Of a DNA stretch of 64,000 nt, positions 1 to 64,000 are shown piece after piece (within the stretch, counting starts at the first letter, position 1; every line of letters begins with the position of its first letter). A program made the translations under genes and the position numbers. This stretch comes from a virus: IMG/VR virus record IMGVR_UViG_3300046002_007411, positions 32,001 through 96,000 of that record; one strand, written 5' to 3'. The notes under the pieces are model-generated. The model was not told where the DNA came from. It saw nothing but the letters and a program-made list of their open reading frames with translations, and ran no database searches.

Positions 1-708
1 ATCAGCTAGGCAGTTTACCAGATCCCAAGCTTCACCAAGATGGTGAATACTGCGCAGGGCATTGACATCAGCAATGTCAAATCTTTGCAACACAGTGGGC
101 CAGATAACTCCGCGAATGTAGTTGCGATCATAAGTTGTATCTTGGTTGCTGGGATCGTGACACCAAGAAATATCATGATGTCGATTATAGTCCATGATTT
201 GCTCGCGTGTGACATTTAGCAGCGGGCGCACTACCTGCTTGTGAGGATCAAACCAACAGCTGGCTTGCGCCGTCATGGCTTTCAATCCCTTGATGCCACT
301 GCCGCGAAAAATCCTCAGCAGAAAGTTTTCAATTTGATCGTTGGCATGATGTGCTGTGATAATGCAATCGATATCTTGCTGACAAAATGCTTGATATCTA
401 GCACGGCGGGCTGCATGCTCAAGATTGCCTTGCAGTTGGTTTTTCTCAAGGGCAACCACTACATGTTCAAATCCCCAAGCTTGTGATGCCTGTTGCACTT
501 GCTGTGCCCATTGTGCGCTGGCACCCATGATGTTGTGATTGACATGCACAACCAAAAACTCAGTTGTAAACTTGTCGCGATGTTGCGCAAACCAATGCAG
601 CAGCATCATGCTGTCTGCTCCCCCACTTACTGCTATGACAGCTCGCTGGCTGTGTTGGAGAAGTTCTTGCACATCAGAGATTTTCACAAGCTGTGGCATG
701 TATGTCAT
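1..708 (-). CDS. tilS: tRNA(Ile)-lysidine synthase (3'-truncated by window edge; absent from ORF track)
   Basis: Manual translation of the minus frame: MTYMPQLVKISDVQELLQHSQRAVIAVSGGADSMMLL (PP-loop SGGxDS) ... ITAHHANDQIENFLLRIFRGSGIKGL ... VVRPLL ... DPSNQDTTYDRNYIR, all TilS motifs. In-frame ATGs at 723, 708 and 699; no stop before base 1. Confidence 0.93.
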   Translation of the reverse strand, partial: MTYMPQLVKISDVQELLQHSQRAVIAVSGGADSMMLLHWFAQHRDKFTTEFLVVHVNHNIMGASAQWAQQVQQASQAWGFEHVVVALEKNQLQGNLEHAARRARYQAFCQQDIDCIITAHHANDQIENFLLRIFRGSGIKGLKAMTAQASCWFDPHKQVVRPLLNVTREQIMDYNRHHDISWCHDPSNQDTTYDRNYIRGVIWPTVLQRFDIADVNALRSIHHLGEAWDLVNCLAD

Positions 709-714
709 ACCCTG

Positions 715-743
715 AACATACATGCACCTAGCTCAGTTGTCAA
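715..743 (-). promoter_or_regulatory. sigma70-type early promoter for tilS
   Basis: TTGACA-N17-TATGTT, 6 nt before ATG 708. Confidence 0.55.
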
Positions 744-747
744 TGTG

Positions 748-1209
748 TTATTGACTCTGTTCGCCTTGCTTGAGAAACTTCCGTAGAATTTCCGCCGCTT
801 GGTCGTTGCTCAGGGCAGCGGTTAAACCAGGATGCTGCGGTTCAGGAACTTCATCTATCGAGCACCAGCGAAACTCACTTATTTCCCAGTTGGGCTTACA
901 GGAGAATTCCAAATCCACAGCACAAGCCAACAGCATGTATTGACTTTTTGGCCAAGCCACACGCTGTTGCCAGATTTTAACATGAGGCCAAGCTGCAATA
1001 TCTTGCCCTATTTCTTCTTGGCATTCACGTGATGCAGTTTGCCAGGAAGTTTCACCGGGCTCACTGAAACCTCCGGGCACACTCCAAGTGCCTGGATGGT
1101 TTACAAAATCGCTGCGCTTGACAAACAAAAATCTATTTGTGTCTTCTGCATGTATCAACACACCAGCTGCACGACGCGGGGGTTCACCAGTTATTTCTTC
1201 CGTCAACAT
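748..1209 (-). CDS. Nudix hydrolase
   Basis: Nudix box GGFSEPGETSWQTASRECQEEIG; TAAATA late-promoter motif at 1214-1219. Confidence 0.9.
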   Translation of the reverse strand: MLTEEITGEPPRRAAGVLIHAEDTNRFLFVKRSDFVNHPGTWSVPGGFSEPGETSWQTASRECQEEIGQDIAAWPHVKIWQQRVAWPKSQYMLLACAVDLEFSCKPNWEISEFRWCSIDEVPEPQHPGLTAALSNDQAAEILRKFLKQGEQSQ

Positions 1210-1212
1210 GAG

Positions 1213-2571
1213 TTATTTATGAACAAGTTTAAGTTTTTTCAGTGCTGTGACTTCCTGTCGATATTGCTTTCGCAATGCAGCGGGACTTGCCAACATTGCT
1301 TGATACTGTGCAAGCAGCTTTTCCTGTTCGGCGATTTTGTCTAATGTGTCTTGGTATTGATCTTGTGCCCACCGATAGCTGGGAAGTTGTGTGATGCGGT
1401 CAATTTGATCAGCATCAATAGGCAGCTTGCTGGTGATTTTTTGCACCCGTTCCGCAATAGCCTGCTTGTTGGCAGCTTGTGGCAAAAATACCGGTAGTTT
1501 TTGATCGTAACATAGCTTGAGGGCTTGATACCAAGTCAAATCGCGTTGTGCTTGTTCAATAAGTTTTAGATATCGCTTGGTGTACCAAGTCAAACGCCAT
1601 TCCACAAATGCCTGCACAAGTTCTCCTGAGTTGGCAAACTGACGAATACTGGTGTTATTGAAGTCCAAGACTACCAAACGTTGCGTGCTTTTGCTGCGCA
1701 GTTTGAGAAAGTTCACAGCCTGTTCTTGTGTCCAAGATTCCATGCTGCCACGCTTCATGCGTATCTCAATGTTAATAGTTTTTGTGCTGCGATCAGTGTA
1801 ACTGTGGATGAGATCGTCGTCTTCCATTTGATTCAGCCTAGCACGAAACTTCTCCAAGCTGAGATCTGGTGGCAGCTCAGTTACTTTCAACAAAGTGGAA
1901 CTCACGATATCCACTTGGCCTTGGAACTCATAGCCGTTGCCGCCGAGATCACGAACATTTACTTGTAGAAAATCATAACTGGGAATCAAGACTGGCAGAG
2001 GTTTTTGATCAATAGCTGCAACAACTGCGTCAATCAGGGACTCCAAACTATGAGGCAAAATATCAGTGCTCCAGCCCACAGCAATGCCACTTACACCATT
2101 CAACAGCACAAGTGGAATCAAAGGCAAAAAGTTCACAGGTTCCAAAACTGATCCATCATAGTTGGGCTTTTGAGGAACAAGATCCAAATCGCTGTAAAGC
2201 AGGGCTTGTGCAACTGCATGACGTTTGACATAAGTGTATCGCGGAGCACCCCAACTGTCGGGACCCACTCGTGTGCCAAATGCACCAATGCCTTCCAGCA
2301 AAGGCACATTGTTGAGATAGGGCGCAGCTAGGCGACTGATTGTTTCTGCTGCTGATGTGTCTCCGTGAACGAAAAAACCCTCTTGAATTACCTGGCCGGC
2401 AAGGCTGATGGTCTTGACCTTTTCAGATCGTGTGCGCATGAGCCACAGCATTTTGCGCTGGCCGTCTTTTAATCCATCACATACACTGGGAATGGCACGG
2501 TTTTGTGCTGTGTAGATGGCGTATTCTCTGCTACTGGTATTGATAAAATCACTGGTTGTAGTTGTGCTCAT
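1213..2571 (-). CDS. type II DNA topoisomerase, GyrA/ParC-like subunit (T4 gp52-like)
   Basis: RAIPSVCDGLKDGQRK, HGD, catalytic APRYT, PLVLLNGVSGIAVGWSTDI. Confidence 0.95.
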   Translation of the reverse strand: MSTTTTSDFINTSSREYAIYTAQNRAIPSVCDGLKDGQRKMLWLMRTRSEKVKTISLAGQVIQEGFFVHGDTSAAETISRLAAPYLNNVPLLEGIGAFGTRVGPDSWGAPRYTYVKRHAVAQALLYSDLDLVPQKPNYDGSVLEPVNFLPLIPLVLLNGVSGIAVGWSTDILPHSLESLIDAVVAAIDQKPLPVLIPSYDFLQVNVRDLGGNGYEFQGQVDIVSSTLLKVTELPPDLSLEKFRARLNQMEDDDLIHSYTDRSTKTINIEIRMKRGSMESWTQEQAVNFLKLRSKSTQRLVVLDFNNTSIRQFANSGELVQAFVEWRLTWYTKRYLKLIEQAQRDLTWYQALKLCYDQKLPVFLPQAANKQAIAERVQKITSKLPIDADQIDRITQLPSYRWAQDQYQDTLDKIAEQEKLLAQYQAMLASPAALRKQYRQEVTALKKLKLVHK

Positions 2572-2572
2572 T

Positions 2573-4456
2573 TTAAATACTCATCCAAGCTTTGCGTTGA
2601 TCGGCTTTTTTGTCATTAAAAAGCAAGTCTAGAAGTTCTGCTAGTTTACCATCATCTTGCAAGGCAATCAATCTAGGTTTATTCAAACTGTTGTTCCAAT
2701 CTTGTTCTTCCAAACTGCCCAAGCCCTTGGCTCTTGTGGGTTTGGGACAGCCCTGCCAATCTTGTGCTTGATAGTTCAACCAATCATCGCTATACCAATA
2801 GTGCCGGTTTTTCTTCTTGTCTTCTTGAATAATAAACGGCGTGCTGAATACTTGGAAAAATGCCGGCTTCTGTGGATCAAACAGTGATGGCCAATACACA
2901 TGGAAAAAGTTCACTAACAGCGCCATGATGTTAGCACCGTCGGTGTCAGCATCACACGTGATCCAAACTTGTCCATATCGCAAGTCCTCGCGCCGTGGCT
3001 GTTGACCCAGTGTCAAACCAATGCTGCTCATGATATCTTGCAAAATGGCATTGTCTAGAACTGTTTTGTTGCTTTCTCCACGCACATTGAGGATTTTACC
3101 TCGTAAAGGCAAGCCACCGTGTATTTCGGGATTTCTCACAGCAGCTACAGAACTAACAGCCGAGTCGCCTTCCGTTAGCATCAAAATACATTTGGTGCGA
3201 TCTTTGCCAGTTGCATCCATGAGCTTGGGCACTTTGGTGCGGAGAACCTTGCGTGCCAGCTTGGCAACATCTGCATCGTCTTTTTTCTGTGTTCTAGCTG
3301 CGCAGCGTGCGTAGATGCTGTCGATCCATGTGCTGTTGTCACGAATGATTTTTTTCCAAGTCTTTTCATCCTCACATGCAGCACGAATCCAAGCATCTAC
3401 TTCTTCATTAATCAGTCGAGTTTTGCTTTGACTGTCAAAGTCCGGCCGATTCATTTTAGTGATGTTGTAGATTAAAAGTCCTTCTAAAATATCACTCCTG
3501 TTGGGAACAAGAGATCTGCGCCGACTTTCTTTTGCTAGAGCTTGCAGTAGATTGCTGACAAAGTGCTTGCGAAAACTGTCGATATGGCTGCCACCGTTAA
3601 ACACTGGTATGTTGTTGACCATGCTGTGTGCATGATCGCCCTGCGCAGTGAAGTTGGGAACAATCACAAACTGACTGCGAAAGCCTGCAGATTCCGTTTC
3701 AGCTAGAATGCTGAATGTTTCGCGATTGCCAAACAACCCCCGCTCGACATTTTTAACTTTCACAGCATCACCGTTGAATGTGAACTTCACAGCAGGGTTG
3801 GCAGCAGCAAGTTCCACTACACGATTGCGCACAAACTCCAAGGGCAGTTCGCAGCAAGCAAACACTCGCTTGCTGAGTTTCCAACTAACACCAGTGCCTG
3901 TGCGACCTTGTTTACGAGTTATTTTGGGATCACTTATTTGCAGTGCATCTCCAAATATTTCACTGCCTTCACTGAAGTTTTGTTGAAACCGCTGGCCGTC
4001 TCGTGTAATATCAACTCGAAACCATTCACTGCAAAAGTTTACGCCACTGGCCCCAATACCATTCATGCCTGCTGTGTTGGTACGCTCGTCAAAGTTTCGG
4101 CCACTCATGAGTTCACTTAGTGCCAGCGTGGCTTTATGGCATTTGTGTTCAGGGTCCCAATCAATGGGAATGCCTCGGCCATCATCGCTTACGGAGAACG
4201 TCAGTTGTTGCGGATCATAGGTAATGTCAATGCGACTGCCATGCCCGTGCGCAACTACTTCATCCAAGGCATTCTCCCAAATTTCTCTAAGGGTGCTGAA
4301 CACTGCTGGTACCCATGTGTAGTCTTTGACACACGGGCAATCTGCTGAATAGTTGATAACAGGTTGAGTGTGAGCAGTAGTTTGGCCATAATACATCGAT
4401 GTGCGTAGTCGCACGTGAGCATACGGGGTGAGCTTCTTAATATCATCTTGGGGCAT
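2573..4456 (-). CDS. type II DNA topoisomerase, GyrB/ParE-like subunit (gp39+gp60 in one chain)
   Basis: GHKL motifs ENALDE, DDGRGIP, GMNGIGAS; TOPRIM EGDSA, PLRGKILN, DADTDG; KGLGS. Confidence 0.95.
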   Translation of the reverse strand: MPQDDIKKLTPYAHVRLRTSMYYGQTTAHTQPVINYSADCPCVKDYTWVPAVFSTLREIWENALDEVVAHGHGSRIDITYDPQQLTFSVSDDGRGIPIDWDPEHKCHKATLALSELMSGRNFDERTNTAGMNGIGASGVNFCSEWFRVDITRDGQRFQQNFSEGSEIFGDALQISDPKITRKQGRTGTGVSWKLSKRVFACCELPLEFVRNRVVELAAANPAVKFTFNGDAVKVKNVERGLFGNRETFSILAETESAGFRSQFVIVPNFTAQGDHAHSMVNNIPVFNGGSHIDSFRKHFVSNLLQALAKESRRRSLVPNRSDILEGLLIYNITKMNRPDFDSQSKTRLINEEVDAWIRAACEDEKTWKKIIRDNSTWIDSIYARCAARTQKKDDADVAKLARKVLRTKVPKLMDATGKDRTKCILMLTEGDSAVSSVAAVRNPEIHGGLPLRGKILNVRGESNKTVLDNAILQDIMSSIGLTLGQQPRREDLRYGQVWITCDADTDGANIMALLVNFFHVYWPSLFDPQKPAFFQVFSTPFIIQEDKKKNRHYWYSDDWLNYQAQDWQGCPKPTRAKGLGSLEEQDWNNSLNKPRLIALQDDGKLAELLDLLFNDKKADQRKAWMSI

Positions 4457-4476
4457 GAGATCTCCTTAATGCATTG

Positions 4477-4505
4477 ATTATAGCAGTGTGGGTTGCGAAG
4501 ATCAA
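4477..4505 (-). promoter_or_regulatory. sigma70-type promoter for topoisomerase operon
   Basis: TTGATC-N17-TATAAT with extended -10 TG. Confidence 0.6.
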
Positions 4506-4578
4506 GTGCTAAATACATGTGCCGATCGCGATGTTGACCGCATCCACCGGCTCTATAACTGAATAGGAGTTACAGCAC

Positions 4579-5553
4579 ATGGGTATTTACACGCATACCA
4601 AGTCTCTGTCTACAAGATGGCAGAAATTTCTCAATCAAGTTCACAAAAAATTTGACAACAGGTTCGACTATAGTAACTCAAAATATATTAATGCCAATAC
4701 CCCAATAACCATTTTGTGTCCTGATCATGGTCCATTTGAAATGATACCTTGGGTCCATTCTGCATCAACTACTGGGTGCCCTGCATGTAGTCAAAGCAAT
4801 TTCACAGGTTCTCGGCGTTTTACTAAGGAATCATATATAAGGCGTTGTGAAACTGTTCATGGAAACAAATTTAATTATGATAATTCTGAATATAATAATA
4901 TGAAATCTGAGTTGGTTATTACATGTCCAACACATGGCATCTTCAAGATGATAGCTTGGCTACATTTAAAGAGCAAACATGGATGCCCATCTTGTGGCAA
5001 TGAAGCTATAGGAAGAGCTCTATCATTCACCAAAGAGAAATTTATACTTGAAGCCCAAAAAGTTCACGGAGACAAATTTAATTACTCTAAAGTGGAAATG
5101 TACAATAACACAAATAAGGTTATCATCATTTGCCGTAAGCATGGTGAATTTAAACAGCTAGCTCAAAGCCATTTAGGTGGCGTTGGATGCCCTAAATGTG
5201 CAAGTAGTAAAGGGGAAGACGCTATTAGAGCTTTCCTAGATGCAAATAACATAAGATATATAGCACAACACAAATTTCCAGATTGCAAGAGAGTGAGATG
5301 CTTGAAGTTTGATTTTTACTTGCCTGATTACCACATTTGCATTGAATATGATGGAGAAGGTCATTTCAGACCCATTAAAATAAAGGATCAGGACAGGGGC
5401 AAATTACTATTGAAGTATGCGCAAGAGAATGACCAAATAAAAACCAGTTATTGTAAGATAAAAGGTATTCCCCTGTTAAGAATAGATTATTCTAAAAAGA
5501 ATCAAATAGCAGAAATACTAACAGAATCGTTACAGTTAGTTTTGAATAAATGA
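4579..5553 (+). CDS. free-standing homing-endonuclease-like protein (three zinc-binding repeats + C-terminal PD-(D/E)XK/Vsr-like nuclease)
   Basis: Three repeats of HGxxFxYS...CxxHGxF...H...GCPxC, then FDFYLPDYHICIEYDGEGHF; opposite strand to neighbours, visibly AT-richer. Confidence 0.8.
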   Translation: MGIYTHTKSLSTRWQKFLNQVHKKFDNRFDYSNSKYINANTPITILCPDHGPFEMIPWVHSASTTGCPACSQSNFTGSRRFTKESYIRRCETVHGNKFNYDNSEYNNMKSELVITCPTHGIFKMIAWLHLKSKHGCPSCGNEAIGRALSFTKEKFILEAQKVHGDKFNYSKVEMYNNTNKVIIICRKHGEFKQLAQSHLGGVGCPKCASSKGEDAIRAFLDANNIRYIAQHKFPDCKRVRCLKFDFYLPDYHICIEYDGEGHFRPIKIKDQDRGKLLLKYAQENDQIKTSYCKIKGIPLLRIDYSKKNQIAEILTESLQLVLNK

Positions 5554-5587
5554 GTATTGGTATTACCTGTCAGTCTTAATAGAAAAT

Positions 5588-5611
5588 CCTAGAGCCTTGC
5601 AAGACTCTAGG
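5588..5611. terminator. hairpin between convergent genes
   Basis: cctagag-ccttgcaaga-ctctagg inverted repeat. Confidence 0.5.
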
Positions 5612-5639
5612 TTGGGGATTACCAGTTTCCTGGAGGAGT

Positions 5640-6350
5640 TTATTTTCTATCACCAATTAGGTTCATTAAGTGAACAAAAATATTGATGAAATCAAGGTAA
5701 AGAGTAAGTGCTCCAAAAATACTGCTTTTGGCAGCGCTGTCAAAACCATAAACTGCACCTTGACTCATGTATTCTTCTTTTAGTTGCTGGCTATCATAAG
5801 CCGTTAGTCCTGTGAATACCAACACTGCAATGCAACTGATCACAAAACTCATGAGACTGCTTTGCAAGAAGATATTCACAATACCCGCGATAAAGATACC
5901 CACAGCACCCATGATTAAAAAACTACCCATGCTAGTTAAATCCCTTTGAGTAGTGTAACCATAAATGCTGGCTGCGGCAAATGTTGCTGCACTGATAAAG
6001 AACACCTTGGCAATACTAGTTGTAGTGTAAAGCACAAATATTGTGCTTAAACTAATGCCCATGGACACAGCAAAAAGATAAAATACCGCTGTTGCCATGG
6101 GCACGCTGAACTTGTCAATACCAAAACTTAGCACCAAAATAAATGCCAATGGCAAAAGTGCCATGACAATCCACAGGGGTGTTTGCATCATGGGCAAGAG
6201 AGCCCAGCTGGCCCAATACGCCACAGCCCCTGTTACTGCAAGAGCCATGGTCATTTTGTTATAAATGCTTACAAGATAAGTCTTTAATCCCTGATCTATT
6301 TGTTCTTGTGTGGCATCAGGGTTGGCTGTTGCGAATGAATTAGGTTCCAT
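5640..6350 (-). CDS. Bax inhibitor-1/YccA family membrane protein
   Basis: About 7 hydrophobic segments; GYTTQRDL, LTAYDSQ, GALTLYLDFINIF. Confidence 0.92.
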   Translation of the reverse strand: MEPNSFATANPDATQEQIDQGLKTYLVSIYNKMTMALAVTGAVAYWASWALLPMMQTPLWIVMALLPLAFILVLSFGIDKFSVPMATAVFYLFAVSMGISLSTIFVLYTTTSIAKVFFISAATFAAASIYGYTTQRDLTSMGSFLIMGAVGIFIAGIVNIFLQSSLMSFVISCIAVLVFTGLTAYDSQQLKEEYMSQGAVYGFDSAAKSSIFGALTLYLDFINIFVHLMNLIGDRK

Positions 6351-6359
6351 GTTTTCCTT

Positions 6360-6602
6360 TTAATGCTTGCGACTTACAAAGTCATTTAACTGTTGAGCTA
6401 GTGCAATAATCTGATGACCTGATGGAAGTGGATTAGCAGTGGGATAAGGAACTTCCATGCTGGATTCTCGTCGACGTTCAATCTCACAAAGCTGATAATA
6501 GGTTTGTTCAGCAGCTTGACGCTTGCAGTTCCATTCCTCCATTAGCATGTCTTTTGCCATGTTAATCAAGTCATAACGTATTTTGTAACCGTTGTGTTCC
6601 AT
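6360..6602 (-). CDS. hypothetical phage protein
   Basis: 80-aa ORF with AGGAG RBS preceded by an ACACACAC tract and a hairpin. Confidence 0.75.
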   Translation of the reverse strand: MEHNGYKIRYDLINMAKDMLMEEWNCKRQAAEQTYYQLCEIERRRESSMEVPYPTANPLPSGHQIIALAQQLNDFVSRKH

Positions 6603-6687
6603 GTTAGTCTCCTGTGTGTGTTTGTGGGTCCATTTTGGTTACTGGGCTGGACCCCTACCTATTGTATATACAAGACAGCTAATATTG

Positions 6688-7599
6688 TCAACTAGATTGT
6701 CCAGCTTTGTGTATTTGCATGCTGAGATATCTCCACATGAAAGTTGCCGCTGCCAAACTGGTAATCTCACTGTGATCATATGCCGGAGCAACTTCCACAC
6801 AATCCATGCCTACTAAATTTAAAACATGCATGCAGTCGATAAACTCATCAACCCACATGCTAGTCAATCCGCCTATCTCGGGAGTTCCTGTCCCTGGAGC
6901 ATAAGCAGGGTCTAGGACATCAATGTCCAGGGTAAAATAACAGGGCGTGTCGCCAATACGCTCTAGAATACTAGCAAATAATTCGTAAGGCTGCGCCCTC
7001 ATGGCTGATCTAGCTGAAATGGTCAAGCCACCTTGAGTGTTCAACCAAAATCTTGTGGGATTGTCTGCAGGACTTCTTACACCAATACTCACTGTTTTTT
7101 CAGGATCTATTAGTCCTTCTTCAATGGCATTACGCAACCAAGTACCATGTCCCTGAGGCTGACTGCCATGACGTTGCCAAGTATCACAATGTGCATCCAA
7201 ATGCACACACGCTAGACGCGGATAGCGATGATGCATGCCGCGTAAAATACCCAAAGTCACACTGTGGTCACCGCCCATGGCAACTACGTGATGTTCAGCT
7301 GCATGCAGTTGTAAAATCAACTGCTGTATTTCAGTCAATGTTACTGCAAGATTGCCCGTGCTGAGATTGGCGTCGCCAAGATCAGTTAGGTTCTGGGTAA
7401 CATCAACAGGCCAATCATCACAAACCCCATCAACTAAATGTAAACTGCTATGCCTTATAGCAGCAGGAGCCATGCGTGCACCGGGTCTATGGCTTGTTGC
7501 ACAATCACTGGGCAAGCCCACAACCACGAAAGCTGTTTGTGGTTGCTGACTGGTCCAACTGCGCAAAAATGTGCGTATGCCCGGGAAAGTTAAAGTCAC
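6688..7599 (-). CDS. speB: agmatinase / ureohydrolase (arginase family)
   Basis: GGDHS, HLDAHCD, TLDIDVLDPAYAPGTGTPEIGG and DCVEVAPAYD metal-binding motifs intact. Confidence 0.88.
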   Translation of the reverse strand: MTLTFPGIRTFLRSWTSQQPQTAFVVVGLPSDCATSHRPGARMAPAAIRHSSLHLVDGVCDDWPVDVTQNLTDLGDANLSTGNLAVTLTEIQQLILQLHAAEHHVVAMGGDHSVTLGILRGMHHRYPRLACVHLDAHCDTWQRHGSQPQGHGTWLRNAIEEGLIDPEKTVSIGVRSPADNPTRFWLNTQGGLTISARSAMRAQPYELFASILERIGDTPCYFTLDIDVLDPAYAPGTGTPEIGGLTSMWVDEFIDCMHVLNLVGMDCVEVAPAYDHSEITSLAAATFMWRYLSMQIHKAGQSS

Positions 7600-7928
7600 T
7601 GAATAATACCCGACCTACGTGGCAAAGCAATAGTGCTGGTGCTTTGGGTATAATTGTCTTGCATGGCTTGAGCTGATTTTACTAACGTGGTGATGTGGTC
7701 TCGATTTAAACTGACGTTTTGATCCCAATCAGCCCCTAAAACAAACCCCGGTGCCATGCCAATAGCTACTTTTTGTGTTTGTGGATCCATGGTCAAATCA
7801 ACTATAAGAGGCTTGGCCAGCGTAACTGTAGTAGCATCTTGCGCATGCAGTTTGCCGATAAGCTCAACTCCACTTTGTAGTTTAATAGATACTATTGAAC
7901 CAATATCAGTTGGTGCAGTTATTAACAT
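7596..7928 (-). CDS. small beta-barrel (Sm/LSm-like) protein
   Basis: IVSIKLQSGVELIGKL...VTLAKP pattern; start moved to ATG 7928 after AAGGA. Confidence 0.6.
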   Translation of the reverse strand: MLITAPTDIGSIVSIKLQSGVELIGKLHAQDATTVTLAKPLIVDLTMDPQTQKVAIGMAPGFVLGADWDQNVSLNRDHITTLVKSAQAMQDNYTQSTSTIALPRRSGIIQ

Positions 7929-7939
7929 TTTGTTTTCCT

Positions 7940-8821
7940 TTATACAAAGTTTGCACTTAAATCTACCAAACCAAATCCGTTGTTGGGCTGACATCTCACA
8001 TCATTTACCATGGTCATAACACATTCACGATTGGTTCTTGGACGATTACTAGTTCCTGCATAACTTACATGAATCCAATGGCTGGGGCTGGCACGGCCGC
8101 CCCCAGTACGCCATTCTAAAATAAGTTGATCAAAAGGTGTGTTGTCCTTAATCCACTGAGCTATAGTAAAATACTGTCGCTTATCTGTTTTACTAAACAC
8201 CAAGTCCGCAGCCTGTCCTTTTGCATGTTGATTAGTTGCATAGTATCGTGGAGGATCGTTGGCCCTAAATGTATTTGTAACCCGCATGTCGGGAAATTTA
8301 TCAATAACAATGTCTAGGACATTTATGGCTAAAAGTTTCAAGTTAGCAACTATTTGCCCTTGTGTTAGTCCACCAAAATCTCGTGTTTGATGTTGAAAAT
8401 CCACAAATGGTTTAAGTGTAAGTTGTCCCAAAGTAAACCTACGACTTAACTGTAAGGTTCCAGGGAAACTAGTTGAGTTTTCTACCCCACCTGTGTCATT
8501 ACCAAATGTTGGCGTATTGGGAGGTGGCTTGGTATCACTTGCACCGAGACCTTGTTGAACATTTGCAGCTTGATCAACTTCTTGTTGGCTGATAAGTCCT
8601 TTACTCACAAGTTCTTTTTGATATTGTTGAGCTGCAACAAGGCTTTCAGGTGTTCCAGCGCCATCAATATGGCAGCCTTGAAATAAAGCTTGAGTGAGTT
8701 GATCAGTTCCCACATTGTTGCTTTGTGGAATTTGCCACAAAGCAACAGGCACTTGATTTACCCAAGTATCAGGACTGTAGTAAACATCTTGTCCCTTGTA
8801 GCTAGGCGGATTTAACGGCAT
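7940..8821 (-). CDS. peptidase M15-family zinc peptidase (candidate lysin or virion lysin)
   Basis: R...NQHAKGQAAD...WIHVSY zinc motif; TAAATA at 8839-8844. Confidence 0.8.
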   Translation of the reverse strand: MPLNPPSYKGQDVYYSPDTWVNQVPVALWQIPQSNNVGTDQLTQALFQGCHIDGAGTPESLVAAQQYQKELVSKGLISQQEVDQAANVQQGLGASDTKPPPNTPTFGNDTGGVENSTSFPGTLQLSRRFTLGQLTLKPFVDFQHQTRDFGGLTQGQIVANLKLLAINVLDIVIDKFPDMRVTNTFRANDPPRYYATNQHAKGQAADLVFSKTDKRQYFTIAQWIKDNTPFDQLILEWRTGGGRASPSHWIHVSYAGTSNRPRTNRECVMTMVNDVRCQPNNGFGLVDLSANFV

Positions 8822-8841
8822 ATATGTCTCCTTTTAGATAT

Positions 8842-9126
8842 TTACTGGTGATTTTCCTGACGGTCCATGCCAGTAAAATACTGTTCTAGTTCTTCGGCAC
8901 CGCCAATATGTTGCCCGTCCAACCAAATTTGTGGAACAGTCCGGGCATCAGGGTAACGTTCTAGAAGACTTTCACGAGTTGTCACTTGCTGATTTTCAGC
9001 AAGCAGGTTAGGATCACCGCCAATAATGTATTCTTGATAGCTGATATTGTGTTGGGCCAAAAGTTTCTTGGCCAAGTTGCAGTGTTTGCATGTTTTTTTG
9101 GTGTAGATTTCTGCTTGATATTCCAT
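8842..9126 (-). CDS. glutaredoxin
   Basis: CKHC, RTVPQIW, HIGG; start moved to MEYQ. Confidence 0.9.
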   Translation of the reverse strand: MEYQAEIYTKKTCKHCNLAKKLLAQHNISYQEYIIGGDPNLLAENQQVTTRESLLERYPDARTVPQIWLDGQHIGGAEELEQYFTGMDRQENHQ

Positions 9127-9214
9127 AATCACCAGCATACAGTCTGTGACAAGAGATATCAATATCGTATGTAAATAAATACACTGCAACATTCAATCAG
9201 GCAGCAGAGATCAC

Positions 9215-10615
9215 ATGGCCAATATCGCAATTCCCAATCTTCCCAGTTTAAGTATTGTAACTGATCCTGATTTACTGATCATTAACTCAGGTGGACTATC
9301 ACGCAAAACAACAGTAAGCAACTTTTTATCCAATGTGCGTGCTGATTTGACTTCCATAAGCGTGAGCTTGAACAACAAAGTCAATGCCACTAATACCACA
9401 GTTATCAACAGCTTGACAGCCAGTGTTATACAGCTTAATCAAAACCTTGTCAGCAACAGTGCAGCACTGGCCCAACAAATTAGTGTGGTAAATGTCAGCT
9501 TGGGTAACTCTTTAACTGCCAGTGTTAATACCTTGAACCAAGCTATTATCAGCAACAGCAGCATATTGGCACAACAAATCAACAGTGTCAATGCATATGT
9601 GTTAGGGGTAGGGGCCGCGGCAGTAAGTGCGCTTAATCAAGCTATTATCAGCAACAGCAGCATATTGGCACAACAAATCAACAGTGTCAATGCATATGTG
9701 TTGGGATATACTGATGCAGCAGTTAGCACACTTAATCAAGCTATTGCCAGCAACAGCAGTGTGCTGGCTCAAAGTATAACCACAGTAAGCACCACTTTGG
9801 GCAGTGTAAGTGGCAGCGTTACGACCTTGAGCACGAGTGTCAACGGGCTTAATAATACCTGGAGCGTGAAACTTGACAGCAATGGCTACATAAGCGGCAT
9901 TACCAGTGTAAACAACGGCAACATTGCCAACATTGTGATTAATGCCGACAACTTTTTTGTCAGCAAGGCAGGTGCAAATGGCAACGTAGCTGCATTTAGT
10001 ATTGATACACTAGCCAATCCACCAACTTTAACGTTCTTGGGAAAAATAAGTGCTGGTAGTATTGAAAGTGGCAGCATAAGCACCGCCAATATTTACATAA
10101 GTGCGAATACCACGCCCAGTGCCAACTATTTTGCTATTGAAGGAACCAATCAAAGACTAACAGTAAGAGATGGCCAGAACCGCGAGCGTATACGTCTGGG
10201 GTACTTGAGTAATAATGCACCAGGCACAGATCCTGGTAACTATGGATTGAACATTTACGACACAACTGGCAATATCATTCTGGGAGCAAATGGACTGGGT
10301 AATGCTGTTGTTTATCCTGCAAACATGCCCTTGGGAACTACCACAGTGGCATATGGCGCGTGGGCAGGTAGCGGAAATGTGGCGCTTAACCCAGACCCTA
10401 CAGTATATCAAATAGCCAGCTTCAATGTTAATGTGCAAGCAAGTGGGGAGGGTGTTCTCATTCTCAGCAGCGGACTTTTCAACAGTTATTTGGCCAATCT
10501 GGTTACACCTACACCTACGCCGCCACCGCCACCTAGCCCACCGCCACCCACACCCGAGCCTCCTTTCATACCGCCGCAGGAATATTATGGCGGTGAAGGT
10601 TCTGGCGGCAACTGA
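9215..10615 (+). CDS. tail fibre / host-specificity protein with coiled-coil repeats and Pro-rich end
   Basis: AIxSNSSxLAQ repeats, WSVKLDSNGYISGI..INADNF (fibre-like), RIRLG..YGLNIYD; TAAATA at 9172-9177. Confidence 0.7.
   Translation: MANIAIPNLPSLSIVTDPDLLIINSGGLSRKTTVSNFLSNVRADLTSISVSLNNKVNATNTTVINSLTASVIQLNQNLVSNSAALAQQISVVNVSLGNSLTASVNTLNQAIISNSSILAQQINSVNAYVLGVGAAAVSALNQAIISNSSILAQQINSVNAYVLGYTDAAVSTLNQAIASNSSVLAQSITTVSTTLGSVSGSVTTLSTSVNGLNNTWSVKLDSNGYISGITSVNNGNIANIVINADNFFVSKAGANGNVAAFSIDTLANPPTLTFLGKISAGSIESGSISTANIYISANTTPSANYFAIEGTNQRLTVRDGQNRERIRLGYLSNNAPGTDPGNYGLNIYDTTGNIILGANGLGNAVVYPANMPLGTTTVAYGAWAGSGNVALNPDPTVYQIASFNVNVQASGEGVLILSSGLFNSYLANLVTPTPTPPPPPSPPPPTPEPPFIPPQEYYGGEGSGGN
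9539..9702 (+). repeat. intragenic direct repeat, 65 bp identical, 99-bp period
   Basis: caagctattatcagc...gcatatgtgtt at 9539-9603 and 9638-9702. Confidence 0.9.
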
Positions 10616-10637
10616 TAGCTAATTTCAAGGATTAAAA

Positions 10638-10862
10638 ATGACAGTTACCCTTACATTACGACGTAGAAATCCTGACAACACAGTGACCAATCTAAGTGTA
10701 TTGACTACAACTAGTTCCACTTTGCTACCTACGTCTTTTACTTTGACAGATTACCCCCCTCAACTGGGAGTTAATTCCTATGAACTCGTAGCCACTAGTG
10801 CCGACAGTGATAGAATTCAATACTACAATGTCAATCTATCAGGATTATGGGTTCGCCGATAA
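10638..10862 (+). CDS. small beta-rich protein, probable fibre-associated
   Basis: AAGGA RBS; beta-strand pattern ending LWVRR. Confidence 0.65.
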   Translation: MTVTLTLRRRNPDNTVTNLSVLTTTSSTLLPTSFTLTDYPPQLGVNSYELVATSADSDRIQYYNVNLSGLWVRR

Positions 10863-10880
10863 AATTCATATAATGTCGGC

Positions 10881-12710
10881 ATGGACATAGAAACTGCATG
10901 GGATTTATACAAGAATAACAACTGGCAATCAGCCTGGGAGATCTGTCAAGATCTAGTAGACAAAAACGCACAGCATGCAGACGCATGGCATATTGGCGGT
11001 GTTTGTTTACGTAACTTAAAACAAACTACCACAGCACAAAAATGGCTGATGCATGCAGTGCAACTATTACCGCAAGCGTGGGAACCTTGGTATAACCTAG
11101 CCTTGGTCTATCAAGACACACAACAATGGCCCAACAGTTTGCAAGCATGCAAGCAAGCTGAACAGTTTTATCAGCAAGACACCCGAATACAAATCTGCAA
11201 ACTTATTAACTTGATTCATCTTGAAGATCTCAACACATGGCAGGATGTCTGGCAGAATATCAAAAATCTTGACACTACATTTGGTTGGGATTTAGTTGCC
11301 AATGCCTGTGAGCAACAACAACACTATGACCTTGCACAACAAGTTTACGATCAGCTTATAATACGCGAACCCCAGCAGGCTCTTTGGTGGAATAATCGCA
11401 GCAGTGTTTGTTATAAACAAAACAACGTTTCTCAAGCTCTGCACGATGCTCTGCAGGCAAATCTTCTGGATCACACTCAGGGCTGGCACAACATGGCTGT
11501 GGCATGGCAAGCAGTAAAAAACCTAGACATGAGCTTGCAATGTTATTCACAAGCGTTGCAACACAATCCTTGTGCTAGTGAAACTTGGAACAATCGCAGT
11601 GTGATTTTCCACGCACAAGGAAAAACCACAGAGGCTATACAAGATGCCAATCGCAGCTTGGAAATTGATCCTCGCAACATAGCAGCTAGAAACAATCGTG
11701 GCACGTATTTTCTTGACATCATGAACTATGTTGCTGCGTTACAAGACTTTCAACAAGCAGCAACTTGGGCACCTGATAATCGCGATGTGGCTTTTAATCA
11801 TAGCATAGCTTTGTTTAAAACCCACAGTTGGCAACAAGCATGGTGTTATTGGGAACATCGGGAGATCCCACAAGTTTTATCACAAGATATTCCTGTGTAT
11901 AACGGGCAACAAATATTAAGCAACAAAAAGATTGCTGTAATACATGAACAAGGTTACGGCGACAGTATTCAGTTTGCTAGATATATCCAATGGCTGAAAA
12001 AGCAAGGTGCGCAAACTCATGTAATAATTCCTCAGCCCTTGCATAGATTATTTCAAGGACTTCCGGGGTGTGATCATATACAAGAACAGCTTCCGGGACC
12101 TGGTGATGTGGATTATCAAGTTGCCATGATGAGTATTCCCCATTGCATGAGCAGCCAATGGGACTTCCAAGCGCAACACAACAGCTATTTTCAATTAGAT
12201 GCGGACAACCTTCTCATGTGGCGGCCTGCCCGTGCAAAAACTCCACGTTTACAAGTGGGGATTGCTTGGCGTGGTAATCCTGATCACAAAAATGCCCGCA
12301 ATAGAAATATTAACTTGCAGTCACTGGAACCACTGTTTCAGTTGCCTTGTGATTTCCATGTGTTACACACCGATACTACCAGTCAGGAGCAAGACATTAT
12401 CGGGAAATATCACAACGTATCTATATTACCTGAACCTATAAAAGATTTCAGTGACACAGCAGCAATAATACACTATTGCGATTTAGTAATCTCAGTGGAT
12501 ACCAGTGTGTTACACTTGTCTGGTGCTTTGGCCAAAAAGTCTTGGGCGTTATTGCCTTACAACAGTTGTTGGCGTTGGGGGCATCACGAGGCTAAAACCT
12601 CCCCGTGGTATTGCGACATGACGCTTTACCGCCAGTCGCAGCCACAGGACTGGACTGGCGTTGTAAAGACAGTTACATGGGACTTACTGACCTTATTAAA
12701 TGGCAGGTAG
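10881..12710 (+). CDS. TPR-repeat protein with C-terminal GT-B glycosyltransferase (GT9-like)
   Basis: Multiple TPRs (AWH, PWYN, TWNN); EQGYGDSIQFARY, GIAWRGNP, DLVISVDTSVLHLSGAL, WRW..SPWY. Confidence 0.85.
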   Translation: MDIETAWDLYKNNNWQSAWEICQDLVDKNAQHADAWHIGGVCLRNLKQTTTAQKWLMHAVQLLPQAWEPWYNLALVYQDTQQWPNSLQACKQAEQFYQQDTRIQICKLINLIHLEDLNTWQDVWQNIKNLDTTFGWDLVANACEQQQHYDLAQQVYDQLIIREPQQALWWNNRSSVCYKQNNVSQALHDALQANLLDHTQGWHNMAVAWQAVKNLDMSLQCYSQALQHNPCASETWNNRSVIFHAQGKTTEAIQDANRSLEIDPRNIAARNNRGTYFLDIMNYVAALQDFQQAATWAPDNRDVAFNHSIALFKTHSWQQAWCYWEHREIPQVLSQDIPVYNGQQILSNKKIAVIHEQGYGDSIQFARYIQWLKKQGAQTHVIIPQPLHRLFQGLPGCDHIQEQLPGPGDVDYQVAMMSIPHCMSSQWDFQAQHNSYFQLDADNLLMWRPARAKTPRLQVGIAWRGNPDHKNARNRNINLQSLEPLFQLPCDFHVLHTDTTSQEQDIIGKYHNVSILPEPIKDFSDTAAIIHYCDLVISVDTSVLHLSGALAKKSWALLPYNSCWRWGHHEAKTSPWYCDMTLYRQSQPQDWTGVVKTVTWDLLTLLNGR

Positions 12711-13796
12711 TTCCTGATAGTTGATTTGATCGCCCATTACGCCCACAATGTAGTTTGTGCTTTCGGATTCTTGCAAAGCTGTTTGCTTTTTATCAGTCTC
12801 CACATGCTTGTTGAACCAAGGAATAGGAGTGGTTTTAGGGCTGGGAGTTGCGTAGCGAATACCAATGTCTTTTAGAGATTGATTGGCTGTGAAGTCCACA
12901 AAATCTTTGAGAATAGCAGCGTTCAACCCAATAACTGGACCTTTCTTAAACAGATAGTCAGCCCAGTCTTTTTCCTCTTGTATGACATCCAAGTAAAGTT
13001 TATAAACTTCTCCTTGGCATTCTTCTCGTGCCTGTGCAAATCTTGCATCTTCTTTCACAAGCTGATTGATTATCCAAGCTGTCCAACCCTTGTGCAGCAG
13101 TTCATCTTGTAGAATCAAACTAATGATGTTGCCATTGCCCATGAAGATTTTGTTTTCCACCATGGCAAGACTTGTGGCAAAACTTACCATAAACCTCAGT
13201 GCTTCCAGCGCATAGCTTGCATGCAGTGCCATCCAAATGGCGCGAATATGTTCTGCTTCGCTAACTGGCAGCCCCAGCTCTTTTTTGCAGTTGAGTAAAT
13301 GTAGATCATCATAATATCCGCCCACACTGCTGGCCATGTCCACGATTTCCTGCGTGTCATGAATGGTATTAAACACATCCTTGGGCACATTGTAGATGTT
13401 TCTAATGATGTGACTGTAGCTTTTGCTGTGTAGATTGGTTTCAAAAAAGCCCCAGTTATACATGATAGCTTCCAGCTCGGGGATACTGCACACTGGCGTA
13501 AACACCTGAGTAGGTGCTCGCCCCTGCAAGCTGTCTAGTGCAGTTTGCCTTAGCAAGTTGCTGGTGAAAATATGCTTGACTGCGTCACTGGCATTTTTGA
13601 AATCTGCTGCGTCTTTTGTAAGATCAATTTCTTCAGGAACCCAAAAGAATCCACGAGCTGTGAGTTCAAAGTCTGCTATGCGCTTGTATTTCACCTCTTC
13701 AAAACGTTGAATAGTTACTGGACCCTGAGGATCCAGAAACATTTTCCTAGACAAATAATCAGTTGTAGTGGAAAGGTTGTATTGCTGTTTGCTCAT
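12696..13796 (-). CDS. nrdB: ribonucleotide reductase class Ia beta subunit
   Basis: FFWVPEE, QTALDSLQGR, ETNLHSKSY (radical Tyr), LEALRF, DELLH; start moved to MSKQ. Confidence 0.96.
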   Translation of the reverse strand: MSKQQYNLSTTTDYLSRKMFLDPQGPVTIQRFEEVKYKRIADFELTARGFFWVPEEIDLTKDAADFKNASDAVKHIFTSNLLRQTALDSLQGRAPTQVFTPVCSIPELEAIMYNWGFFETNLHSKSYSHIIRNIYNVPKDVFNTIHDTQEIVDMASSVGGYYDDLHLLNCKKELGLPVSEAEHIRAIWMALHASYALEALRFMVSFATSLAMVENKIFMGNGNIISLILQDELLHKGWTAWIINQLVKEDARFAQAREECQGEVYKLYLDVIQEEKDWADYLFKKGPVIGLNAAILKDFVDFTANQSLKDIGIRYATPSPKTTPIPWFNKHVETDKKQTALQESESTNYIVGVMGDQINYQELPAI

Positions 13797-13806
13797 GTGT
13801 TTTTCC

Positions 13807-16140
13807 TCAAAGCTTGCATGCGTCACAATCCGAATCATCAATATCTTCAATGTCAGTTGCAAGCGGTTGTTGCTCAGGTTCTTGAGCGGTTTTACTGCCT
13901 TGTTTGTTTACCAAACTGTAATACAAGGACTTCAGCCCCCATTTGTGTGCTAGCATCAAGTTGCGTGCAACAAGTGTGGCAGGTATTTTTCTCTGTGGAT
14001 AATGTGCAGGGTTGTAAAAGGTATTTGTGCTAATGGATTGATCAACATACGCAGCAAGCACAGCAGATGTTTTCAGGTAATCCACGCAATCTTTTTGTTC
14101 CCACATGAGTTGATAACGATTTTTCAAACGTTGATATTCCGGAACAACTTGTGTGAGACTGCTGGCACGACTTTCCTTTGTGGTGATCAAGCTCATGGGC
14201 ATTTCAATGCCGTTTGTGCTGTTAATGGCCACACTGCTGCTTTCCACAGGTGCAATAGCCATTAATGTGGCATTGCGCACGCCATGTTCCAGCATTTGCT
14301 GACGCAGGGGTTCCCAATCTAGTTCAGGTTGAAAATCTGTTAGTTCATTTACACCGGGATTTCTACGTTCCCAGGGAAACACACCTTTACCGTAATATGT
14401 TCTAGAACTGTTTTCGCAACTGCCGCGCTCGCGTGCAAGTTCCACACTGGCTTCTGTCAAATAATAAGCTTGATGTTCCATCCAGCTTTTGACTTCTGCC
14501 AAAGCTTCTGTTGTACCATAGCGGAAGTTTCTCTTGGCATGCCAGTAGGCAAGGTTAGTAACACCAATGCCCAAGGGCTGTATTTCTTTATTGCTTAGTT
14601 CACTTTGCACACTGAGATAGTCTTGATAATCCAAGATGTTACACAGGCTGCGATGCAGGATTCTGCATGCACGGCGCATGTCTTCGGGATTACGGAAACT
14701 GCCCCAGTTCATGCTGCCCAAGGTGCAAAGAGCAATGCGCCCGTTGGCATCGTCGAGACGCTGAAAGCTTTTTGTGGGTAGGAAAATCTCCATGCACAAG
14801 TTGCTTTGATATATAGGATCTACACGAGTATCAAAACTGCCTTGCTTTTGCACATTATCAATATATGCAAGATAAATCCTGCCAGTATCAGTGCGTTCTT
14901 TGAGAATACCGCCACGGAATACTTCATCAGCACTCATTACTTTTTTGCGCAGATCACTGCGTGACTCATATTCCACATAAAGCTTTTCAAACTCATCGCT
15001 GTCACGATAAAATGCTTCATATAGATCAGGCACTTGGTTGGGATCAAAAAATGTGATGTTTTGTTTGTCGCGGAATCTACGCCAAAAGAAAGCACTCAAT
15101 ACCACACCGTAGTCCATGTGACGCACACGAGTTTCTTCAGTGCCTTGATTGTTTTTCAACACAATCAAGTCATCAAACTGATAGTGCCAGATGGGATAAA
15201 AGATAGTTGCGCTGGCGTTGCGTATTCCGCCTTGACTGCATGAACGCAAGTCACCAAACCATTTCTTCAAAAACGGCACAACACCAGTGTGCATGATTTC
15301 GCCACCGCGAATCTCGCTGCCCAGAGGTCGCATGCGTCCCATTTCTAGACCAATGCCTGCACGCTTGCTGGCGTATTTGGCCATCATTTCGCCACTGGCG
15401 AAAATGCTGTCGAGATTGTCGTCGCTGCGAATCAGCACACAACTGCTGAACTGTTTGGTAGGTGTGCCCAAGCCTGCCAGCACAGGTGTTGCTAGTGTGA
15501 ATAGGCCATCGCTTGCGCAATTGTAATATTCGCGAATATATCGCAAGCGTGCATTTTCCGGACCTTCACGATGAAACACCGTGGCGGCTGCAATAATATA
15601 GCGCACTTGTGGTGTTTCGTAAACTTGCCGAGTTGCGCGATTGCGAACTAGATATTTGTCGATAAGTTGTTCGATGGCAGCATAACTGTAGCTTTCATCC
15701 TTGCTGTGATCAAGCATGTCATTCATTTTGTCCCAGTCGTCTTGACTATACCATTCAAGAAGTTCTGGTGTATATAGCCCTAAAGCTACATTTTTCTTGA
15801 CAATGTCCACAAGATGCGGTGGTTCATACCCACCATACACGTCTTTTCTCAGCATGCTGACTCGATGCTTGCCAGCAACATACTGATAGTTCACATGTGC
15901 TAAATCAGGATCTTGCTCTACGTCAATCAAGTTGACTATTGCACGTAATGTGACCTCGTCAATTTCCTTGGTGGTAATCCCATCGTAAAACTGTGGTTGA
16001 GCACGAATTTCAATCATGCTTTGGCTCACATCACTTATCCCACGACAGATTTTGCCAATCTGCGCTTGCCATTTTTCAATTAATAGTGGTTCTCTCTTGC
16101 CGCTTCTTTTAATAACATTTATTTGTTTCATTGACGTCAT
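13807..16140 (-). CDS. nrdA: ribonucleotide reductase class Ia alpha subunit
   Basis: ATP cone VIKRSG, TPVL, QFSSC, SQGGIR, QSNLCME, LMAIAPVESSS, C-terminal CDAC; no intein. Confidence 0.97.
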   Translation of the reverse strand: MTSMKQINVIKRSGKREPLLIEKWQAQIGKICRGISDVSQSMIEIRAQPQFYDGITTKEIDEVTLRAIVNLIDVEQDPDLAHVNYQYVAGKHRVSMLRKDVYGGYEPPHLVDIVKKNVALGLYTPELLEWYSQDDWDKMNDMLDHSKDESYSYAAIEQLIDKYLVRNRATRQVYETPQVRYIIAAATVFHREGPENARLRYIREYYNCASDGLFTLATPVLAGLGTPTKQFSSCVLIRSDDNLDSIFASGEMMAKYASKRAGIGLEMGRMRPLGSEIRGGEIMHTGVVPFLKKWFGDLRSCSQGGIRNASATIFYPIWHYQFDDLIVLKNNQGTEETRVRHMDYGVVLSAFFWRRFRDKQNITFFDPNQVPDLYEAFYRDSDEFEKLYVEYESRSDLRKKVMSADEVFRGGILKERTDTGRIYLAYIDNVQKQGSFDTRVDPIYQSNLCMEIFLPTKSFQRLDDANGRIALCTLGSMNWGSFRNPEDMRRACRILHRSLCNILDYQDYLSVQSELSNKEIQPLGIGVTNLAYWHAKRNFRYGTTEALAEVKSWMEHQAYYLTEASVELARERGSCENSSRTYYGKGVFPWERRNPGVNELTDFQPELDWEPLRQQMLEHGVRNATLMAIAPVESSSVAINSTNGIEMPMSLITTKESRASSLTQVVPEYQRLKNRYQLMWEQKDCVDYLKTSAVLAAYVDQSISTNTFYNPAHYPQRKIPATLVARNLMLAHKWGLKSLYYSLVNKQGSKTAQEPEQQPLATDIEDIDDSDCDACKL

Positions 16141-16212
16141 ATAAGTGATGCCTTTCACAGTAGATTATAGACAGTGGTGCCTTGCTTACGCAAGGCATGT
16201 AAATTCCGATGT

Positions 16213-16710
16213 TTAAACTGGCACAGGTAGGTATTTTTCTAAGTCACAGCGCCAACGATTCTGTAAAATAACATTGTTTCGTGGTAGTTGCCAAGATTTA
16301 ATCTTGCGGTATTCCCATCCTATCAACCATGTGTTTGCAATGCAAACTGCCAGTTGTTCTTGATGCTGCTGTGTGTCACGCAGCAATAAAAGTTCCAAAT
16401 CATGAGGTTGCCAACGTGAGTCTTGGGACAATGCACAGGTATAAAACATACCCAAACTCACGCTGTTCTCATCAAAATCACCTTGATCTAAAAGCTGCCA
16501 GGGATTGGGCCAAGTGCCAAGTTGACTGTAATCTAAAACACGAGGTTTTAGTGGAGCCAAACTCCAAAAATCAACAATCTTTTCCAGCCAATCTTGATCT
16601 GAAAGATCTGGTGTCAACTCTCGACGTAATTTTTTCCAAGATGACAATCTGTGCTCACTTCCTTGCACAAAGTCTACTTGACTCCAGGAAGTGCCGTTAA
16701 CAACTGACAT
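16213..16710 (-). CDS. hypothetical phage protein
   Basis: Co-oriented ORF filling the gap; start moved to MSVV. Confidence 0.7.
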   Translation of the reverse strand: MSVVNGTSWSQVDFVQGSEHRLSSWKKLRRELTPDLSDQDWLEKIVDFWSLAPLKPRVLDYSQLGTWPNPWQLLDQGDFDENSVSLGMFYTCALSQDSRWQPHDLELLLLRDTQQHQEQLAVCIANTWLIGWEYRKIKSWQLPRNNVILQNRWRCDLEKYLPVPV

Positions 16711-16739
16711 GTTTATTTCTCTTGGCAACTGCGGTTGGA

Positions 16740-18113
16740 TTAAGTATTAGGGTGAGATGTAATATTAGTACCAACTATAGTATTAGCCCCTGTAGTAATC
16801 AATCCATCGTTACATATGTTACCCACAAAGTTATTGTAGTCGGCAGTGCCGCTTTCGGTAATATTGGGTGTTATTGCACTTGCACAAGTGTTGCCAGTTA
16901 TTGTGGTATATTTGCCTTTTACATCAATGTCACTTGTTCCATTGGGACTGAATACACAACCAGTAACCGTATTCCAACGACCATCTATATTGGCAGCATA
17001 GGTGTTTAGCGCAACAAAGCAACCAGTAAGTTGTATTCTTTCGCAATCGCTGTCAGTGTGCAAGCCCGGTCCCCAGTATCCACCTGTTCCTGCAAAGGAA
17101 ATGTCAGTGCCTTGGAATCTCCAGTTTGCACAGTTCACCAAATCAACCATGGGATCACTTGTGGGCGTAGGTGTTGTGCCCGAGGGGAATCCACTGGTAA
17201 AGCTGCCGCCAATTACATTTGCCCAGTGAATTTCGTTGGCATAAATGCCTTTTTGACCATTAGATTCACAGTTGATCAACCGTTGTCCTTCACTAGAAGG
17301 TCCCCGTGGAGACTCGCTTTGAATAAGAGTGTATCCATATCCTGTGCCGTTTTGTGCATGACAACTGTTGAAGTTCACGTCACCGCAGGTGTCTATGTAA
17401 TAGGGAGTAGTGCAACTTTGCGCTTGAAGATTGTTCAACCAAATATTTGCAGAAAAACGCAAATGCACAGCTTTGTTTAATAAACCAAATTCGCAATCAG
17501 TTATTCTAATATAAACAACGCGGATGGCAGCATCTGTGCCTGAAATATATACTGCTGTGCCTGCTCCGGGATTCTGACTGATAAACGATAGTTGGCTGAT
17601 GTTTATATTTGTGTTTGTAACTGTAGTTTCTGTGTATGTGAATATATCTTGACCAGAGTCTCTAGCATAAACTTCACTTACACCAGTTCCATCACCCACT
17701 ATAGTGATATTGGGACCAATAGTGATGGCTCCTACCTTATACTGACCTGATGGAAAATACACTGTGGCTCGATCTGCCGCCAAAGCTGCGTTAACCGCTG
17801 CTTGCACAGCACCAGTTGCATCTTGTGCAAAAACACCAGTTGCACCAAAATCTTTTACATTGAAAACGTCAGCAAATCTGTCGGCAAGAACTCTAGCAAA
17901 TGTTGTATTGGTAGCTAAAACATTGACATTGCTTAAAACATCTTGACTAAACTGCGTGATGATTTCAGTGTTGTCTCCAAATCCATCACTGTTGCCTATA
18001 AACAACTGGCGGGTGTCCAAGCACCAACCCAACTCGCCTTCGCTAAGTTGAACGGGTAAATCGCTACGCAAACCTCTACGGTGCTGAATTTGGCTGGTAA
18101 CTACAATAGTCAT
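16740..18113 (-). CDS. tailspike-like protein: N-terminal virion-attachment motif + right-handed beta-helix (pectate-lyase-like)
   Basis: QIQHRRG..LSEGELGWCLDTRQLFIG; NVKDFGATG..DATGAVQAA..VYFPSGQY; Asn/Cys-ladder repeats; TAAATA 18137-18142. Confidence 0.8.
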   Translation of the reverse strand: MTIVVTSQIQHRRGLRSDLPVQLSEGELGWCLDTRQLFIGNSDGFGDNTEIITQFSQDVLSNVNVLATNTTFARVLADRFADVFNVKDFGATGVFAQDATGAVQAAVNAALAADRATVYFPSGQYKVGAITIGPNITIVGDGTGVSEVYARDSGQDIFTYTETTVTNTNINISQLSFISQNPGAGTAVYISGTDAAIRVVYIRITDCEFGLLNKAVHLRFSANIWLNNLQAQSCTTPYYIDTCGDVNFNSCHAQNGTGYGYTLIQSESPRGPSSEGQRLINCESNGQKGIYANEIHWANVIGGSFTSGFPSGTTPTPTSDPMVDLVNCANWRFQGTDISFAGTGGYWGPGLHTDSDCERIQLTGCFVALNTYAANIDGRWNTVTGCVFSPNGTSDIDVKGKYTTITGNTCASAITPNITESGTADYNNFVGNICNDGLITTGANTIVGTNITSHPNT

Positions 18114-18238
18114 GCTAGTGGGATCTCCATGTTGGATATTTATTAAAGGTAGGGCTGTAATGCGCTTACATTTACCACACGTTTGTTAATATCATACACA
18201 TGCTGCGTGGGTTATCCCAAACACATGCATTTTTTTGG

Positions 18239-18266
18239 TTGACATACCGGCTGACTGTGCTATCAT
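18239..18266 (+). promoter_or_regulatory. sigma70-type early promoter
   Basis: TTGACA-N16-TATCAT with TGn extension, 6 nt before ATG 18273. Confidence 0.65.
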
Positions 18267-18272
18267 GGGCAC

Positions 18273-18686
18273 ATGAGCAAGAAACCCCAGGTCAGCGTTG
18301 GTGACGTTGTCACCGTTTTGGTCAAAAATCGCATGCAGGGCATGCTAGTTTGGAGGCCTGCTACTGACGAACTAGAGGGCAAGATCATGTCAAGCCCGGA
18401 CTGGGTCCCTGAGCACAGCTTTTGTATGACTGGCTCGCGATGGGTTCCCATGCGTGTGATCCGTTGGAGCGATGTGGTCAGCATCACGCAGAACGGTCGT
18501 ACTGAAAAGGTAGCCCTATCTGCTGAGGTTACCGCCAAGCCACAGGAATGGCAGATTGCAGGCAGCCGCGGTGCAACCTACACTGTCAGCAAGGTTCGTG
18601 GAAACTGGCGTTGCAATTGCGTGGCAGGACAGTTCAACCGGGCGTGCAAGCATGTAGCACAAGCCCAAAAGCTGGCTGCGGCTTGA
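18273..18686 (+). CDS. SWIM zinc-finger protein
   Basis: GSRGATYTV...WRCNC...ACKH. Confidence 0.8.
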   Translation: MSKKPQVSVGDVVTVLVKNRMQGMLVWRPATDELEGKIMSSPDWVPEHSFCMTGSRWVPMRVIRWSDVVSITQNGRTEKVALSAEVTAKPQEWQIAGSRGATYTVSKVRGNWRCNCVAGQFNRACKHVAQAQKLAAA

Positions 18687-18687
18687 G

Positions 18688-19371
18688 CTAGATCTTGTAA
18701 AATTCAGCCACACGCTGCCACCACAGCTGGCTGATATCGTCAAACTCTTGATCTTTTAGCACCCAACACTGGTGCTCTAGTTGTGGCGTGCACATGACAA
18801 TCACACCTTGACGAATATCCGTGCCAAACATAGCATTGTGACAATGTGCATATGCTACCAGCTGTAGCTTGTAATCAAACACCCGCTCGTTGGTTTTGGG
18901 ACGGTTGCTTTGTTTGAAGTCCACAATGCTGGGCTGGCCAGCCCAATTTCCGCAGCAGTCGGTTGTTCCTGCGTAAAGCTCGGGATAATATAAGTTGGCT
19001 TCCAACCCCCAAACTTCGTTTAGGTTGGGGCGAAGATAGTTTTCTATCAGGGTCTGTGCCATGTCCCAGCCCTGCTTGTGGTAGATGTTTGTGCCGGATT
19101 GTGGATTTAATCCCAGCAGTGTTTTTTCCAGATAGTTGTGCATGATAGTGCCGCGAGTAGCAGCCTCGGTGGTAATAGCTTGTGCTTTCTGAGCACCCAT
19201 GCGTCGTTTCCAAGCAGCAAGTGCTTGTCTAGCTTCTAGAGGCTTGGTAGCCTCTAAAATAGTTGTCACACTGGCAAGTTTATTGCCGTCGGGAGTTAGA
19301 TAACGACGTTGACCTTGGTCATTTGTGCCACGTTCAAGTTTGCTGTAGGAATAGACAGGATTAAGTTGCAT
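18688..19371 (-). CDS. PD-(D/E)XK exonuclease
   Basis: SVTTIL, RGTIMH, E..L, YAGTTD, IVDFKQS, QLVAY. Confidence 0.88.
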   Translation of the reverse strand: MQLNPVYSYSKLERGTNDQGQRRYLTPDGNKLASVTTILEATKPLEARQALAAWKRRMGAQKAQAITTEAATRGTIMHNYLEKTLLGLNPQSGTNIYHKQGWDMAQTLIENYLRPNLNEVWGLEANLYYPELYAGTTDCCGNWAGQPSIVDFKQSNRPKTNERVFDYKLQLVAYAHCHNAMFGTDIRQGVIVMCTPQLEHQCWVLKDQEFDDISQLWWQRVAEFYKI

Positions 19372-19408
19372 AAGCTAGCTTACTACATGCTTTATGAAAA
19401 GTCACACG

Positions 19409-19738
19409 TTAAATCTTGCGTGATTTTTTAGCCATTTTAGCTACATGATCTCGCGCTTTTTCTGATTCATCAGCACTGGTAATAGATTCCGGGGTGCCAA
19501 CATCCAGATACACATGATCAGGTGTCACTCTCTTGACAAAATCAGCACCTGTTAGAGCGTTCATGACCCATTCCGGGCTAACGTCGTAATCTTGCCCGTG
19601 CAGTTCTTTCATGTGTTTGAGAACCAAGTCCATGCTTACCTTGCTGGTTTTATTAGCAAGGTAAGGTATGAACATCTGTTTCAAACTTTGTGCGACTTCA
19701 GTTTCAATGTCCTCGCACAAAATTTCACTAATACGCAC
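19409..19738 (-). CDS. hypothetical (probable head) protein
   Basis: GTG start giving MRISEILCED, just after the upstream gene's stop. Confidence 0.65.
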   Translation of the reverse strand: MRISEILCEDIETEVAQSLKQMFIPYLANKTSKVSMDLVLKHMKELHGQDYDVSPEWVMNALTGADFVKRVTPDHVYLDVGTPESITSADESEKARDHVAKMAKKSRKI

Positions 19739-19739
19739 G

Positions 19740-22700
19740 TTACAGGGTGCCCTGTAACTTGGTGATCTTTTTATCAAAGTCTCTGGGACCAAACATTTGC
19801 AAAACTTTGATATCTTTTGCATTTAAATCACGCCAAAATTTGGCATTGGCACGGCTTTCAAAAAACTTCTGCTGTTGTTGACCTTGCTGGTCTTGATAAG
19901 CCAATCCCCATGGTGCTTGTTTTTTAGCTTGCACCAGTTTGCGGATTTGCAGCACAGTGGCAACTTGTTCTTGTAGCTTGTGAATGCCTTGATTGCGATA
20001 AGCTGCCAGCCAAGTTTCAACTTTACGTTGATGTTGTTGAGCTTGGGCAATTTTACCTGCAACAACTTCACCTTCTAAACCGTAACCTACATTCAGGGGA
20101 TCAACTACAATGCCTTCGCTAAGCTGTTGTTTCCATGTTTGGCGATGTTCTTGAAGAGTTTTTTGCAAGCTACCAATGTGCTTTTTGAGTGTTTCCAAAC
20201 GAACTTGGTTGCGTGTATAGCTTTCTTCTTTTTTGCCAAACATTTTCCAAGCTGTTGCATACAAGACTTCTTCAGCACGATCACCGTATTGTTTGCGGAA
20301 CTTTTCTTTGTTTTGGCGTATAAAACGTTCGGCTTTTTCACCAGGAGGCGCAACTTCTTGCAACTGAGCTTCTGGTAATCCTGATGTTTTACGACGTTGC
20401 AGTTCCTTATTTGCGTTTGCGTCGCCTTTAGCAGCTAGTTGTTGCAAACGCTGATCGCTTGCAATGTCGTAGGGATTGCTTACACCAGTTGCGCTGGGCT
20501 TCATATCCAGGCTAGGAGTAGGTTGCGGTCCACGACGTGCAAGTTCTTGACGTGCCTTGGAATCACTAGCAGCTTTTTGCTTTAAACGATCATAGTCCAT
20601 TATTTCATAAGGATTTGCTCCCATTAAACTATTTTCTTTTAGTTTACCGTATGCAAGTGTAGGTGCAGCAGCTTGTGCAGTCCCTGTCCGTGGAATGTGC
20701 CCACCTCTGGTCCTTTGTGATTTTTCCGCTCCGCGTGCACGTTTTGCAGAACCCTGCGTAACGTTCCCACCACGTGCCAAAAACTCACGTTCCATTCTTT
20801 CCTGTTCTTTACGTTCGTCGGGACTTAGGTCTTCTTTCATACCCATGCCGTCATCTTCAGGATCTTCGTCACTGCCCCAGTCATCGTCCCATGCTTCTGC
20901 CAAGTCATTCTTTTTGCTGCGGCCTAGTGGTTCTTCAGCCCCCGGTGCTTCTGCAGGAGGTTCACCTAGTTCATCGCCATCAGGAGTTTCTTCGCCAGCT
21001 AATTCAACATCAGGGGCTGGTGCTTCTGCTTGTTGACCGGGTATTCCACCTTGTTGTAGTGTTTCAATGCTAGTGTCAACTTGTTCTTTTGTTTCAGTTG
21101 TAGTGCTTAATAGTGATTCCAAACTGGCTTTTACAGTGTCATTGAAACCTTGTGCAGCTTCAGGGCCAAACTGTTCGCGCATGACGTCTACCAAGGGCAT
21201 GAGATCTTCCACGCTCATCTTGGCAATCTTTTCAGCAGTTTGTTGAAGTTGATTGCTTAAATCTTTAGCTGCCAACAGTGTTTCTGCTTGAGCTAGGTCT
21301 TGCTGTTCCATGACCTTTGCACGGCGCAGGCGTTGCTCGGCAAGGTGGCGGCTTTTGCCAGCGCGGGCATCACTGAAGTGATCATCTAGGGCGTGCATTT
21401 CAAATTGCTTGTAGTCTAAATAATGCTTGGCGCTGCTAATGCATTCGCTTGCTGTGGTAAGCTTCATGGCCACCCAGCCTTCGAGATGATCTCCTGGCTT
21501 GATCATTTCAAACAACTTGGTGCTGTATTCCACAATCATCATGAGATTTTGGCGAGTAATACTTCCTGATGTTTCGCCAAGTTCCATGTCACCATCAAGG
21601 TCTTCAGGAAGTTGTTCAGGCTCAAAAGTCTTGTAATAGTCAAGGTAGTGATAAATTTTGTCAAGGTAGTTGGCTGACTTGGTCAATGCACCAGCTATCC
21701 AAGGCTCAATTTCTTCGTTAACTTGTATTTGATTCATCATGCTCATGGCATACTTGGCATTGCGATAAAGTTCGCTGCGGGTCATGCTAGCTTGATATTC
21801 ATAATGCTTGACATCAGTATGTGGGTCACGTTCAACGTCTACGTCAAACTCCAAACTGTCATGCATTTCTCCCAGCACATTTTCATCAACTTTTGCAAGT
21901 TCATCACGTGTGTCGCCAGTTACTTGGAAAGTCTTGCCAGCAACTGTGAAGTGTTTTTTACCTGATTTGATAGCGTCAAGGCGTGCTTTTACAAACTCAT
22001 TGCCTTCCGGTGTAACTTCACGACGACTGTGAATCATATCGGTTTCTTTTACTGACTTTTTAGCCTTTTTGTCCATGGGCTGCTCTTTCTCTTTTTCAAT
22101 TTCTTTTTCCACTTCCCAGTCGCCGCGACGTATTTCGGGATCACCGCGTAGCTCTTCACGCTGTGCTAGCAAAGCTGGGCCATAAAGCTCAACCCCTTTG
22201 TTGACTATACGTGTTTTGACTTTGTCAGTTACGTCATCTAACATGCCTGCTTGCTCCGCATGCCGCATGAGCTTGACAATATCACGCTCAAGTGTTGTCA
22301 GTTGGGTTGCTTGCTCTTTGGCAAAAGCTGTGCCCACATGCTGTAGTTTATCTGCTATAGTTTGCAGCGCAACAATGAACAAATCGCGTTGTTCTTGCTG
22401 TTGCTTTTCTTCATTGCTGAGCTTGCCAGTTTTACTGGGAGGAACAACATACATGGCAAACTGCTCAAGTTTGCGGGCAAATGCCAAACGTTGCTGTTCC
22501 TTGCTGACAGGAGCATCTAGGGATTCTTTTACAGTGGTTTTCTTCTTGCGTCCAGGACTTACTTCACGAAGAGTAATAGACAACGCTTCCAAAATCAGCA
22601 TGTTTTTAATGTATTCGGGATTGCTGAGATAGCTGTTGAAGCTGCTGTTTTCAATCACAGTATCCCGGGCCTGCTGTGTTTCCGAGATCATAGCATGTAT

Positions 22701-22811
22701 TTTGCTCTCACTGAGATTGTTTGGTAACTCAATACCATGAATACTTTTTAAAGTATGACGTAGTTGTTGTAGTCTATAAGTTGGAGTGGGGTCCAAGTAA
22801 TCAATAACCAT
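19740..22811 (-). CDS. large acidic modular protein, probable prohead core / internal head protein
   Basis: 1023 aa, internal repeats, many hydrophobic-x-E sites, perfect TATAAATA at 22850-22857. Confidence 0.6.
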   Translation of the reverse strand: MVIDYLDPTPTYRLQQLRHTLKSIHGIELPNNLSESKIHAMISETQQARDTVIENSSFNSYLSNPEYIKNMLILEALSITLREVSPGRKKKTTVKESLDAPVSKEQQRLAFARKLEQFAMYVVPPSKTGKLSNEEKQQQEQRDLFIVALQTIADKLQHVGTAFAKEQATQLTTLERDIVKLMRHAEQAGMLDDVTDKVKTRIVNKGVELYGPALLAQREELRGDPEIRRGDWEVEKEIEKEKEQPMDKKAKKSVKETDMIHSRREVTPEGNEFVKARLDAIKSGKKHFTVAGKTFQVTGDTRDELAKVDENVLGEMHDSLEFDVDVERDPHTDVKHYEYQASMTRSELYRNAKYAMSMMNQIQVNEEIEPWIAGALTKSANYLDKIYHYLDYYKTFEPEQLPEDLDGDMELGETSGSITRQNLMMIVEYSTKLFEMIKPGDHLEGWVAMKLTTASECISSAKHYLDYKQFEMHALDDHFSDARAGKSRHLAEQRLRRAKVMEQQDLAQAETLLAAKDLSNQLQQTAEKIAKMSVEDLMPLVDVMREQFGPEAAQGFNDTVKASLESLLSTTTETKEQVDTSIETLQQGGIPGQQAEAPAPDVELAGEETPDGDELGEPPAEAPGAEEPLGRSKKNDLAEAWDDDWGSDEDPEDDGMGMKEDLSPDERKEQERMEREFLARGGNVTQGSAKRARGAEKSQRTRGGHIPRTGTAQAAAPTLAYGKLKENSLMGANPYEIMDYDRLKQKAASDSKARQELARRGPQPTPSLDMKPSATGVSNPYDIASDQRLQQLAAKGDANANKELQRRKTSGLPEAQLQEVAPPGEKAERFIRQNKEKFRKQYGDRAEEVLYATAWKMFGKKEESYTRNQVRLETLKKHIGSLQKTLQEHRQTWKQQLSEGIVVDPLNVGYGLEGEVVAGKIAQAQQHQRKVETWLAAYRNQGIHKLQEQVATVLQIRKLVQAKKQAPWGLAYQDQQGQQQQKFFESRANAKFWRDLNAKDIKVLQMFGPRDFDKKITKLQGTL

Positions 22812-22892
22812 GAATATTTCCCTGCTGCCTGGGTATGCTAACTGATTTGTATTTATACACCGGCAGCAGAGAAATATATTTTTAAAATTCTA

Positions 22893-23540
22893 CTAGATTG
22901 GCAAGTGTTTTTTTAGTTGATCACGTATCTGTTGTGCGCGATCGCTGCTGGCTTGCATGCGGGTTTCGTAGAGTTGACGTTGATGTTGATCACGTGTTTT
23001 GCGACTGCGGATGCGGAACCTGTGTGCATCAATTTTATGACTGGTATAGGTATCATCTTGCTCAAACAGCTCGCGAACTTTCCAACTGTTGACCATTTCG
23101 CCTTTGTTTAACAGTCGTGCAACGCCCAACGCAGTTTCATAAAGACTGATGTCATTTGCTATTACTTGTTGAGTTTGTGTGTGATGGATACTGTAGTATT
23201 GTTTTCCAGCTAGGCGAGCAGCATCTTCATGAACAGCAATCTGCCAACTTCCCACACTTATTCCACGTGTATTACGTTGCTCTTGTAAAGCTTGGCGGAA
23301 TTCTTGGTTGGGCTCAGGATCTTGAACCAAATCATCAGTAATATGTTCCAGTCTAGAAAGCACATTATGCATGGCTTGCACGTCAGCTGACGTTATTTGG
23401 CCAGGACCTGCCAGTTGCACACTTTCATTCAGTGGTTTACTGGGATTTTTAGGAGAGGATGCTGCACCTGCAGGGGATTTGCCATCCATAATATCCAGCA
23501 GATTTTGCATGTAGTTGCGTTCTTGTTCGCCAACGGTCAT
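22893..23540 (-). CDS. hypothetical (probable virion) protein
   Basis: 215-aa ORF in late cluster, overlapping upstream gene. Confidence 0.7.
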   Translation of the reverse strand: MTVGEQERNYMQNLLDIMDGKSPAGAASSPKNPSKPLNESVQLAGPGQITSADVQAMHNVLSRLEHITDDLVQDPEPNQEFRQALQEQRNTRGISVGSWQIAVHEDAARLAGKQYYSIHHTQTQQVIANDISLYETALGVARLLNKGEMVNSWKVRELFEQDDTYTSHKIDAHRFRIRSRKTRDQHQRQLYETRMQASSDRAQQIRDQLKKHLPI

Positions 23541-23758
23541 GATTTATGCTCCTGATAACCATAGTAAATATGGCCCTGACTTTGCAGTCTTGTCAAGAGG
23601 CCACGCTGACAAAGTTGTCGGGCTATTTCCTGTTCACGTTCATTTAATGCTCGACGCAAGCAAACACCATTTTCACTTCCACGAACCCGTTCAAGTACAA
23701 CAGATTCTTCATTGCTAATGGGTTGCAGCACGCCTTGAGCTATTTCGATAAACTTCAT
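23537..23758 (-). CDS. hypothetical protein
   Basis: MKFIEI start; ATGA overlaps on both sides. Confidence 0.7.
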   Translation of the reverse strand: MKFIEIAQGVLQPISNEESVVLERVRGSENGVCLRRALNEREQEIARQLCQRGLLTRLQSQGHIYYGYQEHKS

Positions 23759-24156
23759 CTTGGTGTTGCACCAACAGGTGCAGGCTGCGCAGCGGTGGGT
23801 TTAACGGCTGTTTGTGAACTTTTTATAAAGTCTGCACCTATTGCACCCAATGCCGTAAGAGCTTTGGTTTTTGCTTGTGCTTGCACAGTTTGAAATGGCT
23901 GTGCTTGAGCATTTTGATAAATGGCACTCAATAACGTTCCAATAACATATAATCTAGCTGCTTCGGCATTTCCTTTGTATTGCGGAAGGTTAATGGCACT
24001 TTTCACCAACTGCGAAATTGTATTACTAGCAGCATCTTCTTGTAAAGTTTCTGCAGGTGTATCAACTCCAGCCAGCTGCAACATTCTACCCAAGGGGTCT
24101 AATGTGGTTAAGTTGCCCATTACCCCTTCATTTACGATGTTTTCTGATTGTGTCAT
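23755..24156 (-). CDS. hypothetical (probable head) protein
   Basis: AAGGA RBS, TAAATA at 24180-24185. Confidence 0.7.
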   Translation of the reverse strand: MTQSENIVNEGVMGNLTTLDPLGRMLQLAGVDTPAETLQEDAASNTISQLVKSAINLPQYKGNAEAARLYVIGTLLSAIYQNAQAQPFQTVQAQAKTKALTALGAIGADFIKSSQTAVKPTAAQPAPVGATPR

Positions 24157-24206
24157 AATGTTTTTCCTTGAACGTCAAGTATTTAGTTAGTGAACTTGAC
24201 ATCAAG

Positions 24207-24233
24207 AAAAAAGGGCGCAAAAGCGCCCTTTTC
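24207..24233 (-). terminator. intrinsic terminator
   Basis: aaaaaagggcgc-aaaa-gcgcccttttc; U-tract on minus strand. Confidence 0.85.
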
Positions 24234-24249
24234 TCCTAGTGGAAAAGTA

Positions 24250-25035
24250 TTACACGCCCACTGTGTTAAGCACAAAGCCTTGTGCTGCCATGGTGTTTGT
24301 AAGAGTTGCACTGCTTGTATTCCATGTTGTTACATAGGGTTGAACAGTGTTCTTGAGGTAGTAGTAGTTGGTTGCATCGGAACCTTGAGCACTTCCGCTA
24401 AGCACTTGAGCGCTTTGAGTGTCATATGCAGTAAGGCCATCCAATCCTTGGTAACTGCTGTTGCTTGCCAAGATGTTGTAACCTTGTGCATTTGTGTTGT
24501 CAGCAGCAGTTGAAGTACTGAAGTTGCTGTTAGTGCCAGCTGTCCACAGCAATGTCTTTTCTGTAGCAACGTGAACACTGTAGAAAGTTTTACCAGTTGT
24601 GTATGCGCTACCAAATACTTGTGTGGGTGTAGCAATGTTGTTGTAAAGCCCGTAAAATGCCCACAAAGTTGTTGTATTTGCATTGATTGCTGTTGCTGTG
24701 CCGGGAATGTTACCAGTTATGCTGTTAACACTAATGGCAACTGGATTAGCACGGCCAGAAAATGTGCGGATCAAGTTGTCAAGATTGGTTTGCTTGTAAA
24801 AAGCATCTAGATATGCATTCAATGTGGCATAGCTTGTTGCGGTACCGCTGCTGTCTGTAACAGACACTGTGGTCCACACGCCGGTGCTAGCATATGTTTG
24901 ATAGCTGGGCAGATCAACTACTGGTGTTACTACATTGGTTTGTCCAACTGGCACAAGTGTCAACAGGGTGAAGAAATCCATGTTGCCAGTTAGGAACTCA
25001 CCTGCAAATGTAGATCCATTTACGCGATCAGTCAT
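24250..25035 (-). CDS. Thr/Ser/Asn-rich structural protein
   Basis: Own late promoter (25077-25082), AGGAG RBS and terminator. Confidence 0.7.
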   Translation of the reverse strand: MTDRVNGSTFAGEFLTGNMDFFTLLTLVPVGQTNVVTPVVDLPSYQTYASTGVWTTVSVTDSSGTATSYATLNAYLDAFYKQTNLDNLIRTFSGRANPVAISVNSITGNIPGTATAINANTTTLWAFYGLYNNIATPTQVFGSAYTTGKTFYSVHVATEKTLLWTAGTNSNFSTSTAADNTNAQGYNILASNSSYQGLDGLTAYDTQSAQVLSGSAQGSDATNYYYLKNTVQPYVTTWNTSSATLTNTMAAQGFVLNTVGV

Positions 25036-25108
25036 TGTTTATTCTCCTTGTAAGTGCAAGTATATTTTTGCATGAGTATTTATTAGGTTTGCCCAAATCA
25101 CGCGGGTT

Positions 25109-26815
25109 TCACACGTCTTGTCGGCGTTTGTAAAGAACAAAGTTCTCATGATGGAACAGGGAGTTTTCGGGATTGAAAAAACTTTGTTCATCTGTGTGGA
25201 TGAAATCCCCATCTATTTTGGTAATAGTGTGAGGTTTTTGATCTTTTCTGTCCCCCCATCTGGATATCACTTGATCCCCAACTTGAAATATATTCTTTCT
25301 TTTTGGTGCAGGCGCGTCTTCAGGAACATATCCAAACAAACTGGGCCTGCGATTTACTTGCCCCTGGGGATTTGCCATGCTGGCTATTGCACCAGCACTG
25401 GTTCCACCCGCACTTGCTGATTCTGAAACTGGTTTTCCAAATGCATTTAAGTTCCCGTTTTTGGCAACTTGAGTTTTTTGCCTGGTTATATTGTCAAGTG
25501 TTTTAGCATACTTGCCGGTATTTGCATCCGAGCGTGCTTGTATTTCTTTTTCTCTGGCGTCCAACTGTTTCCATTTTTCTATAGCCCGTGCTTGACTATT
25601 ACCATTGTCGGAAGCTTTTTTTAAAGCCTTTTCAGCAGCGGCACCTATTTGATGTCTAACTTCTTTTAGGTGTGTGGCATCCAGCAGTTGCACTAACTGA
25701 CCATCAACATATAGATTGTGCTTGATATTTCTACCAGGATTAAGACCTATCAAACGTTTGTGATATTCTAGAGCTTGGTCTTGTGTATCAAATGTTTTCA
25801 CAGCGTCATGCATTTTGCTTTCATTACCATCTTTTTTAACAGAAACAAGCTTAACTGGTTGCGATGCTGATTTTTTTCCAGCTCTCCACTTTGCCAAGTC
25901 ACTTTGTGCATGCTTCCAGCCTTTTATAGCTTCGGGTATATTAGTTTCTTCTCTAAAACCCCGCACATTTGATTGTCTAACCCAGTCGTCGGGTGTCATC
26001 TGATGCTGTGAGACAAACTCTTTATGCAGTTGATGCGGGCTGATCGACAACTTTTGGCAAATACCACGCATGATTTTGTCTATGTTTTCATAGCTGTGAT
26101 CTTGTGTTTTAGTCAATGCATGTTCAAGATCTTTAACGCCTTGACTGGCTTCTAGGTTTTCTTTCACAACTGGTAGGCGAGTCAGCAACTGCATGCGGTT
26201 GGCAGCACTGACAGGTGGTTTTTCTCCAGTAACAGGAGCAGGCCATTTTTGTTCTTGCACATAACGTCGCAAGCAGTTGCGTAGGTCACGCAAGCCTTGC
26301 GTGCGATGAATGTTTTCCCAAAGTTTCTGGCACACTGACCAGCGTGTGTCAGCATCAAGTTTCTGCCAGTTGGCAACATCACGACGTAGTTTTTTATCAG
26401 CAGTGCTGGTGATTTTATAACTGCTCTCCAACTGCAATAATCTTTGATTTTGCATGGACTGCGGATAGGTTACCTCACTACATGCATGCAGAAATTCGTG
26501 AGTAACACGGATCTGTTGGTCAATTTCGCTTTTTGTAAAATAACTTTTTTCGTCTCTAGCATGCTCACGTAATACTTCAGTATGCATGACATGCAAAAAC
26601 TCATACAAACCTGTGCTGTTGGCTATTTGCAGCGTGTTTTCTGCGTATTCTCTTATTACATGATGACTTTCTGGCTCTTGACGTAAAACATGCAAGGCAA
26701 GCAAGCCTTGGAAAATAGTATTAGAACACTCTGCAACATTAACTGGATTATTACCAGCCAAGCTTACTGTGGCATTTTGTGTTACGTATCGATTCAAATC
26801 TTGAAATAGTTTCAT
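25109..26815 (-). CDS. modular hypothetical (probable head) protein
   Basis: 568 aa; segments separated by xxKE/xxSE sites; ESASAGGTSAGAIAS motif. Confidence 0.65.
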   Translation of the reverse strand: MKLFQDLNRYVTQNATVSLAGNNPVNVAECSNTIFQGLLALHVLRQEPESHHVIREYAENTLQIANSTGLYEFLHVMHTEVLREHARDEKSYFTKSEIDQQIRVTHEFLHACSEVTYPQSMQNQRLLQLESSYKITSTADKKLRRDVANWQKLDADTRWSVCQKLWENIHRTQGLRDLRNCLRRYVQEQKWPAPVTGEKPPVSAANRMQLLTRLPVVKENLEASQGVKDLEHALTKTQDHSYENIDKIMRGICQKLSISPHQLHKEFVSQHQMTPDDWVRQSNVRGFREETNIPEAIKGWKHAQSDLAKWRAGKKSASQPVKLVSVKKDGNESKMHDAVKTFDTQDQALEYHKRLIGLNPGRNIKHNLYVDGQLVQLLDATHLKEVRHQIGAAAEKALKKASDNGNSQARAIEKWKQLDAREKEIQARSDANTGKYAKTLDNITRQKTQVAKNGNLNAFGKPVSESASAGGTSAGAIASMANPQGQVNRRPSLFGYVPEDAPAPKRKNIFQVGDQVISRWGDRKDQKPHTITKIDGDFIHTDEQSFFNPENSLFHHENFVLYKRRQDV

Positions 26816-27915
26816 TTTGAACTCTTGGCTAAAGTTTCTTGGGCTGATCGAACAGCTTGAGCAGCACTGCGATAAATGCCTGCTTGTGTTATATGATGAA
26901 CACGATCAGCAGGTTTTAACTTATTGATTTTGCTGAACTTTTCATGGTAATCTGCAAGCTTTTCATATTGTAGGGCTTTATCGCCTTGCTGCTCAGCTTG
27001 CTGTGCAGCTACTAAATCTTCAGTGTGGGCGCCAGCTGGTCCTTGGGGAGAAACCCCTTCTTTTACCTGTTTAGCAGCATAATAGTCATTAAACCAGTCA
27101 GCGTCTTTACTGCCAGCTGGGGGTTTGACCCAAACCTTATCAACTGGATTCCAATACACCCATCCTGAAGGTGCTTGTGGAGTAACAGGAACTTTCCAAA
27201 CTTTTGTTGGTTGACCTTTAATATCCACTACTAAATCGGGCTTCTGAGGATCAAAAGGTTTTTGGTCTTGTTGTGCAGCAGGTGCTGCTGCTGGAACAGC
27301 TGGCGATGTAGATGTTGCAGACGTAGTATTGGAAGATGCAGATGCAGGACTAGCTGCAGGGCTGCCAGCTGCGGCAGCAGGAGCATTAGCTGTGGTGCTT
27401 GCAGCAGGTTCTTTTTGTGAACCGTCGCCTAGCCCTTGCTTGGCTTGTGCTTGCACTATACCTTGTTTCAAAAGCCCTTTTACAATCGCTTGGCTTGTAA
27501 GTGCATCGTCATTTATATTGACGTTGTTTTTGATATTAGGTATGTTAAACTGCTTTTGAACTTTGGCAAAAACTTTATCAACATCTGCATCATCCAAGCC
27601 AATACGATTACTTGGTGCTTTGAAAAAATGACGCATGTTACCAAAACTTAATTCAGTCCAGTCTATGTTTTGACGCCCCATTAGTAATCCCAACCATTTG
27701 AAGTTTTGATTAACATAATGTTCAAGTTCGCGTCGTCCAGCACGTTGTCCAGCCCGTTTTTCTCGGCCAGCCCAACCAGTTTTCTTTTTTGACCAATAAG
27801 TTTGGGCTTTTTTTACCAAATCACCCAGGGCTTCATTTGTGTCTTGATGTTGTATTTCATCAATAAAATTTATATTTTTGCGAATGTCTTCATAAACAGC
27901 AAGTGATTGGGTCAT
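26812..27915 (-). CDS. hypothetical protein with Ala/Ser/Pro linker
   Basis: Start moved to MTQS; low-complexity linker. Confidence 0.7.
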   Translation of the reverse strand: MTQSLAVYEDIRKNINFIDEIQHQDTNEALGDLVKKAQTYWSKKKTGWAGREKRAGQRAGRRELEHYVNQNFKWLGLLMGRQNIDWTELSFGNMRHFFKAPSNRIGLDDADVDKVFAKVQKQFNIPNIKNNVNINDDALTSQAIVKGLLKQGIVQAQAKQGLGDGSQKEPAASTTANAPAAAAGSPAASPASASSNTTSATSTSPAVPAAAPAAQQDQKPFDPQKPDLVVDIKGQPTKVWKVPVTPQAPSGWVYWNPVDKVWVKPPAGSKDADWFNDYYAAKQVKEGVSPQGPAGAHTEDLVAAQQAEQQGDKALQYEKLADYHEKFSKINKLKPADRVHHITQAGIYRSAAQAVRSAQETLAKSSK

Positions 27916-27919
27916 GGAT

Positions 27920-28168
27920 TTACTTCTCTTGATTCTTATATTCGCTAATTTTGCGGGTGAACTTTTTGTCATCATTTGTCAACAACGCACGCTGAAGACG
28001 GCGAATCAAGTCATCTGCTTGATCTTGACTGTAAGTTATACGGATTTGTTCACAAAGATTTGCCATGTTGGCAACTAGATGAATAACACGGTTTTCTATA
28101 ACACTGTGTTTGTTGCGGCTGCCAATGTGCCGGTCAAGTTCTTCAAGAATGCTAGATTTAGACTTCAA
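27920..28168 (-). CDS. hypothetical protein
   Basis: 82 aa, TTG start, TAAATA at 28200-28205. Confidence 0.65.
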   Translation of the reverse strand: MKSKSSILEELDRHIGSRNKHSVIENRVIHLVANMANLCEQIRITYSQDQADDLIRRLQRALLTNDDKKFTRKISEYKNQEK

Positions 28169-28225
28169 AATAGTTTCCCATAAGCAAAAACATTTGCTTT
28201 ATTTATGGGAAACTGATGTAAAAAA

Positions 28226-29623
28226 TTAACGTCGTATCAAGCTTGTTAGCTTGCTGAGATCCTGCATTTTGCTTGCAGCAACTGGTGGTTGAGTATCTGA
28301 TTTGGGCGGAGGTTGTGTGCTTTTTCTACGAAGATCAGCCAGCACATCTGTAACCACTCCTGCCTGTGCCTGTTGCACTTGACCTTGATCTTCAAGATCA
28401 AATATTTTCAGTGTTGCTGGATCATAGCCCAAAAACAACTTGCTGCCCACGCCACTGCTGCTACGTGTTTTAATAAACTGGATTTGGTATTGTCCACGTT
28501 CTTTCATAGCTTGTGTGGCATAGATTGTGATAACATTGTCTGCTGTGTGGATTTTGCTGATACCACCAGCAATCATGCTTTGATCATGTTCCTGCTCGTT
28601 GATTGAACCGCGATTTAGCTGACTGGCTGTCATGCAAAGTATTTTACGCTCCACAGCCAAGCCGCGAAGCTCTTCGGCAACAAACTTGTCCTTGATAAAC
28701 AAGTCACTGGGATTGATCTTTTTGTTGTTGGGATACAACAAATCCAAATAGTCCACAATCAAGGCGTCTGCTCGCTGCCCGGTTTTAATCTCATATGCCT
28801 TGAGATAGGCTTTGATGTCGTTGGTTGTGCTGCCTTGTGGCATTTGCTTGATGTGAAAAGTTCCTGATGAACGACTGGTTTGCTTGACTTTGATTTCCAC
28901 GTCATCAAGTTTACGGAAAATATCAGTAGTTGCTACGCCAGTCAACATGCTGTCCACTCGCATGCTGGTTAGTTCTTCACTGAGCTCGAGACTGATATAA
29001 ATCACGTTGAGTTTTTGTTTAACAAAACTCAAACTGAGATTTTGCAAAAACAAACTTTTGCCCACACCGCTGGGTGCAGCCCAAATAGTGATTTCACCAC
29101 GATTTACACCACCATATAGTTTCTGATCAACAGTTTTCCAGCCTGTGCTTACTTGTCCGTTGTTGCTTTTGATACGATTAAGACGTTCGCGTGGATCGGC
29201 AAAGTAATCTGTGCCTACATCACTTACCAAACTAATGAGAATGGCATCGCGAACTCGTTTCTCTACTTCACCATAGTTGCCCTTTTCAATAAGATCCACT
29301 GCCGATAACACAGCTTCAGCCAATGCACGATTTTTACAAAACTCTTCAATTTCCTGCAAAAAGGCTTCAATATGATGTGTGTTGATATCAGGAATCAACT
29401 CAAAGTTACTTTGAGTCTCAACATTGAGTTGTTGTATTTTTGGTAATGCTTTATGATCATCAACATAGTCCAAAATATACTTGATGGCTTTGCGAAACTT
29501 TTGATTCCAATACTGTGGTTTGAGAATATTCTGACAGCGAATAAAAACTTCCTCACTGCTCATTAATATATCAATCAACAGCTTTTGCTTGGCCTCGCTG
29601 TATTCGTGTTTTTTAGAATCCAT
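28226..29623 (-). CDS. replicative DnaB-family helicase (gp41-like)
   Basis: STGW, APSGVGKS, YISLE, IVDYLDLL, TASQLNR, IKTR. Confidence 0.95.
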   Translation of the reverse strand: MDSKKHEYSEAKQKLLIDILMSSEEVFIRCQNILKPQYWNQKFRKAIKYILDYVDDHKALPKIQQLNVETQSNFELIPDINTHHIEAFLQEIEEFCKNRALAEAVLSAVDLIEKGNYGEVEKRVRDAILISLVSDVGTDYFADPRERLNRIKSNNGQVSTGWKTVDQKLYGGVNRGEITIWAAPSGVGKSLFLQNLSLSFVKQKLNVIYISLELSEELTSMRVDSMLTGVATTDIFRKLDDVEIKVKQTSRSSGTFHIKQMPQGSTTNDIKAYLKAYEIKTGQRADALIVDYLDLLYPNNKKINPSDLFIKDKFVAEELRGLAVERKILCMTASQLNRGSINEQEHDQSMIAGGISKIHTADNVITIYATQAMKERGQYQIQFIKTRSSSGVGSKLFLGYDPATLKIFDLEDQGQVQQAQAGVVTDVLADLRRKSTQPPPKSDTQPPVAASKMQDLSKLTSLIRR

Positions 29624-30650
29624 TGTTTTTACCCATGGCCTGTCGTAATACGCCTATTTTCAAATCACTTGTAGTGCGAGACTGAATTATGCTTCTTATT
29701 GTAAACAACTCACCATAACGCTGAGCTGCATCTGCTGCATCTTTGCATGATTTTTCCCATTGTGGGAAACTCACAGCCCAATCCAACTGTAATGCTTGAT
29801 CAATTAAGTCTTGATTCTGTTGTTCTTGATCAGGCATTATGATTATTTGTTTGCCAGATTTTTGCAGCTGAGATATTTGCCCTTGACTTAACACATGGCT
29901 CATGACAGCTACACAATCAATACTTATGGCAGTCAAAAGTCCCTCAACTACAATCACAAAGTGTCTGCTATTATACAGCACATGACTGTTGAACAAATAG
30001 TCTGTGGGCAACTTGCTGTTGACATATCTAGGCTGCCCAGCAGGTGGGGTTCCTGCCCATCGCGCACTGTAACCCACTGTGGCTTGTTTGTGATCTTTCA
30101 TGGGAACGAGAACTCTGTGTTTCATTTTCCATCGTCCCCCGTGAGGTGACCAAAAGTATTCACTGTTTCTCATGATACTAGAGCCACGCTGATTGATATA
30201 GTGCCAAGCTTGTAGAAAATCAGGATCTTGATTGTTTTCCTCGACAAGTTTACTCATTAACTGGCTGTTCAAGGGCCAAGCATCAGGTTCAAACTTCACG
30301 TCTAACGTAATGGCCGGAAGAGAATCTGTGCTGGAGCTGCCTTCAAGGCTTTTTTGCAGCTCGTGCATTTTTAAACTGTCAATAATTTCTTGTGGAACAG
30401 ACATCCACGACAGCAGCATGCGAAAACTGTCAGTTAGGCCATCACCTGTATATCTACAACGATATCCACAGTTATAACAACTGTAGGAAACGTGTGATTG
30501 TCCATCAATCAACCAGTTGCCACGACCACGAGTGTCAGGCCTGTGTCCGCGATGGCTGCAACATACTGCATTTGCACTTTTCCAGCCTTTACTAGCGGTT
30601 CTAGCTCGCGCAGGAATCCATTGACCAACTACATCTGCTACAGATACCAT
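29613..30650 (-). CDS. DNA primase (gp61/DnaG-like)
   Basis: N-terminal zinc site (CC..H...CYNC), GYSAR, PRYVN, TOPRIM VVEG...PDQE...KDAAD; adjacent to helicase. Confidence 0.85.
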   Translation of the reverse strand: MVSVADVVGQWIPARARTASKGWKSANAVCCSHRGHRPDTRGRGNWLIDGQSHVSYSCYNCGYRCRYTGDGLTDSFRMLLSWMSVPQEIIDSLKMHELQKSLEGSSSTDSLPAITLDVKFEPDAWPLNSQLMSKLVEENNQDPDFLQAWHYINQRGSSIMRNSEYFWSPHGGRWKMKHRVLVPMKDHKQATVGYSARWAGTPPAGQPRYVNSKLPTDYLFNSHVLYNSRHFVIVVEGLLTAISIDCVAVMSHVLSQGQISQLQKSGKQIIIMPDQEQQNQDLIDQALQLDWAVSFPQWEKSCKDAADAAQRYGELFTIRSIIQSRTTSDLKIGVLRQAMGKNNGF

Positions 30651-30658
30651 TACATGGT

Positions 30659-31471
30659 TTAGCTTTTGTAGAGTATTTTGTCAAACGTTCCTGTGTTGCC
30701 AAGAGCACTTTGATAAACAAAACGCACCCAGTAGAGATTTTGTGTGGTGCTGCCCTGCCATATTGTGGGCTGATCGTCGCCAGTCCATTGTTTGTAGTTG
30801 GTGTCAGCTGTTAGAGGAATGAAAAACCATTCGTTATCTGTGGGCACATTTTCTGTCAAACTGCCTTGCATCCAAAGCTTGCCCAACCAGTTGGTTGTGT
30901 AAACCACCCATGTATGAGTCCCCGAAGTCTCACCTGTTTGTGCATTGCCAGGTAAACTGGAACTCACGTATAAAATATCAGTCCACCAGTTGAGCGGTGT
31001 GGGTGTGAAGTTAGTGATTACTGTGGCTGGAACAAGTTCACGTTGAGTGCCAGCTAAAATTTCCACTGCCACATCAATGTCTTGATATTGATCACTGTAA
31101 AGAAAACGTTGCACATTGCTGTCATCAGTGCTGGTAAGCTGAATATTGTAAAATCCCAAAGGCAAAAACTGAATATCAGTTTCTTGTATGTCAACTACAG
31201 CTTGGCCTTGAGCAGCATTGGTAGTTGTGACACTTTTAACCAAAACTGTCTGTTGTGTTTCCACATTAATCATTTGAGCAGTTAGAGTGAGACCGGTAAT
31301 GTCCACAGGTCTCCGATCAACATTACGCACCAGCATTTGCAGGGTGTTAGTAACGCCTTTGTATATTTTTTGCTTATATTGAATCATGGGCCATGTCTGC
31401 AGGAAAGTTCCAGGTGCATCATACATCCAATATAGCTGTTGTTGATAAGAATAAAGGGTAATAGTGGACAT
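30659..31471 (-). CDS. probable virion protein (beta-sandwich-like)
   Basis: KIYKGVTNTLQMLVRNVDRRPVDITG pattern; TAAATA 31504-31509. Confidence 0.6.
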   Translation of the reverse strand: MSTITLYSYQQQLYWMYDAPGTFLQTWPMIQYKQKIYKGVTNTLQMLVRNVDRRPVDITGLTLTAQMINVETQQTVLVKSVTTTNAAQGQAVVDIQETDIQFLPLGFYNIQLTSTDDSNVQRFLYSDQYQDIDVAVEILAGTQRELVPATVITNFTPTPLNWWTDILYVSSSLPGNAQTGETSGTHTWVVYTTNWLGKLWMQGSLTENVPTDNEWFFIPLTADTNYKQWTGDDQPTIWQGSTTQNLYWVRFVYQSALGNTGTFDKILYKS

Positions 31472-31534
31472 ATCATGAATAAAATAGTGATTAATCTAAT
31501 AAGTATTTAGCTGAACTGTTACAAGGAAACTGCT

Positions 31535-31909
31535 ATGACACCACAGGAACTAACCGACTTGCAACAAAGATATCCCTTTCTCAGTGTAGTGCAATATCTC
31601 AACAACGAGTATCTAGGAATCATTCAACAAGCTGATCAACAGTTTATCAACATTTATGCTTGGGATGACAACTGGACTGATGTTCGCAAGAAAAGGTTTC
31701 TAGTTTGTGGTGAAACTTGGTGGTGGGAAAGCAACAGAAATATCCCCATAAATTTGTTTATGGGGCAAGACTTTCAAGAGTTTAGAACCGTATTAAAAAC
31801 TTTTGCAAGCAAAGAAAGTCGTGTAGTTCAAGGTCCCACAGTAAATCTACGTGAAATGTTAAACAAACGAGTAAAACGACGCACCATTACTTTGGTGCGC
31901 GAAGTTTAA
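31535..31909 (+). CDS. hypothetical phage protein
   Basis: AAGGA RBS; YPFLS..WWWESNRNIPINLF. Confidence 0.75.
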   Translation: MTPQELTDLQQRYPFLSVVQYLNNEYLGIIQQADQQFINIYAWDDNWTDVRKKRFLVCGETWWWESNRNIPINLFMGQDFQEFRTVLKTFASKESRVVQGPTVNLREMLNKRVKRRTITLVREV

Positions 31910-32355
31910 TCGCCTAGAGTACTAACTTTCACTCTCACTTTTACAGTTTTACCATCAGCACTGACTTTTGGTTCAAACTTAACACGCTGTTCTCTTAGAT
32001 ATTGAGTTTCTTCTTGTCGACTCCACTTTTGCCAGTGCTGCATGGTTTTCCATGCAAGCGTGCGGGCCACCAGTTCATTGTTTACAGCCAAAATAGCATA
32101 AAAATCATCACTGTTTTCCACGGCACGCAAGCGCACACTGAACTGGTCGCTTGCATGCTCGAGACTTACGAGAATATCTCGCAGTTCACGTGGCTGGCAA
32201 CGTGGATTGCGCCACATCCAAACATCACCATGCAAGCGTTGACGAAACTTACCTGCAAGTTCTGCGTCTTCAATATATCCCAAATCCCAAGTGTTGTCTT
32301 CATGCACCACATGGGCATGACATCCAAACATTGAACTGGCTAGCTGTAGCTGCAT
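31906..32355 (-). CDS. hypothetical protein
   Basis: 149 aa, GAGG RBS. Confidence 0.7.
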   Translation of the reverse strand: MQLQLASSMFGCHAHVVHEDNTWDLGYIEDAELAGKFRQRLHGDVWMWRNPRCQPRELRDILVSLEHASDQFSVRLRAVENSDDFYAILAVNNELVARTLAWKTMQHWQKWSRQEETQYLREQRVKFEPKVSADGKTVKVRVKVSTLGD

Positions 32356-32379
32356 GATTATACCTCTCTATGTGTTATA

Positions 32380-32970
32380 TTATAATGATTGTGAAACTTC
32401 GTCAACGATTATTTCTGCATGAACCTTCACCAACATGGCATAACCAAAACTATGAGATTTCCTAAAATGGTAACCTTGGTCACTGCGCTGCCAAATGTCG
32501 GGATCAGCACTAGACAGCCCATGTTCCAAACAACGATTGATAAGCCATTGTTTACCGGGTCTAATCAACGCCAAAATGATAGCAATGTCTTCTAGACTTT
32601 TAGGGGCCAATCGTGCTGTTAAATCAGCATGATTGTGAAGATGGATCAGTTGTGCAACAAACTCAGGATAAGTCATTAACTGCCAGTTGAAATCACGATC
32701 ACATAGTTCTTGCAAATGCGCAGGACTGCGGACCTTCTCGTAGACGTTTACATTGAGTATGTCAATTTTGAACAATCCCTGTTGCTGAGCTTGCTTGTAG
32801 GGCAAGCTGCAATAACCAGTAACAGGATCTTGAGGTACATTGTGGAAATACACCCCGGTGTTGTGTTTTTCCAAGCGATCATTTCTAAGCAAGCTAGCAG
32901 GAATATGTTTGATGTCTGCTAGGGCTTGCTCTCTGGCGGCCACGTCAATGTCGATATCAAAATCTATCAT
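32380..32970 (-). CDS. miniature DNA polymerase III alpha (DnaE)-like nucleotidyltransferase
   Basis: DFDIDID, KHNTGVY, GLFKIDIL, PKSLEDIAIILALIRPG and GYHFRKSHSFGYA match DnaE palm/finger motifs in order. Confidence 0.85.
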   Translation of the reverse strand: MIDFDIDIDVAAREQALADIKHIPASLLRNDRLEKHNTGVYFHNVPQDPVTGYCSLPYKQAQQQGLFKIDILNVNVYEKVRSPAHLQELCDRDFNWQLMTYPEFVAQLIHLHNHADLTARLAPKSLEDIAIILALIRPGKQWLINRCLEHGLSSADPDIWQRSDQGYHFRKSHSFGYAMLVKVHAEIIVDEVSQSL

Positions 32971-33314
32971 GTTCTCTGACGTAACCGGGTGTTTAACTGA
33001 CTGAGTCGGGACATGATTTCTCTGTGTTCCTGTTGCATCTTGGTCATTTGGGTTTTTAAATCTTGATTTTCTCGCACCAACTGTTGAATCACCTGTTCAC
33101 CGGGAACACGTTGCCGGTTACCTTGTTGGTCTGATACTACTACCCAGGCCCCCTCAATCTGCCAATCAGAAGTCTTTTTTGTCAAGGGCAGACTGTTGCT
33201 GTCATCGCTATCGTTGCTATATTGTCCGCCAAACTGTATTTGCTCAACTACCCGGGGTTCAGCTTTAATGGGAATATTCCAGATTTCTTGGGGCTCTACT
33301 AAAAACTTTTTCAT
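32967..33314 (-). CDS. hypothetical protein with C-terminal coiled coil
   Basis: Coupled to both neighbours; heptad-like C-terminus. Confidence 0.65.
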   Translation of the reverse strand: MKKFLVEPQEIWNIPIKAEPRVVEQIQFGGQYSNDSDDSNSLPLTKKTSDWQIEGAWVVVSDQQGNRQRVPGEQVIQQLVRENQDLKTQMTKMQQEHREIMSRLSQLNTRLRQRT

Positions 33315-33991
33315 TACATTCCTGCTTGTGCTAACATCTCACGGGCAAAATCTGCATCTTGTGGATGGCTTTTGAACTTGAGTTTCCACACATGAGCAGG
33401 AGCCCAGTTTTGTATCATGGACACTTGTTCATGGCTACAGCGTTGCAAAAACTCTGCACTGCTGTCGGCATTGTATATCAACCAAGGACTGATTCTGCCA
33501 TGACAAATGATTTGTGTGCCCATATTGGTATTTACCATACGAAAAAATTCGCACCAAGCTGTGTCATTTTGTTGCGCCCATTTGGCAAGATATTCCACGC
33601 TGCGAGCAAGAGCTTGATCACAATTTTCCGTTGCAATCAAGTCATGTACATACAACACCAGCAAGCTTTCTTGACACCATTTATCCACAGGTATATTGCT
33701 GCGAATAACAAAATCAATAAATGCCCGGGGAGCTACAACATCGTTTTCAATAACATAAGTGGAAAACTTGTTGAAAGCTCCATAAAATGCACTGGAAATA
33801 AAATCTTCCTGTGTGACTTTTTTCATGTTACGCATGCCACTAAGCTCATGAAATCTCTGCCAACTGTAAAACGCCAAGCGACCTTGAGCTGTGTCTCGGT
33901 TAAACCAACGTCTTTTCTTTTCACAACTGTGATTATACCAAGTTTTTTCTTTTGCAAAAAATCTTTTGCAAAACTCGCATACAAAAGTCAT
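33314..33991 (-). CDS. phage protein with N-terminal zinc finger
   Basis: CEFCKRFF...HSC. Confidence 0.75.
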   Translation of the reverse strand: MTFVCEFCKRFFAKEKTWYNHSCEKKRRWFNRDTAQGRLAFYSWQRFHELSGMRNMKKVTQEDFISSAFYGAFNKFSTYVIENDVVAPRAFIDFVIRSNIPVDKWCQESLLVLYVHDLIATENCDQALARSVEYLAKWAQQNDTAWCEFFRMVNTNMGTQIICHGRISPWLIYNADSSAEFLQRCSHEQVSMIQNWAPAHVWKLKFKSHPQDADFAREMLAQAGM

Positions 33992-34476
33992 TTTGCACTG
34001 TGGAGTTTGACTAGCTCTTGAACTTTATTTTCTGCATAACCACTAGCAACTGCTAAGTCAATCACCTGCTGCTGCGTGATAGTTGCCAGCATGATTGACA
34101 GTTCTTGACTGTTGAGTTGAGGATAATAGTTTTGTATAAGTTCCACAATGGGATTGTCGCGTCGTTTTTTTGCTCGTGCAACTGGTATCCAGGGATGAAA
34201 CTGTTTGCTGCCAGCACCTGCACAACATAGCAATAGATGCTGTAGTTCAGCATGATCCCTCAAGTCACTGAATCCAATATTGACCAGATCATTTACTGCC
34301 AAAATAGCATAAGATTGTAAAGCACTGTTGTTGGCCAAACTACTGAGATAACGCATGATCACAAAAGGACTATAAGCTCGGCGTTCTTGTTCAGTTAGTT
34401 GGCTGTAATAGTCAAGCTTTTGTGTATCAATAGCACTTAATACCTGTTTGATATCCAATGCATATTCTTTAGCCAT
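33988..34476 (-). CDS. clamp-loader small subunit-like protein (gp62-like)
   Basis: YSPFVIMRYLS...VN...LQHLLL...FHPWI pattern in the replication cluster. Confidence 0.55.
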   Translation of the reverse strand: MAKEYALDIKQVLSAIDTQKLDYYSQLTEQERRAYSPFVIMRYLSSLANNSALQSYAILAVNDLVNIGFSDLRDHAELQHLLLCCAGAGSKQFHPWIPVARAKKRRDNPIVELIQNYYPQLNSQELSIMLATITQQQVIDLAVASGYAENKVQELVKLHSAK

Positions 34477-35353
34477 GTGATGACTCCTGATAAAACAAAC
34501 TACTGTTTGGCGCCGCGACAAGATTGCGAAAAATCAACACTTCCATGGCTTTCTTGGCTTCAAAGCCTGTTTGTGTTTTTTTACGACGCCCTGCTGTATA
34601 TGTCACAGGTATTTTTACCACGTGCGCTTGCACTTTGTCAAAGAATCCGTCGCCGCTATCACGATTGCACAACCAAAAATTATCATTTTGTTCCACAGTT
34701 TTTACAAGCTTTTCCAGCTCAATATCTGGAAATGGTTGATTGTAATCAGCAAAACTATCGCGATAGGGAGGATCACAAAACACAAAGTCACAAATAGGAA
34801 CTTGGCTCCAATCACCTGACGTAATATGAACTTGTCGTTGTGTTAATGCATCGTGCCATGCTTGCAAGTTATCGGGATCATATACTTGAGTTTCTGTAAG
34901 CAAGCCACAAGGCGTGCCATAGCGATTGTTGGTGTTTTTGTTGATTTGCCAAATGCCGTTAAATCCTGTGCGCATGAGAAAATACAACACAGCAGCTTGC
35001 TGAGTTTTTGACCACTTTTCCCAATCCCATGCATGTTCTTCACGAACTTTATAATAATATGCACGGCGCTGGTCATAGTTGCCTTGCAGATATTCCTGAC
35101 TATGCTGTTGTAAACAATCGCAAAAATCTTGGAAATCGCTAACAATACTCTGATAGATGTTGATTATGTCGCTGTTGATATCGTTAATCCAGACTTCCTG
35201 TGGATTGTATTTTTCAATCACATGAGCAAACATAGCCCCGCCACCAAAAAATGGCTCACTGTAAGTCTTGATAGGAGCAGCTGGCATATAAGGTTGGTAG
35301 TATTTGAGCATTTTGCTCTTGCCACCAGCCCATTTAAACAATGGTTTAATCAA
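34469..35353 (-). CDS. Dam-family (D12 class) DNA adenine methyltransferase
   Basis: KWAGGK, EPFFGGGA, INDIN, FNG, DPPY. Confidence 0.92.
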   Translation of the reverse strand: MIKPLFKWAGGKSKMLKYYQPYMPAAPIKTYSEPFFGGGAMFAHVIEKYNPQEVWINDINSDIINIYQSIVSDFQDFCDCLQQHSQEYLQGNYDQRRAYYYKVREEHAWDWEKWSKTQQAAVLYFLMRTGFNGIWQINKNTNNRYGTPCGLLTETQVYDPDNLQAWHDALTQRQVHITSGDWSQVPICDFVFCDPPYRDSFADYNQPFPDIELEKLVKTVEQNDNFWLCNRDSGDGFFDKVQAHVVKIPVTYTAGRRKKTQTGFEAKKAMEVLIFRNLVAAPNSSLFYQESSHG

Positions 35354-35883
35354 AGGGTAATCGCCTGTTTCATGATGTTATACAGCTCTTGGTCTGTGAA
35401 ACCCTGTTCTTGCCCGTGAAAACTTGTGCCTGTTGCATGAGTTACATTCCAAACAACTGGCTTGCCTTCACAAGCCAAGGCAAAGCTTAACCCTTTATAC
35501 ATGCTATTATGCTCTTGAACACCTGGGCCACTGCAAAATGTAACATATCTTGCTTGTGGTGCCAACACATGAGCTATCCAGCGATTCATATACCATCGCT
35601 CGTGTGCGTTGCCCACTGCTCCTTGTTTTTTGCCTTCAAAAATAGCAACGATTTGGTTTTTGCTGTTATACCAAATACCACCATCCGGCTGGCAGCTGGC
35701 AAGGCCTCCGGGAATGTCCCGGGACAAAAACTTATTCACACGTCTGTAACCCTGTGGGGCTAGTTCCTGGGACAAAATCTTGCTAATATGCCGCATTCCG
35801 CGATCTAAAGCATGGCTCTGTGAGTCATATGCAGTAGTGCCTTTTTTGATACCTCCTTGAAATCCGTGGGTTCTCTGGCTCAT
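35350..35883 (-). CDS. EcoRI/MunI-like restriction endonuclease
   Basis: PDGG...EGKKQG..GNAHER parallels EcoRI PDGG/EAKHQG/GNAIER; overlaps the MTase start (TTGA). Confidence 0.72.
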   Translation of the reverse strand: MSQRTHGFQGGIKKGTTAYDSQSHALDRGMRHISKILSQELAPQGYRRVNKFLSRDIPGGLASCQPDGGIWYNSKNQIVAIFEGKKQGAVGNAHERWYMNRWIAHVLAPQARYVTFCSGPGVQEHNSMYKGLSFALACEGKPVVWNVTHATGTSFHGQEQGFTDQELYNIMKQAITL

Positions 35884-35952
35884 ATAAAATCCTTGGTTCG
35901 CATGCTGTTGTCTTACAATATATACTGTCAGATCAATGTCAACATATAAAGC

Positions 35953-36327
35953 ATGGGCCGGCCGTTAAATCCTCGTTATTTTGGTGTTCCACGGGGACAA
36001 CCTGTGCTGCTGCCAGTTGTACGCCTACATGACAAAGTTCAAGCTGCATGGATAGTTAATCAAACCAACAAACACAGCTATATTTGTCGACAAACACTGT
36101 CAGGTAGTCAGGGGCTTTGCAAGCTGGCAAACAATCTAGATCACAATGGCAACATGCTCTTGCGATTTCAAGATCCTCATGATCAAATATTTTATTGCAG
36201 TAGAATAACCAACTTGTTTGTTTGGGATTTCCATGGTCAAAAATATCCCTGGACTTTTCATGCCCATCTTGTAAATCCACAGCAATCTTATGTTTGTATT
36301 ATTGATGCTGTAATGAACTATAAATAA
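35953..36327 (+). CDS. short paralogue of the downstream MGRP protein
   Basis: MGRPLNPRYFG vs MGRPINKKFIG; shared C-terminal (K/T)Y.W.F. Confidence 0.65.
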   Translation: MGRPLNPRYFGVPRGQPVLLPVVRLHDKVQAAWIVNQTNKHSYICRQTLSGSQGLCKLANNLDHNGNMLLRFQDPHDQIFYCSRITNLFVWDFHGQKYPWTFHAHLVNPQQSYVCIIDAVMNYK

Positions 36328-36384
36328 CCCAAACAACTATTATGCGGTCCAACCGCGTAGCCTTGAAAGGCAAAGGAGAAAACA

Positions 36385-37482
36385 ATGGGACGCCCGATTA
36401 ACAAGAAGTTTATAGGTAATACTGGTGTTACAGGCCAACAGATAGCTGCAACAGCTTGGATTCCTGGCCAAGGAGCGCCTTATACCGATGCATATATTAC
36501 TCGACAAACAGGCACAGGACGTTATGTCATGCGTGCCAATGCCGGTGTAGCAAGTGGTCAAGTCAGCTTGGTCAATGGTGCCCTTACAACAGCAGGACAA
36601 GCAAACATCGTGGTTACCCCATGGGGCGCGGGCGGTAGCGGAGCCACAGTGGCAGCACGCCTAGGACTAGGGGCTGTAGCTGTAAACTTGGCTGGAAAAG
36701 GTCCTGTCGGCGATAGTTATTTGCCTAGCGAAAAACTCAGTGTTATTGGCGGGACAAGCACAGCAACTGGCAACGTTACAGTCAATAGTGTTAAAATTGG
36801 CAACGTCACAACACAAAACGCAGGCACTGGTTACGGTACTAACAGCTACTTGATTTTCAGTGGCACTGATTGGACTACCTCAGGGAATGTTCAAGTAGCA
36901 ACTATTGGCGGCGGGGGCGCCATTACGGGATTAACAATAATAAATGCCGGCGTATTTGTGGGCACATCTTTGCCGGGAACTGGCGGTCTTAGTGTTGCAC
37001 CAACAAGTGTAATAGGAACACAAGGTAGCAATGCTACATTGAACTTCCGCTTTGATATCAACGGCATTAGTGTAACTGATACTGGTGTTTACAGTGTAAT
37101 CCCCAGCAATCCCATAGCCCTTGCTGCCAGTGCAGAAGGTGGTGCAGGAGCAAATGTCAACGTAACTTGGTCCGTTACACAAGTTGCAGTAACTTATGCA
37201 GGTGATGGTCTTTACACCGCAGCAGATGTGGACTTTGAAACAGGCGCAGCAGCAGCTACAGCCACAGTGTCACAGGGTAACATCAGTGCTGTGACCGTTA
37301 CTGCTGGTGGAACTTATAGTGCCGTTCCCAACGTTAGCATAAGTGGATCAACATCAAAAGAATATGCTGCTGTTATTTTTGATAACACTGTTAGAACATT
37401 TACAAATAACAGAACATATGATTGGAAGTTTGAAGGAATACCTTTGACAGCACCTGGCCAAGCAACTATCCAAAGCGACTAA
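36385..37482 (+). CDS. Gly/Thr-rich virion structural protein
   Basis: TATAAATA 36319-36326, AAGGAG RBS, beta-repeat GxGY motifs. Confidence 0.75.
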   Translation: MGRPINKKFIGNTGVTGQQIAATAWIPGQGAPYTDAYITRQTGTGRYVMRANAGVASGQVSLVNGALTTAGQANIVVTPWGAGGSGATVAARLGLGAVAVNLAGKGPVGDSYLPSEKLSVIGGTSTATGNVTVNSVKIGNVTTQNAGTGYGTNSYLIFSGTDWTTSGNVQVATIGGGGAITGLTIINAGVFVGTSLPGTGGLSVAPTSVIGTQGSNATLNFRFDINGISVTDTGVYSVIPSNPIALAASAEGGAGANVNVTWSVTQVAVTYAGDGLYTAADVDFETGAAAATATVSQGNISAVTVTAGGTYSAVPNVSISGSTSKEYAAVIFDNTVRTFTNNRTYDWKFEGIPLTAPGQATIQSD

Positions 37483-37525
37483 AGCTTTACTTGTTTTTTA
37501 CTTGTTAAAACAAGTACAGACTCCA

Positions 37526-37557
37526 CAATGCCCTGATAGCAATATCAGGGCATTGTG
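37526..37557. terminator. hairpin between convergent genes
   Basis: acaatgccctgata-gcaa-tatcagggcattgt perfect 14-bp stem. Confidence 0.8.
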
Positions 37558-37560
37558 TTT

Positions 37561-38061
37561 TTAAAACAAATGTTTAATATCTAATACTTCGGGAATTTTA
37601 GCTAGGTCTTTTACAAAAAAAGCACAAGCAGGATCACGTCCATCTTGCAAGGGCACTGCTAAAATATTAGCTGTTTTCAGCTTGGGACAAAACCATTTGA
37701 CATCAGGCCAAACATTGATAACGTCCACGGTGTGAAACTTGGGTATATATCCTGTCAAAGGATTAAAACAAAAAGATTGGAAATCTTTGTCCATGAGATA
37801 CAACAAACTGACTATTTCCAAATCACCTATTTCAGGATCTCCAATAACCAAATGCCAATCTAGTGGCATTTGGCATTGATAGGGCCCTATTTGCAAATCC
37901 ACGCTGGGTGAAACAAAGCTTTCCAAAAACACCAAGGGATGCCAATAATAGTCAATGTTTTTGTTGTCGCTGTAATCTAACACACAAAAGTTAAGATCCA
38001 CGCCTTGGTCAGGTAAGTGGTTGACGTTCAAGCTCTGATTGTCGCTGGTAAGTATTTTCAC
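37561..38061 (-). CDS. hypothetical phage protein
   Basis: GTG start (MKILTSDN) 4 nt after TAAATA. Confidence 0.7.
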   Translation of the reverse strand: MKILTSDNQSLNVNHLPDQGVDLNFCVLDYSDNKNIDYYWHPLVFLESFVSPSVDLQIGPYQCQMPLDWHLVIGDPEIGDLEIVSLLYLMDKDFQSFCFNPLTGYIPKFHTVDVINVWPDVKWFCPKLKTANILAVPLQDGRDPACAFFVKDLAKIPEVLDIKHLF

Positions 38062-38080
38062 GCAGTATTTACTGGTGATG

Positions 38081-39535
38081 TCAGTAGTTTTCCTTGGTAA
38101 GTGCATGAGGATACTGCACTTTTTTATAATGTTGCTGGCGTTTTAGCATGTGCCTATGGCTGAACTTCATTTTACTGCAAATGTCATATATATCGACATG
38201 ATCTTTATCGTCAGCTTTGCGTAACCCTCGACCAATACTTTGGATCACACGCACAAAGCTCTTGCCGGGCTCAATCAACACAAGATTGAAAATGCGATTG
38301 ATGCTAATACCCACAGCAGTTGTGCCATACGTTGCAATCATCACAGCGTTGTCGCTGAGATTGATTTCTTTATAGTGCTCACGCCGATCGGAACTTTTCA
38401 TTTCTCCACTGATAAATGTGCTGTCGGCTATGAGATTATGTAAAGCAGTGCCTGTTGCAATGCGATCTACTAGAACAAGAGTGTTGCCTGTTGCACTGAT
38501 AGTTTTTACAAAATCTGATACCCATTTCAATCTATCATTGTTGGTAAGGAGAAACTTCAGCTCGCTTTGATAGTCTTGGTAAACTTGTGTTTCTTGAGTT
38601 TGATGTACATGAACTTGACATTGTGCCAAATGCCCGGCATCTTGCAAGTCTCTTGCTTGTAGTTGGCCAATTAAAGGCCCAATGGCTGTAAACAAGCTCA
38701 TTTGATTATACTCAGCTTCAGGCACAGTGCCTGTCAATCCCCAACGAATAGGAATATTGCTGAAAGTTGTGGTTAAGAGTCGATGTAACACTCCTAAATC
38801 TTTTACCCCGTGGCACTCATCCACAATCACAGCCACTTGCTGGTCCAGGAACACTGCCAGCTGATCGTCATCTAGGGCGTCTTTGTTTTTCTTGTCTAGA
38901 ACATTGAGACTTTGCCATGTGCAAATAGTATGTTGCCGATCAAACTCCTTGCGATCACCAAATATTACACCAACATTCAAACCCACGTTTTGATAATCTT
39001 CCAGTGTTTGTTCCACAAGATTTTTGTTGGGAACAATCACAATAGTCCTACCAATGTGTTCCACACGTCGACTCAGTGTGGCAGTGACAATGGTTTTTCC
39101 CGAGCTAGTGGGCGCAATAATCAATCCCTGGGGATTGGCAAGACATTCGTTTACCAACTGAACTTGATAATCACGTAGCACAATGGGCTCACCTTGAGCT
39201 CGATGCCCGGGTGGCCACATGCGATCACTTAGATAGGTATCATCAATAGCCGTGAGATCAAGATTATGTTTGTGACGGTCATCCACAATCTCAACATCAT
39301 ACCCTGCATCAACCAAAATAGGCAGCAGTTTATCCAAGGCATTGAGATAGGTTTTACCGCCCAGTGTGCAAAAACTTGCACAACCATCCCATCGTCCTAA
39401 TTTGAAGGCAGGACTGTATCTAGCGTGTGGCAGAAAATATTTCACAGAGTTAACAAGCTTGCGCCGATCTGTCAGCTCAACTTCCTGAATATGGACGTTG
39501 ACTTCGTCCATGATATTAATGACTACAGTGTTCAT
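38081..39535 (-). CDS. uvsW: UvsW-like SF2 helicase
   Basis: WDG, LRDYQ, APTSSGKT, VDECH, GLTGT, QSIGRGLR. Confidence 0.9.
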   Translation of the reverse strand: MNTVVINIMDEVNVHIQEVELTDRRKLVNSVKYFLPHARYSPAFKLGRWDGCASFCTLGGKTYLNALDKLLPILVDAGYDVEIVDDRHKHNLDLTAIDDTYLSDRMWPPGHRAQGEPIVLRDYQVQLVNECLANPQGLIIAPTSSGKTIVTATLSRRVEHIGRTIVIVPNKNLVEQTLEDYQNVGLNVGVIFGDRKEFDRQHTICTWQSLNVLDKKNKDALDDDQLAVFLDQQVAVIVDECHGVKDLGVLHRLLTTTFSNIPIRWGLTGTVPEAEYNQMSLFTAIGPLIGQLQARDLQDAGHLAQCQVHVHQTQETQVYQDYQSELKFLLTNNDRLKWVSDFVKTISATGNTLVLVDRIATGTALHNLIADSTFISGEMKSSDRREHYKEINLSDNAVMIATYGTTAVGISINRIFNLVLIEPGKSFVRVIQSIGRGLRKADDKDHVDIYDICSKMKFSHRHMLKRQQHYKKVQYPHALTKENY

Positions 39536-40554
39536 GTTTTTCTCATGCAGTTTTTCTCGGCAAACTTCTGCCATCGCCCGGGCATGGCAGCACGCAAGTC
39601 GGCAATTTTGGTTACTGTGCGCAGGCTAAGCTCATGCAACCTATGTACGTTGTCTTTTACAAAATCCAAAATTTCCTTTTGCTCATCGTGAGAAAAGTCA
39701 TAACTGCCCAAGAGGTTGTGCTTGTTGACTACATTGGTGATATGCAAAAGTTTTTCACGTGTGGTGTTGATGCCCAAATCCATGTAATGGCACCGACTCA
39801 TGATTGCAGCAAGATGATTTTGAATCCTGGGGCTGCGAACTTGATCAAACTTGATATTGGTAATAAAAACAATACCACCGCGATATTCAAAACTGTTGGG
39901 AATGTCTTGTTTGACAAGATTTCTGTTTTGGCTGCCCCAGTGAATCATGCGTGTTTTACGACTATCAAGAGCAGCTTTGAGAACGTTCAAGCTGTCATCA
40001 TCGTATAGCACACTGTCACAGTCGTCAAACACCAGCACTTGGCCTTCACCGCGATATTCCCAAAGTTTTTCATAAAGGCAAATACCCGACATGTCGCCGT
40101 GAATGCATTCAAACAAGCTGCGATTTTGCATGGCTTGTTTGATTGCCAGTGCCCGATGCAAGCGATTTTCCACAGTGTGACTTTTGCCAATACCACTGGG
40201 ACCGCTGACTACAAGGCCTTTAACAATGTTGCTGGCAACAGCATCCGTCATTTCACCAAGGATTTCAAAAGTTTCATCAATGTCTTGTTGAATCTCTTGA
40301 TCTGTTAGTTGGAGAATATTGGGATCTGTGTCTGCTGCAACAACCACCGGAGCACTCACGGGCTGATAATCATCAGCATGGTCGATGTAAAGACGGTTTT
40401 TTCCACGACGTAGACCGTCGCTGCCGTTGCCCCAGACAACTAGAAACTTGCCGTTGTGATCGCGTTTGATGCCACCTTGCGTTTCCACTGTGACGTTTTG
40501 CACACAACTGCCGTTGCCCAGTCTACCTTGTTTAACAAGCACGTAGCTCTTCAT
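39532..40554 (-). CDS. P-loop (AAA+-like) ATPase
   Basis: GPSGIGKS, VFDDCD, LNVLKAALD, FITN, SR. Confidence 0.85.
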   Translation of the reverse strand: MKSYVLVKQGRLGNGSCVQNVTVETQGGIKRDHNGKFLVVWGNGSDGLRRGKNRLYIDHADDYQPVSAPVVVAADTDPNILQLTDQEIQQDIDETFEILGEMTDAVASNIVKGLVVSGPSGIGKSHTVENRLHRALAIKQAMQNRSLFECIHGDMSGICLYEKLWEYRGEGQVLVFDDCDSVLYDDDSLNVLKAALDSRKTRMIHWGSQNRNLVKQDIPNSFEYRGGIVFITNIKFDQVRSPRIQNHLAAIMSRCHYMDLGINTTREKLLHITNVVNKHNLLGSYDFSHDEQKEILDFVKDNVHRLHELSLRTVTKIADLRAAMPGRWQKFAEKNCMRKT

Positions 40555-40582
40555 TGTCAACCTTGTTTGCAATTTGACCTTC

Positions 40583-40610
40583 ACTATAACATATGTTTAG
40601 GGGTTGTCAA
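40583..40610 (-). promoter_or_regulatory. sigma70-type early promoter
   Basis: TTGACA-N16-TATAGT with TGn extension. Confidence 0.65.
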
Positions 40611-40616
40611 ACAAAA

Positions 40617-41069
40617 TTAAAGTTTGACGTCTTCGATTCCAATACTGCGCAGCTTGACAATATTGTTGATTTGCCAGCTTTTGGCTTCAAATCCCTTCAT
40701 GAGGCCAAGATACTTGTTGCGAATTAAAGCAACTTCACAGATTAATGTATTCATATCCACAAGACTGGATTCGCCATCTAGATATTTTTCAATACTGCGA
40801 TCACTTAAATCACGATTATAGCGTTCAAGATATTTCCTATACAAGTCACTGCGCATTTTATCATATCGTATATTGATATATTTCAAAATGCTTTCCAAGT
40901 CTTGTAGTTGGGTAAATCTATAAGTTACATGCCCACTTAAATCTTGGGCTGCTTTTTCCAAACTTCCCGAAATACGAGTTTCTTTTTGTGCTTGTTCAAA
41001 TTCTTGGCTGTAATACTCCACAGCCAGAGCCACTGAGGCTAAATCTGCAACTACTTGGGTGTAGTACAC
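40617..41069 (-). CDS. uvsY: recombination mediator UvsY-like
   Basis: Helical; IEKYLDGE, KSWQINNIVKLR; near uvsX/uvsW. Confidence 0.75.
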   Translation of the reverse strand: MYYTQVVADLASVALAVEYYSQEFEQAQKETRISGSLEKAAQDLSGHVTYRFTQLQDLESILKYINIRYDKMRSDLYRKYLERYNRDLSDRSIEKYLDGESSLVDMNTLICEVALIRNKYLGLMKGFEAKSWQINNIVKLRSIGIEDVKL

Positions 41070-41075
41070 AGACTT

Positions 41076-41300
41076 TTACTCTTCCCACTCTTCTTCTGAC
41101 TCTTCTTGATCTAATTCAAGAACTCCGGCAATAGCCTCATCTAGAGCTTGATCTTCACCGAGAATATCTTCAAACCAAGCTTCATCTGCCCCGGCATCAA
41201 CAAATGCAGTGACAAGATCTTCCACAGCTTGGGCTTTTTTATTGGCTGGAACAAACTCTTGAAGCAGGTCCCAAATTTCTAAAACTACACTAGCTTGCAT
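41076..41300 (-). CDS. small acidic hypothetical protein
   Basis: GAGGAG RBS; acidic tail. Confidence 0.7.
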   Translation of the reverse strand: MQASVVLEIWDLLQEFVPANKKAQAVEDLVTAFVDAGADEAWFEDILGEDQALDEAIAGVLELDQEESEEEWEE

Positions 41301-41345
41301 GTTTATTTTGCTCCTCTTAGCTTGCAATATATTGTGTTAGTTATT

Positions 41346-41378
41346 GCTATGTCAACAGTGCCTGGCTGTTGACATAGC
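41346..41378. terminator. 13-bp hairpin after uvsX, containing TTGACA
   Basis: gctatgtcaacag-tgcctgg-ctgttgacatagc. Confidence 0.6.
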
Positions 41379-41386
41379 CAAACAGT

Positions 41387-42463
41387 TTATTCTTGCTCAA
41401 CTTCCGGGAGTGCTAGAGATTTAGCTGGATCTATTTTGCGATAAAATTCATCCATAACTCGATCCAAACAATCGTCTTCGTTACGATTCCATGCTTTTTC
41501 AAACTTCTTGATTTGAGTTCCGTCAACGCATGTGTAGTTCCATTTGTTGCCTTCTTTCACAAGAAGTCCTTTTTGCACAAATAGGTCACATAGACCGCTG
41601 TAGGGATCCATGCCACGATCATAAGGGATTTTTATTTCCACTTGCTCGAATGGCTTGTTGTATCGCGTTTTCATTATTTTGCATTGTGCGCGAATGCCTT
41701 TTACATCGGTAGTTTTGTTGCCGTCCTCATCTTCCTTGAGCTTGAGCTTGCGCATGGCTAGCACAATGCTGCTGGCATATATAGGCCCTTGACCACCCGA
41801 GATCACATCGTCAGGGTTAAACATGTCTTGGCTGGCATAACTGTGGTTGGTGCAAACCATGCCAATGTCATACTCGCCAAACATGTTCACACAGTTGCGC
41901 ACCAGTGCTGCCAGTGCCTTGGGCTTGCGACCCATGTCGCCCTTGAGATCACCAGCTTCAAACTGATTAACATCTGTTGGTGTAAGCATCATGCCCAAGC
42001 TGTCAATCACAAACAACACGCGAGGCCGTTCTTCTTCAGTAACTGCGCCGTATTGTGTCTTGTAGTCTTTCATAAAATCACTTATCAACCTGGCAACGTC
42101 ATCAATCATGGCAACGTTTACCTTTAAAAGTGAATGTTCACTAGTGTCAACGTCCAATGCTTTAAGCCAGGATTCATCAAGTGCGTTTTCAGTATCAATC
42201 AACACCACAAACACGTCTTTTTTCTGTGCGTTGGATGTGATGTTGCCTGATGCCAAAAAGCTTTTTCCTGAACCACTTTGGCCACCTAGCATGGTAACTT
42301 TACCCAGCGGAATTCCACCTTCACGGAATCTACCGCTAATTGCATAGTTTAATGCATAGTTTCCTGTGGAGATCCACACTTTGGGATCACGAAATCCCAA
42401 ACTAATACCATCAATATTTTTTGTAATATCTCGGCGAAGTTTAGATAGATCCATTGGTTTCAT
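41387..42463 (-). CDS. uvsX: RecA-family recombinase UvsX
   Basis: ISTG, GQSGSGKS, IDTENA, IDSLG, SGG, KTR. Confidence 0.95.
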   Translation of the reverse strand: MKPMDLSKLRRDITKNIDGISLGFRDPKVWISTGNYALNYAISGRFREGGIPLGKVTMLGGQSGSGKSFLASGNITSNAQKKDVFVVLIDTENALDESWLKALDVDTSEHSLLKVNVAMIDDVARLISDFMKDYKTQYGAVTEEERPRVLFVIDSLGMMLTPTDVNQFEAGDLKGDMGRKPKALAALVRNCVNMFGEYDIGMVCTNHSYASQDMFNPDDVISGGQGPIYASSIVLAMRKLKLKEDEDGNKTTDVKGIRAQCKIMKTRYNKPFEQVEIKIPYDRGMDPYSGLCDLFVQKGLLVKEGNKWNYTCVDGTQIKKFEKAWNRNEDDCLDRVMDEFYRKIDPAKSLALPEVEQE

Positions 42464-42485
42464 GTCATATCATCCTTGATAGGTA

Positions 42486-42518
42486 GAGCAAGACTGATAT
42501 TAACTATCAGTCTTGCTC
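42486..42518. terminator. 14-bp hairpin after gp32
   Basis: gagcaagactgata-ttaac-tatcagtcttgctc. Confidence 0.65.
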
Positions 42519-42533
42519 AGTTTCCGCTATTGC

Positions 42534-43547
42534 TTATTTGTTTTGTTGGCGAGCTCTAATAGCAGCCAAGATGTCCTCGGGGCTAGTAGACTTGCCAGCT
42601 GGGCGTGGTGTGCTTTCCACAGTTTCTTCCCAGGGTGGGGTTGCAGTTTCCTGCTGTGGTTTGCTTGCTGCTGGCGTTGGCTGAGGAACATTGCGAACTT
42701 GAACTGGTTTTGTAGTAGAAGCGCCGTCCTGATCATTGTCAGTAACACGCATGCCAGTTGGTTTGAAATAGTTACCCCAGCGCTCGGGATCATATGGTTG
42801 TTCTTCAACACTGGCTTGGAACATTTCCATAATCACTCGCAGTCCGTCTTCATCAGGACGCTTGGGCAAGAAGCTGGAAAGATTATACAATCCATGCTGT
42901 TCAATAGCCAGGCGTTCTACATCACCAAGTGGACGTTCTTTCATAGCCCATGAGCTGCTTGCATAGTTTGCAAAACTACCTTTTGTGGTCTTTGTGAGAT
43001 AAAAATCTCTACCATGCTCGTAGTCAGTTGGTGAGTATTCAAGATCTGGACGCAGCAAAATCCCCTTGATCATGTCAAAAATGCTGGGATTAATTACCAA
43101 CCTACGAATGGGATTTTCTGGTGTGGAATCTTCCTTGTTGGGGTTGTTGGGGACAAAACCTTGAAACAGATAGCTCTTTTTGCGATAATATTTGCGAGCC
43201 ATGTCAACAAGACTTTCGTCTTTCCACCAAGGACGGATTTCTGCGTTAATAGGGCAGCTACCGGGCTTCCACATATCCACGCTGGGAACTTGAACATCAC
43301 AAGGCTTGCTATCAGCTTGCCCTTTAACTCCACGGAACGGCAGCTTGATAATCAGTCGCTCAACCCAAAAGTAGTCGTTGTTGACATCACCATCGGGAAG
43401 ATAACGAATTGTTGCTGTGGACCCCTCGGGGTTGTTCCAAAAGGGATAAATCGCATTGTCACCTTGAAATTGACCTGTGCGAACTCGATCCTTTTTTGAT
43501 TGTTCTTCAAGTAGACGTGCTTGAATTTCTTTTAAACTAAGTGCCAT
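42534..43547 (-). CDS. single-stranded DNA-binding protein (gp32-like)
   Basis: ATIRYLP, CPI, RKKSY, GRDFYL, YASS pattern; upstream of uvsX. Confidence 0.85.
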   Translation of the reverse strand: MALSLKEIQARLLEEQSKKDRVRTGQFQGDNAIYPFWNNPEGSTATIRYLPDGDVNNDYFWVERLIIKLPFRGVKGQADSKPCDVQVPSVDMWKPGSCPINAEIRPWWKDESLVDMARKYYRKKSYLFQGFVPNNPNKEDSTPENPIRRLVINPSIFDMIKGILLRPDLEYSPTDYEHGRDFYLTKTTKGSFANYASSSWAMKERPLGDVERLAIEQHGLYNLSSFLPKRPDEDGLRVIMEMFQASVEEQPYDPERWGNYFKPTGMRVTDNDQDGASTTKPVQVRNVPQPTPAASKPQQETATPPWEETVESTPRPAGKSTSPEDILAAIRARQQNK

Positions 43548-43665
43548 TTGTGTGCCTTTCTGTGCCTATAATGTGTTTAGATCAAGACAAAATTTGTTTC
43601 TTTGTCTTGAACAACATTACTTATGCTGACACATGAAAGTCAATGCTTTTGACCTTATTAATTTT

Positions 43666-44898
43666 TCACAACCCAGCTAGCTTCTTGACACGGCTGACAT
43701 CAGGATTGGTGTTCATCCCCACTAGTTTTTTCAAGTGATCTTGAGTTTCACTGGGGTTGATTTCCCATTGCTCACGCCACCAGTCGTTGCTGGACACCAA
43801 AAACTTCAAAGTAGCTGAAACAGCTTGCTCATTGGAGCCTAGGTCCAGTTGATAATCTTGCCAAGCCTCTTGTGCTTGACTTTCTGCTTGACCAATCTGA
43901 TCTTCCTGAATAACCACTTCAGTATCACTTAACCAATCTTGAAACTCTTCAAGTTCAGGTTTGGGTATGGATTTTTCCATACCCAACCATTGCTCTAATA
44001 CTTCTTGATGATCGGGACAATGCTGCTCGACAACTGGCCGTAACCAAGGTGCAAGAGCTGTTTTACGGAACTCCCGCATATTGGAATGACTGCTATGATA
44101 TCCACGGGGACCACTCCAAGATTGCAGTTCATTGTTAATGTCATGCATGTGTTGATGAATTTCAGCTAGAGTTGGCAAAAGTTCATTTTGTAGTTGGGCA
44201 GGTTGGCGTAGTTTTCTAGCCGCGCTTTTTAAAACACCATAATGCTCACTTAGTGTTTTAAGGTAGCTGCTGACTTCATCATGAGCTTGCCCGCCTTGGC
44301 TCAAATGTCTTGCCCAGGCTCTTGCACCTTTTACATGACGAGTAGGCCAACCAAGACGTTCGCCTTGATCAGTTTCCACAAATATCTTGTGTATTTTGCG
44401 CCAACGACTTCCCGGGGTATCTTCATTTACAATATCACTGTGTCTAACTATCATGCGACAGTTGCCCACACGTTGAAAGGAACTGCGGGTTGTGCCCCAA
44501 GGACGGCTGATGTCACGACTTTCTTCAACTGGTGGCTTTTTGGCTTCAATGTCTTTATCAAACTGAAACCAGTTGACACTTACGCCTTCTTTGTCGTTTA
44601 TGTTTTTACGCAACCACATATGTAAACTGAACAAATCGTTGAAATCTTGGGTGTTTCTCATGCGAGGAGTTTGTAAATCCACATGACTGTGGCTGTCCTC
44701 GTCATGTAAACTAATCAAAATGTCATATGATTTGATATTGGGATCATGAGGATCTGCTACTGTGGCATAAAACTGTCGAGCATCTTCAATCTTGAATGTT
44801 TCTTTTATGTCTTCATCAAACATTTTTTTGACTTGCATGCCACGAGCTTTTAATATGCCATGTATTTTTTGTGTGATGATGTCCCAGTTAGGTGTCAT
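43666..44898 (-). CDS. hypothetical late protein
   Basis: 410 aa, GGAG RBS, TAAATA 44916-44921. Confidence 0.75.
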   Translation of the reverse strand: MTPNWDIITQKIHGILKARGMQVKKMFDEDIKETFKIEDARQFYATVADPHDPNIKSYDILISLHDEDSHSHVDLQTPRMRNTQDFNDLFSLHMWLRKNINDKEGVSVNWFQFDKDIEAKKPPVEESRDISRPWGTTRSSFQRVGNCRMIVRHSDIVNEDTPGSRWRKIHKIFVETDQGERLGWPTRHVKGARAWARHLSQGGQAHDEVSSYLKTLSEHYGVLKSAARKLRQPAQLQNELLPTLAEIHQHMHDINNELQSWSGPRGYHSSHSNMREFRKTALAPWLRPVVEQHCPDHQEVLEQWLGMEKSIPKPELEEFQDWLSDTEVVIQEDQIGQAESQAQEAWQDYQLDLGSNEQAVSATLKFLVSSNDWWREQWEINPSETQDHLKKLVGMNTNPDVSRVKKLAGL

Positions 44899-44918
44899 TA
44901 TTAGTCTCCTGGCGATAT

Positions 44919-46511
44919 TTATCTAAAGGCCATGGTCATGGGAAGAGGTTCCATGAGTTCTTGATCGTCAAAATCGTCCCGTAGCAAATCACCAATTTTT
45001 TCGTCCCAGTTTTGCAATATTTGCATCATACGAACTGACAACATCATGCTCATCACACAGTCGTCGTGTTCTCCTGATTTGGCGGAAAAACTATCACCCT
45101 TGCTGATAAAGAACTTCAGTTGTCGTATCAACATCTTGCTATGCGGAATTAAACGGTTGCTTTCAATAAGTGTTTTAAGCTTGCTGCATGCCATGGCTTT
45201 TGTTCTCATATTGGTATTGAGACCTTTCCTGCTACGGCCTGAGGTTACGTTTCTTCTTGGTTCATGCACAAACTGTCCGGCAAATCTTTCTTCACCTATT
45301 TCATTAATACTAACAAGTGCAGCTTCGCCCCAGGTATTGTTTTCCAAAGTCCAAAATATATCAGGATCGCCTCTATGTCCTTTTTGCTTGCATTCGTTGT
45401 AAATGAACTCCAGTATTTTCATGAGAGTCTGTACTTGCCCGGGAATAGGTGTTAGATTATGACACCATTCGGCTACTTGTTCCATGTCCGGCAAACTCCA
45501 TACACTGATTGCAGCGTAGTCTTTGCCAATACCAGCACTGGGATCTAAACCAACAAGGTAAGTTTTATTAGCCTCGATATTTTTATACCATCGGATTTGT
45601 TGTGTTTTGAAAATTGGCTCCTGTCCGGTAAGTCGTTGCAAAGTTATACCACTTATAAGTGTTTCACTTTCACCTGCAAACTGGCACTCAAACTCTCGGA
45701 GAAATCTTTCTTGTCCAATTTTGTTGCGTTCTCGCTGTGCCCAGGTTTCGTCGCGTCCAGGAACTTCACTGTAATGTGCTGTAAATGCACGAAACCCGTT
45801 TATTCCCATGCCTTCAGCATTTTCATTGCCGTATTCATCAGTCAACTTGTTGGCACCAAACCACAACTCAGCAAACATGTCTTCGTCACTTTTGGGAGTG
45901 GTGGTAATAATACACCGGCCACCAGTGCTTAATGTGGGACTTATACTGGCCCAAAACTCCGTGGCAATATTGGTTTTCACGAAGGCAAACTCATCGAGAT
46001 ACAACAAGCTGATACTCATGCCTCGTCCACTATCAGCAGTGGTGGTAGTTGCCACAATACGACTGCCGTTATCAAAAGCAATGTCTTGTTGATTGTATTT
46101 TGTTACACCCGGACGCAAAAAGTCCGGCAACTCCTCGTAAGCATATTTCACACGCATCATGATTTCACTTGCTGCCTTGAACTTGTGTGCAGCAATCAAG
46201 ATAGTCACGTCGTTGTTAAAACATGCATACCACAGCAAATAAGCAGCACTGCTGGCTGTTTTGCCACTTTGGCGAGGAATCATACATATGCTATTGGTAT
46301 ATTTCCAATATGTAGTAACTAGTTTTTTTTGGAACTCCCATAGTTTAAAGGGCTGTCGACCTTTTGTGGGATGTTGCACGTAAATGTAGTTTTCAATAAA
46401 ATAAAGTGGATCACTTGCACACTTTAAAAGTTCTTGAAACTGCTCGCGAGTATATTGAGTTTTTTGATAAGGAGTTTTGACTTTTATAAAGCTCTGTGCT
46501 ATTTGTGCCAT
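44919..46511 (-). CDS. terminase large subunit (gp17-like)
   Basis: PRQSGKT, RG, LLYLDEFAF, REFECQF, GLDPSAG, HDDCVM; no intein. Confidence 0.96.
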   Translation of the reverse strand: MAQIAQSFIKVKTPYQKTQYTREQFQELLKCASDPLYFIENYIYVQHPTKGRQPFKLWEFQKKLVTTYWKYTNSICMIPRQSGKTASSAAYLLWYACFNNDVTILIAAHKFKAASEIMMRVKYAYEELPDFLRPGVTKYNQQDIAFDNGSRIVATTTTADSGRGMSISLLYLDEFAFVKTNIATEFWASISPTLSTGGRCIITTTPKSDEDMFAELWFGANKLTDEYGNENAEGMGINGFRAFTAHYSEVPGRDETWAQRERNKIGQERFLREFECQFAGESETLISGITLQRLTGQEPIFKTQQIRWYKNIEANKTYLVGLDPSAGIGKDYAAISVWSLPDMEQVAEWCHNLTPIPGQVQTLMKILEFIYNECKQKGHRGDPDIFWTLENNTWGEAALVSINEIGEERFAGQFVHEPRRNVTSGRSRKGLNTNMRTKAMACSKLKTLIESNRLIPHSKMLIRQLKFFISKGDSFSAKSGEHDDCVMSMMLSVRMMQILQNWDEKIGDLLRDDFDDQELMEPLPMTMAFR

Positions 46512-46514
46512 AGT

Positions 46515-46730
46515 TTAATTTAGCTTGTAGAGACCAATTACATTACTATAATCTCGCCATTCCCTGTCATCTACACTTATCACAACTTTATTAATAGTGG
46601 CTGAAATATTTTTCCGCCAATAGTTCAAAAAACCATGAGTTCGTCGCAACTCTGGCACTATGTCTGTATAGCTCCAAACAAACTCTTGTAACAGGCTGGG
46701 ATAGTCGGGCATCCAATATGTCAACTGCAA
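46515..46730 (-). CDS. Usg-family protein (start uncertain)
   Basis: YWMPDYPSLLQEFVW..D..PE......FL.YW matches the Usg pattern. Confidence 0.75.
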   Translation of the reverse strand: MQLTYWMPDYPSLLQEFVWSYTDIVPELRRTHGFLNYWRKNISATINKVVISVDDREWRDYSNVIGLYKLN

Positions 46731-46766
46731 AACTACATTACGCTTTGCGGTTAAAATCCATGATGC

Positions 46767-47348
46767 TTATCCTTTTGTTACTTTCTGTCGGCGAATAGTT
46801 GACATGGGACTCATGCTGCCATCGTCTTGAGGTTTATCCCCAGCAAATGGATCCTTGTCAAACTCAGCCTTTGTGGGATCAGTTAACGGGCTAGCTTGTC
46901 CATCTTCATTGTTGAACTCTTCCGCTAGGAACTTTTGCCAGTTGGCTTGTAGTTGATTGTGCAGTTGCTCAGCGAGAGGGTTGTTACCAACATGCGCAAT
47001 ACGTTGAGGCTCTTTGGGGCCGTTCCAAGTATATGTTTCCACATCAAGAGGTTCACCTTGATCATCAACTTCCTGGTGGCTGTGATCATAATCAGCAGTC
47101 TCTGCCATGTCTTCATGATCGCATTGGCAATCTTGATGTCCACAAGTATCACAAACTTCTTGATGATCGTCATGCATGTGACTGGCAATGGGTTGGCTGT
47201 CAGGAGCACTTACATAACCCACGGGCTTTTCCACACCTGCCAACGCCAGCAAACGTTGCAGCATGGCAGGATCATCTGTGCTGATGTTGCTGCTGCTGGT
47301 TGTTGATCCATCTTGACTGTTGACAGTCAATGTATATGTGGTTGTCAT
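46767..47348 (-). CDS. acidic hypothetical (probable head) protein
   Basis: LLALAGV motif, His/Cys patch, LAE sites. Confidence 0.65.
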   Translation of the reverse strand: MTTTYTLTVNSQDGSTTSSSNISTDDPAMLQRLLALAGVEKPVGYVSAPDSQPIASHMHDDHQEVCDTCGHQDCQCDHEDMAETADYDHSHQEVDDQGEPLDVETYTWNGPKEPQRIAHVGNNPLAEQLHNQLQANWQKFLAEEFNNEDGQASPLTDPTKAEFDKDPFAGDKPQDDGSMSPMSTIRRQKVTKG

Positions 47349-47349
47349 G

Positions 47350-48129
47350 TTAGTTTGCACCTTTTCGAGGTTGTAATTTTATTTTAGGTGCTGACTTCTT
47401 GTCTTGCCATGCACTTATGGTGGGTTGAGTTGCTGTGGTAAATGCATCATTTTGACTCAGCCAAGGAGCCAAGGGCATTTTGTCACTGGGTTTTTGCTGT
47501 GGCTTGGGAGTATCAAAGTGACTGTTGAAATCATCAGCTTGCACAGTATCACCTTGAGCTTTTTTCATATCCAACCATCCAAATAGCTGGCTGCCAGTGT
47601 CTACATGGCCAGGATCACGATTTTGACTGACATTGTTCAAATAAGCTAACAAACTTTTGTTGTAGTCGTCACCAAATGCTGCAGGATTAAGTGGTTGCTC
47701 TTGTTGCATGTACTCTCTATCAGTGCTCAAGTAAGCCTGGTGGTGTAGACCATCTGCTTGAGCTTGTTGAGTTACATCGCTTAACCATTCTTGATGTTCG
47801 GCGTAAAGCTGCTGCGGTTCCTGAGCGCCACGCACACGTAGATGTTTTTCATTCATGTTCAATGCGCTGCGCAAGTCTTGCAGTAATACATATGGACTCA
47901 ATCGCACAGCCGTGGCCAAACGCACTTCGTAAATCTCACGATAGGGAATATCAAAAAAGTCCAAATCACTGTTTTGAATACGTTGCGGCGTGGTAATATC
48001 GCGCAAATCAAACTTTTTCAAAACTTCTTCCATGGTATCCATGTCCACATCGCTGGGTTTTTGTGCAAACCTCACAACATATTCATGAAGTTGATGACTT
48101 TCTTGCAAATAATCTTTCAGTGACTTCAT
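47350..48129 (-). CDS. hypothetical late protein
   Basis: MKSLKDYLQES start, TATAAATA 48150-48157. Confidence 0.75.
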   Translation of the reverse strand: MKSLKDYLQESHQLHEYVVRFAQKPSDVDMDTMEEVLKKFDLRDITTPQRIQNSDLDFFDIPYREIYEVRLATAVRLSPYVLLQDLRSALNMNEKHLRVRGAQEPQQLYAEHQEWLSDVTQQAQADGLHHQAYLSTDREYMQQEQPLNPAAFGDDYNKSLLAYLNNVSQNRDPGHVDTGSQLFGWLDMKKAQGDTVQADDFNSHFDTPKPQQKPSDKMPLAPWLSQNDAFTTATQPTISAWQDKKSAPKIKLQPRKGAN

Positions 48130-48162
48130 AACTAGCTCCTATAGCCTGTTATTTATAAACGA

Positions 48163-48609
48163 TTACGATTTATCTTGTGCTTTTTTAATACTGGCAATGA
48201 TTTCATTGCGATCCATAACTAAATCACCACCTTTTATGGGATCTTGAGCAGGATCTTTCCTATTGGCATCTAGGCGCATTTTGTCAAGTTGCAGTTTTAT
48301 TAGCTTGAGCTTCTTTTCCACTTTGCTGTTTTTGGCATCAACTGCAATTTTCAACATTGCTGCACTGCTGGAAAATATTTCTCCAGCCAGTCGAGTTTCC
48401 ACGTTCATACCAAGATCCAAGAGTTGTTGATGTGCTGATATAGCCATGTCGCCTAGACTATCCATTTCTTGGTCATGCTCATCGAACCCATTGATTTTAC
48501 TAAAGGTTTTTTCCAGATCCTGTGCTTTTTCCAAGGCACCCTCGATGTCCTCCTGAGTGGGTTGTTGGTAATCAGGCAAACCAAATGTTTCAGCAAGTTG
48601 CTTGGTCAT
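48163..48609 (-). CDS. terminase small subunit-like (gp16-like)
   Basis: Helical 148 aa, ...DRNEII tail, near terminase large subunit. Confidence 0.55.
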   Translation of the reverse strand: MTKQLAETFGLPDYQQPTQEDIEGALEKAQDLEKTFSKINGFDEHDQEMDSLGDMAISAHQQLLDLGMNVETRLAGEIFSSSAAMLKIAVDAKNSKVEKKLKLIKLQLDKMRLDANRKDPAQDPIKGGDLVMDRNEIIASIKKAQDKS

Positions 48610-48610
48610 G

Positions 48611-49048
48611 TTATTTGCGCTTTTTGCCTTTGGAGATATAAATTTGATCTTCAGTTAAAATTCTAAATGTCATACCATTTTGTTTGCAAAATGCCATGGC
48701 AGCAGCCCATTTGGCCATGTTGACAATTTGTGCTGCTTTGTCTTGTCGACTGCGAGCATGCTCAGCAAATACTTGGCTACGTGGTTTAACTTCCACAACT
48801 TCATGGCGTTTTTTACCATGGCCATCCTGATAAATGATCAAAAAATCTGGTATATATTGGCTGCGTTTGCCAGTAAGTGGATTTATATAGTTAATAGCTA
48901 TGCTTTCACTGGCCCATTGTATCACACTGGGATGGTTGTCTAGGAAGTTCATAACTGTGTGTTCCCAGCTGCTGCGGAAGTGAACATTTTGTTTGCCAAT
49001 AAGCTTTTCAGGATGTGTAGGAACAAAAGTTCCTTGGCTCCATTTCAT
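48611..49048 (-). CDS. head completion nuclease (T4 gp4-like, TnsA-like fold)
   Basis: FRSSWE, WASE, YIPDF, VEVKP, N.AKW.AA, FRILTE. Confidence 0.9.
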   Translation of the reverse strand: MKWSQGTFVPTHPEKLIGKQNVHFRSSWEHTVMNFLDNHPSVIQWASESIAINYINPLTGKRSQYIPDFLIIYQDGHGKKRHEVVEVKPRSQVFAEHARSRQDKAAQIVNMAKWAAAMAFCKQNGMTFRILTEDQIYISKGKKRK

Positions 49049-49548
49049 GATGTGTAGCCCTGAATATTACCACGTAATAAAGGATTGTTTTGCCAGTTGG
49101 GTTGTGTGTTTGCTCGCACAACTCCTATTTGGCTGCTGCTGTCACGCAAACTGTTATACACTGCTGTAAATCTAGGATCTAACTGCCCAGTTTCTTCATT
49201 GTAAAGTTTATTGGGATCAACTGTGGTATTTTGTGCAACGTAATAGCTAGCACTGGAAATTAACGGCTCACTTACGCCATCAGGAACTCCTATTTTTTGG
49301 AATACCCCTTTGACTCTATTGTATATTTGACTGGTGATTTGAGCTGTGGTAACAAACGGAACATTTGTAGTCAGCCAGTTGCCTGCATTGCCGCTGTCTT
49401 TAACACGTTCACGTGTTTTACTATCCACCCAAGCATATGCACCACCCGGCCCAGCTGTTTGTATGTTATTGCTGGCAATATTAATAGGAGGAGTGTTTAG
49501 AGCAATTTGCTTGCGTATGTTTTTTGCTATGGTATCATTATATGCCAT
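49045..49548 (-). CDS. hypothetical protein
   Basis: Start moved to MAYN; within tail operon. Confidence 0.65.
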   Translation of the reverse strand: MAYNDTIAKNIRKQIALNTPPINIASNNIQTAGPGGAYAWVDSKTRERVKDSGNAGNWLTTNVPFVTTAQITSQIYNRVKGVFQKIGVPDGVSEPLISSASYYVAQNTTVDPNKLYNEETGQLDPRFTAVYNSLRDSSSQIGVVRANTQPNWQNNPLLRGNIQGYTS

Positions 49549-49549
49549 T

Positions 49550-50584
49550 TTATAATCCAAAAACCAAAATACCAAAAGGACTTATAACAGGACTGATATT
49601 AACTGCACCGCCAACAGCTCCTAACAAGGGAACATAGACACTTTGAGCAATGGGACTAGGACTGTATATCAAATCACTTTTTGGTTGGTTTGCACGAGGA
49701 TTTGGTGGACCTTGGGCTAGACCAACACGCATGTCAAAATCAACTGGTTGTGGTGCCCCATTGACAGTGGCAGTCTCTGGACTAGCTGACGGTTCCACTG
49801 TTTTAAAGTCAAAACCTGCTTCGCGATAAACTTCTCGTGCTTCTGCGCCTGTGGGATTTTCATAAACAAGTGATTCATACTTGAAACTCATTGTTACTTC
49901 TGCCAAACCACTGTCACTGCTGTCAAAACTTCCCCAATCTATGCTGCTAATACGCGGACGCATGAGCTTGGTTACAACTGTGCCTTGCGCCCCTTTGCCA
50001 TCACTTCCGCCAAACAGGCTCCAGATTTCAATACTATCAAAAAAGTTTCTTGCGCCTACTTGCGCACTTAAACCATACCCATACTGAATATTTTCAAAAC
50101 TTTGTGGTAGTTGACTGCTAGCAGGAGCCAATCCATCTTGGTTATCTCGGCTTCGCGGATAAAGACTTTGGCTATCACCAAAGTAAAATCTAAAATAGTT
50201 GATCCAGAGATTCAAAGCGCGATTGTCACTTGTATCGTGTAACGTCATGGAAATATCGCGATATGTAACTTTGGTATAATTTTGTCGGCGTAGATTATAT
50301 TGATTGTTTTCTTGAGTTGCTAACTCAACTTTGGGTCTATCAACTTTTTTAACCAAAAAACTCACAGCACGTTGATCTTCAAACCCATTGAGTTTTAAAG
50401 GGCTTGCAAACATGTTATCTACTTGCTGTAGAGTTTGGCTGCCAACATTGGGATTGAGATTGAACCGTACATAATACATGAACTTGTAGCGCGGCAACGC
50501 ATACATTTTGTCGTTGGTTGCACGAGCAAAAAAGTTATTTGCATATGGTATAAAAGCTAACTGAGTGTCTTGATTTATTGGCAT
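49550..50584 (-). CDS. tail-tube-fold baseplate/tube initiator protein (gp48/gp54-like)
   Basis: PRYKF, VKKVDRPK, NQYN, ISMTLHD, WGSFD, VTMSFKYE resemble the adjacent tube protein. Confidence 0.7.
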   Translation of the reverse strand: MPINQDTQLAFIPYANNFFARATNDKMYALPRYKFMYYVRFNLNPNVGSQTLQQVDNMFASPLKLNGFEDQRAVSFLVKKVDRPKVELATQENNQYNLRRQNYTKVTYRDISMTLHDTSDNRALNLWINYFRFYFGDSQSLYPRSRDNQDGLAPASSQLPQSFENIQYGYGLSAQVGARNFFDSIEIWSLFGGSDGKGAQGTVVTKLMRPRISSIDWGSFDSSDSGLAEVTMSFKYESLVYENPTGAEAREVYREAGFDFKTVEPSASPETATVNGAPQPVDFDMRVGLAQGPPNPRANQPKSDLIYSPSPIAQSVYVPLLGAVGGAVNISPVISPFGILVFGL

Positions 50585-50603
50585 GGCTGTAATATTTAGT
50601 GAC

Positions 50604-50633
50604 AAAAAAAGGGCTTGAAACCAAGCCCTTTTT
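50604..50633 (-). terminator. intrinsic terminator after tube gene
   Basis: aaaaaaagggcttg-aaac-caagcccttttt. Confidence 0.85.
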
Positions 50634-50653
50634 GTTAAAACTTCCTGATTTAA

Positions 50654-51238
50654 TTATGCACCAGCAAGGGCTTCAGTTACTGCGGAGGTTAGAACAGTGT
50701 CTTGTGTGGCATTGTCATAACGCAGGCTCAGTGTTATTTGCATGGGTTCACTGCTGCTGTAATCAAAAGTATCATAAGTGACGTTTTGCAAGTAACAACC
50801 TTCAAGATACCAAGCTTCCAACACACCAACGTTACCACCATCAAGTGTTTCAATCTTGGTTCTAAACTTGAACTGACTGGCAGTTGTAGCACTCGTTTGT
50901 GCAAAAAAGTTATGTTGTCTTTGTAGTTGGGCGCTGACCAAACGGCTAACAGCACTGGTAATATCATCTTGTATGGTTATTTCCACGTTTTGCCAAGTGG
51001 GTTTTTGAGGCACATACATAATGTTGTTGTAGCTGTGAATAGCTGTTTCACCAAACTGCACTTGTGGTCGCCCTGCGCTTTTAACTTGACGAGTTAGGTC
51101 TAAAGTTGGTCCCAAACCAGCAAAACGATCCATTGTAACACGGAAACGATACTTTAGCTTGGGCATGAGCATGCCAATACCATTAGTGCCAGGCACTAGG
51201 GGTACACCAAATCTGCTCAATGTGGGGGTGAATACCAT
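50654..51238 (-). CDS. tail tube protein (gp19-like)
   Basis: PKLKYRFRV, WQNVEITIQDD, W.LEGC, ITLSLRYD; downstream of sheath. Confidence 0.88.
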   Translation of the reverse strand: MVFTPTLSRFGVPLVPGTNGIGMLMPKLKYRFRVTMDRFAGLGPTLDLTRQVKSAGRPQVQFGETAIHSYNNIMYVPQKPTWQNVEITIQDDITSAVSRLVSAQLQRQHNFFAQTSATTASQFKFRTKIETLDGGNVGVLEAWYLEGCYLQNVTYDTFDYSSSEPMQITLSLRYDNATQDTVLTSAVTEALAGA

Positions 51239-51309
51239 TGTGATTCCTCCGATAATGTAAGATTATTTAGCGAAAATATTTTTTTGACAGATTGGGTTGA
51301 ATGTTGCAG

Positions 51310-51317
51310 TATAAATA
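51310..51317 (+). promoter_or_regulatory. T4-type late promoter
   Basis: Perfect TATAAATA 31 nt upstream of ATG 51349. Confidence 0.7.
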
Positions 51318-51348
51318 TTTAAAATAAACTGTTGTATGCGAGAGTGCT

Positions 51349-53025
51349 ATGGATCTAAAAACTTTTTTGAACTTGAGTTCCAGTAAAAAATGGCTTGCTA
51401 CAGTCAAAAAAAATCCCACGTGGAAACAGCAGCTATCAGCAATATATCCCAGCATAGTCAACTTGAAAGAACAGATTTACTTATATTTTAATGATTTAGA
51501 TAAACCACCAATCTGTTCTAATCCTTCTTGCAGCAAAACAGTTTCATGGCACGCAAATCACTACAGCAATACATGCAGTCATCAATGCGCTAATCAACTG
51601 TTAAAGCATCTTGGAAAAGACCAAGAAATCAAAACAAAAATACGTAAGACAAATCAAGAAAAATATGGATGTGATAATCCACTGCAAAATGCTGCTGTTA
51701 AAAAACAACGACTGGAAACAATGCATTCAAAATACCAAGGTGGCGCTAGCCCTTGCGCTAGGCAAGCTGCTAGCAAACGAATGCAAACATTAAATCAAAT
51801 TTTACCAGAAATTTTGCAGGAAAAATATGGAGTAGCAAATGTGCAACAAATACCTGAGGTGCGTCGGCGTAGTCGAGAAACTCTGTTAGCCAATCACAAC
51901 GTTATAAATCCCAGTCAGATCCCTTATATCCAACAGCAACGCCAAGAAGACCTTTTAATAAACTGGCAATCTTTATGCAAAACCGTTGTTATAAATCAAA
52001 TATTAGATGATGTTACAACTGATTTGCCTTTTGCTAATAAAAGAATATCGTTTATATGCTGCTCTTGTCATTTAAATCAAACTTTACCTAGCGAAACATT
52101 TAAATGGAGGATTAGAGAAGCAAATACTCCTTGCATATCATGCAGCGGAATCAAGTCAGGAAGCTTGGAAGAACGTGATGTTGCTGAGTTTATCGAACAG
52201 CAGGGGTTTCAAATAGAGAGGAATACTCGACACATTATTGCTCCCAAAGAACTAGATATTTGGATTCCACAAACAAATATAGCCATAGAGTATTGTGGTT
52301 TATATTGGCATAGTGAGTCACAAATAGCTGACAAAAATTATCATAAAAACAAATGGCAACTTTGCCAAGATAAAAATATAAGGTTGATACAGGTGTTTCA
52401 GGATGAATGGCTGCATAATGGTGATTTAGTTAAATCACGGTTATTGCACATACTGCAAAAGCAGCGGATAAAAATTCATGCCCGTAAAACAAAAGTAATA
52501 GAAATATCTACCAAACAAGCACGAGCCTTTGCCTTGCAACATCATATACAAGGTCCAGGAACCGGGAACATTTGTTTGGGATTGCAGCACAATGATGATC
52601 TAGTTGCCGTAATGGATTTTGGCAAGTTAAGCATCAGCAAAGGACAAAAGCATGTCTTTAACACATATGAACTCACTAGGTTTTCCTCTAGCTATCCTGT
52701 TCCTGGAGGCGCTAGCAAGCTTTTTTCCTATTTCATAAACAAGTATCAACCTCAAGCTGTCTATAGTTACAGTGATTTGAGATGGAACACTGGACAACTA
52801 TATGAGACTTTGGGATTTCAGTTTGTCACTAACACTAATCCCAACTATTGGTATGTGCGAGGTGATAAAAGGTATCACAGATATAGTTTTAGAAAAGATC
52901 AGTTAGTTAAACTGGGGTATGATGCAACAAAAACTGAACGACAAATCATGGAAGAGTTGGGGTATGGAGTGATTTGGGATTGCGGTCATAGCAAATGGTT
53001 GTGGACAAAAAAGCCGGGCATTTAG
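51349..53025 (+). CDS. free-standing homing-endonuclease-like protein (KYG repeats, Vsr-like nuclease, C-terminal GNAT-like region)
   Basis: TNQEKYG/EKYGV repeats, ELDIWIP..IAIEYCGLYWHS, ELTRF..GGASKL..YSDLRW..G.LY..LGF; antisense between sheath and tube. Confidence 0.75.
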   Translation: MDLKTFLNLSSSKKWLATVKKNPTWKQQLSAIYPSIVNLKEQIYLYFNDLDKPPICSNPSCSKTVSWHANHYSNTCSHQCANQLLKHLGKDQEIKTKIRKTNQEKYGCDNPLQNAAVKKQRLETMHSKYQGGASPCARQAASKRMQTLNQILPEILQEKYGVANVQQIPEVRRRSRETLLANHNVINPSQIPYIQQQRQEDLLINWQSLCKTVVINQILDDVTTDLPFANKRISFICCSCHLNQTLPSETFKWRIREANTPCISCSGIKSGSLEERDVAEFIEQQGFQIERNTRHIIAPKELDIWIPQTNIAIEYCGLYWHSESQIADKNYHKNKWQLCQDKNIRLIQVFQDEWLHNGDLVKSRLLHILQKQRIKIHARKTKVIEISTKQARAFALQHHIQGPGTGNICLGLQHNDDLVAVMDFGKLSISKGQKHVFNTYELTRFSSSYPVPGGASKLFSYFINKYQPQAVYSYSDLRWNTGQLYETLGFQFVTNTNPNYWYVRGDKRYHRYSFRKDQLVKLGYDATKTERQIMEELGYGVIWDCGHSKWLWTKKPGI

Positions 53026-53037
53026 CCCGGCTTTTTT
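53007..53037. terminator. bidirectional intrinsic terminator
   Basis: aaaaaagccggg-cattta-gcccggctttttt. Confidence 0.88.
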
Positions 53038-53039
53038 AT

Positions 53040-56000
53040 TTAAGCTCTTGCTCCATTAGGTAATGGATCGCCAGTATTCAAAATACGTATTGGTATGTAT
53101 ATGAACTCAATAGCTTTAGTGGGTTTTATTGCTATGTCAATCCAAAGTTGATTTCCATCAATTCTTGCAGCAGTGTTATTGCTCTCGTCGCACACTACTG
53201 CATAGTCATAAACTGCACGCAATCCAACCAAGTTACCAAAGAAGTTATTGAAAGTAACCAACACAGCATCGCGTGTTTGCTTGTCATTGGGTTCAAACAA
53301 ATACACTTTGGCAATGTTATCAAGTTGATAACGCAGGTAACAAATCAAACGTGCAACATTGATTCTATCAAGAGCGCTTTGAACTGGACTTAGTGTTTTT
53401 TGTCCATATATCACCAAGCCTCTGTTGGGAATGAATGCAATGGGATTAATGCGGTTTTGATACAAAACATCACGTTGGCCTTGGTTCAACTTCACGGGTT
53501 GATATTCGCCCTCGCTTGTCAAATAACCCACGCTGCTTACACCAGTTACCAATCCACGGTTAAATCCAGCAGGAGCAAACCAGGGATAAGCTACTTGATC
53601 GTTAAATGCTATAGTGCGTAGTGCCATCATGCTGGGTGGCACAAACACTGAGCTGCCATCAAGATTGGTACTAAGAGCCCAGGGATACCAAACAGCAGCA
53701 TAAGCACTGTTGCTTGTTAGACCATCTGGTCCAGTTTCTGCAACATTGTTTGCATTTGTAGCCCAGTTAACTATAGCAGTTGCAGGGCTAGCTTGTAAAC
53801 TACTGGGTGTATCACCAACTACAAAAGCAATTTCCTTTTTATCAACGTTCAAAGCAACCATTTCTTCAATGCACTCGGGATACCCAGGAGCAGCAAGCAA
53901 GTTAAAGTATGTTTCTTCAGAGCGTGCATCTTCATTGCTTACCAATGCAGCTTGCAAAGCTCTAACTACCATCTGGCGTTGTGCTTGTGTACCCCAATAG
54001 GGACTTCCGTCATTTTGGTTGCCACTTGCTGTAACCCATGTGCCAACGCCTGCGCTAAACCAGTCAGGTTCCCATTCTTTAACATTGTTGGTGCTGTAAC
54101 GTGTGTTAAACAACAACATGCCAGTGGGATATAGTATGGGATCAGGTGCATCACTATCAACATAATCGCTAACCAACATATTGCTTTCACGTGTGCTGGG
54201 AGGAGTGGCTCCGTTGTTGCTACGAGCATCAAGGAACACAATACCAGCTGGTGATGTTTGGTCAGTGTTGTCTATTTGAACCCATTGACCGCCGCTAGCA
54301 ACGTATCTTTTCAACACAGGGCCATCAGCTTGGCTGGTATCCAACCAAATGTCATAGTCTACTAATGCACTGCCTGTGCTTTGTTCCACAGGTGCAAGGC
54401 TGCTTATCAATACACCATTGGGATCAGTTCCAGGATACACATTACGGTAACCTTTCCACTGATTTCCAGCATTTACCATGATATCAACTTGGAGATCAGT
54501 ATTAAACCAAAGTGTGCCTTGTGCAGGTTCTCCTTGAGGTGCAGTTGCGCTGGGTGTATAACTCAAAGGCACCCAAGCTGTGCCGTCCCAACGCAACAAC
54601 TGCATGTTGATTTGAGTAGGTGTGCTGTTGTCGCTATTGTAATAAGCAAAAATAGTTCCCGTTGCTTTACCTGCACCAAACGCTGCGTCTGCAACTGCTG
54701 TGCTGTTATACCAAGGTATAGTTCCAGTGTTGGGGTTGGTGTTTTGCTTGACCCAAGTTCCATTTATATAACGTCGAACTGTTATATTTACACCGCGGTT
54801 TTGACTTGTTGTATTGATCCACACACTGTTTGCTGCTAGCACTGGATTTGTACTGGGCACAGCTAGTGCAGGATAGTAGTCATTGTAAAATGCCTGGGCA
54901 CCATAAGTATAACCCACATCAATACCAGCGTCGGAGGAAAGTGGATTACCAAAAACTTCTTGTAGTGTGATATATGTTCCTGCTCGGCTAATAGTTAGAA
55001 CATTGCCTGTGCCGGAAGCCACAGTAGCACCAACAGCAGTGTTGATTTCTGCAACTACGTTTGCCAAAGTATTGTTAGGACTTGCAGGTACAACAACAGT
55101 TTTGGCCCCTCCTCCGATATCAACAGTAAACTGATCATTACCAGCGAAAGCGGGATTGGTTATTCCACCGGTAACACTACCAAAAAATGTTTGCTTGGTG
55201 CTGATACCCACGTTGCTCCAAAGTGGTTGGGTATTTGAAGTATCATGCACGTAAATGTCCGTGCCATCATAGTTTGTAATACGTAGATAAGAACTCAAAC
55301 CACTTGTATATATGTCAGCATTGGCATTCAAGCCCGCAGTTGCAAACTGCCCGTTTATGTTTGCTGCAAAAGTAGTCAATGTTCCCGGGGTTCCTGAACT
55401 GCCCAGTGTCCCCACACTTAATGTATTACTATTACCAATTGCAATCTCAGCAGAGACATTGCTTGTAAATGTAGGACTGCTAATGCTACCTATTACTTTA
55501 GTAGGACGTGCTTGCTGCCAACCCCAACCTACCATTACGTTTCCGCCGTTTACCACACTACTGTCGCTTGTGCCCACAGGGAACCAGTAGGATTTAGTAG
55601 TTGTATCTAACCCAAAACCCCATGTTACGTTGATTTTTTCAAACGTACGGTTACGGTAGCCACCATCGTCGTCCATAGCCAAAGTAGTTACTGCAAAACT
55701 ACCAGCTGATCCCACTGTGTTTTTTGGAATAATAAGGTTAGTGGGTTCTGTAGTAAAGCCCAAGGCAGTTAAAATACCACCGTTGCTACCAGCAAGTGTA
55801 ATTTCGTTCGTTATATCGGCACATTGCACACGCAAGCTAAAAACAGTTTGGACAGTTGTGTTGCTGGTTACTTCATTACGAGCAACAACTTCTGCACTGA
55901 TTTGCAACAAGTTAAGGCTGGTATCACCGTTAATAACATTGACAACATCAGTAATGCTTTGATTGGTATTAAGTGCAAGGCTAATTCCATTAATAATCAT

Positions 56001-56591
56001 TGTTGCATTGCTGCCAAAAACCGGTGTATCAGCTTGTGTGATTGGTGTTGCAGCAGAACCTTGTACTATTTTCTCTAAATCTGTTGCAGAATTTAGTACT
56101 AAAGGAGTTTTTGCTTTCCAGGCAAATGCGGGATTCACATTGCCATCGCTTTGGAACAAGCCCCAAGTGCTGTCAGTTTGCAGCCAATAGCTGTTGTTTG
56201 TTGGTGTCCCAGTGGGTTCAGTTGCGCTGGGTTCCAGTTGGTTCAAATCAACATCTGCTCGTATTACATAAGCGCGATTGGCTATTCCCAAATATTCGTA
56301 AGCAGTGAAAAGTCCAACTTCATTAAGTTCACTGTCATATTGTGGAGTGCCACCTACTGTGCTGAAGCTTGGTGAGCCATAATATTGCAACAAATCACGC
56401 TGACTTGTCATAAGCTCAAGCTTGCCAGCATTGGCTTTTGTTGTACCTTCTGCTACGTTTGTAGTCCCTGTCACTATTTTGTCTTGCGCGGTGGCAATGA
56501 CAACCAATGGAACAGTGCCAACAGGAGCCGTAGCATAAAAGCTCTCGTCGGTTACCGTTACTGAAACGCCAGGGGAAACTAAGTCGGCCAT
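53040..56591 (-). CDS. tail sheath protein (gp18-like, enlarged)
   Basis: LVSPGVSVTVTDES, PWFAPAGFNRG, LYQNRINPI, GQKTL, DRINVARL, FEPND, IKPTKAIEFIYIPI. Confidence 0.96.
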   Translation of the reverse strand: MADLVSPGVSVTVTDESFYATAPVGTVPLVVIATAQDKIVTGTTNVAEGTTKANAGKLELMTSQRDLLQYYGSPSFSTVGGTPQYDSELNEVGLFTAYEYLGIANRAYVIRADVDLNQLEPSATEPTGTPTNNSYWLQTDSTWGLFQSDGNVNPAFAWKAKTPLVLNSATDLEKIVQGSAATPITQADTPVFGSNATMIINGISLALNTNQSITDVVNVINGDTSLNLLQISAEVVARNEVTSNTTVQTVFSLRVQCADITNEITLAGSNGGILTALGFTTEPTNLIIPKNTVGSAGSFAVTTLAMDDDGGYRNRTFEKINVTWGFGLDTTTKSYWFPVGTSDSSVVNGGNVMVGWGWQQARPTKVIGSISSPTFTSNVSAEIAIGNSNTLSVGTLGSSGTPGTLTTFAANINGQFATAGLNANADIYTSGLSSYLRITNYDGTDIYVHDTSNTQPLWSNVGISTKQTFFGSVTGGITNPAFAGNDQFTVDIGGGAKTVVVPASPNNTLANVVAEINTAVGATVASGTGNVLTISRAGTYITLQEVFGNPLSSDAGIDVGYTYGAQAFYNDYYPALAVPSTNPVLAANSVWINTTSQNRGVNITVRRYINGTWVKQNTNPNTGTIPWYNSTAVADAAFGAGKATGTIFAYYNSDNSTPTQINMQLLRWDGTAWVPLSYTPSATAPQGEPAQGTLWFNTDLQVDIMVNAGNQWKGYRNVYPGTDPNGVLISSLAPVEQSTGSALVDYDIWLDTSQADGPVLKRYVASGGQWVQIDNTDQTSPAGIVFLDARSNNGATPPSTRESNMLVSDYVDSDAPDPILYPTGMLLFNTRYSTNNVKEWEPDWFSAGVGTWVTASGNQNDGSPYWGTQAQRQMVVRALQAALVSNEDARSEETYFNLLAAPGYPECIEEMVALNVDKKEIAFVVGDTPSSLQASPATAIVNWATNANNVAETGPDGLTSNSAYAAVWYPWALSTNLDGSSVFVPPSMMALRTIAFNDQVAYPWFAPAGFNRGLVTGVSSVGYLTSEGEYQPVKLNQGQRDVLYQNRINPIAFIPNRGLVIYGQKTLSPVQSALDRINVARLICYLRYQLDNIAKVYLFEPNDKQTRDAVLVTFNNFFGNLVGLRAVYDYAVVCDESNNTAARIDGNQLWIDIAIKPTKAIEFIYIPIRILNTGDPLPNGARA

Positions 56592-56710
56592 TGATTACCT
56601 CTCTAGAAAATGAATGCTTGTTATTTATAGGGAGGATGCCAAAATACCAGGGTTCGTGCATGGTATTTCAAATGCCGTTGACTTTAGTTCACTAAAACTT
56701 ATATTTAGGT

Positions 56711-57322
56711 ATGAGAAAAATTGTAGGTGTAGTGGGATTCATTGGCCATGGCAAGGGCACAGTGGGTGATTTTTTAGTTAGTGAATACAAGTTCACCTCA
56801 TGTAGTTTTGCACACACACTAAAAACTGCTGTTAGTGCTATTTTTCACTGGCCACGTGAGCTCCTTGAAGGTTCAACTTTGGAAAGTCGAGTTTGGCGTG
56901 AACAGCCTGATAAATGGTGGAGTGCCAAGCTTGGTAGAACAGTTACCCCTAGATGGGTTTTACAACATTTTGGAACAAATGTATTGCGACAGTATTTTCA
57001 TACTGATATCTGGCTATTAAGTTTGGAAAAGACAATAGCAGATATCCCGGGAAATGTTGTTGTAACTGATGTTAGATTTCCCAATGAAATACAAGCCTTA
57101 CAAGCATGGCAGGGCGATCTTTGGTGGGTGAAACGTGATACCCTTCCCCTGTGGTTTGAGCACAGTGGAAATAAGGATTACATGCAAATGAATTTTCCTG
57201 AAGTGCATGAAAGCGAGTATGCTTGGTTGGATTATAAAAAAGATTTCGTTGTGTTAAACAATACTGGCGATTTGCAAAACCTTTATCTACAAATACGTCA
57301 GCAGCTTTTAACTAACCAATAA
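56711..57322 (+). CDS. deoxynucleoside monophosphate kinase (gp1-like)
   Basis: GFIGHGKGT, SFA..LK, PRWVLQHFGT, DVRFPNE, HESE. Confidence 0.92.
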   Translation: MRKIVGVVGFIGHGKGTVGDFLVSEYKFTSCSFAHTLKTAVSAIFHWPRELLEGSTLESRVWREQPDKWWSAKLGRTVTPRWVLQHFGTNVLRQYFHTDIWLLSLEKTIADIPGNVVVTDVRFPNEIQALQAWQGDLWWVKRDTLPLWFEHSGNKDYMQMNFPEVHESEYAWLDYKKDFVVLNNTGDLQNLYLQIRQQLLTNQ

Positions 57323-58067
57323 TAACACCAAGAGGCATTGAATTATCGGTGTACTGCTGTAGCTCAATTTCCAAACGGTCCATCATTTCTTTGGCATCGT
57401 TTTTCAACGCTGCGCCGTTTAGTGTGGTTCCACCCTGCGGACCAATTATAGTAGCATACTTTTCATATGCCTCGCCCAGCATTTGTTTTGACCAAGCCAA
57501 GGTATAGTTGCGTATCCAGGGTCTAGCAAAAGGATCGCTTAACAGCTCATCTTCTGTTCTTGTCTTGTAAACCCAAAGCAACACTGCTTCACCACCTGTG
57601 GGTTTTCTCACAAGTTGCAGTTTTTTAGTTACTGTGTTAAAGGAATAGTTCAAATAAGCGCCGAACATACGCCCAGCTTGTTTGAGAAACTGGTTGAATG
57701 CTTCATATGTCAGTAGTCCCGCAGTGTAACCGCCACCAGCACCTGCTTGTAAAAGATACAAGTTAGTATATGCCAAGCTAAAGGGATCTAAACTTGTCCC
57801 ACCATTAGTTTCACCCAAACCTCTACGAAATATCTGTCGCACACTTATGATTTCTTGAGGTAGATAGTAAACGCCTTCTTCGTTCACTAACTCCAAAAAC
57901 ATATAAGCTTCTTCTTGAGCATTTCCGCTACGCAAGTTATAACGCTCAAAAGCCAAAGTAGCGGCTAGTTCGTAATCTTCAGATTCCAACTCACGATCAA
58001 TCATGCTTCCACCTAGCATTCTTTTAACTTCATTAATCAAGTTGACTCGCAAGGTACTAGTGGTCAT
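57312..58067 (-). CDS. neck protein (gp13-like)
   Basis: LGG.MIDREL, W..YTLA..K.MLGE..KY, GGTTLNG. Confidence 0.85.
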   Translation of the reverse strand: MTTSTLRVNLINEVKRMLGGSMIDRELESEDYELAATLAFERYNLRSGNAQEEAYMFLELVNEEGVYYLPQEIISVRQIFRRGLGETNGGTSLDPFSLAYTNLYLLQAGAGGGYTAGLLTYEAFNQFLKQAGRMFGAYLNYSFNTVTKKLQLVRKPTGGEAVLLWVYKTRTEDELLSDPFARPWIRNYTLAWSKQMLGEAYEKYATIIGPQGGTTLNGAALKNDAKEMMDRLEIELQQYTDNSMPLGVIIG

Positions 58068-58092
58068 TTTGGTCTCCTGAGATATTTAGCAG

Positions 58093-59730
58093 TTATATAC
58101 TGAGATACCACTGGCCTGGTCTATATAGTCCGTTTACAAGGTTACTCCAATTTTCATTTTTCCATTGGAGATATCTACCTGTCAATAGACTGTAAACCCA
58201 GTAGGTGTCATCTACATGCGCAGTGGGATCAAAATCCACAAACCAACTGCTGCCATCATATTCCACAATACTGTTTGTCACAGCGGCCAAATTTCCCATC
58301 CAGGCAATATTGGTCTCGGGCATGTCATCTGTTAACAAGTATCTTTGTCCTGTCTGTGCAGGAGGCAATCCAGCATTGGGACCAGAAAGCTGAGGGTTAA
58401 CTACTGCATTAATAGTTGTGATTTCTGTTCCTGGTAATGTGGAATCATCCAAGCGCCAGATAATTTTGTTTTGATCCTGTGGATCAAAATCCATGTAGCC
58501 TTCTATAGCAGGCTCAGTTTTATCGGGATTTTCCGTCAAGCGTATCTTGAGCTTGCTGCCTTGAGTTGCCCATTGATCATAACTGCGAAAATCACCAAAA
58601 GGTTTGAAAAATCTCCACCAAGCCAAGTCACCACCATTGTAAGTAGCAGGCAAGCCCAAGCTATTCAAAACTCCCGGGGTTATTTCGGCAAAAGTTTGAT
58701 CTAAAACATTGGTGCTAATAAACTGTATTTGATTTTGATTGAATAGCAGACAGTTGTAAGTATCATTAGGAAGTTGACTGCGTATTTCACTAACCATGCT
58801 AGAAACATTTGTGCTGCTGGTTAAGGTATATGTATTTGAGTTCCATGTAAACTGACTGCCAGGATCTACCACAGGATTGGACCAACTCCAAACAACTGTG
58901 GGATTTTGATCAGTATCTGTAGTAACCCCGGCACTGTTGGCAAGTTTGATTTTAGTTAGACCGTTTTCCTGAACAACCACTATGCCGCTGTTGCCAGGTG
59001 TAGTCCACATTCTAGCTAGGAACTCTTCAGTTGTCCACTCCATGTCCGAAATAGGAGTTGAAGGATCAATAATATTGGTAATGATTTCTTGAATCAGGCT
59101 TTGTCGTTTAACTTTAGCTGGGGGATTGATCCAAATAGGAATACGGAAGTTCAAGGTCATAACATCAATTGGATTATCTGTGCCTTGCGGAATACTTCTA
59201 CTAGACCAAGTTATGCTTTCTTGCATTTCAAGAACAGTTAACCAACTCCAATCCAGAGGATTAACACTGGTTTGAATATCAATGCTGGGATTGTAAAGCA
59301 CTAAAATCTGTTCAGCAAGCTGCTCTTTGCTGTCCAAGTTATTGGTCCAAATATCCACTTGCACTGTCAAATCATAAGGCACTGGCATGTAACGTTGAAC
59401 AGTATATCTGTTGCCTACATCATTACCGTATCGTTGTGTTTCAGTGTTGTAGTTTCGTTCGTTAACTTGCACAGTGTCTACCAAAGTGGGATCTTGGCGG
59501 CGAGTGTTATTCATGGCAATGTCACGAATGAACACTGTTATAAAAGGGCAACTGAGTAGCTTGTTTTCACTGCCGCCGCGCACAACATTTTCAGCTATGC
59601 GGCTGGGATCGCCATATCTACAGGGGACACGACGCAACGTGCCGTCTCCATATTTCACAGAGAAGTTGCTAAATGCACGAATAATCTGCATTCGATAGTT
59701 GCGTAGTTGTCCGCTGTAAAAATGATCCAT
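58093..59730 (-). CDS. tail terminator / sheath stabiliser (gp15-like) with C-terminal extension
   Basis: FYSGQLR, VP..YG, PVPYDL, EQILVLYNP, TLNF. Confidence 0.82.
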   Translation of the reverse strand: MDHFYSGQLRNYRMQIIRAFSNFSVKYGDGTLRRVPCRYGDPSRIAENVVRGGSENKLLSCPFITVFIRDIAMNNTRRQDPTLVDTVQVNERNYNTETQRYGNDVGNRYTVQRYMPVPYDLTVQVDIWTNNLDSKEQLAEQILVLYNPSIDIQTSVNPLDWSWLTVLEMQESITWSSRSIPQGTDNPIDVMTLNFRIPIWINPPAKVKRQSLIQEIITNIIDPSTPISDMEWTTEEFLARMWTTPGNSGIVVVQENGLTKIKLANSAGVTTDTDQNPTVVWSWSNPVVDPGSQFTWNSNTYTLTSSTNVSSMVSEIRSQLPNDTYNCLLFNQNQIQFISTNVLDQTFAEITPGVLNSLGLPATYNGGDLAWWRFFKPFGDFRSYDQWATQGSKLKIRLTENPDKTEPAIEGYMDFDPQDQNKIIWRLDDSTLPGTEITTINAVVNPQLSGPNAGLPPAQTGQRYLLTDDMPETNIAWMGNLAAVTNSIVEYDGSSWFVDFDPTAHVDDTYWVYSLLTGRYLQWKNENWSNLVNGLYRPGQWYLSI

Positions 59731-59734
59731 GCTT

Positions 59735-60346
59735 TTATGAAATTATTGACAAATAACGATTATAACGAGCTATTCTATCATCCAAACCATGTGTGCCACC
59801 ATTGATGATTTTGGTCAGTTTAACATGATCCTGTTGATCAGCTACTGGATTGCAGTTGTTTGCTGTCCAGAACCAACAAGCACTGGCTAGAGCACCATCG
59901 GGAGTAACAAGGAAGTCGGGATCATCAAGCAGGCTTTCATCACTAAACACTGTTTGACTGCAACGAGTATAGTTGCTTTTGCCTGTTAGCTGAATTAATC
60001 CACGTCCGCGAAATCTAAAACCTTCGCCTGATTCTTCTGGACCATTGCCCATGCGTCCGCCATAAACTCTGTTCGCTATTTTTTGTGGTTGACGATGATA
60101 CGGTTGTGCTTGTGCATCACTGCTAAAATATTTTGGAAATACCACACGCAGACGTTCACTGCTGTAGTTGAGGTTTTCTTCTAGTATTTTCCAATCGGCA
60201 CTTTCATGACCAGTTTGTGCTAGAAATGCTGCAATGCGATGTGGAGTGTTTATTTCCCAACGAGTTGCTGCTTGCACAAAAGGTTCATACCAAGTTTCCA
60301 TTGAGGTTTTTGGGAAGCATTGTTGTAGTTGTTCTTGTGTAATCAT
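59735..60346 (-). CDS. glycoside hydrolase family 19 endolysin
   Basis: AAFLAQTGHES, ENLNYS, FRGRGLIQLTGK.NY, SACWFW, TKIINGG. Confidence 0.93.
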   Translation of the reverse strand: MITQEQLQQCFPKTSMETWYEPFVQAATRWEINTPHRIAAFLAQTGHESADWKILEENLNYSSERLRVVFPKYFSSDAQAQPYHRQPQKIANRVYGGRMGNGPEESGEGFRFRGRGLIQLTGKSNYTRCSQTVFSDESLLDDPDFLVTPDGALASACWFWTANNCNPVADQQDHVKLTKIINGGTHGLDDRIARYNRYLSIIS

Positions 60347-60360
60347 TCCAGGGTCCTTTT

Positions 60361-61467
60361 TTAAATAATGTCTGGATCAAGTTTAGGAGGTATAACTTCG
60401 TTAAGCGGCTGCTTTTGTGTAATAGTTGTACCATCCTGTAAATTAGTTATATTGTCGTTGTTGATGAATGTTGCGAGCAAGCGGTTTGCTGGCAACCAAG
60501 GTGCGCGCCAGTTGGCTTCTGTTCTCCGCCAGCGATTTGCTTGCCATGTAAACAAAATAGCTGGACTCCAGTCGGTTCTAAGGAAGTAATCACCGTCGTG
60601 AGGAGTTGCAGGCCAACTATTTCCACTGGCAACAGGCTTGCTTTGGTTGGGAGGAATACCATCGCCAGCCCAAATAGTTACTGGTTTGTCTAAGTCACCT
60701 TGTAAAACATAAAACTGTGCTCCTTGAACGTTACGGAACGGCACTTTTTGTTCCGCAAGTTCCAATATAGCATCATTTATTTCCAGCTCAGCTGTACGTG
60801 TGCTTACCACATCTCCCACAGTGAGAGTGTTTCCACTGTTATCCAACACAGGGTTGCCCAAGCTATCCAAAAGCGGTTTATCTAATATATCCTTGAACTC
60901 TTGTGTGTCTTTCATAGGGTTGCACTTGATACGCCAAAGATGTGGCCACCAGCTAGGTGCATAACCTTCTGCTGGCCGAGTGCCTTCCTCTACCACATAA
61001 TATTTGCTTATGGCTGCAACACTGCCTTCAACTAAATCATCACGTTGATTCAAGATCTCTAGAACATCGCCAGCTGTAATACGTCGCCCCACTAAATCAA
61101 CCATGGTGTTCATGTGAAACGTGATAAAAAGGGTTTCGTTACTTAAAAACAAGCCAAACTGTCGCAAATCAAATTCTTGATCACTAACAGCATAATGTCC
61201 GCGAATACTGTAAACGTCGGGATCGTAACTACGATCTCTTATTTCCATGTTTAGCACGTCTTGAATGGTAAGATCACGGGAATCTGCACCAGTGAAATCT
61301 AGGTTCACAGTGGTGTCCGTAACCGCAACATTGGGGTTGGGACCCAGATACTTATGTAAATAAAACTCCACTCCACCAACTTGGTACTGTTGAGCTATTA
61401 TTTTGTCAGTAAACTTGTAGTCAAGAGTTTTGGTGCCTAATCCGCGCCATAAACTCAGTTTTGCCAT
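60361..61467 (-). CDS. neck / head-closure protein (gp14-like)
   Basis: L.QFGLFL....FITFH, GDVLEI; position beside gp15 and gp13. Confidence 0.7.
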   Translation of the reverse strand: MAKLSLWRGLGTKTLDYKFTDKIIAQQYQVGGVEFYLHKYLGPNPNVAVTDTTVNLDFTGADSRDLTIQDVLNMEIRDRSYDPDVYSIRGHYAVSDQEFDLRQFGLFLSNETLFITFHMNTMVDLVGRRITAGDVLEILNQRDDLVEGSVAAISKYYVVEEGTRPAEGYAPSWWPHLWRIKCNPMKDTQEFKDILDKPLLDSLGNPVLDNSGNTLTVGDVVSTRTAELEINDAILELAEQKVPFRNVQGAQFYVLQGDLDKPVTIWAGDGIPPNQSKPVASGNSWPATPHDGDYFLRTDWSPAILFTWQANRWRRTEANWRAPWLPANRLLATFINNDNITNLQDGTTITQKQPLNEVIPPKLDPDII

Positions 61468-61490
61468 TGCCTACTCCTAGTTTCAAATAT

Positions 61491-62855
61491 TTATGAAGAT
61501 TTGAATGGCTTGTATTTGAAACTGATTTTACCTGATATTCTGCTGCTGAAATAGCTTTTGCCTGCATCAAGATATACTGTGCCATTATATTCTGGTGGAT
61601 ATATGGCAGAAAATCCAGTTACAGCAACATTGTTACCTTGAACACGAGCTTGTGTATAAACTTGCAAAATACTAGCTTGGTTTAAAAATGCCAAGCAACC
61701 TTCACCAAACGATGGAATCAGATTGATATGTTTACTTACATTTTTGGCTACATTGGCAATCAAAACATAACCTACTTTGAATCCTGGTACGTCTTGTTTA
61801 CTGCCATATTCATTAAACAAAGCTTGTGCTGCTTTAGATAGCTTGCTGGACTCAGTTAGGTCTTTTTGCACCACTGAGCGAATTTCATTTGCTAGTTTGG
61901 TTGTTATCAGCTCAAAACGCAAAGCCAACGCCAGGGGTCCTTCTTCTGCAGAGTTGTCATTAATAACTTGCATGATATCAATCATGTCAGCATGTTCTTC
62001 TAGCAAATCATTGCGATTGTTTTGCTGTGCTTTCACAATAGCTGACCAAATATTTGCACTGCTTGCATTGGCCCCGCTGGCACCTTTGCTGCTGATTCCC
62101 AGCACAGCACCTTTTTTGCTCACAAAGTTGCTGTCTACCAAGTTGTTGTTTTTTCCTTGAGGCCATTGAACTTGACATGACTTCCAAGGTGCCCGTAGCA
62201 CTTCACGTCTGGCCAAGTCAGCATCGCCTCCGATCATTCCCTGCCAAAGTGCAATAGGCTGCATGATTTCACCAAGGTAGTCTCTAATAGCTTCAAGATT
62301 TTCTGCTTGATTCTCAAATACCGGCATTTGACCTTGAGCTAGCTGACGTAGTCCTGCCATGATTTCTTCATTAGCACCGCGACTTTCAATCCAATCTAGT
62401 AGTTGTGCAGTGTTTGCAAATGCCTGTTCACTACCTATCAAATCTTGAGGTGTTAGTCCAGTTTTCATTTTCTTGGCACTGCGAGTTTGCAAATGCCAAG
62501 TGCCGGGAGTTTCATTATTACCCCAACTGCCTATTAGGTTTTTGGGAACGCTTTGATAGTGACGACCCCAAAGCATGGGTTCACCATTATCTAAAACCAG
62601 TTCGGCAATAGCAAATGCTAGATAATTTTTGTTACGAGCATTAACCCATAGGATTTTTTGCCCAGTTTGTTGTTCTATTTGCAGCTTGGCTTGATCACAT
62701 TGGTCAATATCTGGAAAACTATCCTTATCAGGATACATGGTTATTTTGGTAAAGCGAGCTGATTGATTGTTATCATCAGTAAAAACATCGCCAGGCTTGC
62801 GACCAAATAAACCTTTTGCTTCCCAAAGTGGTTGAATAAATTCCTGGTGTCGCAT
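61491..62855 (-). CDS. hypothetical protein, possible restriction-fold nuclease
   Basis: 454 aa; YLGE...LVDS...ISSK pattern. Confidence 0.6.
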   Translation of the reverse strand: MRHQEFIQPLWEAKGLFGRKPGDVFTDDNNQSARFTKITMYPDKDSFPDIDQCDQAKLQIEQQTGQKILWVNARNKNYLAFAIAELVLDNGEPMLWGRHYQSVPKNLIGSWGNNETPGTWHLQTRSAKKMKTGLTPQDLIGSEQAFANTAQLLDWIESRGANEEIMAGLRQLAQGQMPVFENQAENLEAIRDYLGEIMQPIALWQGMIGGDADLARREVLRAPWKSCQVQWPQGKNNNLVDSNFVSKKGAVLGISSKGASGANASSANIWSAIVKAQQNNRNDLLEEHADMIDIMQVINDNSAEEGPLALALRFELITTKLANEIRSVVQKDLTESSKLSKAAQALFNEYGSKQDVPGFKVGYVLIANVAKNVSKHINLIPSFGEGCLAFLNQASILQVYTQARVQGNNVAVTGFSAIYPPEYNGTVYLDAGKSYFSSRISGKISFKYKPFKSS

Positions 62856-64000
62856 TTACTGACCTGCTTTCATTGTGACTTCTTGGAAGATAGAACGACT
62901 TTCATCACGTTGTGGTTTGTGGCTAACACCCATGCCCTTGCGAGTTATGTCCATGAGATACTTGATCCAATCTTGCCCCAGAGCGGTTTCATCAAAACCT
63001 TGACTCCACACATTATATTGTTGTTTGTCACTTGCTTGAGGATCTTTAAGGATGTTTCTCAGTTTGGTAAAACTCATGCCAGTTGTTCGCGGCGTGGGAT
63101 TAAGAGAGACTTTGACATGTTCATAGCCAGGAAACTTATTCACAGATTTCATTATAGCTTGTGCCAATGGCATGTCTTTCTGATCTTCACCAACCATTAT
63201 AACAACGTTATCATAGCGAGGAGCTTGTCCCCGACGTGGATTGACCAACTCATGCTTGATCTTTTGCATAAGTGATCCTCCTTGTTGAACAGCACTGATA
63301 TTCGAGGCATATTCAGGATCTAGCTTGTGCCAAGTTTGTGTTTTAACAGAGGGTGGTATGGGATCATCAACTCCCACAGCATTGCCTATGAACAAATAAG
63401 GATCGGCTTGGAGTTTTTGTGCTTGTTCTTTTGTAAGCCTCCACAGCTCTTGATGACCTTTGTGTCCCACAAAACTTCCAATAGCTACTACAGCAGTTTT
63501 TGCCTTGCCTTTCACAGCAGGTGGGGCCTTGGCAGCCATGGCTTGTTTCATTTGAGGTGATGTTACTTTAAACACTTGTCCACTGGGCATGTTGACAATA
63601 ATGCCTTCCATGGTATTGCCAAGAACATTTTTACCTCTTAGTTTGGGACTGGTCAAAATTGTTTGACTGAGCTTTTCTCTAGCAGCATCAAGTTTGTCTT
63701 TGTTTGCAACACGATTTTTGGGATCAAGGTCCGCAACCGGCTCAACTATTTTCTCGACATCCAATCCAGAATGTTCCAGTTGGTTGTTGATTATTTTTAC
63801 ATCACTTGTGCTGGCGTCCGTCAACTGCTTTTTGATTTCTGCGGATTGCTGTTCAGGTAGTTCAGTGCCTGTGCTGAACTTTTTAAAAGCAAATGGCACC
63901 AAGGTCATAACCTTACCAAGTTCCTTGGGATCGTAACTGATATTAACAAACTTTAAACCATCCTCAGTTTGCTGGGCCATGGGCCTATATAACATTTCCG
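62856..64000 (-). CDS. ligase-like domain fused to HxGH (cytidylyltransferase-like) nucleotidyltransferase; probably 5'-truncated
   Basis: EGIIV...VFKV, then VVAIGSFVGHKGH, MVGEDQ, SFTKLR; frame open to window edge. Confidence 0.65.
   Translation of the reverse strand, partial: EMLYRPMAQQTEDGLKFVNISYDPKELGKVMTLVPFAFKKFSTGTELPEQQSAEIKKQLTDASTSDVKIINNQLEHSGLDVEKIVEPVADLDPKNRVANKDKLDAAREKLSQTILTSPKLRGKNVLGNTMEGIIVNMPSGQVFKVTSPQMKQAMAAKAPPAVKGKAKTAVVAIGSFVGHKGHQELWRLTKEQAQKLQADPYLFIGNAVGVDDPIPPSVKTQTWHKLDPEYASNISAVQQGGSLMQKIKHELVNPRRGQAPRYDNVVIMVGEDQKDMPLAQAIMKSVNKFPGYEHVKVSLNPTPRTTGMSFTKLRNILKDPQASDKQQYNVWSQGFDETALGQDWIKYLMDITRKGMGVSHKPQRDESRSIFQEVTMKAGQ

Follow-up and report, generated by a model that had tools for sequence, protein, structure and literature searches.

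Can a 196-aa viral protein that carries the catalytic motifs of bacterial DNA polymerase III alpha (DnaE) work as a polymerase on its own? The question is raised by a minus-strand ORF in a 64,000-nucleotide stretch of DNA, here called the window (positions 32,001 to 96,000 of IMG/VR virus record IMGVR_UViG_3300046002_007411), part of a 111.7-kb viral record with an estimated completeness of ~27%. An earlier note made from the sequence of the window had read the ORF as a minimal Pol III alpha core in a T4-like replisome. A split minimal Pol III alpha has been described from sequence in group 2.2 jumbo phages by Iyer, Anantharaman, Krishnan, Burroughs, and Aravind (Iyer et al. 2021, Viruses 13:63, PMC7824862); there, one protein, the N-terminal part, binds NTP, and a second, the C-terminal part, binds Mg2+ and template. 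The genes for the two lie far apart in genomes that also encode a family B polymerase but no other Pol III domains. We are confident that the 196-aa protein is one half of this split enzyme, and it probably serves as the C-terminal subunit of a minimal family-C nucleotidyltransferase made of two chains. We refer to it and its homologs as the C-half and to the partner as the N-half.

Identity, fold, and missing parts of the C-half

The 196-aa ORF is a real gene under strong selection. Its dN/dS against relatives 98% and 89% identical in protein was 0.04 to 0.05, indicating strong purifying selection rather than the relaxed selection that the earlier note had named as grounds for refutation. The protein matched PHROG 11778 ("DNA polymerase") with an E value of 8.2e-54, residues 4-190 corresponding to profile positions 7-193 of 197, and matched gp16 of phage 121Q with an E value of 9e-34. 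Identity to the best cultured-phage protein did not exceed 43%, and megablast of the region against cultured phages gave no match, so the lineage is one without a close cultured relative.

At the sequence level, the link to DnaE is marginal. Pfam DNA_pol3_finger scored 20.4 bits, below its cut-off of 22, and Pfam searches with PF07733 (DNA_pol3_alpha) gave no match on the 196-aa protein or anywhere on the contig. A profile of 57 diverse C-half sequences (alignment A1) ranked Pol III alpha chains first among sequences of solved structures, at a marginal E value of 0.006, and three segments (DIDIDF, the finger segment ALxRPG, and FxKSHA) matched in DnaE order. Residues D7, D9, K68, D70, R137, P138, and H173 were invariant in the alignment, while D5 was at least 90% conserved. 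They belong to a DxDxD strand (D5, D7, and D9, equivalent to D401, D403, and D405 of E. coli alpha), a K68-I-D70 motif bearing the third Asp (K553 and D555), the finger RPG motif at 137-139 (R639-P-G), and a KSH motif at 171-173 (K758-S-H760).

The fold was more decisive. The AlphaFold2 model of the protein (pLDDT 91.5, pTM 0.82) was compared exhaustively with solved structures, and the best match was Taq Pol III alpha (Z 10.3, with 192 of 196 residues aligned to chain 459-838), followed by Mycobacterium tuberculosis DnaE1 (Z 10.2), PolC (Z 9.3), and residues 398-781 of E. coli alpha (Z 8.8). The top seven matches were all family-C polymerases (Z 7.1 to 10.3, 187-192 residues aligned), and the first unrelated chain scored Z 4.4. 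Likewise, the top 15 Foldseek matches were Pol III alpha or PolC without exception. The comparisons with DnaE that the earlier note had proposed thus pointed to family C only, and its observation that the DnaE motifs occur in order, with equivalents of the three catalytic Asp residues, was confirmed by conservation, mapping to E. coli alpha, and fold.

The protein was said to start at the palm and end just after the KSH helix. It does terminate at the helix bearing KSH, but it opens midway through the palm, with the metal-binding strand. The half of the catalytic fold that binds nucleotide is thus absent: the protein has neither the RGS nucleotide-binding loop (E. coli R362-G-S) nor the first half of the Pol-beta-like fold. 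The PHP, thumb, HhH/clamp-binding, and OB regions are missing as well, and Pfam, fold, and sequence searches agreed with the earlier note that no flanking ORF supplies them. What is left has been pared down. About 190 of the 384 residues in the E. coli 398-781 span have no counterpart; the D405-K553 interval, which is 148 residues and includes the thumb in E. coli, is reduced to 59, and the G641-K758 interval is reduced from 117 residues to 32. The judgment that the protein is too small for a stand-alone replicase and represents a drastically reduced DnaE-type catalytic fragment was sound.

The partner gene and natural fusions

Six complete relatives, five cultured and one uncultured, were used to look for the missing half. 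In 6/6, a distant gene encodes an N-half of ~170-180 aa (121Q gp56 type) that carries the RGS loop. In 121Q, whose C-half is gp16, the partner gp56 (172 aa) is ~31 kb away and ends with a G-R-G-S-S motif followed by EFLKW. Pfam DNA_pol3_alpha scored above its curated cut-off at the N-half gene in all five cultured relatives (profile positions 16-98), and the last ~70 residues of gp56 homologs match true DnaE genes of full length in Bacillus and Streptomyces phages. The two halves are complementary: on E. coli alpha, the N-half covers residues 285-392 and the C-half residues 398-781, with no overlap, gap, or intein between them. The N-half stops 2-3 residues past the equivalent of E. coli residue 392, and the C-half starts at about 398. 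There is no extra sequence at the junctions, as N-halves end 2-6 residues past the EFL motif and the C-half starts with M-I-D-F-D. Because no intein halves are present at the junctions, the two phage chains would have to associate non-covalently. The 196-aa protein as a self-sufficient minimal core, the term used in the earlier note, is not supported, because the RGS loop is missing from it and is found on a separate gene in the complete relatives.

A family B polymerase (PolB) was encoded by 5/5 cultured relatives and by the complete uncultured one (1/1), while the PHP domain and HhH (HHH_6) were each found in 0/5 of the complete cultured relatives. The possibility raised earlier that other DnaE domains are encoded elsewhere, as in a simple split gene, therefore holds for the N-terminal half of the palm but not for PHP, thumb, clamp-binding, or OB regions, which were nowhere in the relatives.

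The halves also occur together on a larger scale. The C-half is present in 96 cultured jumbo phages, each time as a protein of ~190-210 aa, and the number of phages with a C-half equals the number with an N-half in Escherichia (34/34), Pseudomonas (11/11), Salmonella (8/8), and Erwinia (8/8) phages. Of eight large uncultured contigs with a C-half, the N-half and PolB were found in the complete one only (G001, 328 kb with terminal repeats, which encodes all three proteins); the other seven, which are fragments 8-42% complete, had neither the N-half (0/7) nor PolB (0/7). When 1.84 billion representatives were searched exhaustively with a profile, at least 546 C-half clusters came back, 115 of them below 1e-30. 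Nearly all begin within residues 1-8, run to fewer than ~230 aa, and are stand-alone proteins of ~190-215 aa. The median length of 270 fetched family proteins was 198 aa.

Three of the 270 fetched proteins (two clusters) were natural fusions of the two halves. In the metagenomic protein P0161 (375 aa), the N-half profile matched over its full length at residues 8-180 (E 6e-37) and the C-half lay at 189-371. P0268, also metagenomic (336 aa), has both halves fused with a shorter N-terminal part, as does P0270, again of 336 aa. P0161 was seen once, on a 2.4-kb contig, and P0268 on two contigs. A word-indexed search for longer or fused homologs had found none; since the exhaustive search recovered two fused clusters, this first negative reflects a limit of sensitivity. 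Scans of viral contigs for fused forms gave no match. On sequence grounds, the fusions provide direct evidence that both halves would make one enzyme.

No N-half was found on the 111.7-kb contig itself. A six-frame search with a six-sequence N-half profile gave a best E value of 0.21, in an unrelated region, and a scan for the G-R-G-S motif hit unrelated proteins only. Searches of the contig by phmmer with E. coli DnaE gave nothing better than E 1.6, and those with 121Q gp56 gave an unrelated match at E 0.08. These searches ruled out every contig ORF as the N-half. PolB and the genes of the N-half module (gp57-like, GroES-like, and gp44-like clamp loader) were not found on the contig either. 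The family B polymerase and further DnaE pieces for which the earlier note had suggested a check were thus seen in the complete relatives, and neither was found on this ~27%-complete contig. The contig and 121Q share the gene order terminase, SSB, UvsX, UvsY, UvsW, C-half, primase, helicase, ribonucleotide reductase, and topoisomerase II. This synteny breaks off near contig position 33,200; from the corresponding point, 121Q goes on to the N-half module. The absence of the N-half from the contig is uninformative because the contig is so incomplete and because the seven comparable fragments are also without an N-half. We infer that the partner is encoded in the ~73% of the genome that the contig does not cover.

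Two further ORFs of the contig were recorded. The first follows the point, a little beyond the topoisomerase II medium subunit, where synteny with 121Q is lost (window ~1-1213, contig ~32000-33213). This 334-aa ORF (contig 31719-32723, minus strand, reaching beyond the start of the window) carries an R-G-S-G motif whose surroundings look to us like those of a PP-loop/TilS-type enzyme. A phage TilS is mentioned in the PA5oct paper. The second, of 350 aa, lies between the genes for the UvsW-like helicase and UvsY, in the place of 121Q gp9 ("DNA polymerase exonuclease subunit"), and shows no similarity to gp9 at E 1e-4.

Gene neighbourhood of the two halves

The surroundings of the C-half (Table 1) were compared across 80 uncultured loci, with counts for primase and helicase limited by flank length. 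The replisome context was conserved across them, in keeping with the T4-like replication-module setting that had been proposed.

Table 1. Features around the C-half gene, in window coordinates
Feature	Position	Strand	Match or remark
DnaB/T4 gp41-type replicative helicase, 465 aa	28226..29623	-	PHROG 19, E 2e-72
Primase, DnaG/T4 gp61-type, 345 aa	29613..30650	-	PHROG 47, E 5e-18
C-half of split minimal Pol III alpha, 196 aa	32380..32970	-	Mg2+- and template-binding
115-aa coiled-coil ORF	32967..33314	-	Weak coiled-coil Pfam matches only
225-aa zinc-finger protein with helical body	33314..33991	-	PHROG 11058, E 4e-54
177-aa ORF, candidate gp62-like small clamp-loader subunit	33988..34521	-	PHROG 11758, E 1.5e-28; probable start 34476 (162 aa)
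Dam-type methyltransferase with overlapping 177-aa ORF (35350-35883)	34469..35883	-	Methyltransferase: Pfam MethyltransfD12, E 9e-32; 177-aa ORF: PHROG 2400
350-aa ORF	39532..40584	-	PHROG 1250 (unknown function), E 1e-80

Four consecutive genes (32380-34521), for the 177-aa, 225-aa, and 115-aa proteins and the C-half, overlap by 1-4 nt, and the ATG of the C-half overlaps the TGA stop of the 115-aa ORF (ATGA). The string is probably translationally coupled, and the overlaps possibly reflect a stoichiometric complex. The 115-aa ORF is fast-evolving: its sequence was recognisable in 4/80 loci, though a gap of matching size is usual, and 121Q gp15 is its positional equivalent. The 225-aa protein was found in 75/80 loci, upstream of the C-half and on the same strand. 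Its N-terminal C2H2/C2HC finger (zinc-finger match E 9e-5) has invariant C5, C8, H21, and C23, and its AlphaFold2 model (pLDDT 92.9) has an all-helical body with no clear fold match (best Z 5.1). Residues 124-224 resemble the C-domain of the T4 gp59 helicase loader weakly (Z 4.1); this model-based resemblance is only a lead. The 225-aa protein was rejected as the missing part of DnaE, as its confident model has no DnaE-like match.

The 177-aa ORF that heads the overlapping string was present in 71/80 loci. It matched PHROG 225 ("clamp loader") weakly, at E 3.8e-4, and 13% of the members of its Atlas neighbour cluster carry Pfam Phage_clamp_A (TM 0.74). It had no match among solved-structure sequences, clamp loaders included, and its cultured-phage homologs are annotated as hypothetical. 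The gp62-like label is accordingly a lead, not an established assignment. As a source of the missing part of DnaE, this protein was set aside, with no match to a solved sequence.

The earlier note had placed the C-half in a methyltransferase-gp62-zinc finger operon near helicase and primase genes. The zinc-finger and 177-aa genes are indeed conserved at this position, but the Dam methylase occurred in 4/80 loci, which rules out a conserved methyltransferase operon, and the 177-aa ORF adjacent to it occurred in 2/80. On comparison of the loci, this pair is a lineage-specific insertion into a conserved replication operon. The primase lies downstream of the C-half in the conserved module (59/80 loci) and scored 24.2 bits with Pfam DNAG_N, just under the cut-off. 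It had been called degenerate, yet its zinc-ribbon Cys residues and Toprim residues E236-G237, D240, D274, and D304 are kept in at least 95% of 51 sequences. The helicase is a homolog of 121Q gp20 (E 6e-96) and was present in 43/80 loci. An opposite-strand 124-aa ORF (77/80) and a 270-aa structural-like protein (72/80) were also frequent, and several neighbours of the C-half in 121Q are annotated as virion proteins.

In the relatives, three genes lie downstream of the N-half gene on its own strand: a small ORF, a GroES-like gene, and one for a gp44-like clamp-loader large subunit. This module was seen in 121Q (44257-46821), Atu_ph07 (locus L004), PA5oct (L005), and the complete uncultured relative (L095). 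One clamp-loader gene is therefore found beside each half: a gp44-like gene by the N-half and the candidate gp62-like gene heading the C-half string.

Proposed enzyme, rival readings, and known systems

The assignment of the C-half to a two-chain enzyme is based on fold, residue conservation, selection, the complementary halves, their co-occurrence in complete relatives, and the natural fusions. In the proposed enzyme, the C-half would give the metal-binding strands, with D5, D7, and D70 (E. coli D401, D403, and D555) and K68 (K553), together with a pared-down finger module whose RPG and KSH motifs position the template and the incoming nucleotide in DnaE. The N-half would give the first half of the Pol-beta-like fold and the RGS loop that holds the triphosphate. 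The active site would exist only upon non-covalent association of both chains, with no intein involved. A family-C active site would then be built across a protein-protein interface, with every catalytic residue kept in ~370 residues over two chains, compared with 1160 residues in E. coli. The anatomy and the gene neighbourhood suggest a role. Our best guess, offered tentatively, is that the enzyme may be a distributive auxiliary DNA polymerase that works beside the family B replicase in short-patch synthesis, such as primer extension, gap filling, or repair. A distributive, non-proofreading, auxiliary role is suggested because the thumb, clamp-binding, OB, and PHP regions have been lost, because proofreading parts are absent, and because the genes sit in replication modules. 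Our literature search found no paper showing polymerase activity, biochemical or genetic, for any member of the family, in line with the earlier note's statement that no function is established.

Other readings were weighed against this one. The 196-aa protein, alone or with its neighbours, might act as a self-sufficient nucleotidyltransferase, making or extending primers in compensation for a degenerate primase. The three metal-binding Asp residues and the finger motifs are all on this one chain, the gene is two genes from the primase, and the N-half is not on the contig. We consider this very improbable, as the chain has neither the RGS loop for triphosphate binding nor the strand and helix that open the Pol-beta-like fold, its partner is present in 6/6 complete relatives and fused to it in rare proteins, the primase keeps its catalytic residues, and neither conserved neighbour has a DnaE-like or nucleotidyltransferase fold. 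It is also conceivable that the products of the two genes do form an enzyme, which is not a templated DNA polymerase and instead serves in template-independent tailing, in making a nucleotide signal of phage-host conflict, or in modification of DNA ends. The Pol-beta-like fold supports many nucleotidyl-transfer chemistries, the thumb, clamp-binding, and OB regions that hold primer-template are missing, and the relatives show that such a phage already has a family B replicase. That reading is nevertheless unlikely: RPG and KSH, which contact template and dNTP in DnaE, are kept and invariant, the fold matches family-C polymerases exclusively and no other nucleotidyltransferases, and both halves are in replication modules rather than in defence or counter-defence islands.

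That the protein is catalytically dead, a relic that serves the replisome or virion structurally or as a regulator, is scarcely credible. Several of the 121Q neighbours carry virion annotations and activity is on record for no member, but every catalytic position is invariant in 57 diverse sequences, dN/dS is very low, and both halves are kept across hundreds of lineages. A further idea involves the clamp loader. Because the C-half ends a string headed by a candidate gp62-like gene and the N-half lies in a conserved gp44-like module, the split enzyme could be a second replisomal polymerase physically tied to the clamp loader, with polymerase assembly coupled to clamp-loader assembly, much as alpha is to tau in bacteria. 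The chance of this seems small to us; if true, it would imply a two-polymerase fork in T4-like phages, with a family B enzyme plus a minimal family-C enzyme for primer extension or the lagging strand.

Among known systems, Bacillus subtilis offers a functional analogy to the auxiliary polymerase proposed here. Its DnaE, a second, non-proofreading family-C polymerase, extends RNA primers and then hands off to PolC. The likeness, which is one of function only, is that a second family-C polymerase stands beside the main replicase. In the phages, by contrast, the main replicase is family B, and primer extension, clamp binding, and hand-off would be conjecture for the split enzyme.

Compared with bacterial DnaE (E. 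coli, Taq, and M. tuberculosis DnaE1) and PolC, the C-half has the same palm and finger fold (E. coli 398-781) and an identical catalytic Asp triad, K553 equivalent, and RPG and KSH motifs. It differs in having no thumb, PHP, HhH/clamp-binding, OB, or tau-binding region and in scoring below the DNA_pol3_alpha cut-off, and the phage catalytic fold is spread over two polypeptides, with the break between the RGS helix and the DxD strand. Cyanobacteria, too, encode a family-C polymerase in two genes far apart; there, the products of dnaE-n and dnaE-c are joined by trans-splicing of a split intein. The phage halves share the two distant genes with this system but have no intein, and they are cut inside the active site.

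The closest comparison is with the C-terminal unit of Iyer et al. (PHROG 11778, e.g., 121Q gp16). The 196-aa protein resembles it in size, catalytic residues, and full-length profile match, in its zinc-finger protein, primase, and helicase neighbours, and in the T4-like group 2.2 type of its genome. It differs in belonging to an uncultured lineage with at most 43% identity to cultured members, in that the N-terminal unit and PolB are not on the available fragment, and in the Dam methylase and adjacent 177-aa ORF inserted upstream in this lineage only. The 196-aa ORF is a divergent, uncultured member of the published kind and leaves the published picture unchanged. In that picture, the split enzyme was suggested to cooperate with the family B enzyme in the synthesis of one strand, or in repair, and the split form was put forward as a model for the ancestral module of Pol III (PMC7824862). 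To it, our analysis adds the rare fusions, which go beyond the split forms alone described by Iyer et al., the neighbourhood numbers, and the presence of each half beside a putative clamp-loader gene. The distribution of the split mini Pol III is wide, covering hundreds of giant T4-like phage lineages.
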